From the IMG/VR virus record IMGVR_UViG_3300016649_000097, positions 22,585 to 86,584 of that record: DNA of 64,000 bases. One strand, written 5' to 3'. Positions within the stretch are counted from its first letter, which is position 1. The number at the start of each line of letters is the position of its first letter. Shown here piece after piece: positions 1 to 64,000 of the stretch. The translations under genes were made by a program, and so were the position numbers. Origin of the DNA: a virus. Its lineage: Duplodnaviria > Caudoviricetes. The notes beneath the pieces were generated by a model, which saw only the letters and a list, made by a program, of their open reading frames with translations, was not told the origin of the DNA and ran no database searches.

Positions 1-407
1 ACAGACGGACTCGGAGCAGAAGATGGAGAGGATTCTGCGGTTGGAGCAACAGTTACGGTCGCTCCGTCAGAAACAGTCGGAGTTGGAAGAGGAGTTGAAG
101 TGGAAGCAGGCGAGGGTTCTTGCGTTGGAGTCGGACTTGGAGAGGGTTCAGTCGAAGTTGATGTGGAAGGAGTAGGAGATGCAACAGGTGCTGTGGTTTC
201 TGTTGGGGTTGGGCTTGGGGTTGGCTCTGGACTGGGTGTTGGTGAAGGTGATGCTGCGTTCGATTGAGCGGAGGATTCTTGCGCTGGAGGTTCATCAGCG
301 TAGGCAAGAGATATCGTTAAGAGAACGTAGATAAACGCTGCTCCTAGTAAAAAGTATATTCGATTAAAGAAACCAGATTGTGCTGCGGATGAACGCAGTA
401 GTTTCAA
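1..407 (-). CDS. Secreted or membrane-anchored Pro/Ser/Thr-rich protein (continues beyond window start)
   Basis: Own translation, absent from the ORF track: TTG at 407 after GAGGGG; MKLLRSS...LLGAAFIYVLLTISLAYA|DEPP then SPSPTPSPEPTP repeats, open to base 1. Confidence 0.8.
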   Translation of the reverse strand, partial: MKLLRSSAAQSGFFNRIYFLLGAAFIYVLLTISLAYADEPPAQESSAQSNAASPSPTPSPEPTPSPTPTETTAPVASPTPSTSTSTEPSPSPTPTQEPSPASTSTPLPTPTVSDGATVTVAPTAESSPSSAPSPS

Positions 408-444
408 GAAACCCCTCGGAAACTTGTACCCCTCAGAGGTTAGA

Positions 445-678
445 TTATACTGGTTTCCAGTTTCTGCGCACTATCAACTTCGCTGCAGCAGGATTGTGTG
501 AGTTAACAGATTCTCCTTGCACACCACGTCCACGATTGTTCCAAGATACAACACTTGGTTCTGCTTTTGATTTGTAACCAAGGTTTGCGTTGTAACCAAA
601 GTGCTGTTTAATTCCACGACGTTGATTAACCATAAGTGTTTTTCTATCTAGTTTAGGTGAACCAAAAAAATTTTCCAT
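445..678 (-). CDS. Hypothetical protein
   Basis: 77 aa ORF abutting the upstream gene in the minus-strand run. Confidence 0.6.
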   Translation of the reverse strand: MENFFGSPKLDRKTLMVNQRRGIKQHFGYNANLGYKSKAEPSVVSWNNRGRGVQGESVNSHNPAAAKLIVRRNWKPV

Positions 679-1058
679 TAGAGAACTGCACCTCCACCAT
701 TAAATGTTGTTCCACCAATTCCCATTCCATCAGCAGGTGTCGCCGTTCTTCCAGAATCTGAAATCGGTGCATTCTGTTCTTGATTAGGCATACCAGTTCC
801 TGAACCCATTGCACCAACCATATTTGGGTATAAACCAAACCAAAATCCTGCGCCTGTATAACCTGATTCTCTTTTTCTCTTGAAACGGCGACGTTTACTC
901 TCTTCAACTGTTTCCATATAGTCATTAAACTGAGAGGCAAGGTTATTCACACGAGGACCCACGCTATATCTGCCATAACTTCCTTTGATGCCACCAAACA
1001 TCCCTTGACCAAGAACGTATCTACTGTCTTCCATAGTTGAATACACCTTCTGGGTCAT
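678..1058 (-). CDS. Hypothetical Gly-rich protein
   Basis: 126 aa ORF with overlapping start/stop coupling. Confidence 0.65.
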   Translation of the reverse strand: MTQKVYSTMEDSRYVLGQGMFGGIKGSYGRYSVGPRVNNLASQFNDYMETVEESKRRRFKRKRESGYTGAGFWFGLYPNMVGAMGSGTGMPNQEQNAPISDSGRTATPADGMGIGGTTFNGGGAVL

Positions 1059-1242
1059 AGACCTGTATTGACTTCAGTACAAGAGGAGTTGCAACTTGAC
1101 GGGCATGATGACCACAGAAATACAACTCTCCAGTAACTAGTGTTGCACGAACCATTGCTGCTGCACCGCACTTATCGCACCTATCTAACGCAGTTAGAGG
1201 GGCTCTAGTGTCGGTAGTAGTCACTACAGTGGTCGCTTGCAC
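1021..1242 (-). CDS. Small actinobacterial-type Zn-binding protein (DUF7455-like)
   Basis: LTALDRCDKCG...GELYFCGHH pattern. Confidence 0.65.
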   Translation of the reverse strand: MQATTVVTTTDTRAPLTALDRCDKCGAAAMVRATLVTGELYFCGHHARQVATPLVLKSIQVYDPEGVFNYGRQ

Positions 1243-1796
1243 TCGCTACATACTTTGGCTTGAGCAGGTGCTGCTGCAGCCTCAGTCTTTGCCGCTCCTT
1301 TAAACTTTGGACGACCAAAGCCAACGATAGATATCTGTACATTCTGTTTGTTCTTCTTGTAGGCGCGAAGTTTCTTAACAACTTCCCCACCATTGCGCTG
1401 TGATTTCTTTGGGTCGCCAGAAGTGTTACCTTCGATGCACCATACGGTGCCGTCTTCGTTATCCTTAATAACGATACCGACGTGAGAGATGCGCTCTACG
1501 CCATCGCCAGGAAAATCAAAGTAAGCGATATCGCCAGGTTCTGGGTCACAAATCTGTGCGTCATACCAACGACCAGACTTCTTAAACGCTGCAGCGCCAC
1601 CTGGTGTGTAGACAGTGTTTGGAACTTTTACTCCAGCCTTGTCTGCGCACCACATAACGAATGAACCGCACCATGGTTGGAAGTTGGCTTTTGTAAATGC
1701 GCCATACTTGGTCTCGTTGTCTTTTGGACCTTCGATGTAACCAATTTCTTCTTTGGCAATCTCAATTAACTTGGCTGCCGTTCCTAGTTCTGCCAT
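1224..1796 (-). CDS. CHAP/NlpC-P60 endolysin
   Basis: WCGSFVMWC catalytic Cys, ISHVGIV His, IEGNT; start at ATG 1796 overlapping the upstream stop (TAATG). Confidence 0.85.
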   Translation of the reverse strand: MAELGTAAKLIEIAKEEIGYIEGPKDNETKYGAFTKANFQPWCGSFVMWCADKAGVKVPNTVYTPGGAAAFKKSGRWYDAQICDPEPGDIAYFDFPGDGVERISHVGIVIKDNEDGTVWCIEGNTSGDPKKSQRNGGEVVKKLRAYKKNKQNVQISIVGFGRPKFKGAAKTEAAAAPAQAKVCSECKRPL

Positions 1797-2212
1797 TAGT
1801 CTTTGTCCCATCCTTCGTCAATTTCTTGCTCATCAGGCATTTGACTGTTGTCTTTACCGGAGTTTAACTCACTTACTACTTCTTCAGGAGAAGATGCAAC
1901 AGACTCTTCTGCAACTGGTGTAATTTCTGAAACAGGTGAAGAACCATTCTCCATTGCTTCTTTCATTTCTTGGGCGCCACTCTTACCGATGAGTAGACCA
2001 GCAAGAGTACCGGTAATAAATGTAGCAACGCTGCCCAACACGTTAAAGAACATCTTGTCATTTTCAGATTGGGCATTCACTGGTTGAGTAACAAAGATAA
2101 GAGCGTAAAGAATTCCTAGTGTTGTTGATAGGAGAATGACTCCAAGCATAATTCCTAGTGCAAACTTTAATCGTGCATCTAGTTCTGCTGATGTATACCT
2201 TGTATTACTCAT
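1796..2212 (-). CDS. Two-TM membrane protein, holin-like
   Basis: MSNTRY start at 2212; two hydrophobic helices, acidic C-terminus; directly upstream of the endolysin. Confidence 0.6.
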   Translation of the reverse strand: MSNTRYTSAELDARLKFALGIMLGVILLSTTLGILYALIFVTQPVNAQSENDKMFFNVLGSVATFITGTLAGLLIGKSGAQEMKEAMENGSSPVSEITPVAEESVASSPEEVVSELNSGKDNSQMPDEQEIDEGWDKD

Positions 2213-2426
2213 TTGTGGTTTCCTCTGTGTTGTCCGATGTTCCTGGCAATGTACCTGGTGCAACCAAGTCTTCTGGACATGCGCCAGCAACAGTGCATAA
2301 TGGTGGTTTGCACTCCTCATTCTCCCAGTTCGCTGGGTCTTGGCAAGGATAACGGTAGTGACCATCGTATCCACAACCCGTTAGAAGGGCTGTAAGGGCC
2401 AAGAGGAGCGTAGTTAGTTTTAGCAC
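2205..2426 (-). CDS. Small Cys-rich lipoprotein
   Basis: Signal peptide with lipobox LTG-C; CQDPANW..ECKPPLC..GAC. Confidence 0.75.
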   Translation of the reverse strand: MLKLTTLLLALTALLTGCGYDGHYRYPCQDPANWENEECKPPLCTVAGACPEDLVAPGTLPGTSDNTEETTNE

Positions 2427-2438
2427 GAACTGATTTTA

Positions 2439-2702
2439 TCAGTCTTGCTGGATTCCGAGCCTTTCTAAGTACTTCTCTTTTTCTTGCATGAGGAACTCCT
2501 CAATGCGCTTATATTGCTCTTGAGCCTTATCTTCGGTTGCCTTGACCTGTTCTTCGGTCAAATCACCCATCCCATCCTTGAAAGTCTGAATGGCTAGGTC
2601 TAGTTCGGTTTTGGCAAGTGCGGCCCGAAGTTGTGCCCGCTCCCACCGTGCTTCTGCGTGTCGAATCTTCTTCCTCTTTCTTTTTTCTTGTTTCTTAGAC
2701 AT
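2439..2702 (-). CDS. Hypothetical coiled-coil protein
   Basis: 87 aa charged helical ORF. Confidence 0.65.
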   Translation of the reverse strand: MSKKQEKRKRKKIRHAEARWERAQLRAALAKTELDLAIQTFKDGMGDLTEEQVKATEDKAQEQYKRIEEFLMQEKEKYLERLGIQQD

Positions 2703-3201
2703 TTACCAACTCCGGTATGGAGTCATTGAATTCGTGTAGAGGTATTCTCCAAGAACCTTCAGGGGCGTATATCCACTCATCTCTCTGCACATCTTCCATT
2801 CGAAGCCATCCATAAACTTCTACCTGTGAGTAGTAGTCGCGGTCGAGTACGCGTGCGCCCACGAGAAGACGACCAGGTGTTATATCTTTTGGAAAGACTG
2901 GAATCTCATCACGGGTTCTAACGCTCTTGACTTCCACATTAGAGCCAACATCTGGAATGTGCTTTCTAAATGGATGTTCTTCATTTGGATAGAACGGAAA
3001 TGTAAGTGGCATCTTATAAAGTTTTGCAACAGCATATTCTGCAACGATAGTGCGAACGTTTGCTGATATCTCTGGTTCTAGTTTTGATTTATTATCGCCT
3101 GCATAGTTTGGTCTATCAACACTGCCCCACTTCATCATCCATCGATTAAGAGCAATGTCTGCACAGGCTCTGACTTCTTCTTTGCTTAGGTTAACAATCA
3201 T
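2695..3201 (-). CDS. Putative PD-(D/E)XK nuclease-like protein
   Basis: AEYAV...PDV..NVEVKS motif. Confidence 0.5.
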   Translation of the reverse strand: MIVNLSKEEVRACADIALNRWMMKWGSVDRPNYAGDNKSKLEPEISANVRTIVAEYAVAKLYKMPLTFPFYPNEEHPFRKHIPDVGSNVEVKSVRTRDEIPVFPKDITPGRLLVGARVLDRDYYSQVEVYGWLRMEDVQRDEWIYAPEGSWRIPLHEFNDSIPELVNV

Positions 3202-3280
3202 GACTTGAGCCTAGCAGATTAAATGGGCAGTTTTTGCGTGCTCATACCCAGGAGCCTCTTATTAAATTGTGTGACGTAGG

Positions 3281-3775
3281 TTACTCGACTTTAATGGTCC
3301 GTGGTCTCTTATGTTCAGGAATTTCTCTTTCGAGTCGTACTGTAAGCACGCCATCCTTCATATTGGCAGATATGACCTTAACATCGTCAGCCAATGCAAA
3401 GTTCTGCTCAAAGTCACGAGCGGCTATGCCCTTATGTACATAATCGGCTGAGTCTGTGTCTTTCTTACCTGTAATAGTAAGTTGGTTCTCTTTGTAAATG
3501 ATATCGATGTCGTCTTTGGTAAACCCAGCAGCAGCAATCTCAATCAGGTAAGTCTCTTCGTCATCTACCTGAATGATGTTATATGGCGGGTATGTGGATT
3601 TACTTGCATTACGCAACTCTTCAAGAAGTTGGAAGTGACGGTCAAACCCGACAGTCCAAGAGTTTAAAAAGGGTGATAGAACCGCAAATGGATTTACAGG
3701 TTTTTCTACAATTTTTCCGTAATCGTAGTCCGGGTATTTGTATTGTTTCTTTTTAGATACTTCATAGGGTGTCAT
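3281..3775 (-). CDS. hsp20: Small heat-shock protein (Hsp20/IbpA family)
   Basis: YPPYNI..YLIEIAAAGF..YVHKGIAARDFEQNFAL..MKDGVLTV alpha-crystallin signature. Confidence 0.95.
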   Translation of the reverse strand: MTPYEVSKKKQYKYPDYDYGKIVEKPVNPFAVLSPFLNSWTVGFDRHFQLLEELRNASKSTYPPYNIIQVDDEETYLIEIAAAGFTKDDIDIIYKENQLTITGKKDTDSADYVHKGIAARDFEQNFALADDVKVISANMKDGVLTVRLEREIPEHKRPRTIKVE

Positions 3776-3831
3776 AATCTCTCCTTAGACGAGACTAGTT
3801 AATGGCTCCCAAATGGCAAGCCGTATATGTA

Positions 3832-3860
3832 ACCCTACAAGATTGTGATTTATTTCACAA
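3832..3860 (-). promoter_or_regulatory. SigA-type promoter for hsp20 overlapped by a perfect CRP-type box
   Basis: Minus strand TTGTGA-17bp-TAGGGT; TGTGA-TTTATT-TCACA at 3844-3859. Confidence 0.6.
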
Positions 3861-3940
3861 AAGTTAGTATGCCTGCTGTTGGAGCCAAGCAAGATAGTTC
3901 AGTATTGCAAAGATTAGAATAAAGATGCCTATCACAATCT

Positions 3941-4492
3941 TCACTTCTTTAACTGACGCTCTATTTGAAACGGCCCAGAAGTATTAACGTCTATCTTCTC
4001 AGCAACAGCCATAGCCTTCTCTGGCTTCACACCAGCATATAAAGCCCCAAGAGCATATGGAGAGCCAGAGCCAACGCCATAGAAGCCAGCATCTGACATA
4101 CAGACAGACATATCATCGCCCACATCAAATAACTGACCATTGACTGCTATTAACAGGTTGAACCTTGACTCACCTGATTTGCCATCTTCTTTGCCCTCGT
4201 TGAAATCAAATCCGTTGTCTTCTAGACATTTACGAAGTGATGGCATCAACTTAGCGATAACGAAGTGATAAGTGTTCTTTCTATCTTTGGCAGTCATGGC
4301 AGGTGGGTTCCATAGATGTTGAGCGATATCGCAAGGAGCAACTTCACCTGAACCTGCAACAAGGTATTCGCCTACCTTGCTAATCTTCTTCATTTCAGGA
4401 TGCTTATATCTGCGCCCACCATCAAGTGTTACTTGATTGTCTGCCATCAACAAGCACGAATCGTCATACTGCACACCGATAATCGTGGTCAT
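3941..4492 (-). CDS. HslV/proteasome-beta-like Ntn threonine protease
   Basis: N-terminal M-T-T-I, ADNQVT, KI..AGSG, GSGSPYALGAL. Confidence 0.85.
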   Translation of the reverse strand: MTTIIGVQYDDSCLLMADNQVTLDGGRRYKHPEMKKISKVGEYLVAGSGEVAPCDIAQHLWNPPAMTAKDRKNTYHFVIAKLMPSLRKCLEDNGFDFNEGKEDGKSGESRFNLLIAVNGQLFDVGDDMSVCMSDAGFYGVGSGSPYALGALYAGVKPEKAMAVAEKIDVNTSGPFQIERQLKK

Positions 4493-4569
4493 TGGGTTCC
4501 CTTCGCCAGGACCCTAGGATACCAAATGGCCCCACAGGGCCCCCAGGCTAAAGGTATGCCCGATTTGCC

Positions 4570-4755
4570 CTAGATGCTCCACCAGCCACGTATTGTGCCG
4601 CCCTCAACTGGACACTTGTAGGCAAGGTGACGACCCTGCTCGTAGTACTCCTTGAACAGACGACTCGCCAACTCCCGGTCAGGCTCGTGCGTGTCGCGCC
4701 CGCACGCGGGGCAAATCGCCGCCCCGACATATTCATAGACGTGTAGGCAGGTCAC
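4570..4755 (-). CDS. Small Cys/His hypothetical protein
   Basis: 61 aa, CxH..CPAC, GTG start coupled to the upstream stop. Confidence 0.5.
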   Translation of the reverse strand: MTCLHVYEYVGAAICPACGRDTHEPDRELASRLFKEYYEQGRHLAYKCPVEGGTIRGWWSI

Positions 4756-5300
4756 TCGAACTCCTTGAACAGATGTGGATGCAACTCTTCTGGTTGATAG
4801 TTCTCAGGGACAGGCCATGGGTCGATGCTTCCCATGTGCTTTCTCTCTAACGTTAATGGCGCACCAATTCCTTGTTTCTTTCGCTCACCTGGACCCCACC
4901 CGCTTGCACCTGAGTAAACAAAGACTGGAACATGACTATGTCCCGCTAACTCTGCTGCAGCAAGACGATGATGTCCTTCTCCTAGATAACCCCATTGATG
5001 CTTTGTACTATGTTCTAGCATTAGCGGTTCTTTGATAACACCGCCGGATTTTAATTCTTGGGCGATTTCATTTATGCGCTTTTCACTATCTCCAGTGCTA
5101 TGTTCGCCTTGTCTGTCGTATTCACGATACTTCTTCACCTCAGAGATAGGCAGCATGGCAGTAATGCTTCTGCTTCTATCTCCTGCAAGGTGACCAATAC
5201 CACCAGATTTACGAATCTGTGTGCCTTCAGGAATGGGCAGGCCTAACTTAGGGATGGTTGGTTGTTCCCATTGCTTTCCTAGATTATCTGAGGCGCTCAT
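4752..5300 (-). CDS. ParB/Srx-like domain protein
   Basis: IKEPLML..LGEGHHRLAAAELAGHSHVPV. Confidence 0.8.
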   Translation of the reverse strand: MSASDNLGKQWEQPTIPKLGLPIPEGTQIRKSGGIGHLAGDRSRSITAMLPISEVKKYREYDRQGEHSTGDSEKRINEIAQELKSGGVIKEPLMLEHSTKHQWGYLGEGHHRLAAAELAGHSHVPVFVYSGASGWGPGERKKQGIGAPLTLERKHMGSIDPWPVPENYQPEELHPHLFKEFE

Positions 5301-5704
5301 GCCTTAGTCCTTTTGGGCTTTTTAAACTTTCTAGTCTTGGTGCTGCCAAAGTCATCAGTGACTCGTGTTACTCCTGTTAAAGTTACCTCTGCGCCACTTT
5401 TTACTGGCAATTCTTCTTCTAAAGGATTGTAATCAATGGCGTGCTTTTCTCTAAAGGCTTTTTTATCTTGATATGAAGAAATTGGTACTTCTGCGTGGAG
5501 TATGTACTGTTTAGCGTTTCTTTTACTTAAGAACCGATTTTCTGGCGCCCCTGTAGAAAAAGCCTCTGCTACATCGTGAGCATGAGTCCAGTGAGTGCCC
5601 AAATTTTGCAAATCTAATTTTTGACCTCTTGGAACATTGACGCCCCTATGAACTTCCCATGACAGTTCTGGCTGATGCCATTGACGGCCTAAGTTTCTGT
5701 TCAT
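5297..5704 (-). CDS. ADP-ribosyltransferase-fold-like small protein
   Basis: VHRG..LGTHWT..VAEAF..ILHAEV..EEELPV pattern; start MNRNLGRQW at 5704. Confidence 0.5.
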   Translation of the reverse strand: MNRNLGRQWHQPELSWEVHRGVNVPRGQKLDLQNLGTHWTHAHDVAEAFSTGAPENRFLSKRNAKQYILHAEVPISSYQDKKAFREKHAIDYNPLEEELPVKSGAEVTLTGVTRVTDDFGSTKTRKFKKPKRTKA

Positions 5705-6105
5705 GACATTGGACCCATTGGAGAACGCTTTGGTAGAGCACCACCTACATTCTTTGCCCACTCTTCTCCTTCTGGTGTTCTGTGCTTAGAATGTTGGGGC
5801 GCCTTTATTCCAGTATCGGTCGCTAACTTATGTGCCTTCTCCCATAGAGTAGTAGCGACACCAAGGCCTCGATAATCCTGATGTGTGCGAACCCAGTTGA
5901 CCTCTCCTGTCTGTGGATGCCATTGGAGAGTTCCTACTAGTTTTGGCTTTGCTTTACCTTCCTCCATGTGGGTGTCATTGGTAGCAATTGCTTGAATCTG
6001 GTGATAAGCAAAGAAGCCCTTCTTACTAGGCGCGGTATATTTAAATTGGACGTCAGATAAGTTACGTGGCTTATTGGGGTCAGATGGCTTTGGTGTCTTT
6101 TTCAT
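5701..6105 (-). CDS. GNAT-family acetyltransferase-like protein
   Basis: VRTHQDYRGLGVATTLW acetyl-CoA binding motif A. Confidence 0.75.
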   Translation of the reverse strand: MKKTPKPSDPNKPRNLSDVQFKYTAPSKKGFFAYHQIQAIATNDTHMEEGKAKPKLVGTLQWHPQTGEVNWVRTHQDYRGLGVATTLWEKAHKLATDTGIKAPQHSKHRTPEGEEWAKNVGGALPKRSPMGPMS

Positions 6106-6500
6106 CAGTGGTGGAAGTGCTCTCCGTCAAGAGTTGTGTGAGGCTCATCGGTATATTTGTTATGGTCATGATGATGTAGGGCGATTAATTCTTGATGAGT
6201 CATTTCTCTATCATCTCCGCCTTTAGGACGAACACCTGGGATATGGTCATCTTCATGACTGTTACGCCATTCGGCGTGTCTTCCCATCATGTGACCATTG
6301 TCGGATTTCAGGTGGTCCAATAGGTCTGCATGGTCATGGATGTCTACTGTTCTGGTTCTTTCGACTTCTGCGCCCATATGCTGTAAATCTCGCGCCTGCA
6401 CGAAGGCCTTCATTCTCTCTACCTCTTCTGGAGAGAACTCAATATGAAAGTGATTAGTTCCTGCTGATTCGCATTTGGGGTCTTTGCAATTTTCTTCCAT
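6105..6500 (-). CDS. His-rich hypothetical protein
   Basis: 131 aa with many His residues (HHHDH, HFHH). Confidence 0.65.
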   Translation of the reverse strand: MEENCKDPKCESAGTNHFHIEFSPEEVERMKAFVQARDLQHMGAEVERTRTVDIHDHADLLDHLKSDNGHMMGRHAEWRNSHEDDHIPGVRPKGGDDREMTHQELIALHHHDHNKYTDEPHTTLDGEHFHH

Positions 6501-6502
6501 GG

Positions 6503-6685
6503 TTATGCCTTTGTACTAGAAGCAGTATTAGACGCCCCTGAAGGAGGCATCATCTGCATTGCGGTATTTACATATAACTTTTTGGGCATCTCTTTGCGGA
6601 AGTAGAATTGCTCCCCAGATAACGCCTTATGCATCAGTTCCTGATGGAACTTCTGTGTAGGGTTCTTTCGTACTACCGCAGCCAT
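6503..6685 (-). CDS. Hypothetical protein
   Basis: 60 aa; CATAAT 6 nt before the ATG. Confidence 0.6.
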   Translation of the reverse strand: MAAVVRKNPTQKFHQELMHKALSGEQFYFRKEMPKKLYVNTAMQMMPPSGASNTASSTKA

Positions 6686-6725
6686 AAGGACATTATGAGG
6701 CCGTTACTGAGAAAATTTGGGCTGA

Positions 6726-7172
6726 TTAAGAAAACTGCTGAGGATTTAGGTTGTTGCTCTTCATTAGGCCCTCAAATCTTTCGCCCAACTCCTTGTCATG
6801 AGTCATAGTCTGTTGACGATAATGGTCCAGTTCAGAACGAAGTTTTGGCATATGTCTAGAGAACGCCTTAGTAATGGGATGCTTTTCACCTAAGTTGTAA
6901 TGTGCTACCTGATGACCTGACGAAAGAGCGTCATAGACATGTCCCATGTGAGTTGAGGCTTCTGAGTAATTCCTCTCTTCATGTGCCTGATTAGCAAAGG
7001 TATGGTGCATGTTGGCTGCATCTAGATACTTTTTTAAATAGACTGAAGTAACTGCGGCATGAGTGCCTTGTGTAGGTTTGTTGTTTTCTAAAGAGTACTG
7101 AATACCACCGACCAAGGCTCCAAATCTCCAGTGAGCCTTGTCCTTATCCATAGGACCGCTAAGAGGATTCAT
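6726..7172 (-). CDS. Hypothetical helical protein
   Basis: 148 aa ORF ending NLNPQQFS. Confidence 0.65.
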   Translation of the reverse strand: MNPLSGPMDKDKAHWRFGALVGGIQYSLENNKPTQGTHAAVTSVYLKKYLDAANMHHTFANQAHEERNYSEASTHMGHVYDALSSGHQVAHYNLGEKHPITKAFSRHMPKLRSELDHYRQQTMTHDKELGERFEGLMKSNNLNPQQFS

Positions 7173-7349
7173 TTAATCCCCTTCGTAACCTCGATAAGAA
7201 CCTTCATACTCATCAAACTCACCCTTACGAGCATCTGGCTTGAATGGAGTTTTTAATGCCTCAGAAAGGTCTTCACCATAAGGCAAACGAGAAATTTCAT
7301 CAGGATTGTGATAATCCTCGAATTGACGACCTAGGTTTCTTCTTGCCAT
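7173..7349 (-). CDS. 58 aa protein (MARRNLGRQF...)
   Basis: Own translation, below the ORF-track cutoff; GGGG RBS; stop abuts the next ATG. Confidence 0.7.
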   Translation of the reverse strand: MARRNLGRQFEDYHNPDEISRLPYGEDLSEALKTPFKPDARKGEFDEYEGSYRGYEGD

Positions 7350-7393
7350 TCCCCAAGGATATGGCTACTGCCTCAAAAATTTAGCGTGAAATC

Positions 7394-7531
7394 TTATTTC
7401 TTAGGGGAGGTACGAGGATATGGTTCGACTTTCGCCTTGATTGTTCCATCTTTTCTTAGGCGAACAATCCAACCATCTTTAATCTGGGTCTTATTAAAGC
7501 CTCTGTGGACTTTTAACTTACCTGAACTCAT
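7394..7531 (-). CDS. 45 aa basic protein (MSSGKLKVHRGFN...)
   Basis: Own translation; ATGA overlap with the upstream gene. Confidence 0.65.
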   Translation of the reverse strand: MSSGKLKVHRGFNKTQIKDGWIVRLRKDGTIKAKVEPYPRTSPKK

Positions 7532-7755
7532 TTTTGTCCCCTAACGAGATTGATACACGAATCAATTACTTTAAAGATGGTCTGCTCTACTTCATCAATG
7601 GGTGGAGGTGGAGGATACAGCCCCTCAAGTTCTTGGGCGATTAATACTCGCTCTTCTTGACGAGCCTTAGATAGGCGTTGGCAGTCAAAACAGGCTCCCT
7701 TGAAGGACTTACCCCTGTCGTCATTGGCGAATCTGCAAAACTTGTCGTGCTTCAT
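7528..7755 (-). CDS. Hypothetical protein with CxxC
   Basis: MKHDKFC..CFDCQR; first gene of the leftward run. Confidence 0.55.
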   Translation of the reverse strand: MKHDKFCRFANDDRGKSFKGACFDCQRLSKARQEERVLIAQELEGLYPPPPPIDEVEQTIFKVIDSCINLVRGQK

Positions 7756-7895
7756 AGCCGCGAAGACTAACACATTGGCGGCCTTCGGCTACTGCCTAGC
7801 CCCAAACCCTCCACCTATGTCTTTCACCTGGCTGTTCTTCCGGCGATTCTCGCTTAATGGTGGGGGGGGTTATGTAATTTTTTATTTGATGACAC

Positions 7896-7924
7896 TTACC
7901 ACCTGACTACTAATCAGGTGGTAA
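7896..7924. repeat. Perfect 11-bp inverted repeat
   Basis: TTACCACCTGA-ctactaa-TCAGGTGGTAA. Confidence 0.9.
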
Positions 7925-8165
7925 TTGTTCAACTCATGCTCAATTTATTTATTATTAAATAGTTTGGTGACAACTTTGGTGACAATAACTTTGGCTACTG
8001 TCTATTTAGCAACAAGGTTCGTGCGACCACTACCAAGTCATCAGACCACTTGGCTAGTTGTTATCAGGTAGTTAGCACCGGACTAGTTGTTATCACTTGC
8101 TACTCGCTTCGCGTTGCTATGTGAATCTATACAACTAACTAACTAACAATCTGTTATGTGTAGAT

Positions 8166-8544
8166 AGTTACTATGACTAACTCAGTTATTCTTCTCAGTA
8201 ATAGCCAAGTAACTCACATAGCAATTCCTGGAATTAGCCACCTGAGATAAGTAGTTACTTATTCCGGTCTTCTCTTCAGGTGACGGGTAGTTAGTTAGTA
8301 ACTTGGGATTCCGCCAGAGTAGTTACTTACTTGGATTCTCCTACCGGCTATTGCTATGCGTAGTTACTTATTCGACAGCGTGGCTATGTGATTATCTATC
8401 TATTACTAAAGTGTTTATTTGTATTAGGTATTTCTATTATCTATTTATGTATCTATTACATTCTTTGTATTAGTCATTACTGAAAAGAAAAACTCTTTGG
8501 CGCGATTAGTTATGTGGGGGCGCACGCGTAAGGGCTAAGTAACT
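8166..8544. repeat. Seven AGTWACT boxes plus AT-rich tract (origin-like)
   Basis: Copies at 8166, 8208, 8253, 8297, 8321, 8362, 8538; AT-rich tract ~8398-8492; non-coding, at the strand switch. Confidence 0.7.
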
Positions 8545-8648
8545 ATTCGCAAGGGGGCGTGGTGCTTGGGGCGAGTTAGTTGAACTTTCAACCAAGTCAC
8601 TTGGGGGCTAGGGGCTAGATATGCGTAAAACGCCTATAAACAGGCGTG

Positions 8649-8677
8649 TAGAACTCAGTTGGTCTTTATGGCATAAT
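8649..8677 (+). promoter_or_regulatory. Extended -10 promoter for the rightward block
   Basis: TG-G-CATAAT at 8669-8677; weak -35 TAGAAC 17 bp upstream. Confidence 0.6.
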
Positions 8678-8683
8678 TGGCTC

Positions 8684-9288
8684 AGCGCACGCGCCAAGCG
8701 TGGGTCGGAAAAGAAGCACCAATCCGAGTGATTCCGATTCACTAGTAGGCAGAAGTGAAAAAGGCTAAACGCACTAGCACTAGCGGTGTATCTGTTAATA
8801 GAACTTCGGTTCGCGGTTGATAACCAAAACAGAGTGACGAAATAACTAGAAGCGTTTAATTAAATAGAGGCTAAGAAGAACGCGATTACTGTGTGAGTTC
8901 TACGAGTGAAATAAAAAAATACTTTGTTACTAGTAGTGATGATTCCTATTACTAACGGCTCGTATTAAAAACAAAGAGAGAACTTTGACTCACGCACATT
9001 CGGTGTAACTACCTAACGATTATGAAAATAATTGTGAATAGCGTTTGGCTTAGAAGAGAGTTACGGAAAGTTGTGTAACTCAATTAGTCATTACTCATGG
9101 ATTGCTAATAACAATTAGTGCCGACAGTAACCAATCTGTAATAAGAACAATGAAGGTAATGACTAAACGAGTTATTCATACTTAGTAATTCCGCTATGTG
9201 TTTAAGAACTTTATGTTCTTACTGTGATTGTCATTCATACCGATTCAGCGAATGAGATTGAATGACAATCGCGGTATCTACATAGGAA
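8684..9288 (+). ncRNA. Large (~600 nt) multi-domain structured ncRNA candidate
   Basis: No plus-strand ORF in the track; about 15 helices including GAAC-UUCG-GUUC (8801-8812), GAUUAU-GAAA-AUAAUU (9018-9033), 11 bp 9084-9094/9156-9166, 12 bp 9226-9237/9259-9270, and a crossing (pseudoknot) pair. Confidence 0.75.
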
Positions 9289-9300
9289 AGAGGAAACACA

Positions 9301-9474
9301 ATGGCAAACACATACACAATCGGTGATTTATTCACCTCTACAAAGTCACAAGTGACAGGAATTATCGAAGAGATTATTCCGGTGCGTGATGACCTAGTGA
9401 AAGTTAGGTTGAATGTTGAAGGCGAAACTCGCTGGACTACATGGACACCTGATGTCGAGCCAATAACTGAATAA
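9301..9474 (+). CDS. 57 aa hypothetical protein (MANTYTIGDLF...)
   Basis: Own translation; RBS GAAAGAGG; beta-rich pattern. Confidence 0.7.
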   Translation: MANTYTIGDLFTSTKSQVTGIIEEIIPVRDDLVKVRLNVEGETRWTTWTPDVEPITE

Positions 9475-9510
9475 CAACTAAATACCAATCAACTAATACA
9501 AGGAGAAATA

Positions 9511-9804
9511 ATGAACCCTATGTTTGATTTCAGCGCAAAAGAAATCGGCATGATTCAGATGAGTATTAGCGCAATCGCGCAAACTACTCAGCACGCAATT
9601 AGTGAAGGCGCAACTCCACCTGACGGCTTCATGGAAACTATCGAATCGGTAGTACATAAACTCAACCTTGTTGTTGAGGCGCGTATCGAAAACGATAATC
9701 AGTTCGAGTCAATCGTTGAGGCGAAACTTCAAGATGTTGAAGAGGCACTAATGATTATTAGCCAAGACCCAACGATTGAAACAGAACAAATAATCTACGA
9801 ATAA
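9511..9804 (+). CDS. Hypothetical acidic helical protein
   Basis: 97 aa, AGGAG RBS. Confidence 0.7.
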   Translation: MNPMFDFSAKEIGMIQMSISAIAQTTQHAISEGATPPDGFMETIESVVHKLNLVVEARIENDNQFESIVEAKLQDVEEALMIISQDPTIETEQIIYE

Positions 9805-9807
9805 CTT

Positions 9808-9895
9808 TCTGTCACTAACAGACACCGCTTGAAACGAGAACAGGTGCTAGCGAGATTCCACGACCTGCCTTCTCTGTTAGTGACAGATTCTTTTT
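9808..9895 (+). other. Intergenic long-stem RNA structure with U-tract
   Basis: 15-bp perfect IR 9808-9822/9873-9887 enclosing inner stems; followed by TTCTTTTT. Confidence 0.7.
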
Positions 9896-9958
9896 AATAC
9901 ACAACTTAATAACAACTTAATAATCCAAATACAAACAATCACCTAGAGAAAGAAAACA

Positions 9959-11323
9959 ATGACTACAACGCAATACGGCGTATTACTCGCCTCACAACCT
10001 GCTGATGTAACACTCACACGACAAGTTGTTATCGCAAAGATAGATAACGAGATTGTCTGCTACTCACGCCTTACGAATGGCAAGCAAGGCAAACAGAACG
10101 CATGGGTAAAAGGCGCGTTCAAGTTTGATAGTGGCGAGCCACTAATCGGTGAGCCGGTTTCAATTCCGATAACACAGAATGATGTTGATGATTACAAAGA
10201 GAACGACATTCCAAGAGTTCTCATTCAGAAACTAATTCGTAAGCACTCTTTATCAGACCAATCACTAACTGATGAAGCGATTAGTGTCGCTGATTCAATA
10301 TGGGAAGCGTTTGATAATGACCCTGCTTCACTTGCTAAGTTCTTCGTTGATAATCGCGGTCAAAGAGTTACTAAGGGCTCTGTTGTATCGCACGATTCTG
10401 TTATTCAGATTCGTCACGCAACTTCACAGGTCGCACAATCACTTGTTGATAGTGAAGAGCGTTCTCTGTATCTACCAAGTGTTACTGAGTTCTCTCATTA
10501 CATTCAGCGAAAGTTTGCTGGTGATGTTGATGAATTAACTATGTATCAGTTCGCACTTGCTAACAAGATGAATGTTCTTCTTTACGGAGATGCCGGAACA
10601 GGTAAGACTTCATCTTCCATGTGGATTGCTTCATTACTTGGGCTTCCATACTTTGCGATTCCTTCTAACTCTGCTCTTGATTACACGCAGATTGTTGGCG
10701 GTTATGTTCCAAACGCTAACGGCTCGTTGTCATGGACAGACGGCGCGGTAACTCGCTTAGTTCGTAATGGTGGCGTTCTTCTTATCGGTGAAGTAAATAC
10801 ACTCGCTAAGAATGTTCAGCAGTTCCTAATGCCATTACTTGACTACCGCCGGTCAATTACAGTTATGGAGAATGGCAACGAAGTTATCAAGGCGCACGAC
10901 AACTTGTTAATTATCGCTGACATGAATCCAAACTATCGTGGCACTCAATTACTCAACGAAGCATGGAAAGACCGCTTCGAGATTAAATTGAACTTCGGTT
11001 ATGACCGCGCTATTGAGAAGAAGATTCTCAAATCAGAATCACTACTCGACCTTGCCTATGGCATGAGGTCGCGTTCTCGTGGTGCTGACAATCATTACTC
11101 CGGTGACAACAACACAATCTTTGATACGCCGGTTTCAACTCGTATTCTCAAAACTTTCGAGAAGTTAGCAACGGAATTGTCATTCGATTTCGCTTGTGAA
11201 GTCTTTGCGAATAACTTTGATGAGAACGAGCGACCAGCAGTTAAGTTGTTGCTCGAATCAAATGCTTACAACCTTCAATCAGATTTAGGTTTGATTGAAA
11301 CTACTTCTACAACTTCGGCTTAG
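9959..11323 (+). CDS. MoxR/CbbQ-NirQ-type AAA+ ATPase
   Basis: Walker A GDAGTGKT; DGAVT..VRNGGVLLIGEVN; MNPNYRGTQLLNEAWKDRF; VSTR. Confidence 0.9.
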   Translation: MTTTQYGVLLASQPADVTLTRQVVIAKIDNEIVCYSRLTNGKQGKQNAWVKGAFKFDSGEPLIGEPVSIPITQNDVDDYKENDIPRVLIQKLIRKHSLSDQSLTDEAISVADSIWEAFDNDPASLAKFFVDNRGQRVTKGSVVSHDSVIQIRHATSQVAQSLVDSEERSLYLPSVTEFSHYIQRKFAGDVDELTMYQFALANKMNVLLYGDAGTGKTSSSMWIASLLGLPYFAIPSNSALDYTQIVGGYVPNANGSLSWTDGAVTRLVRNGGVLLIGEVNTLAKNVQQFLMPLLDYRRSITVMENGNEVIKAHDNLLIIADMNPNYRGTQLLNEAWKDRFEIKLNFGYDRAIEKKILKSESLLDLAYGMRSRSRGADNHYSGDNNTIFDTPVSTRILKTFEKLATELSFDFACEVFANNFDENERPAVKLLLESNAYNLQSDLGLIETTSTTSA

Positions 11324-11333
11324 AAAGGTAATC

Positions 11334-13271
11334 ATGTCACTACCGGAACTAACAGAGTTCGCAAAGTTAGCGAATGACATTCTGTTGGAAGAAGAAGAGC
11401 GCAATCGCGCTCGTGTCGAGCGACTAACTCGATACTTCTCTCGCGTTAATTCCGCACTTACATTCCGCGAAATTAAAGTGAAGGTTGAATCTTCTACGAT
11501 TGAAGCACCTGCTTGGTCGGGTGCTTCTGACATAACTCTCAACTCACGACTCATTAACGACTTTAATAATGGCGTTAATGTTGCGAATCTTCGTGGGCTT
11601 AACTTCCACGAGTTGTCGCACATTCTCTATACACCTAGACATGGTTCAGAGATTGTTACTTGGGTTAATGAGAACAAGTATCGCTTGGCGTTTAATGCGT
11701 TGGAAGACCAACGAATCGAAACACTATTCACCGCACGATTCCCTTCCACTACGGATTGGTTCGTTGTAACTGTTCTGACTTACTTTGTTAATGACGAAAA
11801 ACAATTCCAAACTTCTTATCCGTTGCTTCGTGGTCGTAAGTATCTGCCACTAGAAGTTCGTGAGAAGTCGCGTGAGTTGTTTCCATTCCAAGATAAGTTA
11901 GATGAAATCTGTGAAATCGTTGATGAATACAGAACGCTGGTGTATCCACTCGACACAGAGCGTGGCAAAGTTCTTATTGAACGATTCCACAATCTAATTG
12001 GCTCGTTGCCTCAGCATGGTGACGGCGGTAATGGTGACGGCGGTAATGGTGAATCCAAAGACGGAGAATCTTCTACTGTTGATTACAACGACCTAACTGA
12101 TGAACAGAAACAACAGGTAAGGAACGCTAGACCTGCTGACGGCAGTAATGGCGCACCGACTACGACAATCCTTAACTGTCCATTCGGTCATGGTGACAGA
12201 CCAACGGAAGGTATCGAGCCTTCGATACATTCACGACCACAGACACCGAAGAATCAGAAGCGTGATAGCGAACGCGCAAAGCAATTAGATAAAGCGATTC
12301 AAGATGAAGCGCAAACTTCACAATCGCAATCTAAAGATTCGCAATCGCAATCACCTTCTCAACAAGGTGGTAACTCTGCCGGTAACACAGGTTCTCTTAC
12401 TGAGATTCTGAAAACCGCGATAAGTGATGTTATGGATAAGGAAAGTGTCGCTAATGAAATCACCGAGATTATTCGCGTGATGAAAGGGCTACCTTCTCTT
12501 TCTAGTAACAATCTCACAGAGCCCGACCTTGCTTCATACGCAAAAGCAATTCCTGATTCCAAGACACTTTCTACTTCCGTTTCATTCGCTCGTGAATTGG
12601 AACGATTGAAAGCAAAGTTCGACCCTGCTTGGGATAAGTATGAATCGCGTGGCAAACTAAACGCACAACGATTCGTTCGTGGTGATGATTTAGATACTGT
12701 CTTTGATACTTGGAATGAAGGTCGAGAAGACGCTACTGAAATTGAGTGCGTAATCATTCTCGACAAGTCCGGTTCTATGGGCGGTAACAAAGCAACTCAG
12801 GCTTATCGCGCTATGTATGCGATTAAGTATGCGCTCGACAAAATCGGTGCTAACTGTTCTGTTATCACTTTCAATCACGAAGCAGAAGTTCTTTATCGCG
12901 CAAGTGACAAAGCAACTTCATTCATTCGTGATAGTGGTGCTGACGGCGGAACTAACGCCGAATACGCGGTGCGCTACGCAACTAAGTTGCTTGCTGAATC
13001 AGATAAGCCGGTCAAGTTGTTCTTCGCAATAACTGACGGCGAATGGTCTGATAGTGAGGCGTGTGACGGAGAGATTAAGAAACTATCTCGTGCCGGTGTT
13101 CTCACCGCGTTCGCTTACATTCCTGAACACAACGAAGAGGTTGTATTGACTCACGAGAAAGCGCATTACGCAGATGTCGCTTCTGTGATTCGCAATCCAT
13201 TCGATTTAGTTGGTATGGCTCGCACAATCGTTCGTAACGCGATTACTCGCAGAGTTACTTCCAACGCTTAG
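11334..13271 (+). CDS. CobT-like protein: zincin-like HExxH domain plus C-terminal vWA
   Basis: FHELSHILYT, NALEDQRIE; MIDAS LDKSGSM..GGT..TDGE; ATG 11334 after GAAAGG. Confidence 0.85.
   Translation: MSLPELTEFAKLANDILLEEEERNRARVERLTRYFSRVNSALTFREIKVKVESSTIEAPAWSGASDITLNSRLINDFNNGVNVANLRGLNFHELSHILYTPRHGSEIVTWVNENKYRLAFNALEDQRIETLFTARFPSTTDWFVVTVLTYFVNDEKQFQTSYPLLRGRKYLPLEVREKSRELFPFQDKLDEICEIVDEYRTLVYPLDTERGKVLIERFHNLIGSLPQHGDGGNGDGGNGESKDGESSTVDYNDLTDEQKQQVRNARPADGSNGAPTTTILNCPFGHGDRPTEGIEPSIHSRPQTPKNQKRDSERAKQLDKAIQDEAQTSQSQSKDSQSQSPSQQGGNSAGNTGSLTEILKTAISDVMDKESVANEITEIIRVMKGLPSLSSNNLTEPDLASYAKAIPDSKTLSTSVSFARELERLKAKFDPAWDKYESRGKLNAQRFVRGDDLDTVFDTWNEGREDATEIECVIILDKSGSMGGNKATQAYRAMYAIKYALDKIGANCSVITFNHEAEVLYRASDKATSFIRDSGADGGTNAEYAVRYATKLLAESDKPVKLFFAITDGEWSDSEACDGEIKKLSRAGVLTAFAYIPEHNEEVVLTHEKAHYADVASVIRNPFDLVGMARTIVRNAITRRVTSNA
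12016..12052 (+). repeat. 15-bp tandem repeat encoding a GDGGN linker
   Basis: ATGGTGACGGCGGTA x2 plus a partial third copy. Confidence 0.85.
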
Positions 13272-13272
13272 G

Positions 13273-13322
13273 TGTCACTCTCTAGGTGACAAGGTGTGGG
13301 GCGTATTCATTACGCCTCACAC
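13273..13322 (+). other. Intergenic double hairpin
   Basis: TGTCAC/GTGACA and 12-bp GTGTGGGGCGTA/TACGCCTCACAC. Confidence 0.7.
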
Positions 13323-13371
13323 TTCCAATTACAAACAATCCAATTACAAACTAATCAGGAGAAATAAAAAG

Positions 13372-13986
13372 ATGAAGTTCAACGAACTACAAGTCGGTGT
13401 CGAATACGCGGTCATTCCTTCATGGCAGTATTCATCACGAGAAAAGAAAGACCCTAATCAAGTTAGAAGAAATGATGTTGAGAAAACAACTCTCGTTAAT
13501 CTAACTAAATACGAATACAAGGTGTATCGCGCTGATAGAGCAGACCACCCTGAGTTCGTTCAAGCACCGCAAGGCTCGCGTTCTGTCGGTTATCTAGTGA
13601 CCGCTAGTGACGGAATGAACTCTCCGGTCTATTGGCTCGCACGACCACAAGACATTGTGGAACGCTGGTCAGTTCTCGAACCAATATGGCAAGAGAAGGA
13701 ACGCCTAGAACAAGCACGACAGGCAGAAGAGAAGAGAAAGCGTGAAGCAGAAGAAGCGCAACGCCAACTTATCTTGGAGAACCGCGCTCGCTTAGAGAAA
13801 TCAACTCTTGAATCTCTACAAGCGATTCTCGGTGGTCGTGCTAATCCGCAAAATCTTTCATTCGATACTCGTAGTTCTCGTGACTCGAATGGCAATTACA
13901 AAGAAATAAATACTGTCCGATTCGATTTGGAATTGGCGCAAATACTTATTGAGAAGTGCCTAGAAGCAAAGGAGATAGTGGGCTAA
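13372..13986 (+). CDS. Hypothetical protein (SH3-like N-terminus, coiled coil)
   Basis: Start MKFNELQVG after AGGAG; charged helical middle. Confidence 0.7.
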   Translation: MKFNELQVGVEYAVIPSWQYSSREKKDPNQVRRNDVEKTTLVNLTKYEYKVYRADRADHPEFVQAPQGSRSVGYLVTASDGMNSPVYWLARPQDIVERWSVLEPIWQEKERLEQARQAEEKRKREAEEAQRQLILENRARLEKSTLESLQAILGGRANPQNLSFDTRSSRDSNGNYKEINTVRFDLELAQILIEKCLEAKEIVG

Positions 13987-14621
13987 TGACAACTGACACA
14001 AACGCACCGGAGATTGGGGCAACTCAATCTCCGGCTAATACAAAAGTTCGTAATGAGTCTTTCTATTTAGAGAGATTCAAAAGTTGCGTTGCTCGTTCTT
14101 ACGCCGTTAATGGTCGAATCGTTGATACAGATTACTTCTGTGAAATCTACAAAGGATTCGCCATAGTTACATGGAAGCAAGAGTGGAATAATGTAAATAA
14201 TGGAACGCGAATCAAGTTCAGTAACTATGTGTGGGAAGTCGGTGGTGTATTCGACCACCTAGAAAATCTTGGGTGGATTGCTCAGGGTTGTGTCGTTACC
14301 GGATACAACGCTGATACCCAAGAGAAGGCATTGAAGAAGGCAAGGAAACGAGTTGATTTACTTGCCGAGATATATTCACACAAGAGCGAACTAATGGGTC
14401 TTTCTCAAATGTGGTTACCGCGTGGTGTTACAACTGTAACTCCGGTCTATAACGCTTTGATTGGTGATGTTGTTGCCATTCGTGCCTTTGGTAGAGCGCG
14501 ACTTGGAAAGATTGTGAAGTTAGTTGGTAGTCGCTTTGTTGTTGCTTACATGACTCCAAGTAACACGCACGACATTCATTACAAAACACTTCCCCTATCT
14601 CAAATCTATCCAAAGGATTAG
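13986..14621 (+). CDS. Hypothetical protein
   Basis: TAATG coupling; C-terminal IGDVVAIRAFGRARLGKIVK SH3-like segment. Confidence 0.7.
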   Translation: MTTDTNAPEIGATQSPANTKVRNESFYLERFKSCVARSYAVNGRIVDTDYFCEIYKGFAIVTWKQEWNNVNNGTRIKFSNYVWEVGGVFDHLENLGWIAQGCVVTGYNADTQEKALKKARKRVDLLAEIYSHKSELMGLSQMWLPRGVTTVTPVYNALIGDVVAIRAFGRARLGKIVKLVGSRFVVAYMTPSNTHDIHYKTLPLSQIYPKD

Positions 14622-14623
14622 AC

Positions 14624-14803
14624 ATGGCTACCAAACTAACTCGTAGAGGTTGGATTGTTCTAGTAATCATTCCGGCTATCTTCATTACAATCTTTGTTTC
14701 ATGGGCTACTCGTGATGTTTGCTATGTAGGTGACAAGCCTTATGCGAACGCTCTTGGTTATGGCTCATGTCAGAAATTACTTGAAGAGTTGGTGAATAAA
14801 TGA
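14624..14803 (+). CDS. 59 aa single-TM protein (MATKLTRRGWIVLVII..RDVCYVG..YGSC)
   Basis: Own translation; TM helix and Cys pair. Confidence 0.7.
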   Translation: MATKLTRRGWIVLVIIPAIFITIFVSWATRDVCYVGDKPYANALGYGSCQKLLEELVNK

Positions 14804-14895
14804 TTATTACAATCTTTGTATTAACAATCTTAGCGACTCTTATCGGGGTCGCTATTGGAACTTCGTTCGACATGATTGAAGGAGAACACGAATGA
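14800..14895 (+). CDS. 31 aa hydrophobic peptide
   Basis: ATGA-coupled at both ends; MIITIFVLTILATLIGVAIG. Confidence 0.55.
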   Translation: MIITIFVLTILATLIGVAIGTSFDMIEGEHE

Positions 14896-15446
14896 CTAAA
14901 ACAAAAGTTTGTAGTCATTGTAAAACTCGCAAGCCATTGACTTCATTCAATCGCAAGCGTTCTACTCGTGGCGAATTAGGTAACACACAACCCTATTGCC
15001 GACCATGCCAAAGCGAGCGACAGAAGACTTACTATCGAAAAGATACTAAGGCGCAATTACAAAGAATGTATAAGAATCGTAAGAGGCGTAAGAAAGAGAT
15101 TCATTCTTATCTTGCGACTTACTTCGCAAAGAACAGTTGCGTTGATTGTTCTAAAAAGAAACTTCGCGTTAAGAAATTACTTAAAGGCAAAGTTCCTACT
15201 TCGACAATCAACCAAGTAATTGCGACTATGGATTCTGACATTCGCAACCTAACCTTCGACCACCTTCACACAAGGGGCGAGAAGGAATACACAATCGCTG
15301 ACATGATTCGTGACATTCAACCATTACACAAGATTAAAAAAGAAATACAAAAGTGCGTAGTGCGTTGCCATAACTGTCACGACACAATAACTGTGAAGCG
15401 TGCTAAGAATTGGAGATACCACGCCCACAAACAATTAACTAAATAA
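14892..15446 (+). CDS. HNH-type endonuclease with Zn ribbons
   Basis: CSHC..YCRPC; CVDC..FDH..KCVVRCHNCH. Confidence 0.75.
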   Translation: MTKTKVCSHCKTRKPLTSFNRKRSTRGELGNTQPYCRPCQSERQKTYYRKDTKAQLQRMYKNRKRRKKEIHSYLATYFAKNSCVDCSKKKLRVKKLLKGKVPTSTINQVIATMDSDIRNLTFDHLHTRGEKEYTIADMIRDIQPLHKIKKEIQKCVVRCHNCHDTITVKRAKNWRYHAHKQLTK

Positions 15447-15454
15447 CAAACTTA

Positions 15455-15600
15455 TCTAGTGAAGGTCAAGGTTTATGACCTTTGTAGGTTTCTTCATTAT
15501 TCCTACAAACTAATTCAAGACCAAGAGCAACCATGACCTTACAAGGGGCTTCAAGAACTCCTTTCGACCTTGTAAGTGAGTTGTATCTGCCTTCACTAGA
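15455..15600 (+). other. Intergenic multi-stem RNA structure
   Basis: 11-bp closing stem TCTAGTGAAGG/CCTTCACTAGA; inner stems 15481-88/15502-09 (8 bp) and 15538-46/15568-76 (9 bp). Confidence 0.7.
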
Positions 15601-15625
15601 TTCCAAAACAAAGAGAGGGAAATAA

Positions 15626-16303
15626 ATGCCAAATTATTGCTATAACAATCTTTACATTACTGTTGAAGACAATAAACAGTTAGACAAAATCATTCAAGGG
15701 ATTACTAACAATTCAGAACAACTCTTTGACTTTAATCGAATCATTCCGATACCGGAAGAACTTGCTAATACCAGCGCACCGAACAGAACTAATCCAATTA
15801 CATTAAGAGATAAATATGGATTCTCTGATTGGTATGAATGGCGTTGCGCTAATTGGGGAACTAAGTGGAACGCTTCTGAAGTTGAATTGAATCTTGAAAC
15901 ACCTGAGCAGATTTACATTAAGTTCCAAACGGCATGGTCACCGCCTATTCCGGTAATTAAAAAGATTGCTGAGATGTTTCCATTCGCTTATCTAACTTTG
16001 GATTGGGAAGAGGAAAGCGGTTACTACGGCAGAACAGAGTTCGCTAAAGGCGTTATGACTTTCGACATGGAAGGTGAAATGGATTGCGCTTACCGGATTG
16101 AGAATTGGGGAGATTGTCACCCTGATTGTGAAAACTGTGGTGAGTGTGATTGTGAGATTTGTAATTGCCCGAATCGTTCTATACAAACAATTTGTAGTTC
16201 CTGTAATTCAGGAGAACACGCAATATCAGAAGAAAGGAAAGAAAATGAGGAAAGTCAGACCGCTACGGAATCTGCCTTCATCACAACCGAAGAGAGCAAC
16301 TAA
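15626..16303 (+). CDS. DUF1281/YubB (Api92-like) ferredoxin-like protein with Cys-rich tail
   Basis: MPNYCYN..FDFNRIIPIP..WYEWRCANWGTKW..FQTAWSPP. Confidence 0.8.
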   Translation: MPNYCYNNLYITVEDNKQLDKIIQGITNNSEQLFDFNRIIPIPEELANTSAPNRTNPITLRDKYGFSDWYEWRCANWGTKWNASEVELNLETPEQIYIKFQTAWSPPIPVIKKIAEMFPFAYLTLDWEEESGYYGRTEFAKGVMTFDMEGEMDCAYRIENWGDCHPDCENCGECDCEICNCPNRSIQTICSSCNSGEHAISEERKENEESQTATESAFITTEESN

Positions 16304-16583
16304 TAATCCTGTCTTCAATCTCAAAGTGCCGACACCGCGTGACATGGATAGAACTCCATGCCAAGAGAACGACCCTGAGATTTGGTTTCCAAGTGGCGAA
16401 ACTTTGCCCGAAGATACCGAGAAGATAAGAACGGCTAAGTCACTCTGTTCTATCTGCCATGAATCAAGTAAGTGTCTTTCATTCGCGGTAACGAACCGGA
16501 TTCGTTATGGGATTTGGGGTGGCACTACGGAAGCAGAAAGATACAAACTTATTCGTAAAGCAGAACGGAATAAAAACAAATGA
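16245..16583 (+). CDS. whiB: WhiB-family transcription regulator
   Basis: C..DPEIWFP..AKSLC..C..KCL..YGIWGGTTEAER; ATG 16245 after GAAAGG. Confidence 0.9.
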   Translation: MRKVRPLRNLPSSQPKRATNNPVFNLKVPTPRDMDRTPCQENDPEIWFPSGETLPEDTEKIRTAKSLCSICHESSKCLSFAVTNRIRYGIWGGTTEAERYKLIRKAERNKNK

Positions 16584-16810
16584 AAACGAAAAACAAAAGT
16601 TGTGATGTTTGCTTTTCGTATGGTGTCCAAACAGTTGCCATTACAAGTGACAACTCCGGCACTAATACAAATGTTTGCTTTGTCTGCTTAGATGAATGGG
16701 AAAAACAAAATCCCAATAATCGCTTATGCGAAATCTGTAATAAGAAACCGCCACGCACTTCTGAAAGTAAATACTGTCAGGAATGTCGTGATTGGTTTAA
16801 GAGAAGTTAG
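16580..16810 (+). CDS. Small Cys-rich Zn-finger protein
   Basis: Four CxxC pairs in 76 aa. Confidence 0.6.
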   Translation: MKTKNKSCDVCFSYGVQTVAITSDNSGTNTNVCFVCLDEWEKQNPNNRLCEICNKKPPRTSESKYCQECRDWFKRS

Positions 16811-16817
16811 GAGAATC

Positions 16818-17261
16818 GTGGTTAATACATTCTTGCCCTATCCCGACTTTGTTAAGTCGGCTCAATCGCTGGATTACAAAAGACTTGGTAAGCAACGAGT
16901 AGAAGCGTGGCAAATACTTCGTGCGCTTCGTGGCGAAACTAAAGGTTGGCGTAATCACCCTGCCACTAACTTGTGGCGTGGTCACGAGAAGTTACTTTGT
17001 GAATACGGAATTGCTATCTGTGATGAATGGATTGCTCGTGGTTACAAAGACACTATGCGCGAAAGATTTATCGCGTTACATTCTTTGCTTCCTGATTGTG
17101 AAGTGCCTAGTTGGTTTGGAAGTGGCTTCTTCCACACTTCGCACATGAGTAATCTAAAACGCAAAGACCCGACTTACTATCAGTTTAATGTTGCTGACAA
17201 TCTTCCTTATGTTTGGTTTAACAACGAAACAAAGGAACTTTATGTAAAGGAAACAAAGTGA
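16818..17261 (+). CDS. Pyrimidine-dimer DNA glycosylase-like protein (MSMEG_6728/DenV-related)
   Basis: NTFLPYPDF..LDYKRLGKQRVEAWQIL..WRNHPA..LWRG..HMSNLKRKDP; GTG 16818 after AGGAG. Confidence 0.85.
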   Translation: MVNTFLPYPDFVKSAQSLDYKRLGKQRVEAWQILRALRGETKGWRNHPATNLWRGHEKLLCEYGIAICDEWIARGYKDTMRERFIALHSLLPDCEVPSWFGSGFFHTSHMSNLKRKDPTYYQFNVADNLPYVWFNNETKELYVKETK

Positions 17262-17476
17262 GTGAATCAGAATGGCTAACGAACGACCAAGTAAGCGAGT
17301 TGTTAGGATTGAAGTATTCAACTCTTTACACTTATCGAAAAAGAAACACCCTTCCCGAACCGGATACATATATCGGAAGAACTCCGGTGTGGAAAAGAAA
17401 AACAATAGAAGATTGGAAACTCAATCGAAAAGAAATTGAATTGGTTGATGAAACTGATTCAGTAACTAACACATAG
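17258..17476 (+). CDS. xis: AlpA/MerR-like HTH, probable excisionase/RDF
   Basis: WLTNDQVSELLGLKYSTLYTY..LPEPD..GRTPVW; directly upstream of the integrase. Confidence 0.7.
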   Translation: MSESEWLTNDQVSELLGLKYSTLYTYRKRNTLPEPDTYIGRTPVWKRKTIEDWKLNRKEIELVDETDSVTNT

Positions 17477-17518
17477 CGGAATTGCGAACTCTCTTCTAAG
17501 TCACTTAGTCACTATGTG

Positions 17519-17552
17519 AGCCCTCATTCTCAATCGGGAATGGGGGCTTTTT
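17519..17552 (+). terminator. Intrinsic terminator
   Basis: 13-bp hairpin AGCCCTCATTCTC/GGGAATGGGGGCT (with G-U pairs) then T-run. Confidence 0.8.
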
Positions 17553-17556
17553 CATG

Positions 17557-17667
17557 CCCTCTAAGTTACTCATCAGTAGAGGGGGCTTCGATTTGCGCTA
17601 CAAGTTACCGACCCCTACCCTTCGGTAACTTACTCGTGAGTAACCTACTCATGAGTAGAGGGGGCTT
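17557..17667. repeat. att-like repeat cluster upstream of the integrase
   Basis: 22-bp direct repeat TACTCAT(C/G)AGTAGAGGGGGCTT at 17567 and 17646; 10-bp IR 17602-11/17622-31; palindrome TACTCATGAGTA. Confidence 0.7.
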
Positions 17668-17669
17668 TA

Positions 17670-18947
17670 GTGGCTTATGTGGTCAAGCGTGGCGCACGCT
17701 TTACAGGCTATTACCGGAAGGGTTCTAAACGGCTTTCTGCTGGCACATGGGGCTCTTATAGTGAGGCTCAGTATCACGCGCTACGGCTAGAGAATGGGGG
17801 CTCTGAGAGCCCTTCTAGGGCTAATTTGACCCTCTCTGAGTATGCCGATAAATGGCTTCTAGGGGCAGAATTAGCACCTATCACGAAGAAGGGGTATGAA
17901 TCCCTTTGGAAGAGGTATCTCGACCCTCAAATCGGCTATAAACGCGTTTCTGAGGTATCCACGCTCGAAGTCCGGCAACTCTTGGTCGAACTAAAGGCAC
18001 AAAAGGTAGGAAACGCCACAATCGCCCAAATCAGGGCAATCTTGGGCTCTCTGTATAAATGGCTCATAGAGGCTCAAATCACCCAAACCAACCCAACTCA
18101 GGGCGTTCGGGTCAAAGTGGGCAAATCGGACATTACTCATGTGGTCGAGCCGGAAGACTTTAAGAAGATAGTTGGTCATCTCCCGTCAGAAGGTGCGAAG
18201 TTACTTGCCAAGTTCCTAGTCGCTTCAGGGGCTCGCTTTGGTGAAGCGATTGAGATTCGATTAAAAGATTTTGATTTCAATACAAAAGAAGTATTTATTC
18301 AGAGGCGAGCAAGTGAGTTAGGCAAGAAGCGTAACAACGGAGAAAGATTCCTGGTTGTAGAAGGCACTAAGTCCGGTTACAAGCGCGTAGTGGTGCTACC
18401 GGAAGCCCTAATACAAGAGATTCAGGCATTTGTCAGGGCTAATCGAATAGGAAAAGAAGAGTTAGTCTTTGAGAAAAGCAAAGTCATACCAAAAGATAAA
18501 CTAAAGAGTTCTCGTGGCACACAAAAGTCTTCACGACCATTCGTGAAAGACGGAAAACTGTTCCAACATGGCACGCTCAGGGCTTACGCAAGTGGGTCTT
18601 GTAGGTGTGACGATTGCAGAGCGATAGTTCGAGAGTATCGAAGGTCGCAAAGAGCAAAGTCATACCAAAAGGGTGAGGTCATACTTGATGAACCGAGTCA
18701 CCTGCCACGAGATACATGGAGAACCATTTGGAACAAAGCAATAGCCAAGTCAGGAATGGGTTGGTATCCAAGAACTCACGACTTACGGCATGCGAACGCA
18801 ACGCAGTTACTCAAAAACGGCGTTGATGTCCATGAAGTAAAGGAGAGATTGGGTCATCAATCCATAAAAACTACCGAACGCTATTTACACCGCGTTCGAC
18901 ACCAGAAGTCAAAGGCAAGTGAAGTAGTCAATGACTTTCTGGGCTAG
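17670..18947 (+). CDS. int: Tyrosine recombinase/integrase
   Basis: GARFGE (R), TKSG (K), HDLRH (HxxR), LGHQSIKTTERY (H, Y); SAM-like core-binding region. Confidence 0.95.
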   Translation: MAYVVKRGARFTGYYRKGSKRLSAGTWGSYSEAQYHALRLENGGSESPSRANLTLSEYADKWLLGAELAPITKKGYESLWKRYLDPQIGYKRVSEVSTLEVRQLLVELKAQKVGNATIAQIRAILGSLYKWLIEAQITQTNPTQGVRVKVGKSDITHVVEPEDFKKIVGHLPSEGAKLLAKFLVASGARFGEAIEIRLKDFDFNTKEVFIQRRASELGKKRNNGERFLVVEGTKSGYKRVVVLPEALIQEIQAFVRANRIGKEELVFEKSKVIPKDKLKSSRGTQKSSRPFVKDGKLFQHGTLRAYASGSCRCDDCRAIVREYRRSQRAKSYQKGEVILDEPSHLPRDTWRTIWNKAIAKSGMGWYPRTHDLRHANATQLLKNGVDVHEVKERLGHQSIKTTERYLHRVRHQKSKASEVVNDFLG

Positions 18948-19573
18948 GAGAACTGATGAAACTAGAAACACAGAACCGACTAGTGGTGCTTGTCCTATCC
19001 ACCGCCTTCATTTCGGGGGCATTTGGAATAGGTCGAGTAACTCCGGCATTTAGCCCAACTAAAGCCGAAGCACTAGCGATTGAGCAGGAGTCCAGCGACA
19101 AGTTGCTTACCAAGTTCGAGAACGCTCACAAGTTGAGCGACCAAGAACTAATAGCCTTACTGAAAGCAGTAGGGTTCGAAGGCAAAGCACTACGAGAAGC
19201 ATGGGCAATCGCCAAGAAAGAATCAACAGGAAGACCGCTCGCCCATAACCCAAACGCCTCAACAGGCGACAACTCATACGGCTTGTTTCAGATAAACATG
19301 CTAGGAACTTTGGGAGAAGAGCGTCGTGAAAAGTTTGGATTGGAATTCAATGCCGAACTGCTAAATCCTGTGGTCAATGCTCAAGTTGCTTATCACATGA
19401 GCAACGGAGGCAAAGATTGGAGTGCATGGAAGGGGATTACTCAGCGAACCAAAGAATGGATAGCGAAGTTCCCGGAGAGCAAGCCAAAGCCAAAGCAATA
19501 GCAAAAGGCAAAGGCAACAAGTGAATAGCGAAAGCAATAGGTAAAGGCTTAGAAAGCAAAGTCATACCAAAAG
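18477..19573 (+). repeat. Three exact 19-bp direct repeats AGCAAAGTCATACCAAAAG
   Basis: At 18477-18495, 18653-18671 (both inside int) and 19555-19573; AAAGCAATAG also at 18735, 19492, 19531, 19570. Confidence 0.9.
18956..19501 (+). CDS. Exported lysozyme-like lytic transglycosylase
   Basis: N-terminal TM/signal; AIAKKES catalytic Glu; SYGLFQIN; DWSAWKG. Confidence 0.85.
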   Translation: MKLETQNRLVVLVLSTAFISGAFGIGRVTPAFSPTKAEALAIEQESSDKLLTKFENAHKLSDQELIALLKAVGFEGKALREAWAIAKKESTGRPLAHNPNASTGDNSYGLFQINMLGTLGEERREKFGLEFNAELLNPVVNAQVAYHMSNGGKDWSAWKGITQRTKEWIAKFPESKPKPKQ

Positions 19574-19587
19574 CAATAGCAAAAGAG

Positions 19588-19619
19588 AAAGCCCCCTAAT
19601 TTGAGTTAGGGGGTTTTTT
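19588..19619. terminator. Intrinsic terminator (possibly bidirectional)
   Basis: AAA-GCCCCCTAA/TTAGGGGGT-TTTTT. Confidence 0.85.
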
Positions 19620-19646
19620 CTACTATCGTTTATTTAGGAGGGTCAT

Positions 19647-19889
19647 ATGACACACGAAGAATTGTTAGAAAAGATACGAGTATTTTTAGTTGCCACAGAA
19701 CTTCAATCTATGGATGAGAACTTTGAAGGCACTAAAATGCTAAAAGCCCTTCATTCGGTAGTGGAGTTACATAAGCCTTGTGATTGTGATGAGGCGCATT
19801 GCGATTACTGTACTGACCTTGGCAATTTGTTTTCTAATCAGTCTTACCCTTGTCCAACTATTAAGGCTATTGAGAAGGAATTGATGTAA
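19647..19889 (+). CDS. Hypothetical protein
   Basis: AGGAGG RBS; VELHKP..C..C..YPCPTIKAIEKEL. Confidence 0.7.
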   Translation: MTHEELLEKIRVFLVATELQSMDENFEGTKMLKALHSVVELHKPCDCDEAHCDYCTDLGNLFSNQSYPCPTIKAIEKELM

Positions 19890-20310
19890 CGCAAGTACAA
19901 GTTACACAGTGCTGACGATTCCAAGCACGCTGAGTATTTAGAGAGGGGGTAACGGCTTCAAGATGTTCAGGATTAACACAAAGTTTTTTATTACAGAGAT
20001 GGTCAATGACATGACCTTCGGGAATCTCTCCCTTAACAAGCAGATAAACAACTCTATGAGCGACAGTTGCTTTGCCCTTCCACTTAATGCTTCCATAGCC
20101 AGATTTATGAATAGAACCTGTCCAGATATGGCAACCAGACTCATCAACAGAATGTCTAATAAGTGGATTCATAGCAATAGGGCCAGGTGGTCTGCCATTG
20201 GTAACGCAGGAGACGCACCTAGCCCTACGACCATCAGATTTAACTCTAGGGTCTTTGTAAAACTCTTCAATAGGCTTATCTTGCTTACACTGACGGCACA
20301 ATCTATTCAT
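19867..20310 (-). CDS. HNH homing endonuclease
   Basis: CHIWTG..GYG..AHRVVY..IDHLCNKKLCVNPEHL. Confidence 0.9.
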   Translation of the reverse strand: MNRLCRQCKQDKPIEEFYKDPRVKSDGRRARCVSCVTNGRPPGPIAMNPLIRHSVDESGCHIWTGSIHKSGYGSIKWKGKATVAHRVVYLLVKGEIPEGHVIDHLCNKKLCVNPEHLEAVTPSLNTQRAWNRQHCVTCTCVTSIPSQ

Positions 20311-20331
20311 ACCGTCAGTGTATCGCAAGTA

Positions 20332-22362
20332 TCAGTTGTGCGAGGCTGAAGTGTTCTCCTTAATGAACTTCACTTCGCATGCGTCTGTAACGCAATAACT
20401 TTCTCCAGCAGCGTCTGCTGCCATTCCAGCATAGACTCCACTGAAGTCAATAGGAAAGAGATTCATTGTGGCTTCTAAGTAATCTTCTTCATCTACCTGC
20501 GTGTACGGCATCTGTGGATAGACGTGGTTACCACTTGGCAAAAAGGATACGGTCTTTAACTGACCGTCATACATATGCAAAGCCGTACCAATAGCCGAAG
20601 CCTCAGTCTCAGGGTCAAAACTGATAGTCACACTTACAGAGTTATCTGACCAGTATCTCTGTGCAGTAGCAGCAAGAGCCATCTTCTCGTAAATACTTAC
20701 ATCCTTCTCAGAACGTATAGCGTTTGCCTTTACAGGAAAGAAGACAACAGAAGTCGTATCAGGAGATTCATTTGCGGGCTCAACTTTATATTGCGCCATT
20801 CTAAATAACGGAAGCATTGGGTCATTGTTTGCGAAACGAATTGCACGCAAGAAGTATTGACCACCTACAGACCAGTGAACTCCGGGAGATTCTCCTGCAA
20901 GAATGGAGACTGTTCCACTTGGCTTTACAGTTGTAGTCTTGATTGACTCACGGATACCTAACCATTCAGAGTATGTCTTGTCATATCCCTGGATGACTTG
21001 ATAGCCAGCGTCCATCCACTCACGCAATACAGGCAAACCCTTTGTATCTGCAAAGTTTGCAACGCCAGATATAGAAGTTCCAATGCGCCTATTTCTTTGC
21101 ATTATGGCGTTGGTCTCTTCCCAGTGAGTAGGTAGAAGTGTTACAGTCTTTGCATAGAGGTATGCAAACTTTAGAGTGCGCTTGAAGTCTTCTAAATCTT
21201 CGTGGCGATTTAAGTAAGTCTCAACCAGCGTGCAGCACTCGAATGACTCAAGACTCTGTTCAGCACAGGGGTTGTAGCCAGCCACACGCCAATCCTTGTT
21301 ATTGATTGGGTCAGCAAGACGACCATACTTGCGAGACACATCCATCCAGATGACTCCGGGCTCACCATTACGAGCGATGCCATCAATGATTGGGGTTAAG
21401 TCTTGACCTACCGATACCTCAACCGAGTTGTTGGACATCCAGCCATGAGCCATACGCTCAGGGTGCTTTTCATAGTTCTTAAGATTGAGGAACTCTTCAT
21501 CATCAAGTCGACCCATAAGTAACTCAGCAGAGCGACGCACATTGCCAGAGACAACACAGACACCAATCATGTTGCCAATGTCAGCGATATCTCTGCGAGT
21601 TAACTTCTGACCAGCACGACCCTCAAACAACTCAACAATAAGTGAGTGGAGTTTTACTAACGGCTCTGGACCTGCTGCGGTTCCACCAAAGGTCTTAATT
21701 GGCTCTCCTGCTACACGAATCTTTGCGTAGTCAAATACTGGAAGTTTGGAATCTGGTCGTAGGTATGCATTGATAAGGGTCGCTACTGACTCAACCCAAC
21801 CCTCTCTTGTATCTGGAATCTCATAAAAGTCTCCCTGCTGTGGGGCATAGATTGTGAAGTCTTTGTCTGCGCCCTTGTCATCAAAGCCGACACCAACGCC
21901 CAGCATTGATGCTTCCATTAAGAAAGCGAACGGCTTTGCTGGGTCTGTCTTTGTCATTGAACCAGTTGATACGAATGCACAGTTCTGTAGGGCTGCCGAG
22001 TTCCTTTGTACATTTACAAGAGGCGTACCCATTACCCATAGCCCACGTCCGGGTGGTGTCCACTTCAAATTGAAGAGTCGGTCAAAGGCCTCCTTTGCTG
22101 AGGCTGCTGCCTTGGCGTCAGACCATGGCAAGCGTTGACTCTTGGCGTGGTCCTTCTGTAATGAGTACATGCCATTGATTACGCGTTCGCATACATCAAC
22201 CCATGTCTCTTTACGACCATCTTCCTTTATACGTGAATAGGTACGGAGAAAAGTAATCTCTCCTACCGAGTTCCCTCCAGCATCTCTGTATCCAAACGGA
22301 GCCTTCTTGTCTTTGTACTGAGCGAGAAAGTCTTCAGCCAACTTAAAAGAAAAGTAATTCAT
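20332..22362 (-). CDS. nrdJ: Class II (B12-dependent, monomeric RTPR-type) ribonucleotide reductase
   Basis: TPPGRGLW, QNCAF, SGNVRRSA, GYNPCAEQ..CCTLVE, TTVKPSGT. Confidence 0.95.
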   Translation of the reverse strand: MNYFSFKLAEDFLAQYKDKKAPFGYRDAGGNSVGEITFLRTYSRIKEDGRKETWVDVCERVINGMYSLQKDHAKSQRLPWSDAKAAASAKEAFDRLFNLKWTPPGRGLWVMGTPLVNVQRNSAALQNCAFVSTGSMTKTDPAKPFAFLMEASMLGVGVGFDDKGADKDFTIYAPQQGDFYEIPDTREGWVESVATLINAYLRPDSKLPVFDYAKIRVAGEPIKTFGGTAAGPEPLVKLHSLIVELFEGRAGQKLTRRDIADIGNMIGVCVVSGNVRRSAELLMGRLDDEEFLNLKNYEKHPERMAHGWMSNNSVEVSVGQDLTPIIDGIARNGEPGVIWMDVSRKYGRLADPINNKDWRVAGYNPCAEQSLESFECCTLVETYLNRHEDLEDFKRTLKFAYLYAKTVTLLPTHWEETNAIMQRNRRIGTSISGVANFADTKGLPVLREWMDAGYQVIQGYDKTYSEWLGIRESIKTTTVKPSGTVSILAGESPGVHWSVGGQYFLRAIRFANNDPMLPLFRMAQYKVEPANESPDTTSVVFFPVKANAIRSEKDVSIYEKMALAATAQRYWSDNSVSVTISFDPETEASAIGTALHMYDGQLKTVSFLPSGNHVYPQMPYTQVDEEDYLEATMNLFPIDFSGVYAGMAADAAGESYCVTDACEVKFIKENTSASHN

Positions 22363-22521
22363 TTCCCCTACCATTTCATAAGATTGTCAAATACCCCTAT
22401 AAGGGAGGCATATTGTGATGGGGCGAAACCTATCACGCACTTGTTAATTTAATTTAATACTTTTGCAATCTGTACAGGGTGAACCCTGATTCAGGCCCTG
22501 ATAATTGCTGTTATCAGGTAA

Positions 22522-24024
22522 CTACTCTTCTATTGACTCCGATATAATCTTTGTAACGGTGTCCTCTTTGAGGGTCTCAGGTAACTCTCTCAGTGCTTGA
22601 GCACGGTCTCCAAAGATGGCTGAGAGCACTCCACCAGCGCTCTGTCTCTGAGCAGTAATCTGTATAAACTCTTTATTAGATTCCATTTCCTTGACCTGAT
22701 TGACTAACTTAAATAGCCGGTCAATCTCCTGTGAGACGTTAGGGTCTGCGTATCCACCGTTCATTTCCTCAGCGAAACGCATGAACGCTACACGCTGCCC
22801 CTGCATCTCAATTATGGCTGTGAGCAGGGCTTTTAATTGTTCTTTGGTCTTTACTTCGACAGGAAGATTGAATGCACAAGCATTATCAGGCTTAAAGGCA
22901 GGGCAATTAGCAGCGACAAAGCAAGTATTGCACTGACGAATTGAACCGCTCTGCGTTTGAATGACGGGTACGTCTTTGAGGACATCTCTTCCATTCTCAT
23001 CCGTTTCTACTACAGTCTTCGTATTAAACCCGAAAACAGGAAGATTTCGCATCTCTTCAGGGTCTCGTGGAACCACTCCACTACGCTCCACTTTCCGCCC
23101 TTCTACTCCACTGTTATCAGAAGGTACCCCCATCAATTCCATCAAACCAGACATAAGGGGTGTTTCACTATTATCAGATACTTCGGACTCTTTGCCGCCC
23201 TCGATAATGTGTAAATCGGGTCTTTTCTTATCCATTGACTTCTCCAGTTGTAGGTATGACCACACGGCAACCCTAGTGGCTTCAAGGGTACTATCTTTGA
23301 CAAACTCTGAATAGTCCAGTCCTGCGCTTTCAACAATGGCCTTGTAACGAGGTCTGGCTTGGTCTTTCATCTTCTTTGGATATCTAACTAACTTGGTGCC
23401 ATCCCAGACGATTGTCTCGCCTCTTCTCATGGGCGAAAGCCATGACAATGTGCTGGCTGTAGCAAATGGTATCTGTCTTAGGTTGTCTGGCTTGGCACAT
23501 CCAAGAGCGTGATAGCGGGCTCCATATTGCCTCTCGTAGGCTCTGGTTATACCTGCCAGATTAGTTACCGATTCAATCTCTTCATTAGGTATTGCAACAT
23601 TTTGGAATTGCTCAGAAAGGTCTTTAAGGTTCTTTATCCCATACTCTTGATGCCAGATGACCCATAGTTTAGGGTCGTTACTAAAGAAAGAACGTTGTTG
23701 CTCCACCCATTGTTGGCCCAAAACTTGTGAATCAAACTCTTGAAAGGCTGCGGCTCTATCGGCGTTGTTAACTAGAAACTCTTGATAGTCGGCGGCTAGG
23801 TCTAGTAACTCTTGTTTGGACAGACCGGCCTTGTCCGCTTGTGATGCACCTGACTCAATGTAAACATTTGCAATGTCTTCAAAATGTTCAGATATAAGCC
23901 AAATCTTTGTTTTAGGCAGTCCCCTTTTTCTAAGACCCCAATAGTTGAGACCCATGTTAGTAACTTGAACGCCCTCCAAAAGGGTGCGGTTACTTCCTAC
24001 CTCTGTTCCTGAGAATATGAGCAT
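22522..24024 (-). CDS. Divergent TGT/DpdA-like barrel fused to a Cys-cluster/helical C-terminal domain
   Basis: VYIESGA resembles FLDSGA; HALGC..PFATASTLSW..RRG resembles HGFG..YPFYSVDSTSW; C-terminal CNTC..NCP..C. Confidence 0.45.
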   Translation of the reverse strand: MLIFSGTEVGSNRTLLEGVQVTNMGLNYWGLRKRGLPKTKIWLISEHFEDIANVYIESGASQADKAGLSKQELLDLAADYQEFLVNNADRAAAFQEFDSQVLGQQWVEQQRSFFSNDPKLWVIWHQEYGIKNLKDLSEQFQNVAIPNEEIESVTNLAGITRAYERQYGARYHALGCAKPDNLRQIPFATASTLSWLSPMRRGETIVWDGTKLVRYPKKMKDQARPRYKAIVESAGLDYSEFVKDSTLEATRVAVWSYLQLEKSMDKKRPDLHIIEGGKESEVSDNSETPLMSGLMELMGVPSDNSGVEGRKVERSGVVPRDPEEMRNLPVFGFNTKTVVETDENGRDVLKDVPVIQTQSGSIRQCNTCFVAANCPAFKPDNACAFNLPVEVKTKEQLKALLTAIIEMQGQRVAFMRFAEEMNGGYADPNVSQEIDRLFKLVNQVKEMESNKEFIQITAQRQSAGGVLSAIFGDRAQALRELPETLKEDTVTKIISESIEE

Positions 24025-24509
24025 CAGTCATCCCAAAGGTCTGCGTCTTTTGGCTGTGCTGCAAGTTTAGATTTAGCAATGTTAACGTTTGTAATGGCTG
24101 CTTCTATATCAGACCATTTGCGTACCTTGCTTGGCGCATCGGGACGGTTCTCTATCGGCAAGTAACTTGGGTTACTGACCAGTAACGTAGCAATTCCTTG
24201 TTCCATAACCCATGCACACATAGACGGGTCTGAGTCAACATATAGTTCTACAGGCGCTTTTTTACGACTCAATGTGAACTGCCGTTTCTTTAACTCTTCA
24301 CCAGCCAATTCAACAGAGTTATCGAGCAGGTCATCATAGCCAATGATGCCAAGAGAGTTAAGCCAGTGCTTTGCATCTGCTGACTCGCTCTTTGTAATAA
24401 GAGCAACACGGTGAAAGTTGTTTAATGCGTAATAGACCAGTACTCCCGTTCGGTTTGGTTCTCCAGATTCCGCCCTAAGTACCCCGTCTAATGAAAGGAT
24501 TATATTCAA
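24024..24509 (-). CDS. HAD-fold protein (degenerate motif I)
   Basis: ILSLDGVL; LYVDSDP. Confidence 0.65.
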   Translation of the reverse strand: MNIILSLDGVLRAESGEPNRTGVLVYYALNNFHRVALITKSESADAKHWLNSLGIIGYDDLLDNSVELAGEELKKRQFTLSRKKAPVELYVDSDPSMCAWVMEQGIATLLVSNPSYLPIENRPDAPSKVRKWSDIEAAITNVNIAKSKLAAQPKDADLWDD

Positions 24510-24510
24510 A

Positions 24511-25440
24511 TTACTCCCTTACTCTATAAGTCGCTGCTCTACGAATAAGTGTCTGTGTATCAGGTAACTCTACTCCATAAGTCTCTTCTGCTTGACGACC
24601 CTCATACTCTTTCAAGTAGTCGTGCATCTTACGAAGCGCGGTAACAGTTCCATACTTCTTACCGGCTTGCCAACGATAGTTATAAAAGTCATCATAACCC
24701 TTACCAAATTCACCAAATGCAAGTTTGCGAGAACGATGTATGTCCTCAAATAGCATTGCACCATGCTGTAGTGCCTGTTGAACTTTAAATTCTGCATTGC
24801 GACGTGCTGCATCATTAGGTGCAGCCTGTATCTCAGTTAAAGCACGTGAGTATCTTGTAACTATATCTACAGCCATAGTACGGTCCTGTTGCACAGCCTT
24901 GTCCCATGCAGGATTGCTTGGTGCAGAAGACCTACGTGGAAACACGGTCCATTCATTATGCTTTAAATCATATGCTGCATATGGATGTATAGTTCTAATA
25001 TCAGTAGCACCGGGGTTCACGTAGAAAGTAACTTCAAAGCCACTCCAGTTTGCTGTCTCTGGATGTAGAAGTTCTCTAAAGTCTTCATTGAGCATCTTGC
25101 TAATCTCAACATCAGATAGACCTACATACTCTGGATGTGCTTTGCGGAATTGAATGTAGTCAACGCCAATGAGAACATCTAAGTCACGTGGGTCTGGATG
25201 CGCTGCCCATTGGTAAGAAATAGCAGAGCCTGCAATCCATGCGTGTGCCCAAAGGTCTGGGTGTCGGTATTGCTCATTCAAGAATCCGAACAGAAGTTGC
25301 AGAATGCCGTTACGCACCCAGCCCTTGAGATTAGTACCAGAGAATAGATGCGGGTCTAACTCTTCTTCAGGTTGTGAGAAGTAGGATGTGGCGGAGCGTT
25401 GAATCTCCACTGGTCCTAGCGCATCATCTTGACTGGTCAT
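24511..25440 (-). CDS. Pol-beta-superfamily nucleotidyltransferase
   Basis: IAGSAISY..DLDVLI; EVTFYV. Confidence 0.8.
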   Translation of the reverse strand: MTSQDDALGPVEIQRSATSYFSQPEEELDPHLFSGTNLKGWVRNGILQLLFGFLNEQYRHPDLWAHAWIAGSAISYQWAAHPDPRDLDVLIGVDYIQFRKAHPEYVGLSDVEISKMLNEDFRELLHPETANWSGFEVTFYVNPGATDIRTIHPYAAYDLKHNEWTVFPRRSSAPSNPAWDKAVQQDRTMAVDIVTRYSRALTEIQAAPNDAARRNAEFKVQQALQHGAMLFEDIHRSRKLAFGEFGKGYDDFYNYRWQAGKKYGTVTALRKMHDYLKEYEGRQAEETYGVELPDTQTLIRRAATYRVRE

Positions 25441-25459
25441 AAGCCAAGTCTATGGCTGT

Positions 25460-25804
25460 TTAGGACTTAGGTGTATCTATGCCCCTATCGGACAGAGCAG
25501 ACATCAGTCTTTCCCGTAATTCTTTAGCGGAATCTTGGGGGCGCAAATTCTCAATTACAGTTCTTGCTACCCTATCAGCGAGAATCTGCGAGTCGATATC
25601 GTGGGCTATATCCTTACAAGTTGTATAGATGTCGAAAGAGTTTGCTTTACGAAGGACTGTGTCACTAGGTTCAGCGACCTGTGTGTTCACACTGCCATCT
25701 GTCCCCACGATTACAGTGTAGGCAAACTCAATCTTCTTTTCTTCTGGTCTGCCTAAGTCTTCCCAAGCCTTTTCTTTCTCGATTGGGTCAATCACTGGTT
25801 CCAT
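25460..25804 (-). CDS. Hypothetical protein
   Basis: 114 aa, coupled to the upstream gene. Confidence 0.65.
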   Translation of the reverse strand: MEPVIDPIEKEKAWEDLGRPEEKKIEFAYTVIVGTDGSVNTQVAEPSDTVLRKANSFDIYTTCKDIAHDIDSQILADRVARTVIENLRPQDSAKELRERLMSALSDRGIDTPKS

Positions 25805-26355
25805 TAAATCATTCCCATCAGTTTCTGTTTACGTTCTGCCACCTTTATCGCTACTGGACAAAAATCACATAGGTAAGTCTTTACTCCAGGGGCGTTTTCA
25901 TAACTCTCTAGCCCCTCTTTACGACGCTCTTTAATTGTGTTGGGAACAAGCATCTTGTCAGAGTGATGCCAATCGCTACATCCGTCTTTAGGACTGTTAT
26001 GCGCTTTATAGCATTTCATTGCTTCTTCCATAAAGGTAGAGCGAGTGTCATAAAAGGTATCGTCAATCTCTGCAAGGCCCTTTGAACCACCCTGCTTTAT
26101 CTGACGGATTGCATCTCTGCGAGTTTCTGGGTCACGCCATGCCTTGACTGGAATATCAACAAACAGGTTTCCCTTATGAGGTTCGCCTGATTCAAACACG
26201 TGGCGCTCACAGGCAACAGCGAGGAGATAGTCTTGGTCTGCAGGACCTTCAAATGGAGGAAGTTCTTCTAAAGAATCACATACCCAGCAATGTAAAAGAC
26301 GAAAGGTCTCTTTCTTTTCAACTGGCTTTGACCCAATTAGTGGGACGTTACTCAT
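25804..26355 (-). CDS. Putative Zn-binding hypothetical protein
   Basis: HCWVC, CERH, CYKAH..GC, CDFC. Confidence 0.65.
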   Translation of the reverse strand: MSNVPLIGSKPVEKKETFRLLHCWVCDSLEELPPFEGPADQDYLLAVACERHVFESGEPHKGNLFVDIPVKAWRDPETRRDAIRQIKQGGSKGLAEIDDTFYDTRSTFMEEAMKCYKAHNSPKDGCSDWHHSDKMLVPNTIKERRKEGLESYENAPGVKTYLCDFCPVAIKVAERKQKLMGMI

Positions 26356-26363
26356 TGTGCTCC

Positions 26364-26546
26364 TTATGCTGCAACAGTTATTTTACGATGACCTTGGTCA
26401 TGTCCCAATCTATCAGTTCTTTTGAGGGAATATCCACAGCAGGATTTCCCTTTCTTTTTATTAACTTTTGGATTCTTTTTCATAGCCTTCCCATTACGGC
26501 GTGCGTCGTTACGACCACCGCCTCCCTTTCCGCCTTTCTTAGCCAC
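26364..26546 (-). CDS. Small basic protein
   Basis: MAKKGGKGGGG, Lys-rich. Confidence 0.55.
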   Translation of the reverse strand: MAKKGGKGGGGRNDARRNGKAMKKNPKVNKKKGKSCCGYSLKRTDRLGHDQGHRKITVAA

Positions 26547-26818
26547 TAATCTTGTGGATTAATCCAAGCATCAAGACGATGCCCCTCAACAATAGCATGT
26601 GCTGGGGCGTGCTTTTGTCCGCGCCAAGTAATGCCTTCTGGAAGTTTAATCTTTGCGTCGTGTTTACCACGATTTACGGCAGAAATAGCACGCTTAGATG
26701 GGCCAAGCATAGAGGACGGAACTGGTGGATACAGGTTACTACGAAGATGAGCGAGAAGACCTAAATCTTTGTTCTTGCCCTTCATTGAAGCGTATTCTTC
26801 AGCGTGCATACTTCCCAT
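26546..26818 (-). CDS. Hypothetical protein
   Basis: LLAHLRSNLYPPVP..IVEGHRLDAW. Confidence 0.65.
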   Translation of the reverse strand: MGSMHAEEYASMKGKNKDLGLLAHLRSNLYPPVPSSMLGPSKRAISAVNRGKHDAKIKLPEGITWRGQKHAPAHAIVEGHRLDAWINPQD

Positions 26819-26820
26819 AG

Positions 26821-27147
26821 TTACTCACCTCTCGCATTATCGTGCGCATCAACAAAGTGCGCATTGATTGAACGTCTAATAGTGTTTTGAAGTCTAGAGG
26901 TAGTACTGCTGTATTTGACCTCTGGAACAACCCAACCCTTTTCTCCAAACCAAGCAACAGGAGTCTGGTAAGACTTCACTACATAAGAAGGTTTGTGTGA
27001 GCGCATTTCATCTGCAATGTGCGATGGAAGCATGCCGGTTCCATGACCTACATCTTCAATGCCACCACCACGGCTGCTAGGACCCACGAAAGGCTCTCTT
27101 GCTGTTACGGCCTCTCCTACATTTCTATGTGTGACTCTTCTAGCCAT
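26821..27147 (-). CDS. Hypothetical phage protein
   Basis: YVVKSYQTPVAW..KYSSTTSRLQN pattern. Confidence 0.7.
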   Translation of the reverse strand: MARRVTHRNVGEAVTAREPFVGPSSRGGGIEDVGHGTGMLPSHIADEMRSHKPSYVVKSYQTPVAWFGEKGWVVPEVKYSSTTSRLQNTIRRSINAHFVDAHDNARGE

Positions 27148-27149
27148 GA

Positions 27150-27353
27150 TTACTCACCTCTACGTCTTGGATTATTAGCACGGTCTGGAACAGAATTTGG
27201 ATTGCCCTTTATGTTTCCGTAACTTACGGGAATTCCAATTCCTCTTGACAAATAATCCATTGCCTTTTGTGATTTTAATGGAACTTTTTTACCAGAATAT
27301 CTTGGATTTTGATATCTAGAAGTTGGGTCTTCAAACTCTTCAATCTTAGCCAT
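27150..27353 (-). CDS. Hypothetical protein (MAKIEEF)
   Basis: 67 aa, coupled starts and stops. Confidence 0.6.
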   Translation of the reverse strand: MAKIEEFEDPTSRYQNPRYSGKKVPLKSQKAMDYLSRGIGIPVSYGNIKGNPNSVPDRANNPRRRGE

Positions 27354-27556
27354 TATTTACCTGGATTCACTTTGTTTGGATATTCAGAAGTAATGAAGCC
27401 ATATCCATAAAATGGATGTAGTGACTGACGGTTAGCCTCAGTTGCAGAAGTATTCATTGCGTTTTCTTCTGTATCAGGGCGAACTTTACGGTACTTGCCG
27501 TCTGTCGCTCCATCATTGAGAGACTTGTTCATTGAGCGTGATGAGTTGACTGCCAT
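27353..27556 (-). CDS. Hypothetical protein (MAVNSSRS)
   Basis: 67 aa, coupled. Confidence 0.65.
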   Translation of the reverse strand: MAVNSSRSMNKSLNDGATDGKYRKVRPDTEENAMNTSATEANRQSLHPFYGYGFITSEYPNKVNPGK

Positions 27557-27558
27557 GT

Positions 27559-27915
27559 TTAACTACCCATCTTTCTAAATTTTGCTTGTCTTCTTGCATC
27601 TTGTGCTTCTCTTTTTGCCTTGTATTTTGCTACACCTGCTTCATACCTAGCATTTGCTCTTTTTTCATAATCTTCAGCCCAAGCAACTTTCTTTTGAGCA
27701 CGTGCTTCTGCTTTTGAACCTTTAACAACAGTCTTTTTTGGTCTAAATCCTAAAGAGGCTTCTCCAAGTAACACGGTTCCAACTCTAGAAATATTCTCTA
27801 CTTCAGTTGTTTCTTTCTTAGGAGCGGCTTTAATACCGCCTGCCTTTGCAACAGCCTCTACTGCAGGGTTTTTAAATTTAGGTGCTGATTTACGACGGTC
27901 ATTCCATCCAATCAT
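27559..27915 (-). CDS. Basic Ala/Lys-rich protein
   Basis: 118 aa. Confidence 0.6.
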   Translation of the reverse strand: MIGWNDRRKSAPKFKNPAVEAVAKAGGIKAAPKKETTEVENISRVGTVLLGEASLGFRPKKTVVKGSKAEARAQKKVAWAEDYEKRANARYEAGVAKYKAKREAQDARRQAKFRKMGS

Positions 27916-28115
27916 TGCATTAATTCCTTTGCTCTTTTATGGCGCTTCTCTGTCACACACCCAGTGCAGTGCCCTTGGTTCGTTAGAAATTCTACAGGGT
28001 TAATTACCATCCCACAGGTCGGACATGAGGAAGAACCGTGGTAAAGGGTAAGGTTATCTGCAACCTTTTTAGCCTGTAATTCCATAGTTAAGGCGCCATC
28101 GCCATCGTCAGCCAT
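27912..28115 (-). CDS. Small Zn-finger protein
   Basis: CPTCG..HCTGC. Confidence 0.65.
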   Translation of the reverse strand: MADDGDGALTMELQAKKVADNLTLYHGSSSCPTCGMVINPVEFLTNQGHCTGCVTEKRHKRAKELMQ

Positions 28116-28311
28116 TATTCATCTCCCTACGCATTCTGGATTCAAATAGTACTTTTGAAAGAAGGTTAGCCCCTGGACTAGTCGCCTTATACATAGGAAA
28201 GTATCCCTCAAATTGAGAAACGGGTACGGCTGAAGCACGCATTACTGCGCCATGTTGTTCTGCTTTTGACATTCCTCCTTCAGACAGGAAGTCAGAGGAT
28301 TCATCTGCCAT
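28108..28311 (-). CDS. Hypothetical protein
   Basis: 67 aa, in operon. Confidence 0.55.
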   Translation of the reverse strand: MADESSDFLSEGGMSKAEQHGAVMRASAVPVSQFEGYFPMYKATSPGANLLSKVLFESRMRREMNNG

Positions 28312-28316
28312 TGGTA

Positions 28317-28676
28317 CTACTCACTTCCTAACGTGTTTCTAGAAGCACCAGTGTATCCCGCAGGGCTTCCTGAGTACCAGGAAATGCGTGGCTCTACATA
28401 GGTCCTATCAACTGTAACAACATCATCTATGCCTGGAACATCTCGGTTATATCCATACCGCTCAGGGAATAGCCGTATCTGAGGTAATGGAGGACGAACC
28501 ATTGCTGAGATTTCTGCTCCAGGAATAGTTGCAACCATAAGTGCTTGGGATGTTAGGCGCTCCATATTTGATGACCAGGGTCCGTTGTATTGCCAACGCT
28601 TTGCTACTTGGTCAGGTTGAACAGGTGCACGCCATGGCTTTGTGTAGTCGTAAACACCATCATATTTTTGTGTCAT
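28317..28676 (-). CDS. Hypothetical protein
   Basis: 119 aa, Pro/Trp-containing. Confidence 0.65.
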   Translation of the reverse strand: MTQKYDGVYDYTKPWRAPVQPDQVAKRWQYNGPWSSNMERLTSQALMVATIPGAEISAMVRPPLPQIRLFPERYGYNRDVPGIDDVVTVDRTYVEPRISWYSGSPAGYTGASRNTLGSE

Positions 28677-29335
28677 AACGACCCCCTATGCGCTACCCAA
28701 GAAACTGCTTGTGCTTTATTTGGAATATCTACGCCCAAATTTTCTGCAGCATGCTTATAAGCCTGTACAAAGTGTTGGTAACGACCATATGCACTTAATC
28801 CAATATCAGGAGACATTTTTCCTCCACCACCACGTGGTGTGCTCTTTCTTCCTGTGCCAACAAAAGGATGCCCCATAGCGATATCGTATGCATGACGGTC
28901 AATTGTTACTGGTTCTTTGTTACTTGGGTCATGTATGTTTTCAAAAAAGTTAGTTACTTTATGTCCACCCAACACATCACGGGGGTCTTGACCAGCCATA
29001 ATTTTTTGTGCTTTTTCTACATTTTGTGGAATAAGAGCGCTACGAACTGTCCCTGTTTTGCGCATTTCATGAGCCTCTGCAACATTTCTGTTCCAGTCAC
29101 TTAAAGGAGATAGTGCAGCAATTATTCCTGCGCCTTTTTTAACATCTCCTCCACCAACCTTCTTAGCCTCTTCATGAGCGCGTTCATACCAAGAAGAGCC
29201 ACCTTTTAGTAGTTCAGGACTGGCTTCTTTGTATTTATTCATTATGTTCTGTATATGCACATGAAATTGGGCTTGAGCAAGGTTTGCATCCCATCTTCCA
29301 TGTTCATTTACACCAAAAAACTTCATTATCGCCAC
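28673..29335 (-). CDS. HhH-glycosylase-related hypothetical protein
   Basis: WY..AH..AGIIAALSP..W..N..GHKVTNF..VTIDRHA..AQAVSW. Confidence 0.45.
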   Translation of the reverse strand: MAIMKFFGVNEHGRWDANLAQAQFHVHIQNIMNKYKEASPELLKGGSSWYERAHEEAKKVGGGDVKKGAGIIAALSPLSDWNRNVAEAHEMRKTGTVRSALIPQNVEKAQKIMAGQDPRDVLGGHKVTNFFENIHDPSNKEPVTIDRHAYDIAMGHPFVGTGRKSTPRGGGGKMSPDIGLSAYGRYQHFVQAYKHAAENLGVDIPNKAQAVSWVAHRGSL

Positions 29336-29859
29336 GCTGGTTTCAAATAAGCCAACATATTTTGGCGACGAACATCAATTTCACCTGGCGCTGTAGAAAC
29401 AAGATTTGATTTACCATCATTTACCAGATGTGGAGCAGGAGTTAACTGTGTTTGTGGAGCAAATCGAGTTGAACGATAGAGTGTTGCTCCGCTACTAGTA
29501 TCAACCTTTGCCATCATCTGACGACGAATACCCATATCTGGATTGAACTCTTCAGGCCAGTAGTACATAGAAGGCTCAATACGCTCGCCTTTATGAACAC
29601 CACGTTGATACGCCTTTTGATTTACGCGACTCTTTACTGAGTCAAGAAGCCTGTCATCACGACGAGAACGTATGGTTCCAAGATAGCCATCAGGATATTC
29701 TGCAGAAGGAACACGACCAACACCAATGCGTAACGCATCCATGGTGTCGTGTGCAACAGGAGTTCCGGCACCACCTTGGTTGTTATAGCCATAGAAGCCA
29801 CCAGCACCTAACGATTGCCAATTCTGATTGGCTGAAAAATTATTAGAACCTGTAGGCAT
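29326..29859 (-). CDS. Hypothetical protein
   Basis: 177 aa. Confidence 0.7.
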   Translation of the reverse strand: MPTGSNNFSANQNWQSLGAGGFYGYNNQGGAGTPVAHDTMDALRIGVGRVPSAEYPDGYLGTIRSRRDDRLLDSVKSRVNQKAYQRGVHKGERIEPSMYYWPEEFNPDMGIRRQMMAKVDTSSGATLYRSTRFAPQTQLTPAPHLVNDGKSNLVSTAPGEIDVRRQNMLAYLKPAWR

Positions 29860-30470
29860 TAGCGTTTTCTCCTGTTCTTAGAGATAGTTGCTAATACCTC
29901 GTTTAATGTAACTGGCACAGTCCTTCCAGTTTTGTTTCTACGAGTTGCACCACGATTTACATGGGCTAAATCAACACGGTCATTCTTTTTTGGTTTAGGA
30001 GCCAGTCTTTCATACTCACTTGTTGTGTGAGAAGTTTGACGCCATCTCCAGTCTGGATTTACACCAGGAACATCTCTGTCAAAGTAAACATTTCCACCTT
30101 CAGGATGAAGGTAGTCAACACCGTGTTCTTCTTGTCCTTTACCTAAATCCCAGCCAGCGATTTGTCTATTACCAGTTCCAGCAGTACGGGCTTCTCCAAG
30201 AGTTTCATATTTACGACTCTTATCTTGGAATATTACTCCGCCCTGTTTCCAACCACCATGTGCCTCTGGTTCTTCAGCAGATGGCTCGTGCTTTTCAAAA
30301 TACTCTTTTGCCTGTTCTGGAGTCAAGGGAGGAGCGCTTCTTTCTTGGGCGCCTTCTTCAGAAACCATAACCCCAGGTCCTTCAACTTTTTCTTTACCAC
30401 GAAATGTACGGGAAGCACCACCAACGTTAGGGTCGTTTACTAAGTCTGCAAATTCAGAATGGCTAATCAT
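29859..30470 (-). CDS. Hypothetical protein (MISHSEF)
   Basis: 203 aa. Confidence 0.65.
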   Translation of the reverse strand: MISHSEFADLVNDPNVGGASRTFRGKEKVEGPGVMVSEEGAQERSAPPLTPEQAKEYFEKHEPSAEEPEAHGGWKQGGVIFQDKSRKYETLGEARTAGTGNRQIAGWDLGKGQEEHGVDYLHPEGGNVYFDRDVPGVNPDWRWRQTSHTTSEYERLAPKPKKNDRVDLAHVNRGATRRNKTGRTVPVTLNEVLATISKNRRKR

Positions 30471-30678
30471 TTACTTCACCAAATCCTGTCAGTGCAACGT
30501 TGCCATACTCATCTGTGTCATACACAAGGGATACCTCTGCTGGTATCTCATCGTCTGTTTCTAGTGTTAGAACTGCCTTATCCCCATCTACTACGATGTC
30601 CTGTACTACAAAAGATTGAGGTAGGTCTAACATAAATTCTAAAGTTTTTAAATCTACGTGTGCCTTTACTGTACTCAT
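30463..30678 (-). CDS. Small acidic beta-rich protein
   Basis: 71 aa. Confidence 0.6.
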   Translation of the reverse strand: MSTVKAHVDLKTLEFMLDLPQSFVVQDIVVDGDKAVLTLETDDEIPAEVSLVYDTDEYGNVALTGFGEVND

Positions 30679-31406
30679 GATTTGAACCCTTTTAGCATTT
30701 TATCGTGCGCCATTTTTGCTTCTTGTGTTGCTTTATGAAACTCTGCACGACGACCAATGGGAGTAATAAGTCCTGAAGACTTTAGCACTGCAACCTTTTG
30801 TTCAGGGAATTCGCCCTTGCGGTCACCGTAATTCAAAAGACTGTTTTGACCACGAGTCTCCGTAGCCATAGCAGGACGAGCCATTGGACTAAACATTGCA
30901 TAGTGACTGCGGAAGGCTGCCTCTTCACCATGCGGGTCAAATCCACGACCAGTTGCAGCGTGACCAAAGAAATCATGAACTGCACGGAACATATCGTTCT
31001 CGTCATGTGAAAAATATGGATGACCGCCTGTGGACGCTGTTGAAAACACTTTAAATCTTCCTTGACCAGCATCTTGCATCATATGTGCGGCTTTTGCATA
31101 TGGGTCATCTTTTGTAACTGAAACGTCAACGCCAAGACCACCCTTTGAACGAGGACGAGTCATATAATCATATTGACGTTTTGTTTCTTCTGCCATTGCC
31201 TTGTAATGAGGTACGGCTTTAGGGTCAAACGAAGGGGCTTCTTGGTATTCACGAGCAATCTTTTGTGCTTGAGGAATATTTACAACGACATTATCAAAAC
31301 GATTAGGACGCACAAGTCCCATGTCTTTTGCGTAGCGTGCCGCTCCTTCTGCCGCTAAAGGTACAGCGACATTCCTCCCAACACTGAACTCTTCATTTCT
31401 TGCCAT
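30675..31406 (-). CDS. RAVHDxFGH-motif protein (putative zincin-like)
   Basis: Start MARNEEF at 31406 after AAGGA; FRAVHDFFGH..GEEAA..ETRGQNS. Confidence 0.6.
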   Translation of the reverse strand: MARNEEFSVGRNVAVPLAAEGAARYAKDMGLVRPNRFDNVVVNIPQAQKIAREYQEAPSFDPKAVPHYKAMAEETKRQYDYMTRPRSKGGLGVDVSVTKDDPYAKAAHMMQDAGQGRFKVFSTASTGGHPYFSHDENDMFRAVHDFFGHAATGRGFDPHGEEAAFRSHYAMFSPMARPAMATETRGQNSLLNYGDRKGEFPEQKVAVLKSSGLITPIGRRAEFHKATQEAKMAHDKMLKGFKS

Positions 31407-31413
31407 TGCATCC

Positions 31414-31653
31414 TTATTGTTTATCAGAGCGTGGAATTGAAGGAGCCGAAGAAGAACCGTCATCAAAACTGTAGACAGAACCAGCGCTACGTCTTGAATA
31501 TGGAAGAGGTGCTCCTCTTCCCATTTCACGGGTCTGCCAAGCAGTGCGTTGCTCGTATGTTCCACGAGTAGACGCACCTAATGACATTGGTGCTGGATAA
31601 CTTGCGGGTCTACGCTCGTCGTCGTCACCAAATTCAACTGCTGAACGTGGCAC
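31414..31653 (-). CDS. Hypothetical protein
   Basis: 79 aa. Confidence 0.55.
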   Translation of the reverse strand: MPRSAVEFGDDDERRPASYPAPMSLGASTRGTYEQRTAWQTREMGRGAPLPYSRRSAGSVYSFDDGSSSAPSIPRSDKQ

Positions 31654-31655
31654 TA

Positions 31656-32117
31656 CTACTCCCTTGAGTCAGACATCCCGTAATTAAAATCAGGTGCTTG
31701 CTTTCCTGATACGGAGCGAACTGTCTTTGCATTTGCAAGAGTTGCAGAAGCCTCAACAGAATGAACTCCTGGGAACTTTGCACCAACAACATATCGAGCA
31801 CCTAAACGCTCGGACTGTGATGCAGAACCTGCAGGAATGTTTTTGCGGTTAGCCTTATTTGGAACTATTGGGTCTGCTGCCTGCTTGTTTCCTTTTGGCA
31901 TCAACTTACCCTTTAGTGGCTTTGCACTTACATTTGTTACACCTGAGTAGTCCATGCCTACATAACGGCGTGGGCTTGCTGAATGAGCAGCAGAAGCAAG
32001 AACTTCTTCTGGTGTGTCAATATTTCTGTTTTTCATGTTACCTACCGATTCAAAGTGATTGGATGGAGCACCCATGCGTCGACGCATTGCGTGGTCCATA
32101 TCTGCCCAATTTGCCAT
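31656..32117 (-). CDS. Hypothetical protein
   Basis: 153 aa; AGGGAG RBS; TATCCT -10 upstream. Confidence 0.65.
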   Translation of the reverse strand: MANWADMDHAMRRRMGAPSNHFESVGNMKNRNIDTPEEVLASAAHSASPRRYVGMDYSGVTNVSAKPLKGKLMPKGNKQAADPIVPNKANRKNIPAGSASQSERLGARYVVGAKFPGVHSVEASATLANAKTVRSVSGKQAPDFNYGMSDSRE

Positions 32118-32155
32118 AGAGAGACTCCCTTGTTCAGTACAAGGATACGACTGTT

Positions 32156-32443
32156 TTAGTTGGCTGTAATGGCGAATACGATGGCGGAAATCTCGCCATC
32201 CCTGCTCTCAATCGTGGTAAACCCTGGCTTACAAGTCAGGTCCATGCCACGAGGAGCGACATAGCCACGAGAGATAGCGATTGCCTTTACTGCCTGATTT
32301 ACGGCTCCAGCACCTACAGCACGAATTTTTACCTCGTGCTTTTCATAGATAGCGTGAGCAATTGCAGATGCAACGCTTTGTGGATTGGATGATGCGCTTA
32401 CTCTTAGAAATGCTTCTTCAGTAGAGGTTACTTCTGTAGACAC
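32156..32443 (-). CDS. spoVS: SpoVS-family protein
   Basis: LRVSASSNPQSVASAIA..IRAVGAGAVNQAVKAIAISRGYVAPRG closely follows the B. subtilis SpoVS pattern. Confidence 0.9.
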   Translation of the reverse strand: MSTEVTSTEEAFLRVSASSNPQSVASAIAHAIYEKHEVKIRAVGAGAVNQAVKAIAISRGYVAPRGMDLTCKPGFTTIESRDGEISAIVFAITAN

Positions 32444-32498
32444 GATTATTAGTCCTTTGGTTCCGATGTAGTGCCACTCCTAGGGCAAAATGGTAGGA

Positions 32499-33077
32499 CT
32501 AATCTCGTCGTTGGTCTCGGTATTTACTATCCTGCATTTGCATAACTACAGATTCCTCTACCTTGTCGGTAAAGATATCGGCAGCCAGCCTTGCTAGAGC
32601 GTAAGAATCGGCAGCGTTATCATCGTTAAACTCGACTCCCCATCTCTTGTACATCTGTAGGAGCATCTCCTGCTTCTTGGCATTTCCCTTACCTGCTGCG
32701 TATTTCTTTAGGGTCATAGGAGGAACCATTACTGGAAATTTAGTATCGTCATCAAAGTAGTCATAGATGGTCAGTTTTACTAGGGCCGATAGTTCTCCAA
32801 GAACCAAGGCAGAGTGACTAGCAAGAACCGTACCTTCCATTGCAATCTTTTGTATTGGATGATTTTCTGAGATGTAATCAAAATGGTCAAACAAGAACTG
32901 TCGAATATCGACAAGACGTTCTACTCCAAAATATGGAGACTTGTACACCCAAGTCATGTACTGCTTAGGGTCAGACACAGCCAATGCTGTAAACGCAAAA
33001 CCAGTTAATGACTGGTCTATCCCTATAGCAACTAATAAGTCTTTTTCTAAGCCTGCATCAATCGACTTGGTTGGCAC
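32499..33077 (-). CDS. RuvC-like Holliday junction resolvase
   Basis: IGIDQS, IAMEG, LKKYAAGKGNAKK, DNAADS. Confidence 0.85.
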   Translation of the reverse strand: MPTKSIDAGLEKDLLVAIGIDQSLTGFAFTALAVSDPKQYMTWVYKSPYFGVERLVDIRQFLFDHFDYISENHPIQKIAMEGTVLASHSALVLGELSALVKLTIYDYFDDDTKFPVMVPPMTLKKYAAGKGNAKKQEMLLQMYKRWGVEFNDDNAADSYALARLAADIFTDKVEESVVMQMQDSKYRDQRRD

Positions 33078-33342
33078 GGCGTTCTCTTTCAGTAATGACC
33101 ATGTCTACAGTTCCAAGATACCCAGCGCCGTCTACCAAGTTATCCCTCTTGTGCTTGTAAACTTCTCGTGCAATCTTGACCCATGCCATGGCAAGGCCTA
33201 CTTGCTCTTCAGTAATCTCTATTCCAAAGATTACTTCCCAACCCTTCTTTATCCTTTTAAAGTTATCAAGAGGATGGTCGTATGAAGAATTTCTCTCATT
33301 GTTTATGAGTTGATGTGCTTCTGGCAAAATCGGTTCACTCAT
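33058..33342 (-). CDS. DUF6378-type protein
   Basis: ILPEAHQLINNER..Y..P..NF.RI..W..KIARE..KRDNLVDGAGY. Confidence 0.75.
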   Translation of the reverse strand: MSEPILPEAHQLINNERNSSYDHPLDNFKRIKKGWEVIFGIEITEEQVGLAMAWVKIAREVYKHKRDNLVDGAGYLGTVDMVITERERRANQVD

Positions 33343-34214
33343 GGAATAAACACATACCTTCCTGTTAGCCATTGGTTAGATGTAGTTGTTGTTGCAATAC
33401 TTGCATAAGTCTCGTTAATAGTTGACTTTAGATTCTTCATCCACCATCCGGCAAACGCTGCAGTTGCATTTGAAGTTCCTACTGCAAACTGACGTGAACC
33501 ATTCATTGCCGTGTGAAAGAACCGACCATTTGTATAGAAGTCTGTTGATGCATTTCCGTTGCTATACAGAGCAATAGTTGGTGTTGCGTTCTTGTCCCAA
33601 GCCTCTCCACCTCGTAATGCTGGATTGTCGGTTGCTCCTACAGAAATAACATCATCGATACAAGAAGGAACAGCAATATTAGTTCTGTTCTTCTCATTAC
33701 CTGTAGAGGCTATTACTGCTACTTCTTGTTGTTTCAGAGAAGAGATTGCTCCTGTTAGTTCAGGCGTTGCTCTACAAGGGGCGTTTACTCTTCCTTGCGA
33801 AATGCTTACAGCCTTGATGTTTAGGCGCGATGAATTATCAACTACCCAACGAAGTGCAGTTGTCACATCATCTATGGTGTATCCGCCAGCACGACCATTA
33901 GCGCTTAATCCTAAAATGCGGATAAGCACGACCTTGGCATCTGGATTTACAGATGTAAGAATCGAGAGCATCGTTGTGCCATGAGCAAATGCTGGTAGTG
34001 CATTGGCAGGAACTGATGCTGCTCCAGCGCTCTCCTGGAATCTTTGACCATTTGGACACGCTGCATTAGAAACGATACAAACTTCTGCTACAACATTGTT
34101 TGGAAACAATGATGCATTAAAGCCAACATCGATTATGGCAACTGTTGGTGTGTTTGCTTGGGCTGGAAACGAAACTCCAACCAATAGTAAAACAAGTGCT
34201 AATAACTTTCTCAT
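33339..34214 (-). CDS. Secreted subtilisin-like (S8) serine peptidase
   Basis: Signal peptide ..PAQA; AIIDVG (D), HGTTM (H), GTSNAT (S). Confidence 0.9.
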   Translation of the reverse strand: MRKLLALVLLLVGVSFPAQANTPTVAIIDVGFNASLFPNNVVAEVCIVSNAACPNGQRFQESAGAASVPANALPAFAHGTTMLSILTSVNPDAKVVLIRILGLSANGRAGGYTIDDVTTALRWVVDNSSRLNIKAVSISQGRVNAPCRATPELTGAISSLKQQEVAVIASTGNEKNRTNIAVPSCIDDVISVGATDNPALRGGEAWDKNATPTIALYSNGNASTDFYTNGRFFHTAMNGSRQFAVGTSNATAAFAGWWMKNLKSTINETYASIATTTTSNQWLTGRYVFIP

Positions 34215-34669
34215 ACGTATTCCCTCCTCGGCCCTCCAGCCGTTCTACGAGTTATTTCTCTAGATACTAGAGTGATATCTCTCTCCTGATTGGAGAGCAT
34301 CATCTCTACCATCTTCCTGTAAGCATGCTTTTCTTCTAAAGCATCCTCCAACTTTACTACATCATCATCAATGGCAATCTGAGCCCTGATTAAGGTGACT
34401 TTGTCTCCTTTTGTTGCAGACCCCAACTTTTCTACCATCAATTTATTTACTTTAAAATCCAATGCTCTTTGTGCGGCACGTTCTGCAATCTGAGCCTGAG
34501 CCAGTTGAGATGCTGTGTAATCAGCCCATCCAGTTAGTATTGTAAACATTTCAGCCAACTGCTCACCACTAAGGTCAGTAATGTCAGGAGGAAGAGTTAC
34601 AAGGTCATAGGAAGGTTTGGGGATGTTCATCCCCTTCTCAACTAGGGTATCAAGTCGCATTGTTTGCAC
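34211..34669 (-). CDS. Coiled-coil protein (possible recombination mediator)
   Basis: Long amphipathic helices; sits in the recombination module. Confidence 0.5.
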   Translation of the reverse strand: MQTMRLDTLVEKGMNIPKPSYDLVTLPPDITDLSGEQLAEMFTILTGWADYTASQLAQAQIAERAAQRALDFKVNKLMVEKLGSATKGDKVTLIRAQIAIDDDVVKLEDALEEKHAYRKMVEMMLSNQERDITLVSREITRRTAGGPRREYV

Positions 34670-35472
34670 CCGTCCTCTGATACATTGCAGACCGGCATCT
34701 TATCAGCCTCTACTGCATCTACAACTTTCTTGGCTGCATTAAAAATTCTTTCCACTATTTCAAAGTTTGCTTTTACTGTGAACTCACGATAATCCTGGTC
34801 TGCCTTGAGTTCATAAATAAAAACTATTTCTTTTGGCGCATCTTCACCAAACATACGGCGGGCTAGTTCTAAGTACATTTGTCCCTGTAGAAGGTGACTG
34901 CGGAAAGGTCTGCGTATGTTTTTCCATGCCTTTGTTACATCTCCACCTGCATCGTAGAGAAGGTCTGGAGATTCAAATCTTAAAGTTCCAGCGCCAATTG
35001 ATTTAATTTCAATTAGGCAATCTTCTCCAAGGCCCTTAATCCAACCATCAGCATGACCATGAATACGAAGCGACTCGTCCTTTAGTGGAACTTCTAGGTA
35101 TTCGTCTTCTGCGTCTACCTCAGAGGAGATGTTCCACCCCTTCCCTACTGGTCCATGCCACATACCGTAGAGAACGCCCATCTCTTTGAATCTGTTCTGC
35201 CATTTTGCGTGTATGGCATGACCTTCGTCAAAAATGTTCTGCAGTCTAAGACTTGGCTTTTCTTTCTTAGGTTCTCCACCTTTCAGCAAATAAAAAGAAT
35301 ACCTATGGCACCAATCTGCCTTAATAATCTCAGATGGATGAAGAACATCCGTTCTACGATTACTAGGAGGTTTGAGCAACAGGTGTCTTTCTACATCACC
35401 TAGAAGTCTAGTTTCAGTCTTCTTGGCATCCAAGAACTTCTTGAGGTCTTTCGACGCTTGAACTGGCATCAC
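34642..35472 (-). CDS. Cas4-like PD-(D/E)XK exonuclease
   Basis: HPSE..WC; GHADG..IEIKS; QMY; C-terminal C..CKQC. Confidence 0.85.
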   Translation of the reverse strand: MMPVQASKDLKKFLDAKKTETRLLGDVERHLLLKPPSNRRTDVLHPSEIIKADWCHRYSFYLLKGGEPKKEKPSLRLQNIFDEGHAIHAKWQNRFKEMGVLYGMWHGPVGKGWNISSEVDAEDEYLEVPLKDESLRIHGHADGWIKGLGEDCLIEIKSIGAGTLRFESPDLLYDAGGDVTKAWKNIRRPFRSHLLQGQMYLELARRMFGEDAPKEIVFIYELKADQDYREFTVKANFEIVERIFNAAKKVVDAVEADKMPVCNVSEDGCKQCDLIP

Positions 35473-35789
35473 ACTTCCTTACTAAAGATGAATTCTTCTA
35501 GGGTTATTTTTTTCTTTTTGTATTTCTTTTGCCACTTTCTTACGAGGGCGTTCCTCTCGCGATGAGAAAGACCTCCCCATATTCCATGTGGTTCGTCTCT
35601 TGATACTGCGTCCCATAGACATTCTTTTCTGACAGGACAATGGTTCTTTCCAGTCTCACCAAAACAGAATGTTTTTGCTTTCGCAGCAATAATCTTGTAT
35701 TGCTCTTTGTCTCTAGGTGGGTAGAAGAGGTCGGTGTCTTCTCCGGAACATCGCGCTTGGTATCTCCAAGCGTAGTCTGGTTCTTCCAT
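35469..35789 (-). CDS. whiB: WhiB-family transcription regulator
   Basis: WRYQARC..DLFYP..C..CPVRKECL..HGIWGGLSHRER. Confidence 0.95.
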   Translation of the reverse strand: MEEPDYAWRYQARCSGEDTDLFYPPRDKEQYKIIAAKAKTFCFGETGKNHCPVRKECLWDAVSRDEPHGIWGGLSHRERNALVRKWQKKYKKKKITLEEFIFSKEV

Positions 35790-35792
35790 GTG

Positions 35793-36137
35793 TTAGGCAT
35801 CCTTTGTTTTCTCCCTCATCTCAATGAAGTCATCCTCAAGAAGAATGACGTAATCTTCCCCATCGAGATGAATACCAACTACTGGCATTCGTCCTTCAAG
35901 GATTGCCTCTCTTACTGTTTTCTTTAATACTTCGGACTTTACGGTGAACTGTTTTTTACCAGTCCACTTATGCTCAATCAGTAGGTCGGCTGACCGAACA
36001 TCGCCCTTTCTAGACCAAAGAGCCCCAGATGCAGCATTGCGTTTCCCACCAATTTTTTTGGCAAGACGCTTTTCGTGCTTCTGAGACTCCTTTTGCCCTT
36101 TACTCCTCAAGTTGTATTTTGCCTTCCTCGTATCCAC
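35793..36137 (-). CDS. Hjc-like PD-(D/E)XK Holliday junction resolvase
   Basis: HEKRLAK..SGA..KGDV..LIEHK. Confidence 0.7.
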   Translation of the reverse strand: MDTRKAKYNLRSKGQKESQKHEKRLAKKIGGKRNAASGALWSRKGDVRSADLLIEHKWTGKKQFTVKSEVLKKTVREAILEGRMPVVGIHLDGEDYVILLEDDFIEMREKTKDA

Positions 36138-36345
36138 GAAGCAACTTGGGAACTACATAGAACAGAGTTTCTCTCCAGAAGCATCTGTTGCAACCACAGA
36201 ATGGCTCTCCTGATATGGTCTCTGTTATTTCTTCGTCATCACCCATTGGATAGATGGCTTCAAATAACATATCTGTGTAAGCCTCTACACCACGCTCTAA
36301 ATCTTCAGCCCATTGTTGGTCAATGATTTCAAATCCGTTACTCAT
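36100..36345 (-). CDS. Acidic hypothetical protein
   Basis: Start MSNGFE; FCGCNRCFWRE. Confidence 0.6.
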   Translation of the reverse strand: MSNGFEIIDQQWAEDLERGVEAYTDMLFEAIYPMGDDEEITETISGEPFCGCNRCFWRETLFYVVPKLLRGYEEGKIQLEE

Positions 36346-37384
36346 CATCACCCACCACAATGGCATCGGTTGACTCAAGGACAGCCTTTTCAAGTTCTTC
36401 CTTGAGGTCAATCTCGCTACGGAGGCTATCAATGACTGGTTCAATTCCCTGCCATTTTCTTTCTCCATAGTAATACCACCCGCCCTTTCTATCTATTAAT
36501 CCTTTGACGACTGCAAGAGACGCAATCTCTTTAGCGAAATCATATTCTCCAGGAAGGCAAGGGCCGCCTTCTGAGAAGTAAAAGTCAAAGTATGCAACTC
36601 TCTGTGGGGGCGCCGTCTTATTCTTGAGAGTACGGACTTTGATTCTCTGCCCAATTCTGATTTTATTGTTACCTGAACCAAGTTCAATCCATTCATCTCT
36701 ACGGATTTCACATCGAGTGAAAAATGCATAGTTCTTTCCTTCACCTCCAGGAGTGGTGCGAGGGTCTCCATGCATCACGCCAATCTTCATGCGGTACTGG
36801 TTAATCACAATGCCCAAGACAGGGCGTTCTGCTTCAACAAGACTTCTCTTCATTGCAGTACCTACAACTCTGAAGAACTTGTTAGTTAATAAGGCGCCTT
36901 TACCTACAGTCGCCTCATCCATTGTCTTTTCCAACTCAGGAGAAGGTGATAGTGCTGGAAGAGAGTCGATAACAATTGCGTCTACAGCCTTAGATTCAGC
37001 AAATGCTATAACTGCATCATATGCTTCTTCCATAACGCTGGTTTCAACAACAATAACGCGAGACGTGTCTACTCCACACATTTCTGCATAATCTGGAACC
37101 CATTGTTCTGCTGCGACCCATACTGTTGTGAAGTCTGGATTTTTTACTTGGTTTGCAGCAATTGCTTTAAGAGCAACGGCAGTCTTTCCGTGTGATGGCT
37201 CTCCAATTAACTCATTCCATTGGTTGCCAGGGAAGCCGCCACCAAGTACATAGTCAAGTGTTGTAGAACCACTAGTAAACCTTGGAACAAGGTCAGAACG
37301 AATATCTGAGGCAAAGACAACAACTCCATCGCCAAACTTCTTATTTAATTGAGCGACAATCTTTTTTGCTTCATCAGTTATCAT
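36338..37384 (-). CDS. recA: RecA/UvsX recombinase
   Basis: GEPSHGKT, VIDS, INQYRMKIGVMHGDPRTTPGGEG. Confidence 0.95.
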   Translation of the reverse strand: MITDEAKKIVAQLNKKFGDGVVVFASDIRSDLVPRFTSGSTTLDYVLGGGFPGNQWNELIGEPSHGKTAVALKAIAANQVKNPDFTTVWVAAEQWVPDYAEMCGVDTSRVIVVETSVMEEAYDAVIAFAESKAVDAIVIDSLPALSPSPELEKTMDEATVGKGALLTNKFFRVVGTAMKRSLVEAERPVLGIVINQYRMKIGVMHGDPRTTPGGEGKNYAFFTRCEIRRDEWIELGSGNNKIRIGQRIKVRTLKNKTAPPQRVAYFDFYFSEGGPCLPGEYDFAKEIASLAVVKGLIDRKGGWYYYGERKWQGIEPVIDSLRSEIDLKEELEKAVLESTDAIVVGDDE

Positions 37385-37755
37385 CCATCAATCCTTCCAA
37401 TTATTTGTTGTGGGTTAAAGTTATTTGTTGAGTCATTTCCTCTTGCGGATTTTGTAGAGCCTTCCACTTTTGCACCTGTAAGAGACCCATATCTACTTCC
37501 TGATTGCTCTAGTGGATACCCACAGTCATAACAACGCAACTTTGCACCAGCAACACTCATATAGTTATTAGAGTTACAATTTGGACAAGATTGATTTTGT
37601 AAAGCGCTTTGGGCTTTAGAAACATTTGGATTTGCAACTGGAGGTGTGTACGGAGTCATTGGCTGTTGTGACGGTGGCATTGGAATATCTGCAGGACGTG
37701 GCTGTTGTGCTGGTTGTTGTCCTAATTTATTAGCCCACCAATTTGCGTTACTCAT
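37381..37755 (-). CDS. Pro/Gln-rich Zn-ribbon protein
   Basis: CPNC..RCYDCGYP. Confidence 0.7.
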   Translation of the reverse strand: MSNANWWANKLGQQPAQQPRPADIPMPPSQQPMTPYTPPVANPNVSKAQSALQNQSCPNCNSNNYMSVAGAKLRCYDCGYPLEQSGSRYGSLTGAKVEGSTKSARGNDSTNNFNPQQIIGRIDG

Positions 37756-39758
37756 TCTTTTGCCTCTCCCCATCTATCAACAATTTTTGCTTCAGCAATA
37801 AGCGGAACTGTAATCTCTGGAAGACGTATGCCTTCCATTGACTCGCGGATTGCTTCTGCCACATCCTCCGCTAAATCTTCACGGGCAACGGTAACCAACT
37901 CGTCGTGCACGGTCAAAATGACATTTGCTCCAGGCTCATCGACAAAGCAGGAGTGGGCCCTAACAATCGCTAACTTCATAATGTCGGCTGCGGAACCCTG
38001 AATAACTGTGTTAAAAGCCTGACGTTCCGCCCTAGACTTAAGGCCTTGGTCTCGGCTTTTTAGGTCAGGGATATACCTACGCCTTCCAAACAAGGTAGAC
38101 ACATAAGGCGTTGGTGTATGGGCAGAAGCCATGCGTATGACTCGTGCTTTGTATTTTGAAATGTCATTAAATTGTTTTGTAAAGCGCTCCAATAAATCTC
38201 TTGCATCTTTGACTGTACAGCCGATACTTTGAGCAATCTTTTCTGGTCCAACTCCATAAGACATCGCTAGAACTAGGACTTTTCCTGCCTTGCGGTCTAC
38301 TCCCATTGTGTTACCGATAGTGGTGTAGATATCTCCGCCTTCTAGATAGTTCTTCATCATAATCGGGTCACCTGAGAAGGCTGCAATGATGCGTGGCTCA
38401 ATCTGGCTGTAGTCCGCAACAACTAGTTTATGTCCAGGTGGTGCAATAAAAAGGTCACGAATTAACTTGCCGTAATCTCCACCACTTGGAATGTTCTGTA
38501 GGTTTGGGTCGCTACTGGAGAAACGCCCTGTCTCTGCTCCGTGTGGTTTGAAGTTTGTGTGTACTTTGCCGTTTATTAGGAGCGATTTCTTCTCGCTTAC
38601 TTTTGTTTTGCCCATAACGGTGTGAGTAACCTCCCCACCAAGATAGGGCATTACATAAGTTGTCATTAACTTATTCAAATCTTGATAATCAAGAATTGCG
38701 TCTACCAACTCATCCTTACTACGGTAGAACTCCAGAGCATCAGATGAAACTGAGTAGTGATGTATACCTAACTTCATAGGATTGGTTGAGGCAACTTCTT
38801 GACCCTTGGCTGTCAGCGCTACCTTAATTCTTAGATTTGGCTTGATACCTCGACCTCCCTCTTCTTTAGGAGAAAAGAGCAACTTCTGTTTCTCTTGTAC
38901 CGAATTCATTGAAAAAGGCTTCCCTACAAGTTTCCAGGCCCTTGCTTTGGCATCATCGATATCCTTTTCAAGACGTTTCTTTAGATTAGTTAACTCAACA
39001 ACGTCTATGTTTGCCCCAGTAAGTTCCATGTCACATAAGGCTGCAATAATGTCCATTTCAAGATTCCACACACGATTAAGGTCGCCATCTAATTTGGGCG
39101 ACATTACTTTGTAAAGTTTGTAGGTAACATCAGCATCTAGTCCTGAGTACTTTGCTACATCACTAAAGGCGTGTATCTCTACCTGTGCTCCTACGCCCTT
39201 TTCTACAGTTATTCCTAACTCTCTCTTTGCACAATCAGCAAGACCTAGATATCCACGATGCATGTTATTAGTAATGAAGCCAGCCATCATCGTGTCAAAG
39301 AAAGGCTTTTTAGGAACAACACCACGGTAATACTTTGCAATTGACTTTAAATCAAACTTTATATTGTGACCAATCTTTAGTTGGTCGCTAAAGAACAAAG
39401 GCTTTAAAGCCTTGAACACATCACCGGGCAACAACTGAACTGGAGCAGGACCAAAGACTGGTTTCCACTTTGCTTGGTTCTTCGAGTAATCGGTGTCTTT
39501 CAGTTCTTTGCCAGCCGCTAATTTGCGCTGACCACTAAGCAGTAACTCTTTATCCCAATGCAAGAACTCGCCATTTGGGTGACCCATAGGTATTACATCT
39601 ACGCGGTCTTCTGTTGCAAGAGAAATCCATAAGACATCGTTGACTACAGGTTGGATTCTATTTTCACCAACTGTTTCAACATCGAAAGCAAATGCATCTA
39701 CATTTTTGTAGTGCGCAACTAACTCATCTAGTTGTTCTTGTGTTGTAATGATATTCAT
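37752..39758 (-). CDS. polA: Family A DNA polymerase (3'-5' exonuclease + polymerase)
   Basis: FDVET, HNIKFD, TGRFSSSDPNLQNIP, ADYSQIEPRI, VHDE. Confidence 0.97.
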   Translation of the reverse strand: MNIITTQEQLDELVAHYKNVDAFAFDVETVGENRIQPVVNDVLWISLATEDRVDVIPMGHPNGEFLHWDKELLLSGQRKLAAGKELKDTDYSKNQAKWKPVFGPAPVQLLPGDVFKALKPLFFSDQLKIGHNIKFDLKSIAKYYRGVVPKKPFFDTMMAGFITNNMHRGYLGLADCAKRELGITVEKGVGAQVEIHAFSDVAKYSGLDADVTYKLYKVMSPKLDGDLNRVWNLEMDIIAALCDMELTGANIDVVELTNLKKRLEKDIDDAKARAWKLVGKPFSMNSVQEKQKLLFSPKEEGGRGIKPNLRIKVALTAKGQEVASTNPMKLGIHHYSVSSDALEFYRSKDELVDAILDYQDLNKLMTTYVMPYLGGEVTHTVMGKTKVSEKKSLLINGKVHTNFKPHGAETGRFSSSDPNLQNIPSGGDYGKLIRDLFIAPPGHKLVVADYSQIEPRIIAAFSGDPIMMKNYLEGGDIYTTIGNTMGVDRKAGKVLVLAMSYGVGPEKIAQSIGCTVKDARDLLERFTKQFNDISKYKARVIRMASAHTPTPYVSTLFGRRRYIPDLKSRDQGLKSRAERQAFNTVIQGSAADIMKLAIVRAHSCFVDEPGANVILTVHDELVTVAREDLAEDVAEAIRESMEGIRLPEITVPLIAEAKIVDRWGEAKE

Positions 39759-39826
39759 AAAACCCCTCTAATTAGAGTAAGAGAGCCCGAAATGGAGGAA
39801 ACGGGCTCTCCTACTTGTGGAACGTC

Positions 39827-40474
39827 TTAAGCGACTGAGCGAGCAACTTCTAGTAGTTCAGAGCGAGGGGTCTCTCGAATTACTTCTGCTGTATATGGTT
39901 CAGCGGCTGCTACTAACTCATTAACCGTATCAGGGTTAAGTTTCCACTCCTCGGCAAGGTCACGACCACGGACGAAGTTGAGGGTGTACTGCGTCGTTGG
40001 GCCTGTGCCTAGTCGAGAAATCTCCCAGAACTCTTTTGAAAGAGGTCCTTTGCGCTCGTCATCATGAGCCTTCTTGATTTGACGAGCCAGCGATGGTGGA
40101 GCGGTAAGGATTTGTAATCCTTCTGTCTCACCACTTAGTACGTAGACATTAAATGCGAACTTACCGCGAGGCTTATCGCCAAGGATTTCGCAAAGTGGGC
40201 AACCCTCACCCATGCATACGAAAGACTTCTTACCCTTTGGGCGTTCAATCCAGTGCTGTTCGTAGGTTGCAAATGGTTGGTCCTCAAGGAACTTAACCAA
40301 TTGTGGTTCTTCAGAGAACCTGAAATCGGTTGGAAACTCGGAGTTATCCGACTTTAGTAGTGCATCAACGGCATCCCAGCCCTGTTGCACAGTTGTTCCA
40401 ACCTTTGGTGTTGCTGTTTCGCTATCTTCATCGAGATATGAATCAGCGTTTACTGCTGGTTTTGTAATTGGCAT
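39827..40474 (-). CDS. Single-stranded DNA-binding protein (gp32-like)
   Basis: YEQHW..C..CPLC..FNV..GTGPTTQY; adjacent to the polymerase. Confidence 0.7.
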   Translation of the reverse strand: MPITKPAVNADSYLDEDSETATPKVGTTVQQGWDAVDALLKSDNSEFPTDFRFSEEPQLVKFLEDQPFATYEQHWIERPKGKKSFVCMGEGCPLCEILGDKPRGKFAFNVYVLSGETEGLQILTAPPSLARQIKKAHDDERKGPLSKEFWEISRLGTGPTTQYTLNFVRGRDLAEEWKLNPDTVNELVAAAEPYTAEVIRETPRSELLEVARSVA

Positions 40475-40529
40475 ATCTTTCTTTCTTGGTCGTGAGGCAC
40501 TGAGTAGTTCGCATCTCGGTACGGGTTTA

Positions 40530-41009
40530 CTACTTCTGGCTCTCTATGGATGTGAGTTCCTTCCAGCGCTTTACTAAAGCCTCTGTAAGGTCTTCGTGTT
40601 GGTTCCATTCTACACGAGCGGAACCTAGAAGGTTTCGTTTTGAAAACTCGTCAACTGCAGCCTCTATAAGAGCGCGGGTATAAACCCGATTTCCTCCAGT
40701 TTTCTTACCTTGTAAGGTCTTAGACCGAAGTCGATACGGGGCACGTGGGATATAGCCCTTACGTTCCCATAGACGAACAGTGACAATGGTCTTTTCCAAT
40801 GCTTGTGCTAATGCACCGATTGTGTAGACCTCAGTTTCCTTTCCACCTAATGTTTTAATGATTGGATTTTCATCCCAACCATTAGTCTCACCGCTTTTAC
40901 GGCGAGAAACCTTTGGGTCTGGTTCACGACGTTTTTTCTTTGAACCAGGAGCATATTCGAGGTTTTTGAAAGCCTCGATAATTTCGTCTTCTCCTCTTAG
41001 ACCAGGCAT
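40530..41009 (-). CDS. MerR-like HTH DNA-binding protein
   Basis: YTIGALAQALEKTIVTVRLWERKGYIP..RVYT. Confidence 0.8.
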   Translation of the reverse strand: MPGLRGEDEIIEAFKNLEYAPGSKKKRREPDPKVSRRKSGETNGWDENPIIKTLGGKETEVYTIGALAQALEKTIVTVRLWERKGYIPRAPYRLRSKTLQGKKTGGNRVYTRALIEAAVDEFSKRNLLGSARVEWNQHEDLTEALVKRWKELTSIESQK

Positions 41010-41010
41010 G

Positions 41011-41451
41011 TTAGTCCTTCTTCATCACCAATGCCCAGACGACTGTCTGTGGATACATCTCATCAATCTCTTCTTCTGTTAGTTCATCGCTGTACAACGC
41101 AGCCATTAGTGCGTCTTCATCAATAATTTCTACAGTCTTTATAAGTTTGTCACGAAGACCCTTCTCATCAATTATGTCGAAAGCAACATCTTCGTCAATC
41201 TTTCTTGTTACACGGCGTTGCTTCATCATAGATTTAACGCCTTCAATTTCTTCAGGTAACTCAAAAATTATATTTCCTTTGTCATCTGTTTCTCCGCTCT
41301 CCTCAATCTTGGAGAACAAATCTTCACGCAACTCTTTCATTTGCTCTTGAAAATACTCAACTTGTTTTTTATAAAAGACATACTGTTGTGCTTGTGACAA
41401 AGTATTGTCCTTGTCAATGACTCTTGATTCTTGTTTTGATACGCGTGGCAT
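41011..41451 (-). CDS. Hypothetical coiled-coil protein
   Basis: 146 aa charged protein. Confidence 0.65.
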   Translation of the reverse strand: MPRVSKQESRVIDKDNTLSQAQQYVFYKKQVEYFQEQMKELREDLFSKIEESGETDDKGNIIFELPEEIEGVKSMMKQRRVTRKIDEDVAFDIIDEKGLRDKLIKTVEIIDEDALMAALYSDELTEEEIDEMYPQTVVWALVMKKD

Positions 41452-41460
41452 TTGCCCCTC

Positions 41461-42993
41461 CTACGATTTAGACAGGAAGTTCAACAAACTTCCTACGGTC
41501 AAGTCTACCCCACCACGAGCGTTGATTCCCGCACCGTCAAGTACGGCATTAGCCACAGCGCCCTTCTGCTGAAGCATTTCGTGCTGTCGTTCTTCTATGG
41601 AGTTCTTCATAAGGATGTCTTGAATGGTTATGGTAGGCCATCTGCTAGACGCCCTTTTGATACGACCATTCCTCTGAATAGCCAATCCAGCATTCCAGGG
41701 AAGGTCGTAGTTAATCAAAAGATTTGCATTGGGCAAATCGACTCCGTAACCACCTGCATCAGAGGAAATGAACACTCTGCAATTCGGGTCGGTCAAAAAC
41801 TTTTCTTTGCTTTTTTCTTTCTCTTTGGCGTTCATTTCTCCGGTATAGATAGTGCCACCAAGTTTGTCATAGATTATTGCTACGGCATCTAGGTATGAAG
41901 CAAACACAACTATCTTGGCATCTGGGTCAGTGTCAAGGTGTTCGTTGGCATAACTTACAAGAGTGTCAAGTTTTGGAACTCCCATTCCTTTTACTTTTAC
42001 GTGACCGTTGTTTATTAAATACTTTGCATACTCAGACTCACTGCCAGCAAGAATAAATGGATTGTCACAAACCATTCTGAGCGCAGTTATCTTGGACATT
42101 ATCGAACCACGCATAGTGTCTGCTGGACTTCCTGGCTTGTATCCCTCTCCGTAGTGAGCGGCTATTGAAAAGTTTGCACCTAGTAATTGTTTGGCTTCTA
42201 TCAACTCATTACGAAGTTCTTCTGCAATGAAGTTATACAACTTACTACCTGCAGAGTCAAACCTAACCAGTATTGGGTCACGGTAAATGACACTTGGAAG
42301 ATATGGGGCAACATCTGGGTCAGTCTGTATTTTACGAACTGAACAGGTCTTCATCTTTTCGTGAAAGATTGGGAGATTGCGGTATCTCTGCACGCCACCA
42401 AAGTGGTTACGAACAATGAATGTTTGGTCAAACAAATCAAAACGACCAAGCAAGTTTGGGTTAACAAACTGCATGATGCTGTACAACTCTTCTGGTCTAC
42501 CGTTCTCTATAGGAGTTCCAGTCAATGCAAATCTGACAGGGACATTGCGAGATAGTTCCTTTACCTTTTTAGAACGTTTAGACCTAAAGCCCTTTATGGC
42601 AGTGGCTTCGTCACAGACGATTGCTCCCCACAGATACTTCTTTACGATATCCCAATCATTGACTATGGATTCGTAGTTAGTAATCACATAGTCTGACTTT
42701 TGACCGTCTGCATACTGTTGTGTTCGTTGTTGTTTATTGCCGTCTATTACAGTCGACTCAACACCTGTGCAGAATTTCTTTATCTCTTTTTGCCATTGAT
42801 ATTTAAGGCTAGATAAGGCTATTACAAGAACAGGACCAATCCGTATCTGCCCAGTATCGTTTAATTTTTCTAGGGCCGCTATTGTCATACAGGTCTTTCC
42901 TAAACCCATCTCGTAGGCCACAAGCATCTTCTTCTCGCCCACCATACGACTTACAGCCTCTACCTGATAAGGCTTGAGCGTTCCGCTAAACAA
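41461..42993 (-). CDS. SNF2-family helicase
   Basis: MGLGKT, CDEAT, LTGTPIEN, QRNGRIKR. Confidence 0.92.
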   Translation of the reverse strand: MFSGTLKPYQVEAVSRMVGEKKMLVAYEMGLGKTCMTIAALEKLNDTGQIRIGPVLVIALSSLKYQWQKEIKKFCTGVESTVIDGNKQQRTQQYADGQKSDYVITNYESIVNDWDIVKKYLWGAIVCDEATAIKGFRSKRSKKVKELSRNVPVRFALTGTPIENGRPEELYSIMQFVNPNLLGRFDLFDQTFIVRNHFGGVQRYRNLPIFHEKMKTCSVRKIQTDPDVAPYLPSVIYRDPILVRFDSAGSKLYNFIAEELRNELIEAKQLLGANFSIAAHYGEGYKPGSPADTMRGSIMSKITALRMVCDNPFILAGSESEYAKYLINNGHVKVKGMGVPKLDTLVSYANEHLDTDPDAKIVVFASYLDAVAIIYDKLGGTIYTGEMNAKEKEKSKEKFLTDPNCRVFISSDAGGYGVDLPNANLLINYDLPWNAGLAIQRNGRIKRASSRWPTITIQDILMKNSIEERQHEMLQQKGAVANAVLDGAGINARGGVDLTVGSLLNFLSKS

Positions 42994-43924
42994 GGAAAGC
43001 CTCCTTGCCTAACACATAAGACTTCGCGTTCTCTATGCCCTTGTGAATTTCGTTTATCGTCATATCACCGGGGTCTTTAACATCAATACCGGCGTAATCA
43101 AAGAAGAACAAATTTAAGCCGTACTTGCGAGCAAAAGGACGCATCGAATCTGCAGCCTTTAGTCCAGCCTCATCTTTATCAAACGCCGCGATTACCTTCT
43201 CTGCTCTGCGCATAATCTTTGCTTGGTCTTCACTAACAATCGCGCCATATGTAGAAACAGCACCTTCAACACCGGCACAGCGAAGACGAACTACATCTAA
43301 TGGAGATTCAACAACAAGAAGAATATCTGTTGCCATTACTTCAACACCGAATACAGTCTTTGATTTCTTAACTCCTGCTGGTTGATTGCGAAAGAACCGA
43401 CCGCTAGCACCCTTTTCTTGCCATCCCATCAATTCATATGTGTCGGGATGGCGGATAGGAAGAATCCATGCTGAATGATTTACATCCCAAAGTACGCCAT
43501 GGTGCTTTGCTGCTTCTGCAGTTAGGAATCGCTTTTTTAACTCAAATGCAGGAGGCTCTGAGTACACAGCCAAACGAGCCTCTGACATACCTATTGGCTC
43601 TGCTTCAGGCTGTACATACTGTGGTAAATCCTTGATGCGACGAAGCAACGAATCAACAGGAAGTTCTGTTTGTCCATCAATAAACTCTTTTGCCTCATGG
43701 TAATCAATGCCACGCAAGTCACGAACAAGTGTGTAAAGGTTTCCCTTGTAACCACAAGAAAAACAAATGTGTGCACCAGTAACTGTATTAATCCACCAAG
43801 ATGGATGATGGTCATCTTTTCCAGTGCGCTTCTTGTGCATTGGACATAAGCCATTAACTTCACTGCCACGCTGTGCTGCAAGCGGTAAATCAAGAGAAAG
43901 TAGAACTGTCTCTACATCAAACAT
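42986..43924 (-). CDS. dnaG: DNA primase (CHC2 Zn finger + TOPRIM)
   Basis: CPMH..CFSC; VVESPLD; AFDKDEAG. Confidence 0.9.
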   Translation of the reverse strand: MFDVETVLLSLDLPLAAQRGSEVNGLCPMHKKRTGKDDHHPSWWINTVTGAHICFSCGYKGNLYTLVRDLRGIDYHEAKEFIDGQTELPVDSLLRRIKDLPQYVQPEAEPIGMSEARLAVYSEPPAFELKKRFLTAEAAKHHGVLWDVNHSAWILPIRHPDTYELMGWQEKGASGRFFRNQPAGVKKSKTVFGVEVMATDILLVVESPLDVVRLRCAGVEGAVSTYGAIVSEDQAKIMRRAEKVIAAFDKDEAGLKAADSMRPFARKYGLNLFFFDYAGIDVKDPGDMTINEIHKGIENAKSYVLGKEAFLV

Positions 43925-45170
43925 TGCTGCCCCAGTTCATGCAGTAGGTGCACTTGGTCATAAACGATTCGTCGTGGAAACAACCAGTCTCCCAACGCCA
44001 AGTGATAGCAGTTTCGCTTGGTGGGCAGTTACGTGATTGAACAATCTTTAGTAAACGAATCTCTTCATCCTCTTCAACTGGCTCAAGACCAAGAATCACA
44101 TCTGAATCTTGGAAGAAGGATGATGAATAACCAATAGAGTCTGCAGTTACTTTGCCAGCACGCATCTTCCACAATAGGGTCTGAGTGGTAATCACCATCG
44201 GCTTATTAATCTTGAAGGCAAGGCGTTTCAAAGCACGGGTAATGTTAGTAATTGCTTGAGGCGTGTTCATTTCGCCAGTAATCTCATCGAGCATGAGGTA
44301 AACACCGTCAACAAAAATAATGTCAGGGTTGCACTGCTCAATCTTTGCTGCCAGAGCAGAGACGGTGATTCCGTTTACAGCATCTACAAGATGAAATGGT
44401 TTTAATTTTTCCATCTCGTTGAGCATATCTATGTAACGGTTCTCTTCTGCGGGTAACAACTTACCTCTACGAAGACGGCTGTGAGATATGTTTGCACGCA
44501 TAGCATCGTGGCGCTGTTGTAGTTCGTGGTTATTCATCTCAAATGACTGATACATGGGAACATAACCAAGTTTGTGAACATTTATGGCAATCTGCAAAGC
44601 AATCTGCGACTTACCAGTCTTTGGTGGGGCGATGATGGTGATTAGTTGACCACCCTGCAGTCCTGCAGTTGCTTCATCAATCTTCTCGAATCCTGTAGGT
44701 ATTCCTAGGAACTTTTTGTTCTGTAAAGACTTGTAATCTTCATAGCGTTGTTCTGTGTTCTTTGATAGGTCTACTTCGTGAGTTCCAAGCACGCCCTGTT
44801 CATTGACTTTTGCAATAGCCTGCTCCATAGCAAGCAGAGCAGCATTGTGATTGTTCTCTTGTAGTAACTCAACTGCATTCTCTAAACCTTGACGAGTAAG
44901 AAGTCGACGACGGAAGTCGACCATCGTATCCAACAAATACTCAACAGAATCATCTACATCAAGAATTTTGTAATTTGGATAGTGGTCTTTGACTGTTACG
45001 CCAGTAGGAACTTCACGATATTCGCTGTAATGCTTGCGAACAAATACCCAAACTTTTCTATTGTCTTCGTCTAAGAACCAAGCATCCTGAACGCCTCGTG
45101 ACAACGCAGGAACAATGTCTCGGTCACGGATAATCTTGCTGACCAAACGATGTTCGTTATCTGCTGCCAT
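43917..45170 (-). CDS. dnaB: DnaB-like replicative helicase
   Basis: APPKTGKS, FEM, IFVDGVYLM, QDSDV. Confidence 0.92.
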   Translation of the reverse strand: MAADNEHRLVSKIIRDRDIVPALSRGVQDAWFLDEDNRKVWVFVRKHYSEYREVPTGVTVKDHYPNYKILDVDDSVEYLLDTMVDFRRRLLTRQGLENAVELLQENNHNAALLAMEQAIAKVNEQGVLGTHEVDLSKNTEQRYEDYKSLQNKKFLGIPTGFEKIDEATAGLQGGQLITIIAPPKTGKSQIALQIAINVHKLGYVPMYQSFEMNNHELQQRHDAMRANISHSRLRRGKLLPAEENRYIDMLNEMEKLKPFHLVDAVNGITVSALAAKIEQCNPDIIFVDGVYLMLDEITGEMNTPQAITNITRALKRLAFKINKPMVITTQTLLWKMRAGKVTADSIGYSSSFFQDSDVILGLEPVEEDEEIRLLKIVQSRNCPPSETAITWRWETGCFHDESFMTKCTYCMNWGSNV

Positions 45171-45187
45171 ATCGCCCCCTCAAGGCT

Positions 45188-45604
45188 CTAAAGATTGGCT
45201 AGTTCTATACCTGCTGAACCATATCGCGCAACTCGGTCAGGCTTATCAACTATGCCCTTCAAGTTTGGTCGATACGGAAGCGCTTCGACTAACTCATCTA
45301 CACTTTCGTACAACTGCCAATAGTTAAATGGGTTAACTACACGGCGCTCTAACTTTTCGAATGCTTTGTCAAGCAATTCTTCGGTCCAGCCTTCTGATTG
45401 AAAGCCAGCCAATTCCAAAGATATGCCGTAATTGTTTGCAATAAGCCAAAGTTTGTTGGCCCCCAGCAAATCAATGTCGCCAATCTTATAGGAAATCTTT
45501 TTACCTAAAAGACGTCGAGTCTCTTCTTCAACTAGTTTTACCACTACATCTGTTGTAGCGATTACCTGCGGAGAGGAGACATTGGATATGTCTCCGTTTT
45601 TCAT
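45188..45604 (-). CDS. Hypothetical protein
   Basis: 138 aa (MKNGDISN..) in the replication operon. Confidence 0.65.
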   Translation of the reverse strand: MKNGDISNVSSPQVIATTDVVVKLVEEETRRLLGKKISYKIGDIDLLGANKLWLIANNYGISLELAGFQSEGWTEELLDKAFEKLERRVVNPFNYWQLYESVDELVEALPYRPNLKGIVDKPDRVARYGSAGIELANL

Positions 45605-45909
45605 AAGACTTCTATCTTAGCGTATTTGACTACAAACTCACGAAACTTCTCAGCCGTATCGCTTGCGGTCAATGCTAACTCTTCCGGTATCTCTTCAGGT
45701 ATGAGAATTGAGTAATGCCCATCATTCATAACCATGCGCTCGTTTACAAAACGGACATGTTTGCAATCAAAAGTTTTGCGCCATTTAGGACAGTTACAAC
45801 GAAGTTTTCTTGTGTCAGTATCGACTTCAACTTCAAAAATACCAGCAGCCTGTGCAGAGATGAACAACTGGATAGTTCTCCAGGATGTGCGCACACTGCC
45901 ACCTTTCAT
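45601..45909 (-). CDS. SWIM Zn-finger protein
   Basis: RCNCPKW..CKHV. Confidence 0.8.
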   Translation of the reverse strand: MKGGSVRTSWRTIQLFISAQAAGIFEVEVDTDTRKLRCNCPKWRKTFDCKHVRFVNERMVMNDGHYSILIPEEIPEELALTASDTAEKFREFVVKYAKIEVL

Positions 45910-46628
45910 TGCGCTCCCCTCAAATCAGAACCAAAGATTGGAACTCTAACGAATGCTTCATGGGCGAAACTTCCCATCGCTTCGCTGTACTTATCGCTCC
46001 AGTTCTCAAGCATCACATTGGTTGTCACAATTGTGGGCAACGCTCTGTCATACCTAGAACGCAGTATCTCATCAAACGAGGTGTCATCGTATTTTGAACC
46101 GTATTCTTTTCCAAGGTCATCAATGACCAATATCCGGACGTTTAAGAAATCAAACTTCGAGCGACCATGCAGCCCTTCGAGTTCGTAAACCATCTGCTTC
46201 TTGTCCTCTGGGTCTGCATCGAATGTCGACTTCTTCTTCGATAAAAACTCAGGGTAAGTCATGTAGTAGATAGGGCGAGCATTGAGGCCATAATCGCTCG
46301 CATTCATACCCAGAATCTTCCGAGCCTCGTCGTCGTCATCTGGGAGACGTCGGACCACCTCCATAGCGGCGACAACTGCATGAGTTGTTTTGCCAATTCC
46401 GGGCCCTCCGTCAAAAAGCATACCTACGCCAGTAGTTCCAATGTTGCCAATCTGCTTTATAACGTGATTGCCTACAACATCATCAATCCACTGGTCATAC
46501 TGCGGTGGTAATTCACCGGAGCGCTCAACAATATCTTTGGGCTCAAGTCCAAGAAAACGACGTGGAATATTTGAAGTACGCAAAAGCCAATGCTTTTTCA
46601 ATGACGACAACTGATTCACGTCGTACAC
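45906..46628 (-). CDS. DnaC/IstB-like AAA+ helicase loader
   Basis: GGPGIGKT, VIDDLGKE, TIVTTN. Confidence 0.88.
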   Translation of the reverse strand: MYDVNQLSSLKKHWLLRTSNIPRRFLGLEPKDIVERSGELPPQYDQWIDDVVGNHVIKQIGNIGTTGVGMLFDGGPGIGKTTHAVVAAMEVVRRLPDDDDEARKILGMNASDYGLNARPIYYMTYPEFLSKKKSTFDADPEDKKQMVYELEGLHGRSKFDFLNVRILVIDDLGKEYGSKYDDTSFDEILRSRYDRALPTIVTTNVMLENWSDKYSEAMGSFAHEAFVRVPIFGSDLRGAQ

Positions 46629-47599
46629 TATTTGGCTCCCCTCAACTTCGTTTCGTACCGCTCTAGTTGCGCTCTGCCAGACATAGAATTCTGAAACTGT
46701 CTGCCATCACTTGCAGTAAGAGTCGGCATCTTAACAGTGGGCGTCTTCTCTGAAGCAACTCGACCAAGACCAAGGTTCTCTCTTGCTTGGTTCATCTTCT
46801 TGCCAAATGAAGCGAGATAAAGTTTATAAAGATTGGGAGCCTCGTCACCAATCTGCTTGAAGTTTCTTTCATCCGCCATAAACATACGGAGAAGTTCAAG
46901 TTCAATTAAGGCAGTAGTTCCGTATTGCTTTCTGAACTTTGATAATGCTCCTGATAAGGCTCGGACATTGACTGTTCCTGGAAGGAGGGGGTACTTGCGC
47001 CCAACCCTAAAAGAAAACTCTGCAGCGACATCCATTGGGGTCCACTCATGCTCTGGTCTCTTGCCACGAGTCTTGGGGTCGCGTTTGGAAATCTTTTTGG
47101 CTGGCTCATCTTTCGGCTCAATGAGACCAAAGCCTGCCAGTTCATCTCCATCATCGTAGTTTCTCATAGGAACCTTCACTTCCTTTAACGAAACACCTCC
47201 GGTGTTTCTAATATCTTTTAATTGATAACTATCTTGGCTATTAGGTACTAATGGCTTATTGGTAGATTGGCTATGTGAACCATTAGTCACATAGTCATGT
47301 GAGGCGCGGTAATTTGCGTCCCCTATAGCGCGGTAATTTGAGTCCCTTATCTCAATCATAAGATAGCCGTTGAAGCCATTGGCACGGCGGGTTTGAGAGG
47401 TGGATATAAGACCCTGACTCTCCAAAGCCTTTAGCGCTCTTCTGACGGTCTTATCGGATTTTTTGTCAGTCTCTCTACCCAGCACCTCTATAGATGCCTT
47501 AAAACGGCCTCTGGAGCCCGCAAAACGGCATAGAACGACCAGCAGTCGGAACTGGTAATCGGTTAATGGTGCTGTAAAGGCCTCCTGTGGGATTTTCAC
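46628..47599 (-). CDS. Replication initiator-like winged-HTH protein
   Basis: N-terminal wHTH (SIEVLGRET..KTVRRALKALESQGLI); upstream of the DnaC-like gene, as in lambdoid O/P order. Confidence 0.7.
   Translation of the reverse strand: MKIPQEAFTAPLTDYQFRLLVVLCRFAGSRGRFKASIEVLGRETDKKSDKTVRRALKALESQGLISTSQTRRANGFNGYLMIEIRDSNYRAIGDANYRASHDYVTNGSHSQSTNKPLVPNSQDSYQLKDIRNTGGVSLKEVKVPMRNYDDGDELAGFGLIEPKDEPAKKISKRDPKTRGKRPEHEWTPMDVAAEFSFRVGRKYPLLPGTVNVRALSGALSKFRKQYGTTALIELELLRMFMADERNFKQIGDEAPNLYKLYLASFGKKMNQARENLGLGRVASEKTPTVKMPTLTASDGRQFQNSMSGRAQLERYETKLRGAK
47287..47346. repeat. Iteron-like repeats inside the initiator gene
   Basis: GCGCGGTAATTTG(C/A)GTCCC at 47304 and 47328; IR TCACAT/ATGTGA 47287-47302. 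Confidence 0.65.
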
Positions 47600-47608
47600 G
47601 GGCGCAGC

Positions 47609-48187
47609 CTACTTGTCGAAGGGGTTGATGTCCTTCTTGCCCATATCCTCTCGCAGGCGCTCTTCTACGGCCCTTGTAATGGTGTTTAGAACCCCGTTGG
47701 TTATGTAGATGGCGAAGGCCTCGATGAAGTTAGACATAGCCTCTTGCATCTCTTCGTAGAGCATGTCGGACTCGTCATCATCGTCAAACTCAACCTCTAC
47801 CGGCTCAAGGCCATCATCAATATTCCAAGTCTCAATTGCTAGGTCTTCGACAGCGTGGAGCACTAGATGAGCCTCGATGCTGTCCTCCCAAACCATTGCA
47901 AGAACATCGTCTGCAGTTATCTCCCGTGTTAATTCTTTCAAAGGATTTAGGCACATCGTTATATCGTGGGCCTTTAAAACTAGGTTGTCTATGCCGTCAC
48001 TGCCGTCTGTGAAGAACATGTGATACTTAACGCCAGTCTCTTCCAGTATTTTTGTCATGGAGGTTGTGAATTTTGGTAATTCCATTACTGGAAAAACAAC
48101 AATAGCGTCATTATTTAACTGTATTAAACGGCGCATTCCCTCTTTTACATCGCCATCTTTAAATGGCATAACGATTATCCTTTTCAT
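47609..48187 (-). CDS. Acidic hypothetical protein
   Basis: 192 aa. Confidence 0.7.
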   Translation of the reverse strand: MKRIIVMPFKDGDVKEGMRRLIQLNNDAIVVFPVMELPKFTTSMTKILEETGVKYHMFFTDGSDGIDNLVLKAHDITMCLNPLKELTREITADDVLAMVWEDSIEAHLVLHAVEDLAIETWNIDDGLEPVEVEFDDDDESDMLYEEMQEAMSNFIEAFAIYITNGVLNTITRAVEERLREDMGKKDINPFDK

Positions 48188-48196
48188 AGCCCCTCC

Positions 48197-48469
48197 TTAT
48201 AAACGTGGCAGTCTTTGCTGTACCACCGTTGGTCTGTTTAAGTACTTGGATAAAAATAGTGAGACAAAAGTAGCGGATGGAACTAATACTACTAAGTCGA
48301 CAGTTAATCCTTCGAATACAAATAAACCGCCAAAACTCAAAGGCAAAGCAAAGAATATATTTATGTTTGATTTACCGAACCACGCACCTAAAAGTGTTAG
48401 GTCAAGAAGTTCAAGCAGATACGTAACAGCAAATGCAACGAGCAAGGTTGTTATTAGTAGGTCGACCAT
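48197..48469 (-). CDS. Small multi-TM membrane protein
   Basis: Three hydrophobic segments; TAGGGT-N6-ATG start. Confidence 0.7.
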   Translation of the reverse strand: MVDLLITTLLVAFAVTYLLELLDLTLLGAWFGKSNINIFFALPLSFGGLFVFEGLTVDLVVLVPSATFVSLFLSKYLNRPTVVQQRLPRL

Positions 48470-48478
48470 GGGTCTACC

Positions 48479-50446
48479 CTACACACTTAGTCTGGTGTAC
48501 TCAACTCCCGCATATGAAGTAATTCTCCAGTAGCAGTTTGAAGGAAGCCACTCATCTACTGTTTGAGATAGACGAGGCAACTTGATTGCCTTATTGACAT
48601 AGCAGTGTGATGCAGACTCATGGGCCGTTCCTTCCCACACGACACCGAACTGGCTGGATAAACTGCCGTCAAAGTAGTCGGTGGCCTTGAAACTCTGCTC
48701 TAACTGGAACGCGTCTACCCATACGTTCTCTCCCGAAGCAGAGTCAAAGACTAGGTTTACTGTGTAAGTCAACTCGACCTCAACATCCGCAGCGTCTACA
48801 TATGAGGTTAGCGTGTACCTTTCCCAATCGGTAGACAAAGTAAACGTAGCGGTCTCTTCGCCAATCGTAGGTACTCCATCATCATTTGGAGTTAAGGTAA
48901 CCTCAACATCAACTGCAGCACTTGCTTTGGCCCAAAACGAAAGTGTGTAATACTTATCAAGAGTTGGCATTGCTGCAGACTCAGTTTCAAGAGTTGCTCC
49001 AGTATCTAGGTCTATGCTCAATGAATCTGCGCCCGCTCCAATACTGGCTTTTACTTCAGTATCGACAGCGCTTGAGGTTGCAGTGATGGTCCAAGTGTTT
49101 GTGTTTTCTTCAAATGATGGGTTCTTTATAAAGTTTGTTTTGTTTGGATTCAAAAATATGGTGACTGCACGGGCTTCTTGAAAAGATGTGTTATCTGTGT
49201 TTTCGCCCTCTTCTACGTAAACTTGGTCTACATAGTAAGTTCCAGCAGCACTGAAAGTCAACTTAAAAGAAGCGTAAACTGCATCTGCAGGAGTTGTCGT
49301 GTTTTCCCACGATGTTTTCCAAGTATTGTTGGCTGAATTAGAGGTTCCTGTAAAATCTGATGATAAGTCTATTCCATCTTTGTCATAGTATTTAACTGTT
49401 AAGGTCACAGTTCCAGCGCTTGCTGGTGACTTATATTTATAACCAAAGGTATAGTCTGTATCCGCTGTTACTGGAATTCCTTTTCTAACAGGGTCGACAT
49501 TCCCCAAAATTATGTAAGCATTAGAACCTGTGGTTACGCACTTACCTGTGTATCCCTCATCTATAACGTAGTCTGTTATAACCGGAACCTGTTCTGTAAC
49601 CGAAGTAAGTGTTACGTTAGACGTAGTCCAATTTCCAATGCTGTTTAAAAATGTTGAATCTTGAATAGTCAACATTCTGTTGGGAGAAACAGTTATATCT
49701 GGAGCATAACCAGTTAAGTCCTCTACATATGCTCCTATACCTACTTCTAAACCTCTATTTGCATAGAGATAGAATGCATCTCTTCCTAATTTCTTTTGAT
49801 ATTTTACTGGAAGGTTTTGCTCTGTCGTAAACCCTGCATTTAGAAGTTCTATTGGAAGCAGGGAGGCGGGCGTTCCCTCAGAAGAGTGATTTGGTTTTAA
49901 CAAGTCTATCTGTGTTAGTAACTGGTCTACGGTAAATGAGACGCCTCCCATAAACTTGTATAAGTCAGAACTTGGGTCAGTCACTCCAAGAGGACTTTGT
50001 ACTTCGCTTGTATAAACTTTTGGAATTATGTCCATAAACTTCTTTTGAGAGTCGTGGTCAGATGGAACAGTGTCAGTTACTTGTCCTGCTACAACCCAGT
50101 ACTCAGTATCAATGTAAAGAAAGACCCTGTAATAAATTTGACGACCAGGGTCAATACCAATTATTGGAGTCTCGGCGTCTTCACTGTCAATAAAACTAAC
50201 TCTACTTACATTACCTTCGGTAGCAAACTGTTCCCAAACAATAACGCCATCTTCTTCGTTTTCTGGATATCCTGTTTGGCTTCTTACTAATCTGATACGA
50301 GTGAAATCACCAGAAGGCGATTGCCATTCAATGAAGGTTCTGTCGTAATCTAAAACAGTGATAGACATAGGTTCAACAGAGTATGCAAGTTTTGGAGTTG
50401 CTCCGTACTTGCCACCACCGTATACGAAATTACCGTAATTACCCAC
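48479..50446 (-). CDS. Baseplate wedge/tail protein with carbohydrate-binding-like beta domains
   Basis: gpI-like segment (FMDIIP..DLYKF..RGLEVGI); two NPSFE/DSTF-type jelly-roll repeats. Confidence 0.7.
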   Translation of the reverse strand: MGNYGNFVYGGGKYGATPKLAYSVEPMSITVLDYDRTFIEWQSPSGDFTRIRLVRSQTGYPENEEDGVIVWEQFATEGNVSRVSFIDSEDAETPIIGIDPGRQIYYRVFLYIDTEYWVVAGQVTDTVPSDHDSQKKFMDIIPKVYTSEVQSPLGVTDPSSDLYKFMGGVSFTVDQLLTQIDLLKPNHSSEGTPASLLPIELLNAGFTTEQNLPVKYQKKLGRDAFYLYANRGLEVGIGAYVEDLTGYAPDITVSPNRMLTIQDSTFLNSIGNWTTSNVTLTSVTEQVPVITDYVIDEGYTGKCVTTGSNAYIILGNVDPVRKGIPVTADTDYTFGYKYKSPASAGTVTLTVKYYDKDGIDLSSDFTGTSNSANNTWKTSWENTTTPADAVYASFKLTFSAAGTYYVDQVYVEEGENTDNTSFQEARAVTIFLNPNKTNFIKNPSFEENTNTWTITATSSAVDTEVKASIGAGADSLSIDLDTGATLETESAAMPTLDKYYTLSFWAKASAAVDVEVTLTPNDDGVPTIGEETATFTLSTDWERYTLTSYVDAADVEVELTYTVNLVFDSASGENVWVDAFQLEQSFKATDYFDGSLSSQFGVVWEGTAHESASHCYVNKAIKLPRLSQTVDEWLPSNCYWRITSYAGVEYTRLSV

Positions 50447-50461
50447 GTGTGTGGCTCCTTC

Positions 50462-50998
50462 TTATGCTCCCATTAACATTAATGTAAAGTTATCTGAACC
50501 TGTTTCTGGCTGTGTAATAGTAGCCCATGATGCAGTGGTTCCATCAGTTGTTAGATACTTTCCTGCATGAGTTGATTGTGATGGAACTTGACTAATTGCA
50601 GCCCAAGATGCTGAAGAGCCATTTGTGGTTAAGAAATAGCCGTTGTTACCACTTTGTGAAGGAAGACCTGTAAAGGTAGTCCATGAGTAATCGTAATTGG
50701 TTGAAGAGTTCTTTACTAGAACCTGCCCTGTAGTACCACCGGTTGGGTTACGAGCATCGTATGCAACTTTTGCAACATACTCTAAATTTGTAATACGGTC
50801 TTTTACTGTATTCCAGGTTGTGGTTACAAAGTCAGGAGAACCAACCCAACCAGAACCAGTCTTGATGCTAGAACCAAGAGTCGCTTCAATAGAGTTAACT
50901 TCATCTTGAAGGTCATTTACGTGTGCGGCAAGAACAACGTCTGTAAAGTCTACTTTGGTGGTAAACGACTTTACCGATGCGGGATATGAGGCTGTCAC
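50462..50998 (-). CDS. Tail fiber-like protein
   Basis: YPASVKSFTTK..VNDLQDEV; repeated PSQSG.GxYLTTDGT..SW. Confidence 0.7.
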   Translation of the reverse strand: MTASYPASVKSFTTKVDFTDVVLAAHVNDLQDEVNSIEATLGSSIKTGSGWVGSPDFVTTTWNTVKDRITNLEYVAKVAYDARNPTGGTTGQVLVKNSSTNYDYSWTTFTGLPSQSGNNGYFLTTNGSSASWAAISQVPSQSTHAGKYLTTDGTTASWATITQPETGSDNFTLMLMGA

Positions 50999-51062
50999 GC
51001 TGTCTTCCTTTCAGACCTATCGGTCTATTTTCTTAGGTTTGCCTCCCATTTACCTGCTGAAC

Positions 51063-51761
51063 TCAGGCTATCTGGTTCATAGTTGCAATCACCGAGGGTA
51101 TGGCTGGCGCTGGAGGGGTAGCCGTGTTTGCTTCTATAGCCATATTTGCATTGCCAGATGACCACATTAGTTGAATGTAGTCGTCCTTTTTCAACTGAAT
51201 AAAGAAGTTCCAAGCCGCTACTTGATACGGGTTATTTGTAGGGACGTCTATTCTTGTTGCTGAATTAGCAACGTTACTTCCATTTTTTCTTAACCATATT
51301 TGTACGGTGTGACCGCTTCCACCGCCTCCTCTAGAATGTAGTTGTAAAGAAAATTGAAAGTTATAGGTGGCATCAAGGTCCACCGTAAACTTCGACCCAT
51401 CTACAACTTTTATACCTTCTTCATAATCTGTGTTATTAACAGTTATGGCGTAAGCCGTGTTTATTACGGCAGGAGTCTGGTCTTGGGTGCTGAACCAAGA
51501 CCCGTAAGCAAATACTCCCTGTGGCTCTTCTCCAAATTCACCAATCCATACGGGATATTCAGGGTCGCCTCCAACATACATGACGTAAACACCTGTGCCA
51601 ATTGCAGGCGGACGTTTGGTAGAAATTACAGGCCAAATCCAGTTAGTGATTTGTTCTCCAGTAGCAGTTACCTTGACCTTTAATCTACGAAGATGTTTAG
51701 GGTCTCGGTTATCATGTACTACTGCTCGGTATACACCAAATAGTTTACGCTCATAATCCAT
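51063..51761 (-). CDS. Baseplate spike gp5/gpV-like OB-fold protein
   Basis: GVYRAVV..DP..RLKVKV..W..P..VMYVGGDPEYPVWIG. Confidence 0.8.
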   Translation of the reverse strand: MDYERKLFGVYRAVVHDNRDPKHLRRLKVKVTATGEQITNWIWPVISTKRPPAIGTGVYVMYVGGDPEYPVWIGEFGEEPQGVFAYGSWFSTQDQTPAVINTAYAITVNNTDYEEGIKVVDGSKFTVDLDATYNFQFSLQLHSRGGGGSGHTVQIWLRKNGSNVANSATRIDVPTNNPYQVAAWNFFIQLKKDDYIQLMWSSGNANMAIEANTATPPAPAIPSVIATMNQIA

Positions 51762-51763
51762 TA

Positions 51764-53323
51764 CTAGATTTCACCAATACTTAGGTTGTCTTCTGTAAAT
51801 CGGAATATCTCGTCTGGGTCACCCTGAAGAGTTGTTAATGCTGGAGTAGAGCCGTTTCGATACAACTGAGTAACACGAGCAACCTGTACTCCAGGAATAC
51901 GCATTAAAGATACTTCAATATCCTCTGGGTTTATGGTGTCTTCAAAGAACATGTTTGCATAACCAAAATCTGTGACCATCTTTTGCTTTATGGCTGTTTC
52001 TATTTCAGTGGTGGTGTATTGATTGAGTTTTGTGTACTGAATGGTTACGTTTACATCTATGTACACAGGAGGCGATATTGTTACCGTAGTTCCAATTAAA
52101 GTTTTACCTTCATAAAAAGTTTCAAGGTCAGCCTTTAAACGGTCGAACTCAGCAGTTGGTGCACCCAATTCATCAAGACCAGGAGCGTTGTCAACATCTG
52201 TCTCTGTTCTTGTAGGGGCAATATACACAGTTACTGAAGTCCAAACTGAAGCAGTTGCGCTTGCTTTTCCGATACCTGTTACAGACAGGGCAAGAGTAGC
52301 AAAGTCATTTATTGACACCGCTCTGTTGTTTGCTCTCAAAGAAAGAGGAGCAGAAGTCCTTATTTGTTCTGTAGATTCTGGGTCCGCACCAGCGAATGCT
52401 GCATCAGCATTTGTAACAGATATATCTGCTTGTAAAGCAGTTACCTGTACTTCTGACAACCCAGGAACGTACACGAGCGTGTCAACAGTATCTGCGTCTA
52501 CGTTACCCGCGTTTCCTCCACCAACTGTGTACTTTGCACGAATCTCCGAATACAGAGTAGGAATTGAGCCAGATACTCCGTCTCCAAATTTAACTGTAAC
52601 AATATCGTTTTCATCTAATGTTGTGGTATAAACTTGGTCATTTGGACCGTAGTCTGTTAGATGCTGTACTTCCGTCCATTTAACAAATAAGGCTCCGTCT
52701 TGAACGTACACTTCAACAGAATTTTCTACTACGGGAGTTTCTCCTAATTCAAATGACATACCGGGTAACCCATCAGAGGTTCCAATTAACTCTCCGTTTA
52801 TTGTAGCGTCATCTGATACAAAGATTACTGAACGACCGTTAGATGCTGTTACTGTTGTTTCTCCAGGTGTAGACCCTATTTGTTCTGCAATCACGGCTTC
52901 AGCAAGTGTAGTAAAGTAAATAGTGTTAACGGTATCGTCAATTACAACGTCTCCAGAAACTATTGTTCCTGCAGGAAGAGTTATTTCTGTTGCAGATGTG
53001 TTTGTAAAAGTGAGTTCAACAAGAGACTGTCGATATCCAGCAGGAGTGTACCCGTAGTTACGCGCTATATTTAACACGCTTTCTCTTTGTGTGGCAGTAG
53101 TTATAAATGCTTCATTAGCGTTTCTATCAATATAATACGAAAGGATGTCTGATACATATGAAAAGGCTTCGACTAATGCAACACCAAAATCAGCAGGGTC
53201 ATTTGCCTTCCAGTCAGGAATCCTGTCTTGTATTCTTTGTATTAGTTCTTCTCTAATTGAGTAGTAATCTTTACTCGTGTAATCAACTGATACAGGTATA
53301 TTAGAGGCTGGCGTTATCGTCAT
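51764..53323 (-). CDS. Baseplate J-like protein
   Basis: DYTSKDY..DFGVALVE..TATQRES..GGGNAGNV..RAVSINDF. Confidence 0.92.
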   Translation of the reverse strand: MTITPASNIPVSVDYTSKDYYSIREELIQRIQDRIPDWKANDPADFGVALVEAFSYVSDILSYYIDRNANEAFITTATQRESVLNIARNYGYTPAGYRQSLVELTFTNTSATEITLPAGTIVSGDVVIDDTVNTIYFTTLAEAVIAEQIGSTPGETTVTASNGRSVIFVSDDATINGELIGTSDGLPGMSFELGETPVVENSVEVYVQDGALFVKWTEVQHLTDYGPNDQVYTTTLDENDIVTVKFGDGVSGSIPTLYSEIRAKYTVGGGNAGNVDADTVDTLVYVPGLSEVQVTALQADISVTNADAAFAGADPESTEQIRTSAPLSLRANNRAVSINDFATLALSVTGIGKASATASVWTSVTVYIAPTRTETDVDNAPGLDELGAPTAEFDRLKADLETFYEGKTLIGTTVTISPPVYIDVNVTIQYTKLNQYTTTEIETAIKQKMVTDFGYANMFFEDTINPEDIEVSLMRIPGVQVARVTQLYRNGSTPALTTLQGDPDEIFRFTEDNLSIGEI

Positions 53324-53736
53324 AGTTTCTCCTGAATTGGTGGTAAGTTTCCTGCGATTCTTACAAGTCCTATTGTAGTGCTTGAAACATCTTCAACTGT
53401 TGCGTCTGGTAAGGAATACACTAGTTCTACGTTTAAAACTCCTGTGTTTTCATCATAGTCAGTAAGGACTTCTGTTAAGGTTAAGGTTGGAAGGTAGATA
53501 TTGAAAGCCTGTCTGACCTGGTTTTCTACAATAACTTGTGCCTCTTCAGAAGTTTCGTGAACAGCGTCTACTACGTCAGCACCGAAGTTTGGACGCATCA
53601 CACGTTCTCCAAGGTAGGTTCCAATGACTGACCGAACTCTGTCTTGCCATATTTTTGACCGTTCAGTCGTTGTTCCTATCCTTCCGTATGGATTTACTGA
53701 AAACGGAAGAGAAACGGCTATTTCTTTATTTGCCAT
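53320..53736 (-). CDS. gp25/GPW-like baseplate protein
   Basis: GTYLGERVMRPNFG. Confidence 0.9.
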   Translation of the reverse strand: MANKEIAVSLPFSVNPYGRIGTTTERSKIWQDRVRSVIGTYLGERVMRPNFGADVVDAVHETSEEAQVIVENQVRQAFNIYLPTLTLTEVLTDYDENTGVLNVELVYSLPDATVEDVSSTTIGLVRIAGNLPPIQEKL

Positions 53737-54983
53737 TACCTACCTACCCATCGTCTTTGTTTGAATTCTAGTCCACTATCTGTTTGTTGTATTAACGTTT
53801 TTTTAGAACTAAGTAGAGTTACTGAAGGGGACTTTTGTAAACCAGATGCCAGTTCATATGCCACATTTCTTGTGGAAACATCTGCTCTTGGAGTGGTTCT
53901 AAAAGATGACTTGTTGTTATTTCCGGAGCCATCAGTCATACAAGTAAAGTCAACTAAATATCTACCATCATGTGTCATGTAGTGGTCTGCAGTTTTTACA
54001 ATCCAAAAACCATCTGTATATGAACCTGTCCCATTTATTTGGATAATTTTATATGGAGCAATTCTTGGGTCTCCTTGTGCTTGTCCTCTAGCAATTTCAT
54101 TAAATCTTGATAGTTCTGCAGCCGCTTTTGCTCTTGCCTCTGCTACTACTTTGCTTCCAACAGTAGTGCTGTATAGGTGTTCTGAAAATGACTGAGCATC
54201 TCTCTGTAACCTTAGTCCTTTTCCAGTTTTTGACGGAGACTTGGTACCAGAAAAGTATTTTCCTGTTAGTGGGTCAATTCCAACAACGTTTTTTGTTCTA
54301 TTAGAGTGCCTCATGTGTGGAGGTATAACTTGACTTTCTGAATTAAATTCCAACAAAGTCGACATGCTTATGTCGTCATATCCGTTACCATAGTTAGTGG
54401 TTAATGAAAGCACAGGAATGCTTCCCATAAATTTGTTTATCATTGTGTCAAACGGTAAGAAGTACAACTCTGTTTCATAAACGTGGAATATGTATCCAGA
54501 TTTATCTGCAAGTTCTCTTAATTTTTGCCAATAGGTTTGTCCTACCATTGACTCTTGTGTCAAAATGGGTTTAGTTGGAACCACTATTGGCTTTAACTTA
54601 AATTTATTGGCTATCTCTTGTGCTATTTCAGAGGCTCGTTTATTACTCCATATTTTTGGTTCATTTTGCTTTAAAGATAGTCCTGTTCCAATTGCTTTGA
54701 CAAGCGTTGGTTTATTTTGACCAAAAGTTTTAGAGGGATTGGTACTTAATATTTGACCAAAAAATCTACCTTTTCCAGTTCCATTTGACCAAGAAATTTT
54801 TACTAAAGAACCAGGCTTTAACGCCGCTTGATAGAAGGAAGATACGTTGAAATACTCAATCTCGACTATATCTTGATGTCCTGGTTTTTGCAACAGTCTT
54901 ACACTGCTAGGAACTTCTATAAATCCTGGAAAATCTGGATATAAAACGTTAAAAGTGTTATTAAAAACAAACTGTCTAGCCAT
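53736..54983 (-). CDS. Baseplate hub (gpD/VgrG-like)
   Basis: QTYWQKLRELA..GY; GQAQGDPRIAPYKII..G..DGFWIV..H. Confidence 0.8.
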   Translation of the reverse strand: MARQFVFNNTFNVLYPDFPGFIEVPSSVRLLQKPGHQDIVEIEYFNVSSFYQAALKPGSLVKISWSNGTGKGRFFGQILSTNPSKTFGQNKPTLVKAIGTGLSLKQNEPKIWSNKRASEIAQEIANKFKLKPIVVPTKPILTQESMVGQTYWQKLRELADKSGYIFHVYETELYFLPFDTMINKFMGSIPVLSLTTNYGNGYDDISMSTLLEFNSESQVIPPHMRHSNRTKNVVGIDPLTGKYFSGTKSPSKTGKGLRLQRDAQSFSEHLYSTTVGSKVVAEARAKAAAELSRFNEIARGQAQGDPRIAPYKIIQINGTGSYTDGFWIVKTADHYMTHDGRYLVDFTCMTDGSGNNNKSSFRTTPRADVSTRNVAYELASGLQKSPSVTLLSSKKTLIQQTDSGLEFKQRRWVGR

Positions 54984-55251
54984 TTGGAATCCTTAACTGT
55001 GTTCCGTATGGAATATTAAATGGGTCTAACAGTTCAGGATTTAAATCCATAATTTGCCACCACAAAGATGGACTGCCTAGGTATGCCTGAGCCAGAACAT
55101 CAAGGCGGTCTGTTTCTTTCCATTCGTGATATTTAAAAGTAGTTTCATAGGTAGGGTATTGACGCAGGACTGTAACTGGGTATTGACCAGTGCGTGCATC
55201 AAAGGCCCTATAAAGTCGCGCATTTGCGTATCTGCTATCTAGATAAATCAT
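54976..55251 (-). CDS. LysM/tail-X-like baseplate protein
   Basis: DRLDVLAQAYLGSPSLWWQIMDLNP..GTQLRIP. Confidence 0.85.
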   Translation of the reverse strand: MIYLDSRYANARLYRAFDARTGQYPVTVLRQYPTYETTFKYHEWKETDRLDVLAQAYLGSPSLWWQIMDLNPELLDPFNIPYGTQLRIPNG

Positions 55252-56699
55252 AGTGCAGTCCTAGAGAAAGGCGTTGAAGAGGAAGAAGGTCTTCTTGTTT
55301 CGTATTCGATAAATCTGTGGAAAGTTATTCTGACAACTGAAAAAATTGGAACCATTCTTGGGTCAAATATCTTATGTTCAATAGCCATTTGAGCAACTCT
55401 AACAGGATATCTTAGTCTGTTTCCAAGGTGAAGTTCAAGAATGGCTGGACGAATAAATCCCATATCTGAAGTTAGCCCGTTATATCGGGACCAGAATTCT
55501 CCAAGTGGAGAGTTCATAGTTTTGAACATGTATTCCATGTCATACATGGTTCCTTTTTCATGAATTTCTTTGATATCTGGAAGAATTGTTTGGTTTTCTC
55601 CAGTTCCATAGTAGGCTTGGTTTCGTATTGCTAATTGTGGATTGCCCCTGTACTTCATATCTTCCATTCGATTGAAGATTAGGTCTACTGTAATAGCGCT
55701 GCTGCTTTGAGTGAGCGGCAAAAACACATCTTTTCCAGAGGCAAGAACACCTGGATGTAAATTACTGTTTACATCGTAAACCATTTGAATTTTTTCTGGA
55801 TTATATTGAAACCTAAAACCATACAATTGAGGGTCAGGTTTTAATGCCGTAACAGCACTTCCAGATACAGGGTCTTTGTCGCCTTCTTTTACTCCAACTA
55901 GTTTGCTTTGCTCTGCGTTTAGTACTGATTTCATCCAATCTCTATTTACACGGAGAACACCTCTTCCAGGTGTTTCTCCTTTCCAATACTTGTTTACATC
56001 TCTCATTGCTCCTGGAGTTCCTGCAAATCCATCATTGTCTCCTAAAGACGCTCTTTGAGGAGATGTTGCTGAAGACGAAAGACGTGCAGGTTTTATTAAA
56101 GGCAAATTATATTTGTAATTTTTAGATGGTTTTACTGGCTCTGCTTCACCGTCTCTAGAACCAGCCCCACCAGTTCCTCCACCTGGGCCTCCTGATGGTG
56201 AAGGTATTTTAGGACTTTCATTTACTTTTCCAGAACTTGATGCATAGTTTCTTATTGCCATAGTGTTTGCTATAGCAGTTAACTGTTTTGTTAGTGCATC
56301 ATTTTTATTTTTTAAGTCTTTAATATTTGCTTGTATACGGGCTATTACTTGTTCTCTTCCAGTAACTAAACCTGCTTGTGCGTTTAATGAAGTTTGTTCT
56401 CCAGGAGTAATTGAGGTTCCTCCAGGACTGCTTGGGTCTATTGCAGTACGATACATAGTGTTGTAAGTTTTTTGATACGCTGCTTTTGCTGCTTCAGCAT
56501 TTAAAATTTCTTTGCTTAATTGTTCAATAGATAGATTATTTTTGGCTATTTGGTCTTTTAAACCTGCTGCTTTTTTTACATTTTCAGCAGCAATTCTACT
56601 TTTTTCTCTTTCTGTTTGTTGACGAGAAGTAGACACAGCAACATCTGTTTTATTACGTTCATACTCTCCTTGAGGATTGTTATAGGAGGGACCTGGCAT
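55248..56699 (-). CDS. Tail tube initiator-like protein with N-terminal coiled coil
   Basis: C-terminal FRFQYNP..IFNR..HKIFDPRMVPI; position after the tape measure. Confidence 0.6.
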   Translation of the reverse strand: MPGPSYNNPQGEYERNKTDVAVSTSRQQTEREKSRIAAENVKKAAGLKDQIAKNNLSIEQLSKEILNAEAAKAAYQKTYNTMYRTAIDPSSPGGTSITPGEQTSLNAQAGLVTGREQVIARIQANIKDLKNKNDALTKQLTAIANTMAIRNYASSSGKVNESPKIPSPSGGPGGGTGGAGSRDGEAEPVKPSKNYKYNLPLIKPARLSSSATSPQRASLGDNDGFAGTPGAMRDVNKYWKGETPGRGVLRVNRDWMKSVLNAEQSKLVGVKEGDKDPVSGSAVTALKPDPQLYGFRFQYNPEKIQMVYDVNSNLHPGVLASGKDVFLPLTQSSSAITVDLIFNRMEDMKYRGNPQLAIRNQAYYGTGENQTILPDIKEIHEKGTMYDMEYMFKTMNSPLGEFWSRYNGLTSDMGFIRPAILELHLGNRLRYPVRVAQMAIEHKIFDPRMVPIFSVVRITFHRFIEYETRRPSSSSTPFSRTAL

Positions 56700-59281
56700 T
56701 AGTTACTCCCTATCATCGAATTATTGTTTTCTCTATCAAGATAGGATTGAACCTGTCTTGCAAACTTCATTGCGGAGGCTTCGTCTGCTTGGTTAAACGT
56801 TACCGTTATGTTCACTGTTTTAGCATCTGCACCAGTTATAGTTTTTGCTGAACTTCCACCACCACGTGGGAAGTTATAGTTACTTGCTTTACCCTCACCA
56901 TGCACCCATGCTGATTGATTTACCGCTCCAAGAACAGCAGAGGTTCCAGCGTTTGCTCGTAAGGCATCTACAATTGCAGCATATCCTCGTTCTGAAGAAC
57001 GGTTACCAAGAAGAGTTTTTACAGTTGCGTTTAATCCTTCCTCCCATGAGTTATATCGTTTTACACCCACAGAATTCATAGATTCGTTATTCCCCATATC
57101 AAGAGTTGTATTTAGTGGATTGTAGTGTGCGGAGTTATTCCAGTGACCGCCTTCAAATCTCATCCATGTGTTTAGTGCTTTAACATTAGCCTTAGATGCT
57201 GGAGCACCTAATTTTTCAAGAAGACTTTTTGCCCAACCTCGTTCACTTCCAGTACCGAGAATTCCTTTGTAATTACCAGAAGTTGAAGAACTAGAGTAGT
57301 CAGTAAGGCTAGCAATAAGTGCTGGGCTAACCATGGTTCCAGTAAAGGTTGTATACGGACTGCTTACAGAAGATGGGTCGATTGGGTTGTTTAGTCCAGC
57401 CCTAACTTCATAGTGCAGGTGAGGACCGGTAGAGTTTCCTGAGTCTCCAGAGCGTGCAATTCTTTGACCCTTACTTACCTTGTCTCCAAGTTTTACTAAT
57501 CGCTCACTCAAGTGACCGTAGACTGTTTGGTATCCGTCTGGATGGGTAAGAATGATGGATGTGCCGTACTCTGAACCAGCATCGATGCTTGACACTACGC
57601 CATCCATCGCTGCAGTTACTGGACTTCCTATTGGCATTGCAAAGTCAGTTCCCGTGTGCATGCCACCAGAGGATGACCAGAGGCCACTGTCTTTATCTCC
57701 AAACATTGCAGTAACTAAGCCTTCAGGAGATGCATAGCCTCCGCCTCTTCCACCTAGTCTCTTTGCATTAAATGATGCGCCATAACCAGATGAGCCACCA
57801 CCGCTTGGTTTAGGAACTCCAGGTACTCCAGGTACTGTTGGTGTTGGAATCAATGAAGTTACCGCGACAAATGCTGAAGCGGCTGCAGTGGCTGCACCAA
57901 AACCTGATGCAACTCCCGCAAACAGAGCCGCTATTTCGTCTGGACTTCCTCCTAAACTGCTAACGATATCTCCAATACCACTTGCAATTAGAGGAAGAGC
58001 AGTAACTAAACCTTCACCAACGTTTGTTCCACCAATACCTTGAATAGTTCCTTTTAGTTCTGCTAATGGGCCCAATACATCGTCAAGTGCTGCATTAAAC
58101 AGGTCTACAGCGACTGCAGCCTTGTTAAATCCTTGAATCATTGGGGCTTCTACTGCTTGCATTGTTCTTGTTTGAGCGTAGTTTGCTTGACCTACACCTG
58201 TAAGAATTGGAATTGGATTTGATTCTCCAAGTTGTTGAAGCGTTGGGTTTTTGCCCTGAGCAAGTTGCTGGAAGTGCGCCATCATTATGTCGCGCTCAGG
58301 GCCCTGGAATAAATCGTTCAAAGCGCTTGACAAAGTTCCTGACTGCAAACCAATTGCAATTTGTTCTGCGGTTGCTCCTCGTCCACCTGTAAGTACGTTC
58401 ATTAACTCAGAAGCAATTTGATTTGAGTCTTTAAATTTCCCAGTAGCAGCATCATAAGTGTTAATGCCAAGGTTATAAAGGGCTGCTCCAGTTTGAGGAG
58501 AACGTAAATTTGCCAATGCTTGTGCTGCAGCAGCATTGTCTATTCCAAGATATCTAAATGCTCCTGCGGTTTCTCCCACCATCATCTTGAAGTTAGCCGT
58601 GTCTGGCATAAATCCACGAGAGGCAAGTAAAGGCGCTACAGCAGCATCTGCTCCAACGCTAGACATAGCATTTCTTAAACCGCCTGTTAACTGTTGGTCC
58701 AACATTTGTCGATTGCCAGTACCAATTCGTAAAGCCTGCTCTAGTCCAATACTTCTTTGTCCAAGAAGAGAGATGTCTGGAGCCATTGCATATGCGCCCG
58801 CGAAAGGAGCCAATCCAAACTTTGCTCCTGCAATCCCTCCTATAAGGAACTTTCTAGCAGTTTGCGAAAAATCTCCAGTAAAAAAGTCTCCAATAGTTCC
58901 TCCGCCGCCTCCACCGCCTCCTCCTCCACCTTCACTACCATCTGCTGTATCTAAGGCCCCTGTAAGCATTTGCATTTCTGTTGGAGCCTGCTTGAACTGC
59001 CAGTTGAAAGAGAAACTAGAGAGGCTTCCCTTCATTACATTGCCACCGGTTGGTTCTGGAGTTGCAAACTTTGCTCCAGATACGCCTAAATTCATTGTGA
59101 AGGAACCTTGTCCTACACCTGTATCTCCGCCACTTTGAAGAACACTTTGTGCGCCACCCAATGCTTCTGTGGCTTTAGTAGAAACTTTATTTAAGGAAGA
59201 GTAAAGAGCATCAATCTTCTGTTGTAGTTTTCCGACAGCACTAGTAAGGTCATTGATATTGGACAGCATCTTGTTAGCCAT
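56699..59281 (-). CDS. Tape-measure protein with M23 peptidase and lysozyme-like domains
   Basis: Ala/Gly helical body; HTGTD..YGHL..HLHYEVR; C-terminal WMRFEG..YNPLNTT. Confidence 0.85.
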   Translation of the reverse strand: MANKMLSNINDLTSAVGKLQQKIDALYSSLNKVSTKATEALGGAQSVLQSGGDTGVGQGSFTMNLGVSGAKFATPEPTGGNVMKGSLSSFSFNWQFKQAPTEMQMLTGALDTADGSEGGGGGGGGGGGTIGDFFTGDFSQTARKFLIGGIAGAKFGLAPFAGAYAMAPDISLLGQRSIGLEQALRIGTGNRQMLDQQLTGGLRNAMSSVGADAAVAPLLASRGFMPDTANFKMMVGETAGAFRYLGIDNAAAAQALANLRSPQTGAALYNLGINTYDAATGKFKDSNQIASELMNVLTGGRGATAEQIAIGLQSGTLSSALNDLFQGPERDIMMAHFQQLAQGKNPTLQQLGESNPIPILTGVGQANYAQTRTMQAVEAPMIQGFNKAAVAVDLFNAALDDVLGPLAELKGTIQGIGGTNVGEGLVTALPLIASGIGDIVSSLGGSPDEIAALFAGVASGFGAATAAASAFVAVTSLIPTPTVPGVPGVPKPSGGGSSGYGASFNAKRLGGRGGGYASPEGLVTAMFGDKDSGLWSSSGGMHTGTDFAMPIGSPVTAAMDGVVSSIDAGSEYGTSIILTHPDGYQTVYGHLSERLVKLGDKVSKGQRIARSGDSGNSTGPHLHYEVRAGLNNPIDPSSVSSPYTTFTGTMVSPALIASLTDYSSSSTSGNYKGILGTGSERGWAKSLLEKLGAPASKANVKALNTWMRFEGGHWNNSAHYNPLNTTLDMGNNESMNSVGVKRYNSWEEGLNATVKTLLGNRSSERGYAAIVDALRANAGTSAVLGAVNQSAWVHGEGKASNYNFPRGGGSSAKTITGADAKTVNITVTFNQADEASAMKFARQVQSYLDRENNNSMIGSN

Positions 59282-59282
59282 A

Positions 59283-59441
59283 TCAATCCCTTTCTTTTAC
59301 AAAACGGGCTACTTCTAGCCAGTTCTCGCGCTCCCGTGGAGACAACTGCTTTATCTCCGTTAGAGTCCAGCCTTTGAAAGACCTAGTAAGAGCCGCCCAC
59401 TCTGCTATGAGAGTCTCGTACTGAGTTACATTAGAAGCGAA
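59283..59441 (-). CDS. Tail assembly chaperone C-terminal extension (frameshift product)
   Basis: 53-codon ORF (..EWAALTRSFKGWTLTEIKQLSPRERENWL..) in the +1 frame with no in-frame start near its 5' end. Confidence 0.7.
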   Translation of the reverse strand, partial: FASNVTQYETLIAEWAALTRSFKGWTLTEIKQLSPRERENWLEVARFVKERD

Positions 59442-60234
59442 ATAAGGTCCCGAAATTAACGGGAACTCTTACCTCTTTTCCTGTATCAGGGTCTGTGACA
59501 GTTACATCATTAAACTGTGGACCAGGAAGTCTTTCGTTTATTTCATCTACGATAATCTTGCGGTCCTGTATTCCAAGGTTCTGTATTTGAGACTTACCTA
59601 GCACAGGTGCGCCGTTTATCTCAAGAACGGTGCCTTCCAACATAATCGTAGTTAATTCAGCAGATGACTTTTCAGAGTTTTTTATCATTTCTCTGTGAGT
59701 CTTGCCAGTAGGTAATTGAACGGTATACACGTTCTTCTTACTCTTGACCGTGAAATAGCGGTCATTTACTTTGTCTTGGAGAGCCTTGATAGGAATGTCG
59801 TTATCTATATCGATTTCAACTTCCTTTAGTTCTCCGTTTATGTAGGTAGGAATTACTGCGGTGTTTCCAAAGGTTGCTTTGAATATTGCAAGAAGAAGAA
59901 CATCACGGTCTCCAGATAGGATTCCATCAAGAATCTTTTCGTCAACTTTTTCTTCTCCTATTCTTACGGTTCCTCTTTGAAGGATTGTAAGAAGGGCTCT
60001 ACCTACATTTGGCGCTTTTGCTATCGCTTCTTCATCAGCGCCAGTTAACTCTCTTACCTCTGCTTCGTCTATGACTTCCCCAGTGGCTGTTACAAAGCCA
60101 CCAGGGAGAGTCACGAGATTATTCGAAGGAGAAGTAATCTTTACTTCTTTTTTCTGCGGTTTTTCATCTAACAACTCATTTACGGTTTGATTTGCCAATG
60201 CGGGATTAGCCGCTGCACTAATGGTTTTCGTCAT
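59431..60234 (-). CDS. Tail assembly chaperone
   Basis: VTLPGG..EVRELTGADEEAIA..GDRDVLLLAI; between tube and tape measure. Confidence 0.8.
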   Translation of the reverse strand: MTKTISAAANPALANQTVNELLDEKPQKKEVKITSPSNNLVTLPGGFVTATGEVIDEAEVRELTGADEEAIAKAPNVGRALLTILQRGTVRIGEEKVDEKILDGILSGDRDVLLLAIFKATFGNTAVIPTYINGELKEVEIDIDNDIPIKALQDKVNDRYFTVKSKKNVYTVQLPTGKTHREMIKNSEKSSAELTTIMLEGTVLEINGAPVLGKSQIQNLGIQDRKIIVDEINERLPGPQFNDVTVTDPDTGKEVRVPVNFGTLFRF

Positions 60235-60251
60235 TTTATTCCTTTGTTAGT

Positions 60252-60917
60252 TTATACTGCTTGTTGAGAGCCACCTGGAACACCGGCAACACCGAACTCT
60301 TCACCAGCGTTAGCGGTTAGAGACGTTGCCCAGTTGATGTCAAAACCTTCATGTACGAAGGTTGCCTGCTCAACTAGGAGAGCGTTATCTCCTGCGTTTA
60401 GGTCGGAGTATGCCACAGATGTAGGCCATGCGTTGTAGACCTCAATGCGTTTTGCAATGTGGTCTGTAGCGGCTTGATTTGGGTCTTGAGTAGAACCTGA
60501 TGCAGGAATTGGATGAGACAGAACTCTCAATTCAATATTGCAACGGAAGTTTTCGTCAATTTTCCGTGTGCTGCCACCTGCTGCAACTGTTGCAAATAGG
60601 AGGCGCATCCATTCCCAGTTCTGGTTTGTTCCAAGCATTACACCACGTTGTAAAGTCAACGGTGTGAATGTGGTTTGACCAGGAATCTGGTGAACTGTTG
60701 TGTTGTACCCACCCTCACGGTATGGGATGGAGTCTGTAGTTACCGACAGACCTGACACTGAAGTAAACCCAAAAGTTATTTGGTTAGACTTTCCGGTTTC
60801 CAATGTTGACTTTAACCCTGCTGGAAAATTCGTAAGAGGTTTAAAGACTACAAGGAACCGAAAATTGCGTAACGGGTCGGTTACCAGTGTCGAACGGTTA
60901 TTTATGATTGTTGGCAT
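60252..60917 (-). CDS. Tail tube protein (T4 gp19-like)
   Basis: DPLRNFRF..GF..SGL..IPYREGG..LTLQRG..YNAWP..L.A. Confidence 0.92.
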   Translation of the reverse strand: MPTIINNRSTLVTDPLRNFRFLVVFKPLTNFPAGLKSTLETGKSNQITFGFTSVSGLSVTTDSIPYREGGYNTTVHQIPGQTTFTPLTLQRGVMLGTNQNWEWMRLLFATVAAGGSTRKIDENFRCNIELRVLSHPIPASGSTQDPNQAATDHIAKRIEVYNAWPTSVAYSDLNAGDNALLVEQATFVHEGFDINWATSLTANAGEEFGVAGVPGGSQQAV

Positions 60918-60937
60918 TTATTTGTTTCTCCTTCGGA

Positions 60938-62449
60938 TTAATTCGCGGTCTTTTGACTTAGGTCAATGACAACGAATTCTGCTGGGTACTGGAGTGACAC
61001 ACCAACTTGGATGCGTACCTCTCCATTTGCAATCGACTGTGCAGTGTTGTTTTCTCCATCACACTTGATAAAGAAAGCGTCTGCATTTGTGGCACCACGT
61101 AAACCACCCTGATTCTTATACTCAGTCAGGAATGCAGAAATTGTGGTGCGAATTTGTGCCCATAGATTTTCATCATTATTTGCAAAAATTGCAAACTCTG
61201 TGAGATTCTTTAATTGTTTGCGGATGTAGATAAGCGAACGGCGCATATTTACATACTTGTTTGCTGTTCCATCTTGCTTGAGTGTACGTGCACCCATGAC
61301 GCAAATGCCTGCACCTGGAAGAGCACGGATTGCATTTACTGGCGATGTGCTTGCGTTCATCGTGTCGAGTTCTGTGGAGGTAAATGTACGCTCCATTACA
61401 ACTGCGCCAAGAAGAGGGGTTCCAAGACCTGCTGGAGCCTTAAACACACCACGAGATGCATCGTTTGCAAGATAAACACCAGCAATAGCACCTGATGGAC
61501 CAATTTTGCGAAGCGCACCTGCACCACGACCTAGTGGGTCAGCGATGAAATAGTGTGGGTAATAGACAGCAGCAAAACTTGTGTCAGCAAGTGCAGCAGC
61601 GGCGCTTACAGCGTTTGCTACTGTCAAATCTGGGTCAGTGTCAACAACAACGAATCCGTTGTTATCTTCTGCCCAAGAAGTTGCTGCATCAAATACTCCT
61701 GTTACTCCAGAGGCAAGAGCATTGACAACTGGGAGGAAGAGTACAAGTGGACGCTCAAGGTTTGAAAACCTTGTAAATACCGATGAGCCACCAGCCTTGT
61801 AGTTGGTGTAGTCGGTAGATGCTGTAGCGGTTCCATTTGAACCACCTGTTAGTGGGTAGGTTGCAGAAGTTAAAGACTGTCCTGCATAACCTGAATCTAC
61901 TGTTACAGTGATATTTGGCGAAACAACGTTGATAACCGTTGGGCCGTAATCACTGGAAGTAGCATCATCAAATACGATGTTTTCATAGCGCTCAAGAAGA
62001 ATGTCATCGGTGATGTCATTTGCTACACCAGACTCTTTGTATAGAGTCAGGGTATAGGTGCTTGCAACTTGACCTGCAGATAGAACTGCACGGAGGTTGT
62101 TTCCGTCTGTTCCTGCGTTCTTTGAGTCAATTGCTACCTGTGCTGCGCTTCCGCTATCGACTAGGTCGGTACCGGCTTTGACAGCGTTTGATGCAAGTAG
62201 GCGCTGAACATAGAGTTCGCGTCCACCGTTTTGGAAGAATGCTGCTACCTGGAATGTTGCTGGATAAGCGGCGTTGTATCCACCAAAGTACTTGGTAAAG
62301 TCATACCAAGAGGTTACACGGGTTACCGTTTCTGGCCCCTGTGCAAAAGGTGCAACTACTGCACCAGCAGCATCAGCACTCGGTCCTTGTGGGATTGTTG
62401 CTGGTAGTAGGCGTTCAGTGATGTAAACACCTGGGCGGCTATATGCCAT
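60938..62449 (-). CDS. Tail sheath protein
   Basis: YSRPGVYI..FFQNGG..KAPAG..VNAIR..GARTL..YVNMRR..NDENLW..PAEFVVI. Confidence 0.96.
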   Translation of the reverse strand: MAYSRPGVYITERLLPATIPQGPSADAAGAVVAPFAQGPETVTRVTSWYDFTKYFGGYNAAYPATFQVAAFFQNGGRELYVQRLLASNAVKAGTDLVDSGSAAQVAIDSKNAGTDGNNLRAVLSAGQVASTYTLTLYKESGVANDITDDILLERYENIVFDDATSSDYGPTVINVVSPNITVTVDSGYAGQSLTSATYPLTGGSNGTATASTDYTNYKAGGSSVFTRFSNLERPLVLFLPVVNALASGVTGVFDAATSWAEDNNGFVVVDTDPDLTVANAVSAAAALADTSFAAVYYPHYFIADPLGRGAGALRKIGPSGAIAGVYLANDASRGVFKAPAGLGTPLLGAVVMERTFTSTELDTMNASTSPVNAIRALPGAGICVMGARTLKQDGTANKYVNMRRSLIYIRKQLKNLTEFAIFANNDENLWAQIRTTISAFLTEYKNQGGLRGATNADAFFIKCDGENNTAQSIANGEVRIQVGVSLQYPAEFVVIDLSQKTAN

Positions 62450-62485
62450 GGTTTCTCCTAACTAAGTTGTATGGGTTCCTTATGG

Positions 62486-63202
62486 TTACGGTATGGTGAT
62501 GTCGTCTATTGTAGTGAACTGACCACGACCAATAACCTGACTTCCGTCAGTATTACCTTCGTCATCAGTAACACCCGTGATACTGAGTTCTTGCACCTTG
62601 TAGAGTTTGGTGAATGTTTCTCGTGCAATCTCGGATGAGATACGCACGGTGATTGCGTTTACGAATAAACGCTTTCCGTTCTCTGAAACATCTCTTTTTG
62701 AGATATCCAGAACATCCAAACGACGATGCGTGCCATAGACGGTATTTGGGCCCGTCAAAAGGACAGCGAATCGAAGTGGAATCTTTGTGTACAGTAACTG
62801 CGCCAGAATTTGACGGTCATGACGCGGTTGACGTGAGTATGTGGTTATTTGGTAATCAATATTTACGGGAACTGGATAGTCAATCTCCCAGTTATGGACG
62901 GTACCGTTATAGGTGACCTGTTGAACAAACTGGACGCCCTGTGTACCTTGCACACCTTGCACCATGGTTGGTGGGTTTTGAATATAGGCTGGCTTAACCT
63001 TGCCACGCATAGCACGTGTGAAATCTTCGGCAACATCAATCATATCTATGGTGATGTATGGATACTTCTGTTCACGCATTTCTTGGTCAGGTTGACCGAA
63101 CCATACGCCAACGTTACGTGCACCATCCTGCTTCTGGTCGGTGACGGTCATACCTACCAATAGGTCACGTAGGGCTTCGTCTTCAGCAAGTAGGAAACTC
63201 AT
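62486..63202 (-). CDS. Putative tail terminator/completion protein
   Basis: Position upstream of sheath; YPYITID..IDYQITTY. Confidence 0.55.
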   Translation of the reverse strand: MSFLLAEDEALRDLLVGMTVTDQKQDGARNVGVWFGQPDQEMREQKYPYITIDMIDVAEDFTRAMRGKVKPAYIQNPPTMVQGVQGTQGVQFVQQVTYNGTVHNWEIDYPVPVNIDYQITTYSRQPRHDRQILAQLLYTKIPLRFAVLLTGPNTVYGTHRRLDVLDISKRDVSENGKRLFVNAITVRISSEIARETFTKLYKVQELSITGVTDDEGNTDGSQVIGRGQFTTIDDITIP

Positions 63203-63516
63203 AGCGAGTCCTCAATATGCTTAAAAAGTCGATTGACTAGAAAGTGTTGGGCTTCTGCTGTGCGGTTATTGAACCGGCGAACGGCAGCCGTAGGCTGGGT
63301 ATCTGGAGTTCCGTACTCAAGGTCTTGGGCTTTAGCAAAATGCTTCTTGCTTACGTGGGATGCGAACCCATCTTTGCTGTATGAGACGTGCATAGAGTTG
63401 ACCACGTCATCAGACCAGCCGCTCTTACGCGCCTCTGTGCGCAGGTGCGCGGAAAGAAACCTAGTCGTTTCGTGACTGGCTTTGGTTAAAGCATCATTGA
63501 CTTTTTTTTGATTCAC
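63199..63516 (-). CDS. Putative neck/tail-completion protein
   Basis: AQDLEYGT..P.AAVRRF; morphogenesis context. Confidence 0.5.
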   Translation of the reverse strand: MNQKKVNDALTKASHETTRFLSAHLRTEARKSGWSDDVVNSMHVSYSKDGFASHVSKKHFAKAQDLEYGTPDTQPTAAVRRFNNRTAEAQHFLVNRLFKHIEDSL

Positions 63517-63686
63517 TTCTTCTTGAGGTCCTTCGCAGCGACTTTGCCACCAACGTAGCCTGCGATAAGACCTGCAATGATTGGGCGTTTATCTCTTGGT
63601 TTCCAGCCAAAAATACCACGCATGAACTCTTCAACTTCTTTGCCGTTCATTTCGGCAGCACGTTCATACCAAGGCTTCCACGCCAT
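63513..63686 (-). CDS. 57 aa protein (MAWKPWYERAAE...)
   Basis: Own translation; AAGGGG RBS; C-terminal hydrophobic segment. Confidence 0.65.
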   Translation of the reverse strand: MAWKPWYERAAEMNGKEVEEFMRGIFGWKPRDKRPIIAGLIAGYVGGKVAAKDLKKK

Positions 63687-63756
63687 TTTAAATCCCCTTT
63701 ATCGCAAGTAGTGGGTTCTACACGGAGTCCGCACGGATTTCCGATAAGGCTAGGAT

Positions 63757-63784
63757 AGAAGAAAGGCCCCTACTTGAGGGGCCT
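63757..63784 (-). terminator. Intrinsic terminator
   Basis: AGGCCCCT-caagt-AGGGGCCT then TTCTTCT. Confidence 0.7.
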
Positions 63785-63790
63785 AACTTG

Positions 63791-64000
63791 CTACTTCTTT
63801 TCTTTCTTCTCCCGCTTTTCCTCGGCCTTTTCGCCCTTCTTGCCTTCCTTCTTTTCGTGGGCCTTTTCTTTCTTCTTTATGCCCTTGATAATCTTCTTAT
63901 CAACTTTGACATCTTCTTGAAGAGTCTTAGGCTTCTTCTTTTTGCCGTGAGCCTTATCTTTCTTTTCAAACTCTTCTTTTTCTTCCTTGTCAAGACCGGC
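63791..64000 (-). CDS. C-terminus of a Lys/Glu-rich protein (starts beyond window end)
   Basis: 70 open codons ending TAG at 63791; EEKEEFEKKDK..KEKK. Confidence 0.65.
   Translation of the reverse strand, partial: AGLDKEEKEEFEKKDKAHGKKKKPKTLQEDVKVDKKIIKGIKKKEKAHEKKEGKKGEKAEEKREKKEKK

Follow-up and report, generated by a model that had tools for sequence, protein, structure and literature searches.

The 64,000-nt stretch of DNA analysed here, hereafter the window, belongs to an 86.6-kb IMG/VR virus record estimated by CheckV to be 89% complete. It derives from an uncultured phage whose host is probably actinobacterial, since both its WhiB gene and the closest cultured relatives of its ATPase, encoded by Brevibacterium and Gordonia phages (36-40% identity), point in this direction. 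A 1.5-kb gap without credible ORFs (7774-9300) separates the end of the final leftward gene (7773) from the ATG of the first rightward gene (9301). The leader studied here is the right-hand ~600 nt of this gap (8684-9300), at the head of the rightward operon (Table 1). As the original prediction had stated for these ~600 nt, the plus strand of 8684-9288 is free of coding sequence, the longest ORF reaching no more than 36 aa. A protein-coding reading is ruled out by stops in every frame, non-triplet indels and covarying stems.

The rightward block opens with genes for proteins of 57 and 97 aa, in this order, and continues with those for an AAA_5 (CobS/MoxR-like) ATPase and a vWA protein; farther along come WhiB (PF02467, 1.7e-16), an HTH_17 Xis-like protein, a tyrosine integrase and a transglycosylase. 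This operon (~10 kb) closes with a strong terminator (19584-19621) and contains weaker terminator-like sites, e.g., 15459-15485. Such internal candidates are few and weak (14 versus a shuffled expectation of 9.5 +/- 2.4). From this anatomy, we infer that the RNA is co-transcribed with the AAA+ and vWA genes. The near-clade AAA+ protein (9959-11323, ~454 aa) carries an N-terminal extension of ~165 aa. Several distant clades have orthologs of 285-293 aa that lack this extension, and tblastn matches to them begin at residue 155-170.

Two families (A3 and A4) of acidic, beta-rich proteins of 50-62 aa alternate as the gene after the RNA (9301-9471 in the window; 1677-1856 in L012), and a member of one or the other is the first or second ORF after it. 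In most loci read downstream, the A3- or A4-type protein comes directly after the RNA or after one small ORF; in L023, a 238-aa ORF comes first. Both families share an F-[TF]-S-T-K-S motif, and comparison of their profiles with hhalign (probability 1.7%) did not demonstrate homology. The A3 protein was modelled as an all-beta small barrel (pLDDT 81). A Pfam search of the small proteins to E<=10 returned no match, and the Foldseek comparison of their models with the PDB returned only weak small-barrel matches (E>=0.09; NusG KOW, SH3, Tudor and Hfq), which are not evidence of function. In public metagenomes, one of the families forms 163 clusters when grouped at 90% identity; every one is annotated as hypothetical, and among them is UFOVP1033_110 from an uncultured Caudovirales phage.

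Transcription likely starts near 8684, just past an extended -10 element as originally predicted; elements of this kind are used with weak -35 boxes. In 11 of 12 near relatives, TATGGCATAAT or a close variant of it precedes the junction motif by 418-681 nt, and the more distant L010 carries TGtTACTAT followed by the same TTGGCTC..GCACGC start. Within the near clade, an almost invariant 85-nt block (..TCTTTGTATTAGTCATTACTGAAAAGAAAAACT..GGCGCGATTAGTTATGTGGGGGCGCACGC, 8446-8530) and the palindrome GTTGAACTTTCAAC (8579-8592) are conserved 80-230 nt upstream of the leader promoter, and are likely operator or activator sites of this rightward promoter.

Two other parts of the gap carry repeated or palindromic motifs. 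The segment 8251-8373, which varies strongly between relatives, contains three copies of GTAGTTACTTAYTC (8251, 8319 and 8360) with related AGTWACT boxes, as well as TAGTTAGTTAGT/ACTAACTAACTA inverted repeats. Beside the first leftward gene, all clades retain a block (7783-8000) with 70-80% identity, whose motifs are of DNA type (GGCTACTGCC at each end, the palindrome CACCTGACTACTAATCAGGTG, tandem TTGGTGACAA, TTAATGGTGGGGGG). Since RNAalifold found no consensus fold in 7783-8000 apart from the palindrome, this block looks like a protein-binding control region (leftward promoter and operators, origin or attP).

Table 1. Features of the leader RNA and its immediate surroundings, in window coordinates
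Feature	Position	Strand	Support or remarks
Extended -10 promoter element TGgCATAAT	8669..8677	+	conserved among near relatives
Small 5'-end hairpin CACGC/GCGUG	8688..8702	+	most type-A relatives, in shifted register CGCG-ACCAA-CGCG; weak
5' module with small three-way junction	8783..8842	+	invariant in type-A relatives
Conserved single-stranded GCGGUG	8783-8788	+	5' module
Closing stem UCUGUU/AACAGA	8791-8796/8828-8833	+	5' module junction
UUCG hairpin	8801-8812	+	5' module junction
Hairpin	8815-8825	+	5' module junction
Conserved GUGACGAAA	8834-8842	+	3' end of 5' module
Conserved, apparently unpaired block AAUUAAAUAGAGGCUAAG, consensus AAUUAMAUAGAGRCUAR	8858..8875	+	most aligned clades, weaker in type B
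Variable middle region	8901..8987	+	compensatory changes in type-A relatives (CG<->UA, UA<->CG, AU<->UA)
Middle-region helices UACGAG/CUCGUA, UAGUAG/CUAUUA, CAAAG/CUUUG	8901/8964, 8931/8951, 8972/8987	+	
P1 hairpin, GAAA (GNRA) tetraloop	9016..9035	+	8 pairs, 5 with double changes; 91.7% paired in 27 homologs
Candidate 3-bp hairpin AGC/GCU in conserved AAUAGC..GGCUUAG	9040..9050	+	85-96% paired; tentative
5' domain of the core: long irregular stem capped by three-way junction	9058..9191	+	covariation
S4	9058-64/9185-91	+	5 of 7 pairs with double changes
S3	9068-71/9180-83	+	4 of 4 pairs with double changes
S2	9076-81/9169-74	+	only near clade, invariable
Junction plus Pa (covariance model R1)	9086..9164	+	most conserved unit; 87.7 bits in window
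Pa	9088-95/9155-62	+	6 of 8 pairs with double changes
Internal loop CAUGGA/GAA	between Pa and the three-way junction part	+	conserved bases
Pb, 4 bp	9101-04/9148-51	+	junction stem
Pc hairpin	9105-09/9114-18	+	variable; ~30-45-nt insertions in L019, L021, L022
Pd hairpin	9125-27/9136-38	+	8-nt loop UAACCAAU nearly invariant
3' domain of the core: helix T1 closing hairpin T2	9194..9285	+	covariation
T1	9194-9200/9279-9285	+	nearly invariant; outer pair U-A 17, C-G 5, other 5
Optional small hairpin AAGAAC-UUUAU-GUUCUU between T1 and T2	9204-9220	+	only window, L007/L008, L009, L109
T2, 15 bp	9222-9236/9260-9274	+	12 of 15 pairs with double changes; 99.8% paired
Conserved apical loop CAGCGA	9246-9251	+	carried by T2
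Shine-Dalgarno region GGAAAGAGG; GAGG 9290-9293, ATG 9301	9285..9303	+	sequence and ORF list
First gene, 57-aa protein of family A3, no known domain	9301..9474	+	ORF list
AAA+ (AAA_5, CobS/MoxR-like) and vWA genes	9959..13271	+	Pfam AAA_5 1.5e-25, VWA 1.8e-08

A conserved plus-strand fold next to the Shine-Dalgarno sequence

Compared with shuffled sequences, 8684-9288 folds better than its controls (z -4.5, 20 shuffles), and it does so on both strands, with -172.8 kcal/mol for the plus strand versus -143 kcal/mol for the minus strand. Only the 3' ~270 nt (9012-9290) account for this thermodynamic signal: their MFE is -84.7 versus -53.1 +/- 4.1 for controls (z -7.7) and none of 200 dinucleotide shuffles is as good, whereas 8684-8980 stands at chance level (z -0.63, 52 of 200 shuffles equally good). 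In place of the ~15 helices in nested domains over 600 nt initially described, the robustly conserved fold is a ~270-nt 3' core only (9016-9284).

Homologs were collected through an AAA+ protein search that yielded 23 related viral contigs, to which further viral and metagenome contigs were added by means of DNA patterns drawn from the most conserved stretch. Covariation was evaluated for a 66-pair model in 27 distinct homologs aligned by MAFFT without structure information. Standard pairs occupy 94.8% of the cells, versus 30-45% when partners are slid by 1-3 columns, and the covariation score is 0.475 for the model versus 0.05-0.10 for slid partners. Compensatory double changes occur at 41 of the 66 pairs, and none of 500 column shuffles attained the observed covariation values. 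The check on homologs called for at the outset thus places compensatory changes far above both the slid and the shuffled controls. When 32 distinct sequences were aligned to the covariance model R1, the junction was 94.9% paired with double changes at 16 of 19 pairs; this alignment is fitted to the model and hence leans towards it, whereas the MAFFT result is free of such bias. G-U or U-G wobbles (179 cells) outnumber A-C or C-A combinations (27 cells), which identifies the plus strand as the folded one. The outcome is a conserved, aptamer-like fold with covariation support, of the kind expected of a riboswitch or cis-regulatory leader, and the conserved promoter, the Shine-Dalgarno sequence and ATG 1-16 nt downstream and the plus-strand wobble bias place it in the predicted 5' UTR on the same strand.

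The core consists of the P1 hairpin, a 5' domain and a 3' domain (Table 1), and several of its helices had been foreseen in the original prediction. The GAAA tetraloop hairpin is kept with compensatory changes at 9016-9035, the 11-bp stem drawn at 9084/9156 persists as Pa, also with compensatory changes, and the 12-bp hairpin at 9226/9259 became the 15-bp T2, in which up to six pair types occur at a single position and 12 pairs show double changes. Conversely, the local hairpin GAGUUAC/GUAACUC (9058/9075) had to be abandoned: 9058-9064 pairs instead at long range with 9185-9191 (S4), and 9072-9086 is missing in 15 of the 27 homologs. The long-range stem of the 5' domain is also recovered by single-sequence MFE folding. 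Invariant unpaired bases concentrate in the junction strands and the internal loop, a clustering that likens the core to ligand- or protein-binding RNAs. The covariation support of T1 is one pair only, its outer pair. For the candidate AGC/GCU hairpin, one pair varies (CG/UG/AU).

Additional helices and pseudoknots sought among the unpaired columns of the 27-sequence alignment amounted to two 3-bp candidates only, both rejected. UGG 9098-9100 with CCA 9131-9133 shows no covariation and is broken by C-A in 4 of the 27 homologs (L014-L016 and L020) and in L010; UGC 9119-9121 with GCG 9248-9250 shows no covariation either. Also rejected was the long-range pairing GGCUAAACGC/GCGUUUGGCU (8762/9043) suggested by single-sequence MFE, which is lost in L004 and L009.

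The core fold ends 16 nt ahead of the start codon, and the 3' arm of T1, which ends at 9285, abuts the Shine-Dalgarno sequence. In distant clades (L010, L012-L017, L020, L023, L024, L063, L102 and L107), the bases of this 3' arm (..UACAUA) are reused as the 5' arm of another hairpin, GAAUACAU/AUGUAUUC, which covaries in turn (ACGU/ACGU in L010, GACUACAU/AUGUAGUU in L023). T1 and this alternative hairpin are mutually exclusive. The alternative hairpin is short and AU-rich, and is absent from the clade of the window. A search for a U-tailed terminator after the RNA found none, and a search for an anti-Shine-Dalgarno segment in the window phage returned nothing convincing. In the optional hairpin at 9204-9220, UUUAUGU could pair with the ACAUAGG located at the 3' arm of T1 and the Shine-Dalgarno sequence.

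The variable 5' part and the distribution of the RNA

The 5' 330 nt of the leader (8684-9015) is a mosaic of modules with large indels and carries no thermodynamic signal. Near relatives split into two module types (A and B) separated by large indels. The predicted UUCG hairpin (8801-8812) and UCUGUU/AACAGA stem stood up well, since relatives rebuild the stems of this 5' module by compensatory replacements (GGUC..GACC, GAAC..GUUC and UCAGU/ACUGA in type B; CUGAU/AUCAG and UCGAAU/AUUCGA in the L017/L021 clades), and nhmmer finds the module in six further loci. Other elements of the initial description fared less well. A hairpin corresponding to CACGC/GCGUG is present in most type-A relatives, but its register shifts and its support is weak, and both the AAACGC/GCGUUU stem and the long-range helix GUGUGAGU/ACUCACGC (8891/8988) are weak or lineage-specific. 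The UACGAG/CUCGUA helix of the middle region is kept with compensatory changes, but the pseudoknot formed by its crossing with CUUUGU/ACAAAG is not: the CUUUGU arm (8922) is deleted in most relatives, which keep the local CAAAG/CUUUG pairing (8972/8987) instead. The entire middle region (8901-8987) is swapped for other sequence in L004, L008 and type B. The proposed internal domain duplication also dissolves, the second AGGCUAA reading GUGACUAAG or GAGACUAGA in relatives.

Several elements of the 5' part nevertheless recur across clades, namely the start-proximal sequence, GCGGUG, GUGACGRAA and the AAUUAMAUAGAGRCUAR block, together with a small three-way junction or a hairpin in which different sequences re-form the stems. 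No pairing partner was found for the AAUUAMAUAGAGRCUAR block.

In the near clade, identity over the entire non-coding region amounts to 70-86%, and in distant clades BLAST recognises only the core (about 9014-9290). The R1 model detects a single copy in the 86.6-kb genome and one copy per related locus having enough upstream sequence. Out of sample, it matches the L010/L011/L025 clade at 50.8 bits, where the AAA+ protein is only 49% identical, and L010 displays the full architecture with additional compensatory changes; R1 also matches L138, a contig fetched via the small protein rather than via the RNA. In a GC-rich clade (L119, L125 and L130), P1/S4/S3 and T1/T2 are missing or replaced, and the AAUUAMAUAGAGRCUAR block sits directly 5' of the junction stem, as seen in L119. 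Since this clade does without the other helices, the minimal conserved set looks like the junction, probably with the 5' blocks. Wherever downstream sequence was read, the RNA precedes one or two small ORFs followed by the AAA+/vWA pair. Most of the 29 loci read have the AAA+ gene at a distance of 0.7-1.9 kb downstream from the RNA; in loci whose contig ends early, this gene is out of reach.

When the genomes of 185,579 bacterial and archaeal species were scanned for an exact pattern, no match and hence no prophage or host copy was found, and blastn of 7700-9400 against GenBank phages gave none either. Look-ups by sequence and by genomic place likewise revealed nothing resembling the RNA in other genomes. 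Two cultured actinophages, Cantare and GMA6, also gave no match to R1, which was run on them with its filters off. Both carry the homologous AAA+/vWA operon as well as a large non-coding gap at the divergent junction, in which an analogous but unrelated leader is possible. Upstream of the operon, this gap measures 0.7-1.05 kb (2991-4046 in Gordonia phage GMA6, L122; 1324-1986 in Brevibacterium phage Cantare, L121).

Scans with Rfam 15 returned noise only, whether applied to the 64-kb window at gathering thresholds, to 7400-9600 at E<=10 or to ten homologous loci at E<=5; the families without match include GOLLD, ROOL, OLE, raiA, riboswitches, ribozymes and Y RNAs. A tRNA/tmRNA scan found none. 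A divergent GOLLD or ROOL, one of the identities first put forward, is contradicted by their covariance models, which give no match even at E<=10. The other, a new class, is a fair description because no Rfam 15 family matches, and we regard the RNA as a new structured RNA family. Its predicted place at the head of the AAA+/vWA operon is supported, inasmuch as a conserved base-paired plus-strand RNA is found there.

Possible roles and comparison with known systems

With moderate confidence, we propose that the RNA is a cis-acting regulatory mRNA leader whose junction would bind a putative factor. Transcription would begin near 8684 from the host-type extended -10 promoter, and the 3' core (9016-9284) would fold during synthesis into the GAAA hairpin, the junction-capped long stem and the CAGCGA-loop hairpin. 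The ligand of the junction pocket could then be a small molecule or a protein, the small product of the gene just downstream being one possibility, and occupancy of the pocket would be relayed to helix T1, the 3' arm of which abuts the Shine-Dalgarno sequence in the window phage and overlaps the covarying alternative hairpin in distant clades. The outcome would set the expression level of the operon, i.e., of the small protein, AAA+/vWA, WhiB and Xis/Int. We favor a regulatory leader because mutually exclusive conserved helices at the 3' end typify such leaders. The conserved promoter, the core ending at the Shine-Dalgarno sequence, the single copy per genome and the constant gene order speak for it as well. 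Against it, neither a canonical terminator nor an anti-Shine-Dalgarno segment was found, the alternative hairpin is absent from the clade of the window, the downstream genes hint at no metabolite, and a core of 270 nt extended by another 330 nt is more than a simple switch would usually comprise.

The size and the multi-domain build would fit a stable ncRNA with a trans-acting or structural role, released by processing of the mRNA or by termination ahead of it, an alternative that we consider less likely. As a decoy, a scaffold or an RNP partner (e.g., of the adjacent small protein or the AAA+/vWA pair), such an RNA would target machinery of the host or the phage. Its production from the first promoter of the sole long plus-strand block, its constant linkage to a small protein without known relatives, its strictly conserved loops (UAACCAAU and CAGCGA) and the partnerless single-stranded AAUUAMAUAGAGRCUAR would all suit this function. 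Nevertheless, no terminator or 3' end of its own is visible, the 5' third is poorly conserved and devoid of thermodynamic structure, and no Rfam large-RNA family matches. Moreover, the fold continues straight into the Shine-Dalgarno sequence, which argues against a free-standing giant RNA gene and for an mRNA leader.

Processive antitermination of the put type, by which the nascent fold would bind RNA polymerase and carry it past the internal terminators of the 10-kb operon, is unlikely. HK022 put consists of two short stem-loops of ~70 nt, unlike the fold of the phage RNA, the internal terminators to be overcome are few, weak and barely above the shuffled expectation, and the two-state 3' end would be left unexplained. 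These objections are set against a location in cis and close to the promoter, heading a long operon that has a strong end terminator and weaker terminator-like sites, and against a copy number of one per genome that equals the one long plus-strand operon. We find it improbable that the leader is a passive stabiliser, i.e., a 5' structure shielding the early mRNA from 5'-end-dependent decay (RNase J/E) with no specific factor involved. A hairpin at the 5' end, a heavily paired leader and the inferred actinobacterial host (WhiB, closest cultured relatives) would be compatible with such protection, but the stable part is the 3' end of the leader rather than its 5' end, and invariant junction and loop bases, needless for this purpose, are kept across clades whose AAA+ proteins are only 49% identical. 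Finally, a DNA-level element (an origin or single-stranded DNA hairpins) or a chance structure is very improbable: the leader adjoins a repeat-rich divergent control region, but its wobble pairs are strand-asymmetric, a promoter lies upstream and a Shine-Dalgarno sequence downstream, and covariation goes far beyond controls.

Beyond a cis-acting regulatory leader in the general sense, two more specific roles can be entertained, which we hold jointly to be doubtful. The RNA might be the fourth component of a conserved module comprising the RNA, a 50-60-aa beta-rich protein, the AAA+ ATPase and the vWA protein, in which it would serve as an RNP partner, an ATPase substrate or an early decoy against a host system. 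Alternatively, it might be a riboswitch for a host signal, gating the WhiB/Xis/Int operon, and would in this case feed into the lysis-lysogeny choice.

The RNA sits at the first promoter of an operon that combines a poorly understood AAA+/vWA pair with WhiB, Xis and Int, and knowing the signal or the partner of this RNA would bear on the timing of early phage expression. Clean covariation and a compact invariant three-way-junction core are the signature that led to new riboswitches and RNPs. The present RNA adds a well-supported family from abundant uncultured phages of about 90-100 kb, and the 163 metagenome clusters of its partner small protein show how common such phages are.

Three groups of known systems invite comparison. 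First, GOLLD (RF01998) and ROOL (RF03087) resemble the phage RNA in being several hundred nt long, multi-domain and found in environmental phage DNA. However, the conserved fold of the phage RNA spans only ~270 nt and matches neither covariance model, and the RNA appears to be an mRNA leader abutting the Shine-Dalgarno sequence rather than a free-standing gene. Second, HK022 put and lambda nut are likewise cis elements located just past an early promoter of a temperate-type phage, ahead of a long operon with a very small first gene. The put and nut elements measure only 15-70 nt and are found on both arms, one per early operon, whereas the phage RNA is far larger, occurs singly and differs in architecture by inspection; its neighbouring proteins are acidic and beta-rich, in contrast to the arginine-rich N-like peptides. 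Finally, riboswitches and protein-binding leaders (cobalamin, lysine, T-box and ribosomal-protein leaders) differ from the phage RNA, which matches no Rfam 15 family, has a long variable 5' extension and shows neither a canonical terminator nor an anti-Shine-Dalgarno segment. Nevertheless, like them, the phage RNA lies downstream of a promoter and ahead of the first start codon, has covarying stems and a junction of several helices whose unpaired bases are invariant, and carries its closing helix beside the Shine-Dalgarno sequence, a helix with which an alternative hairpin competes in distant clades.
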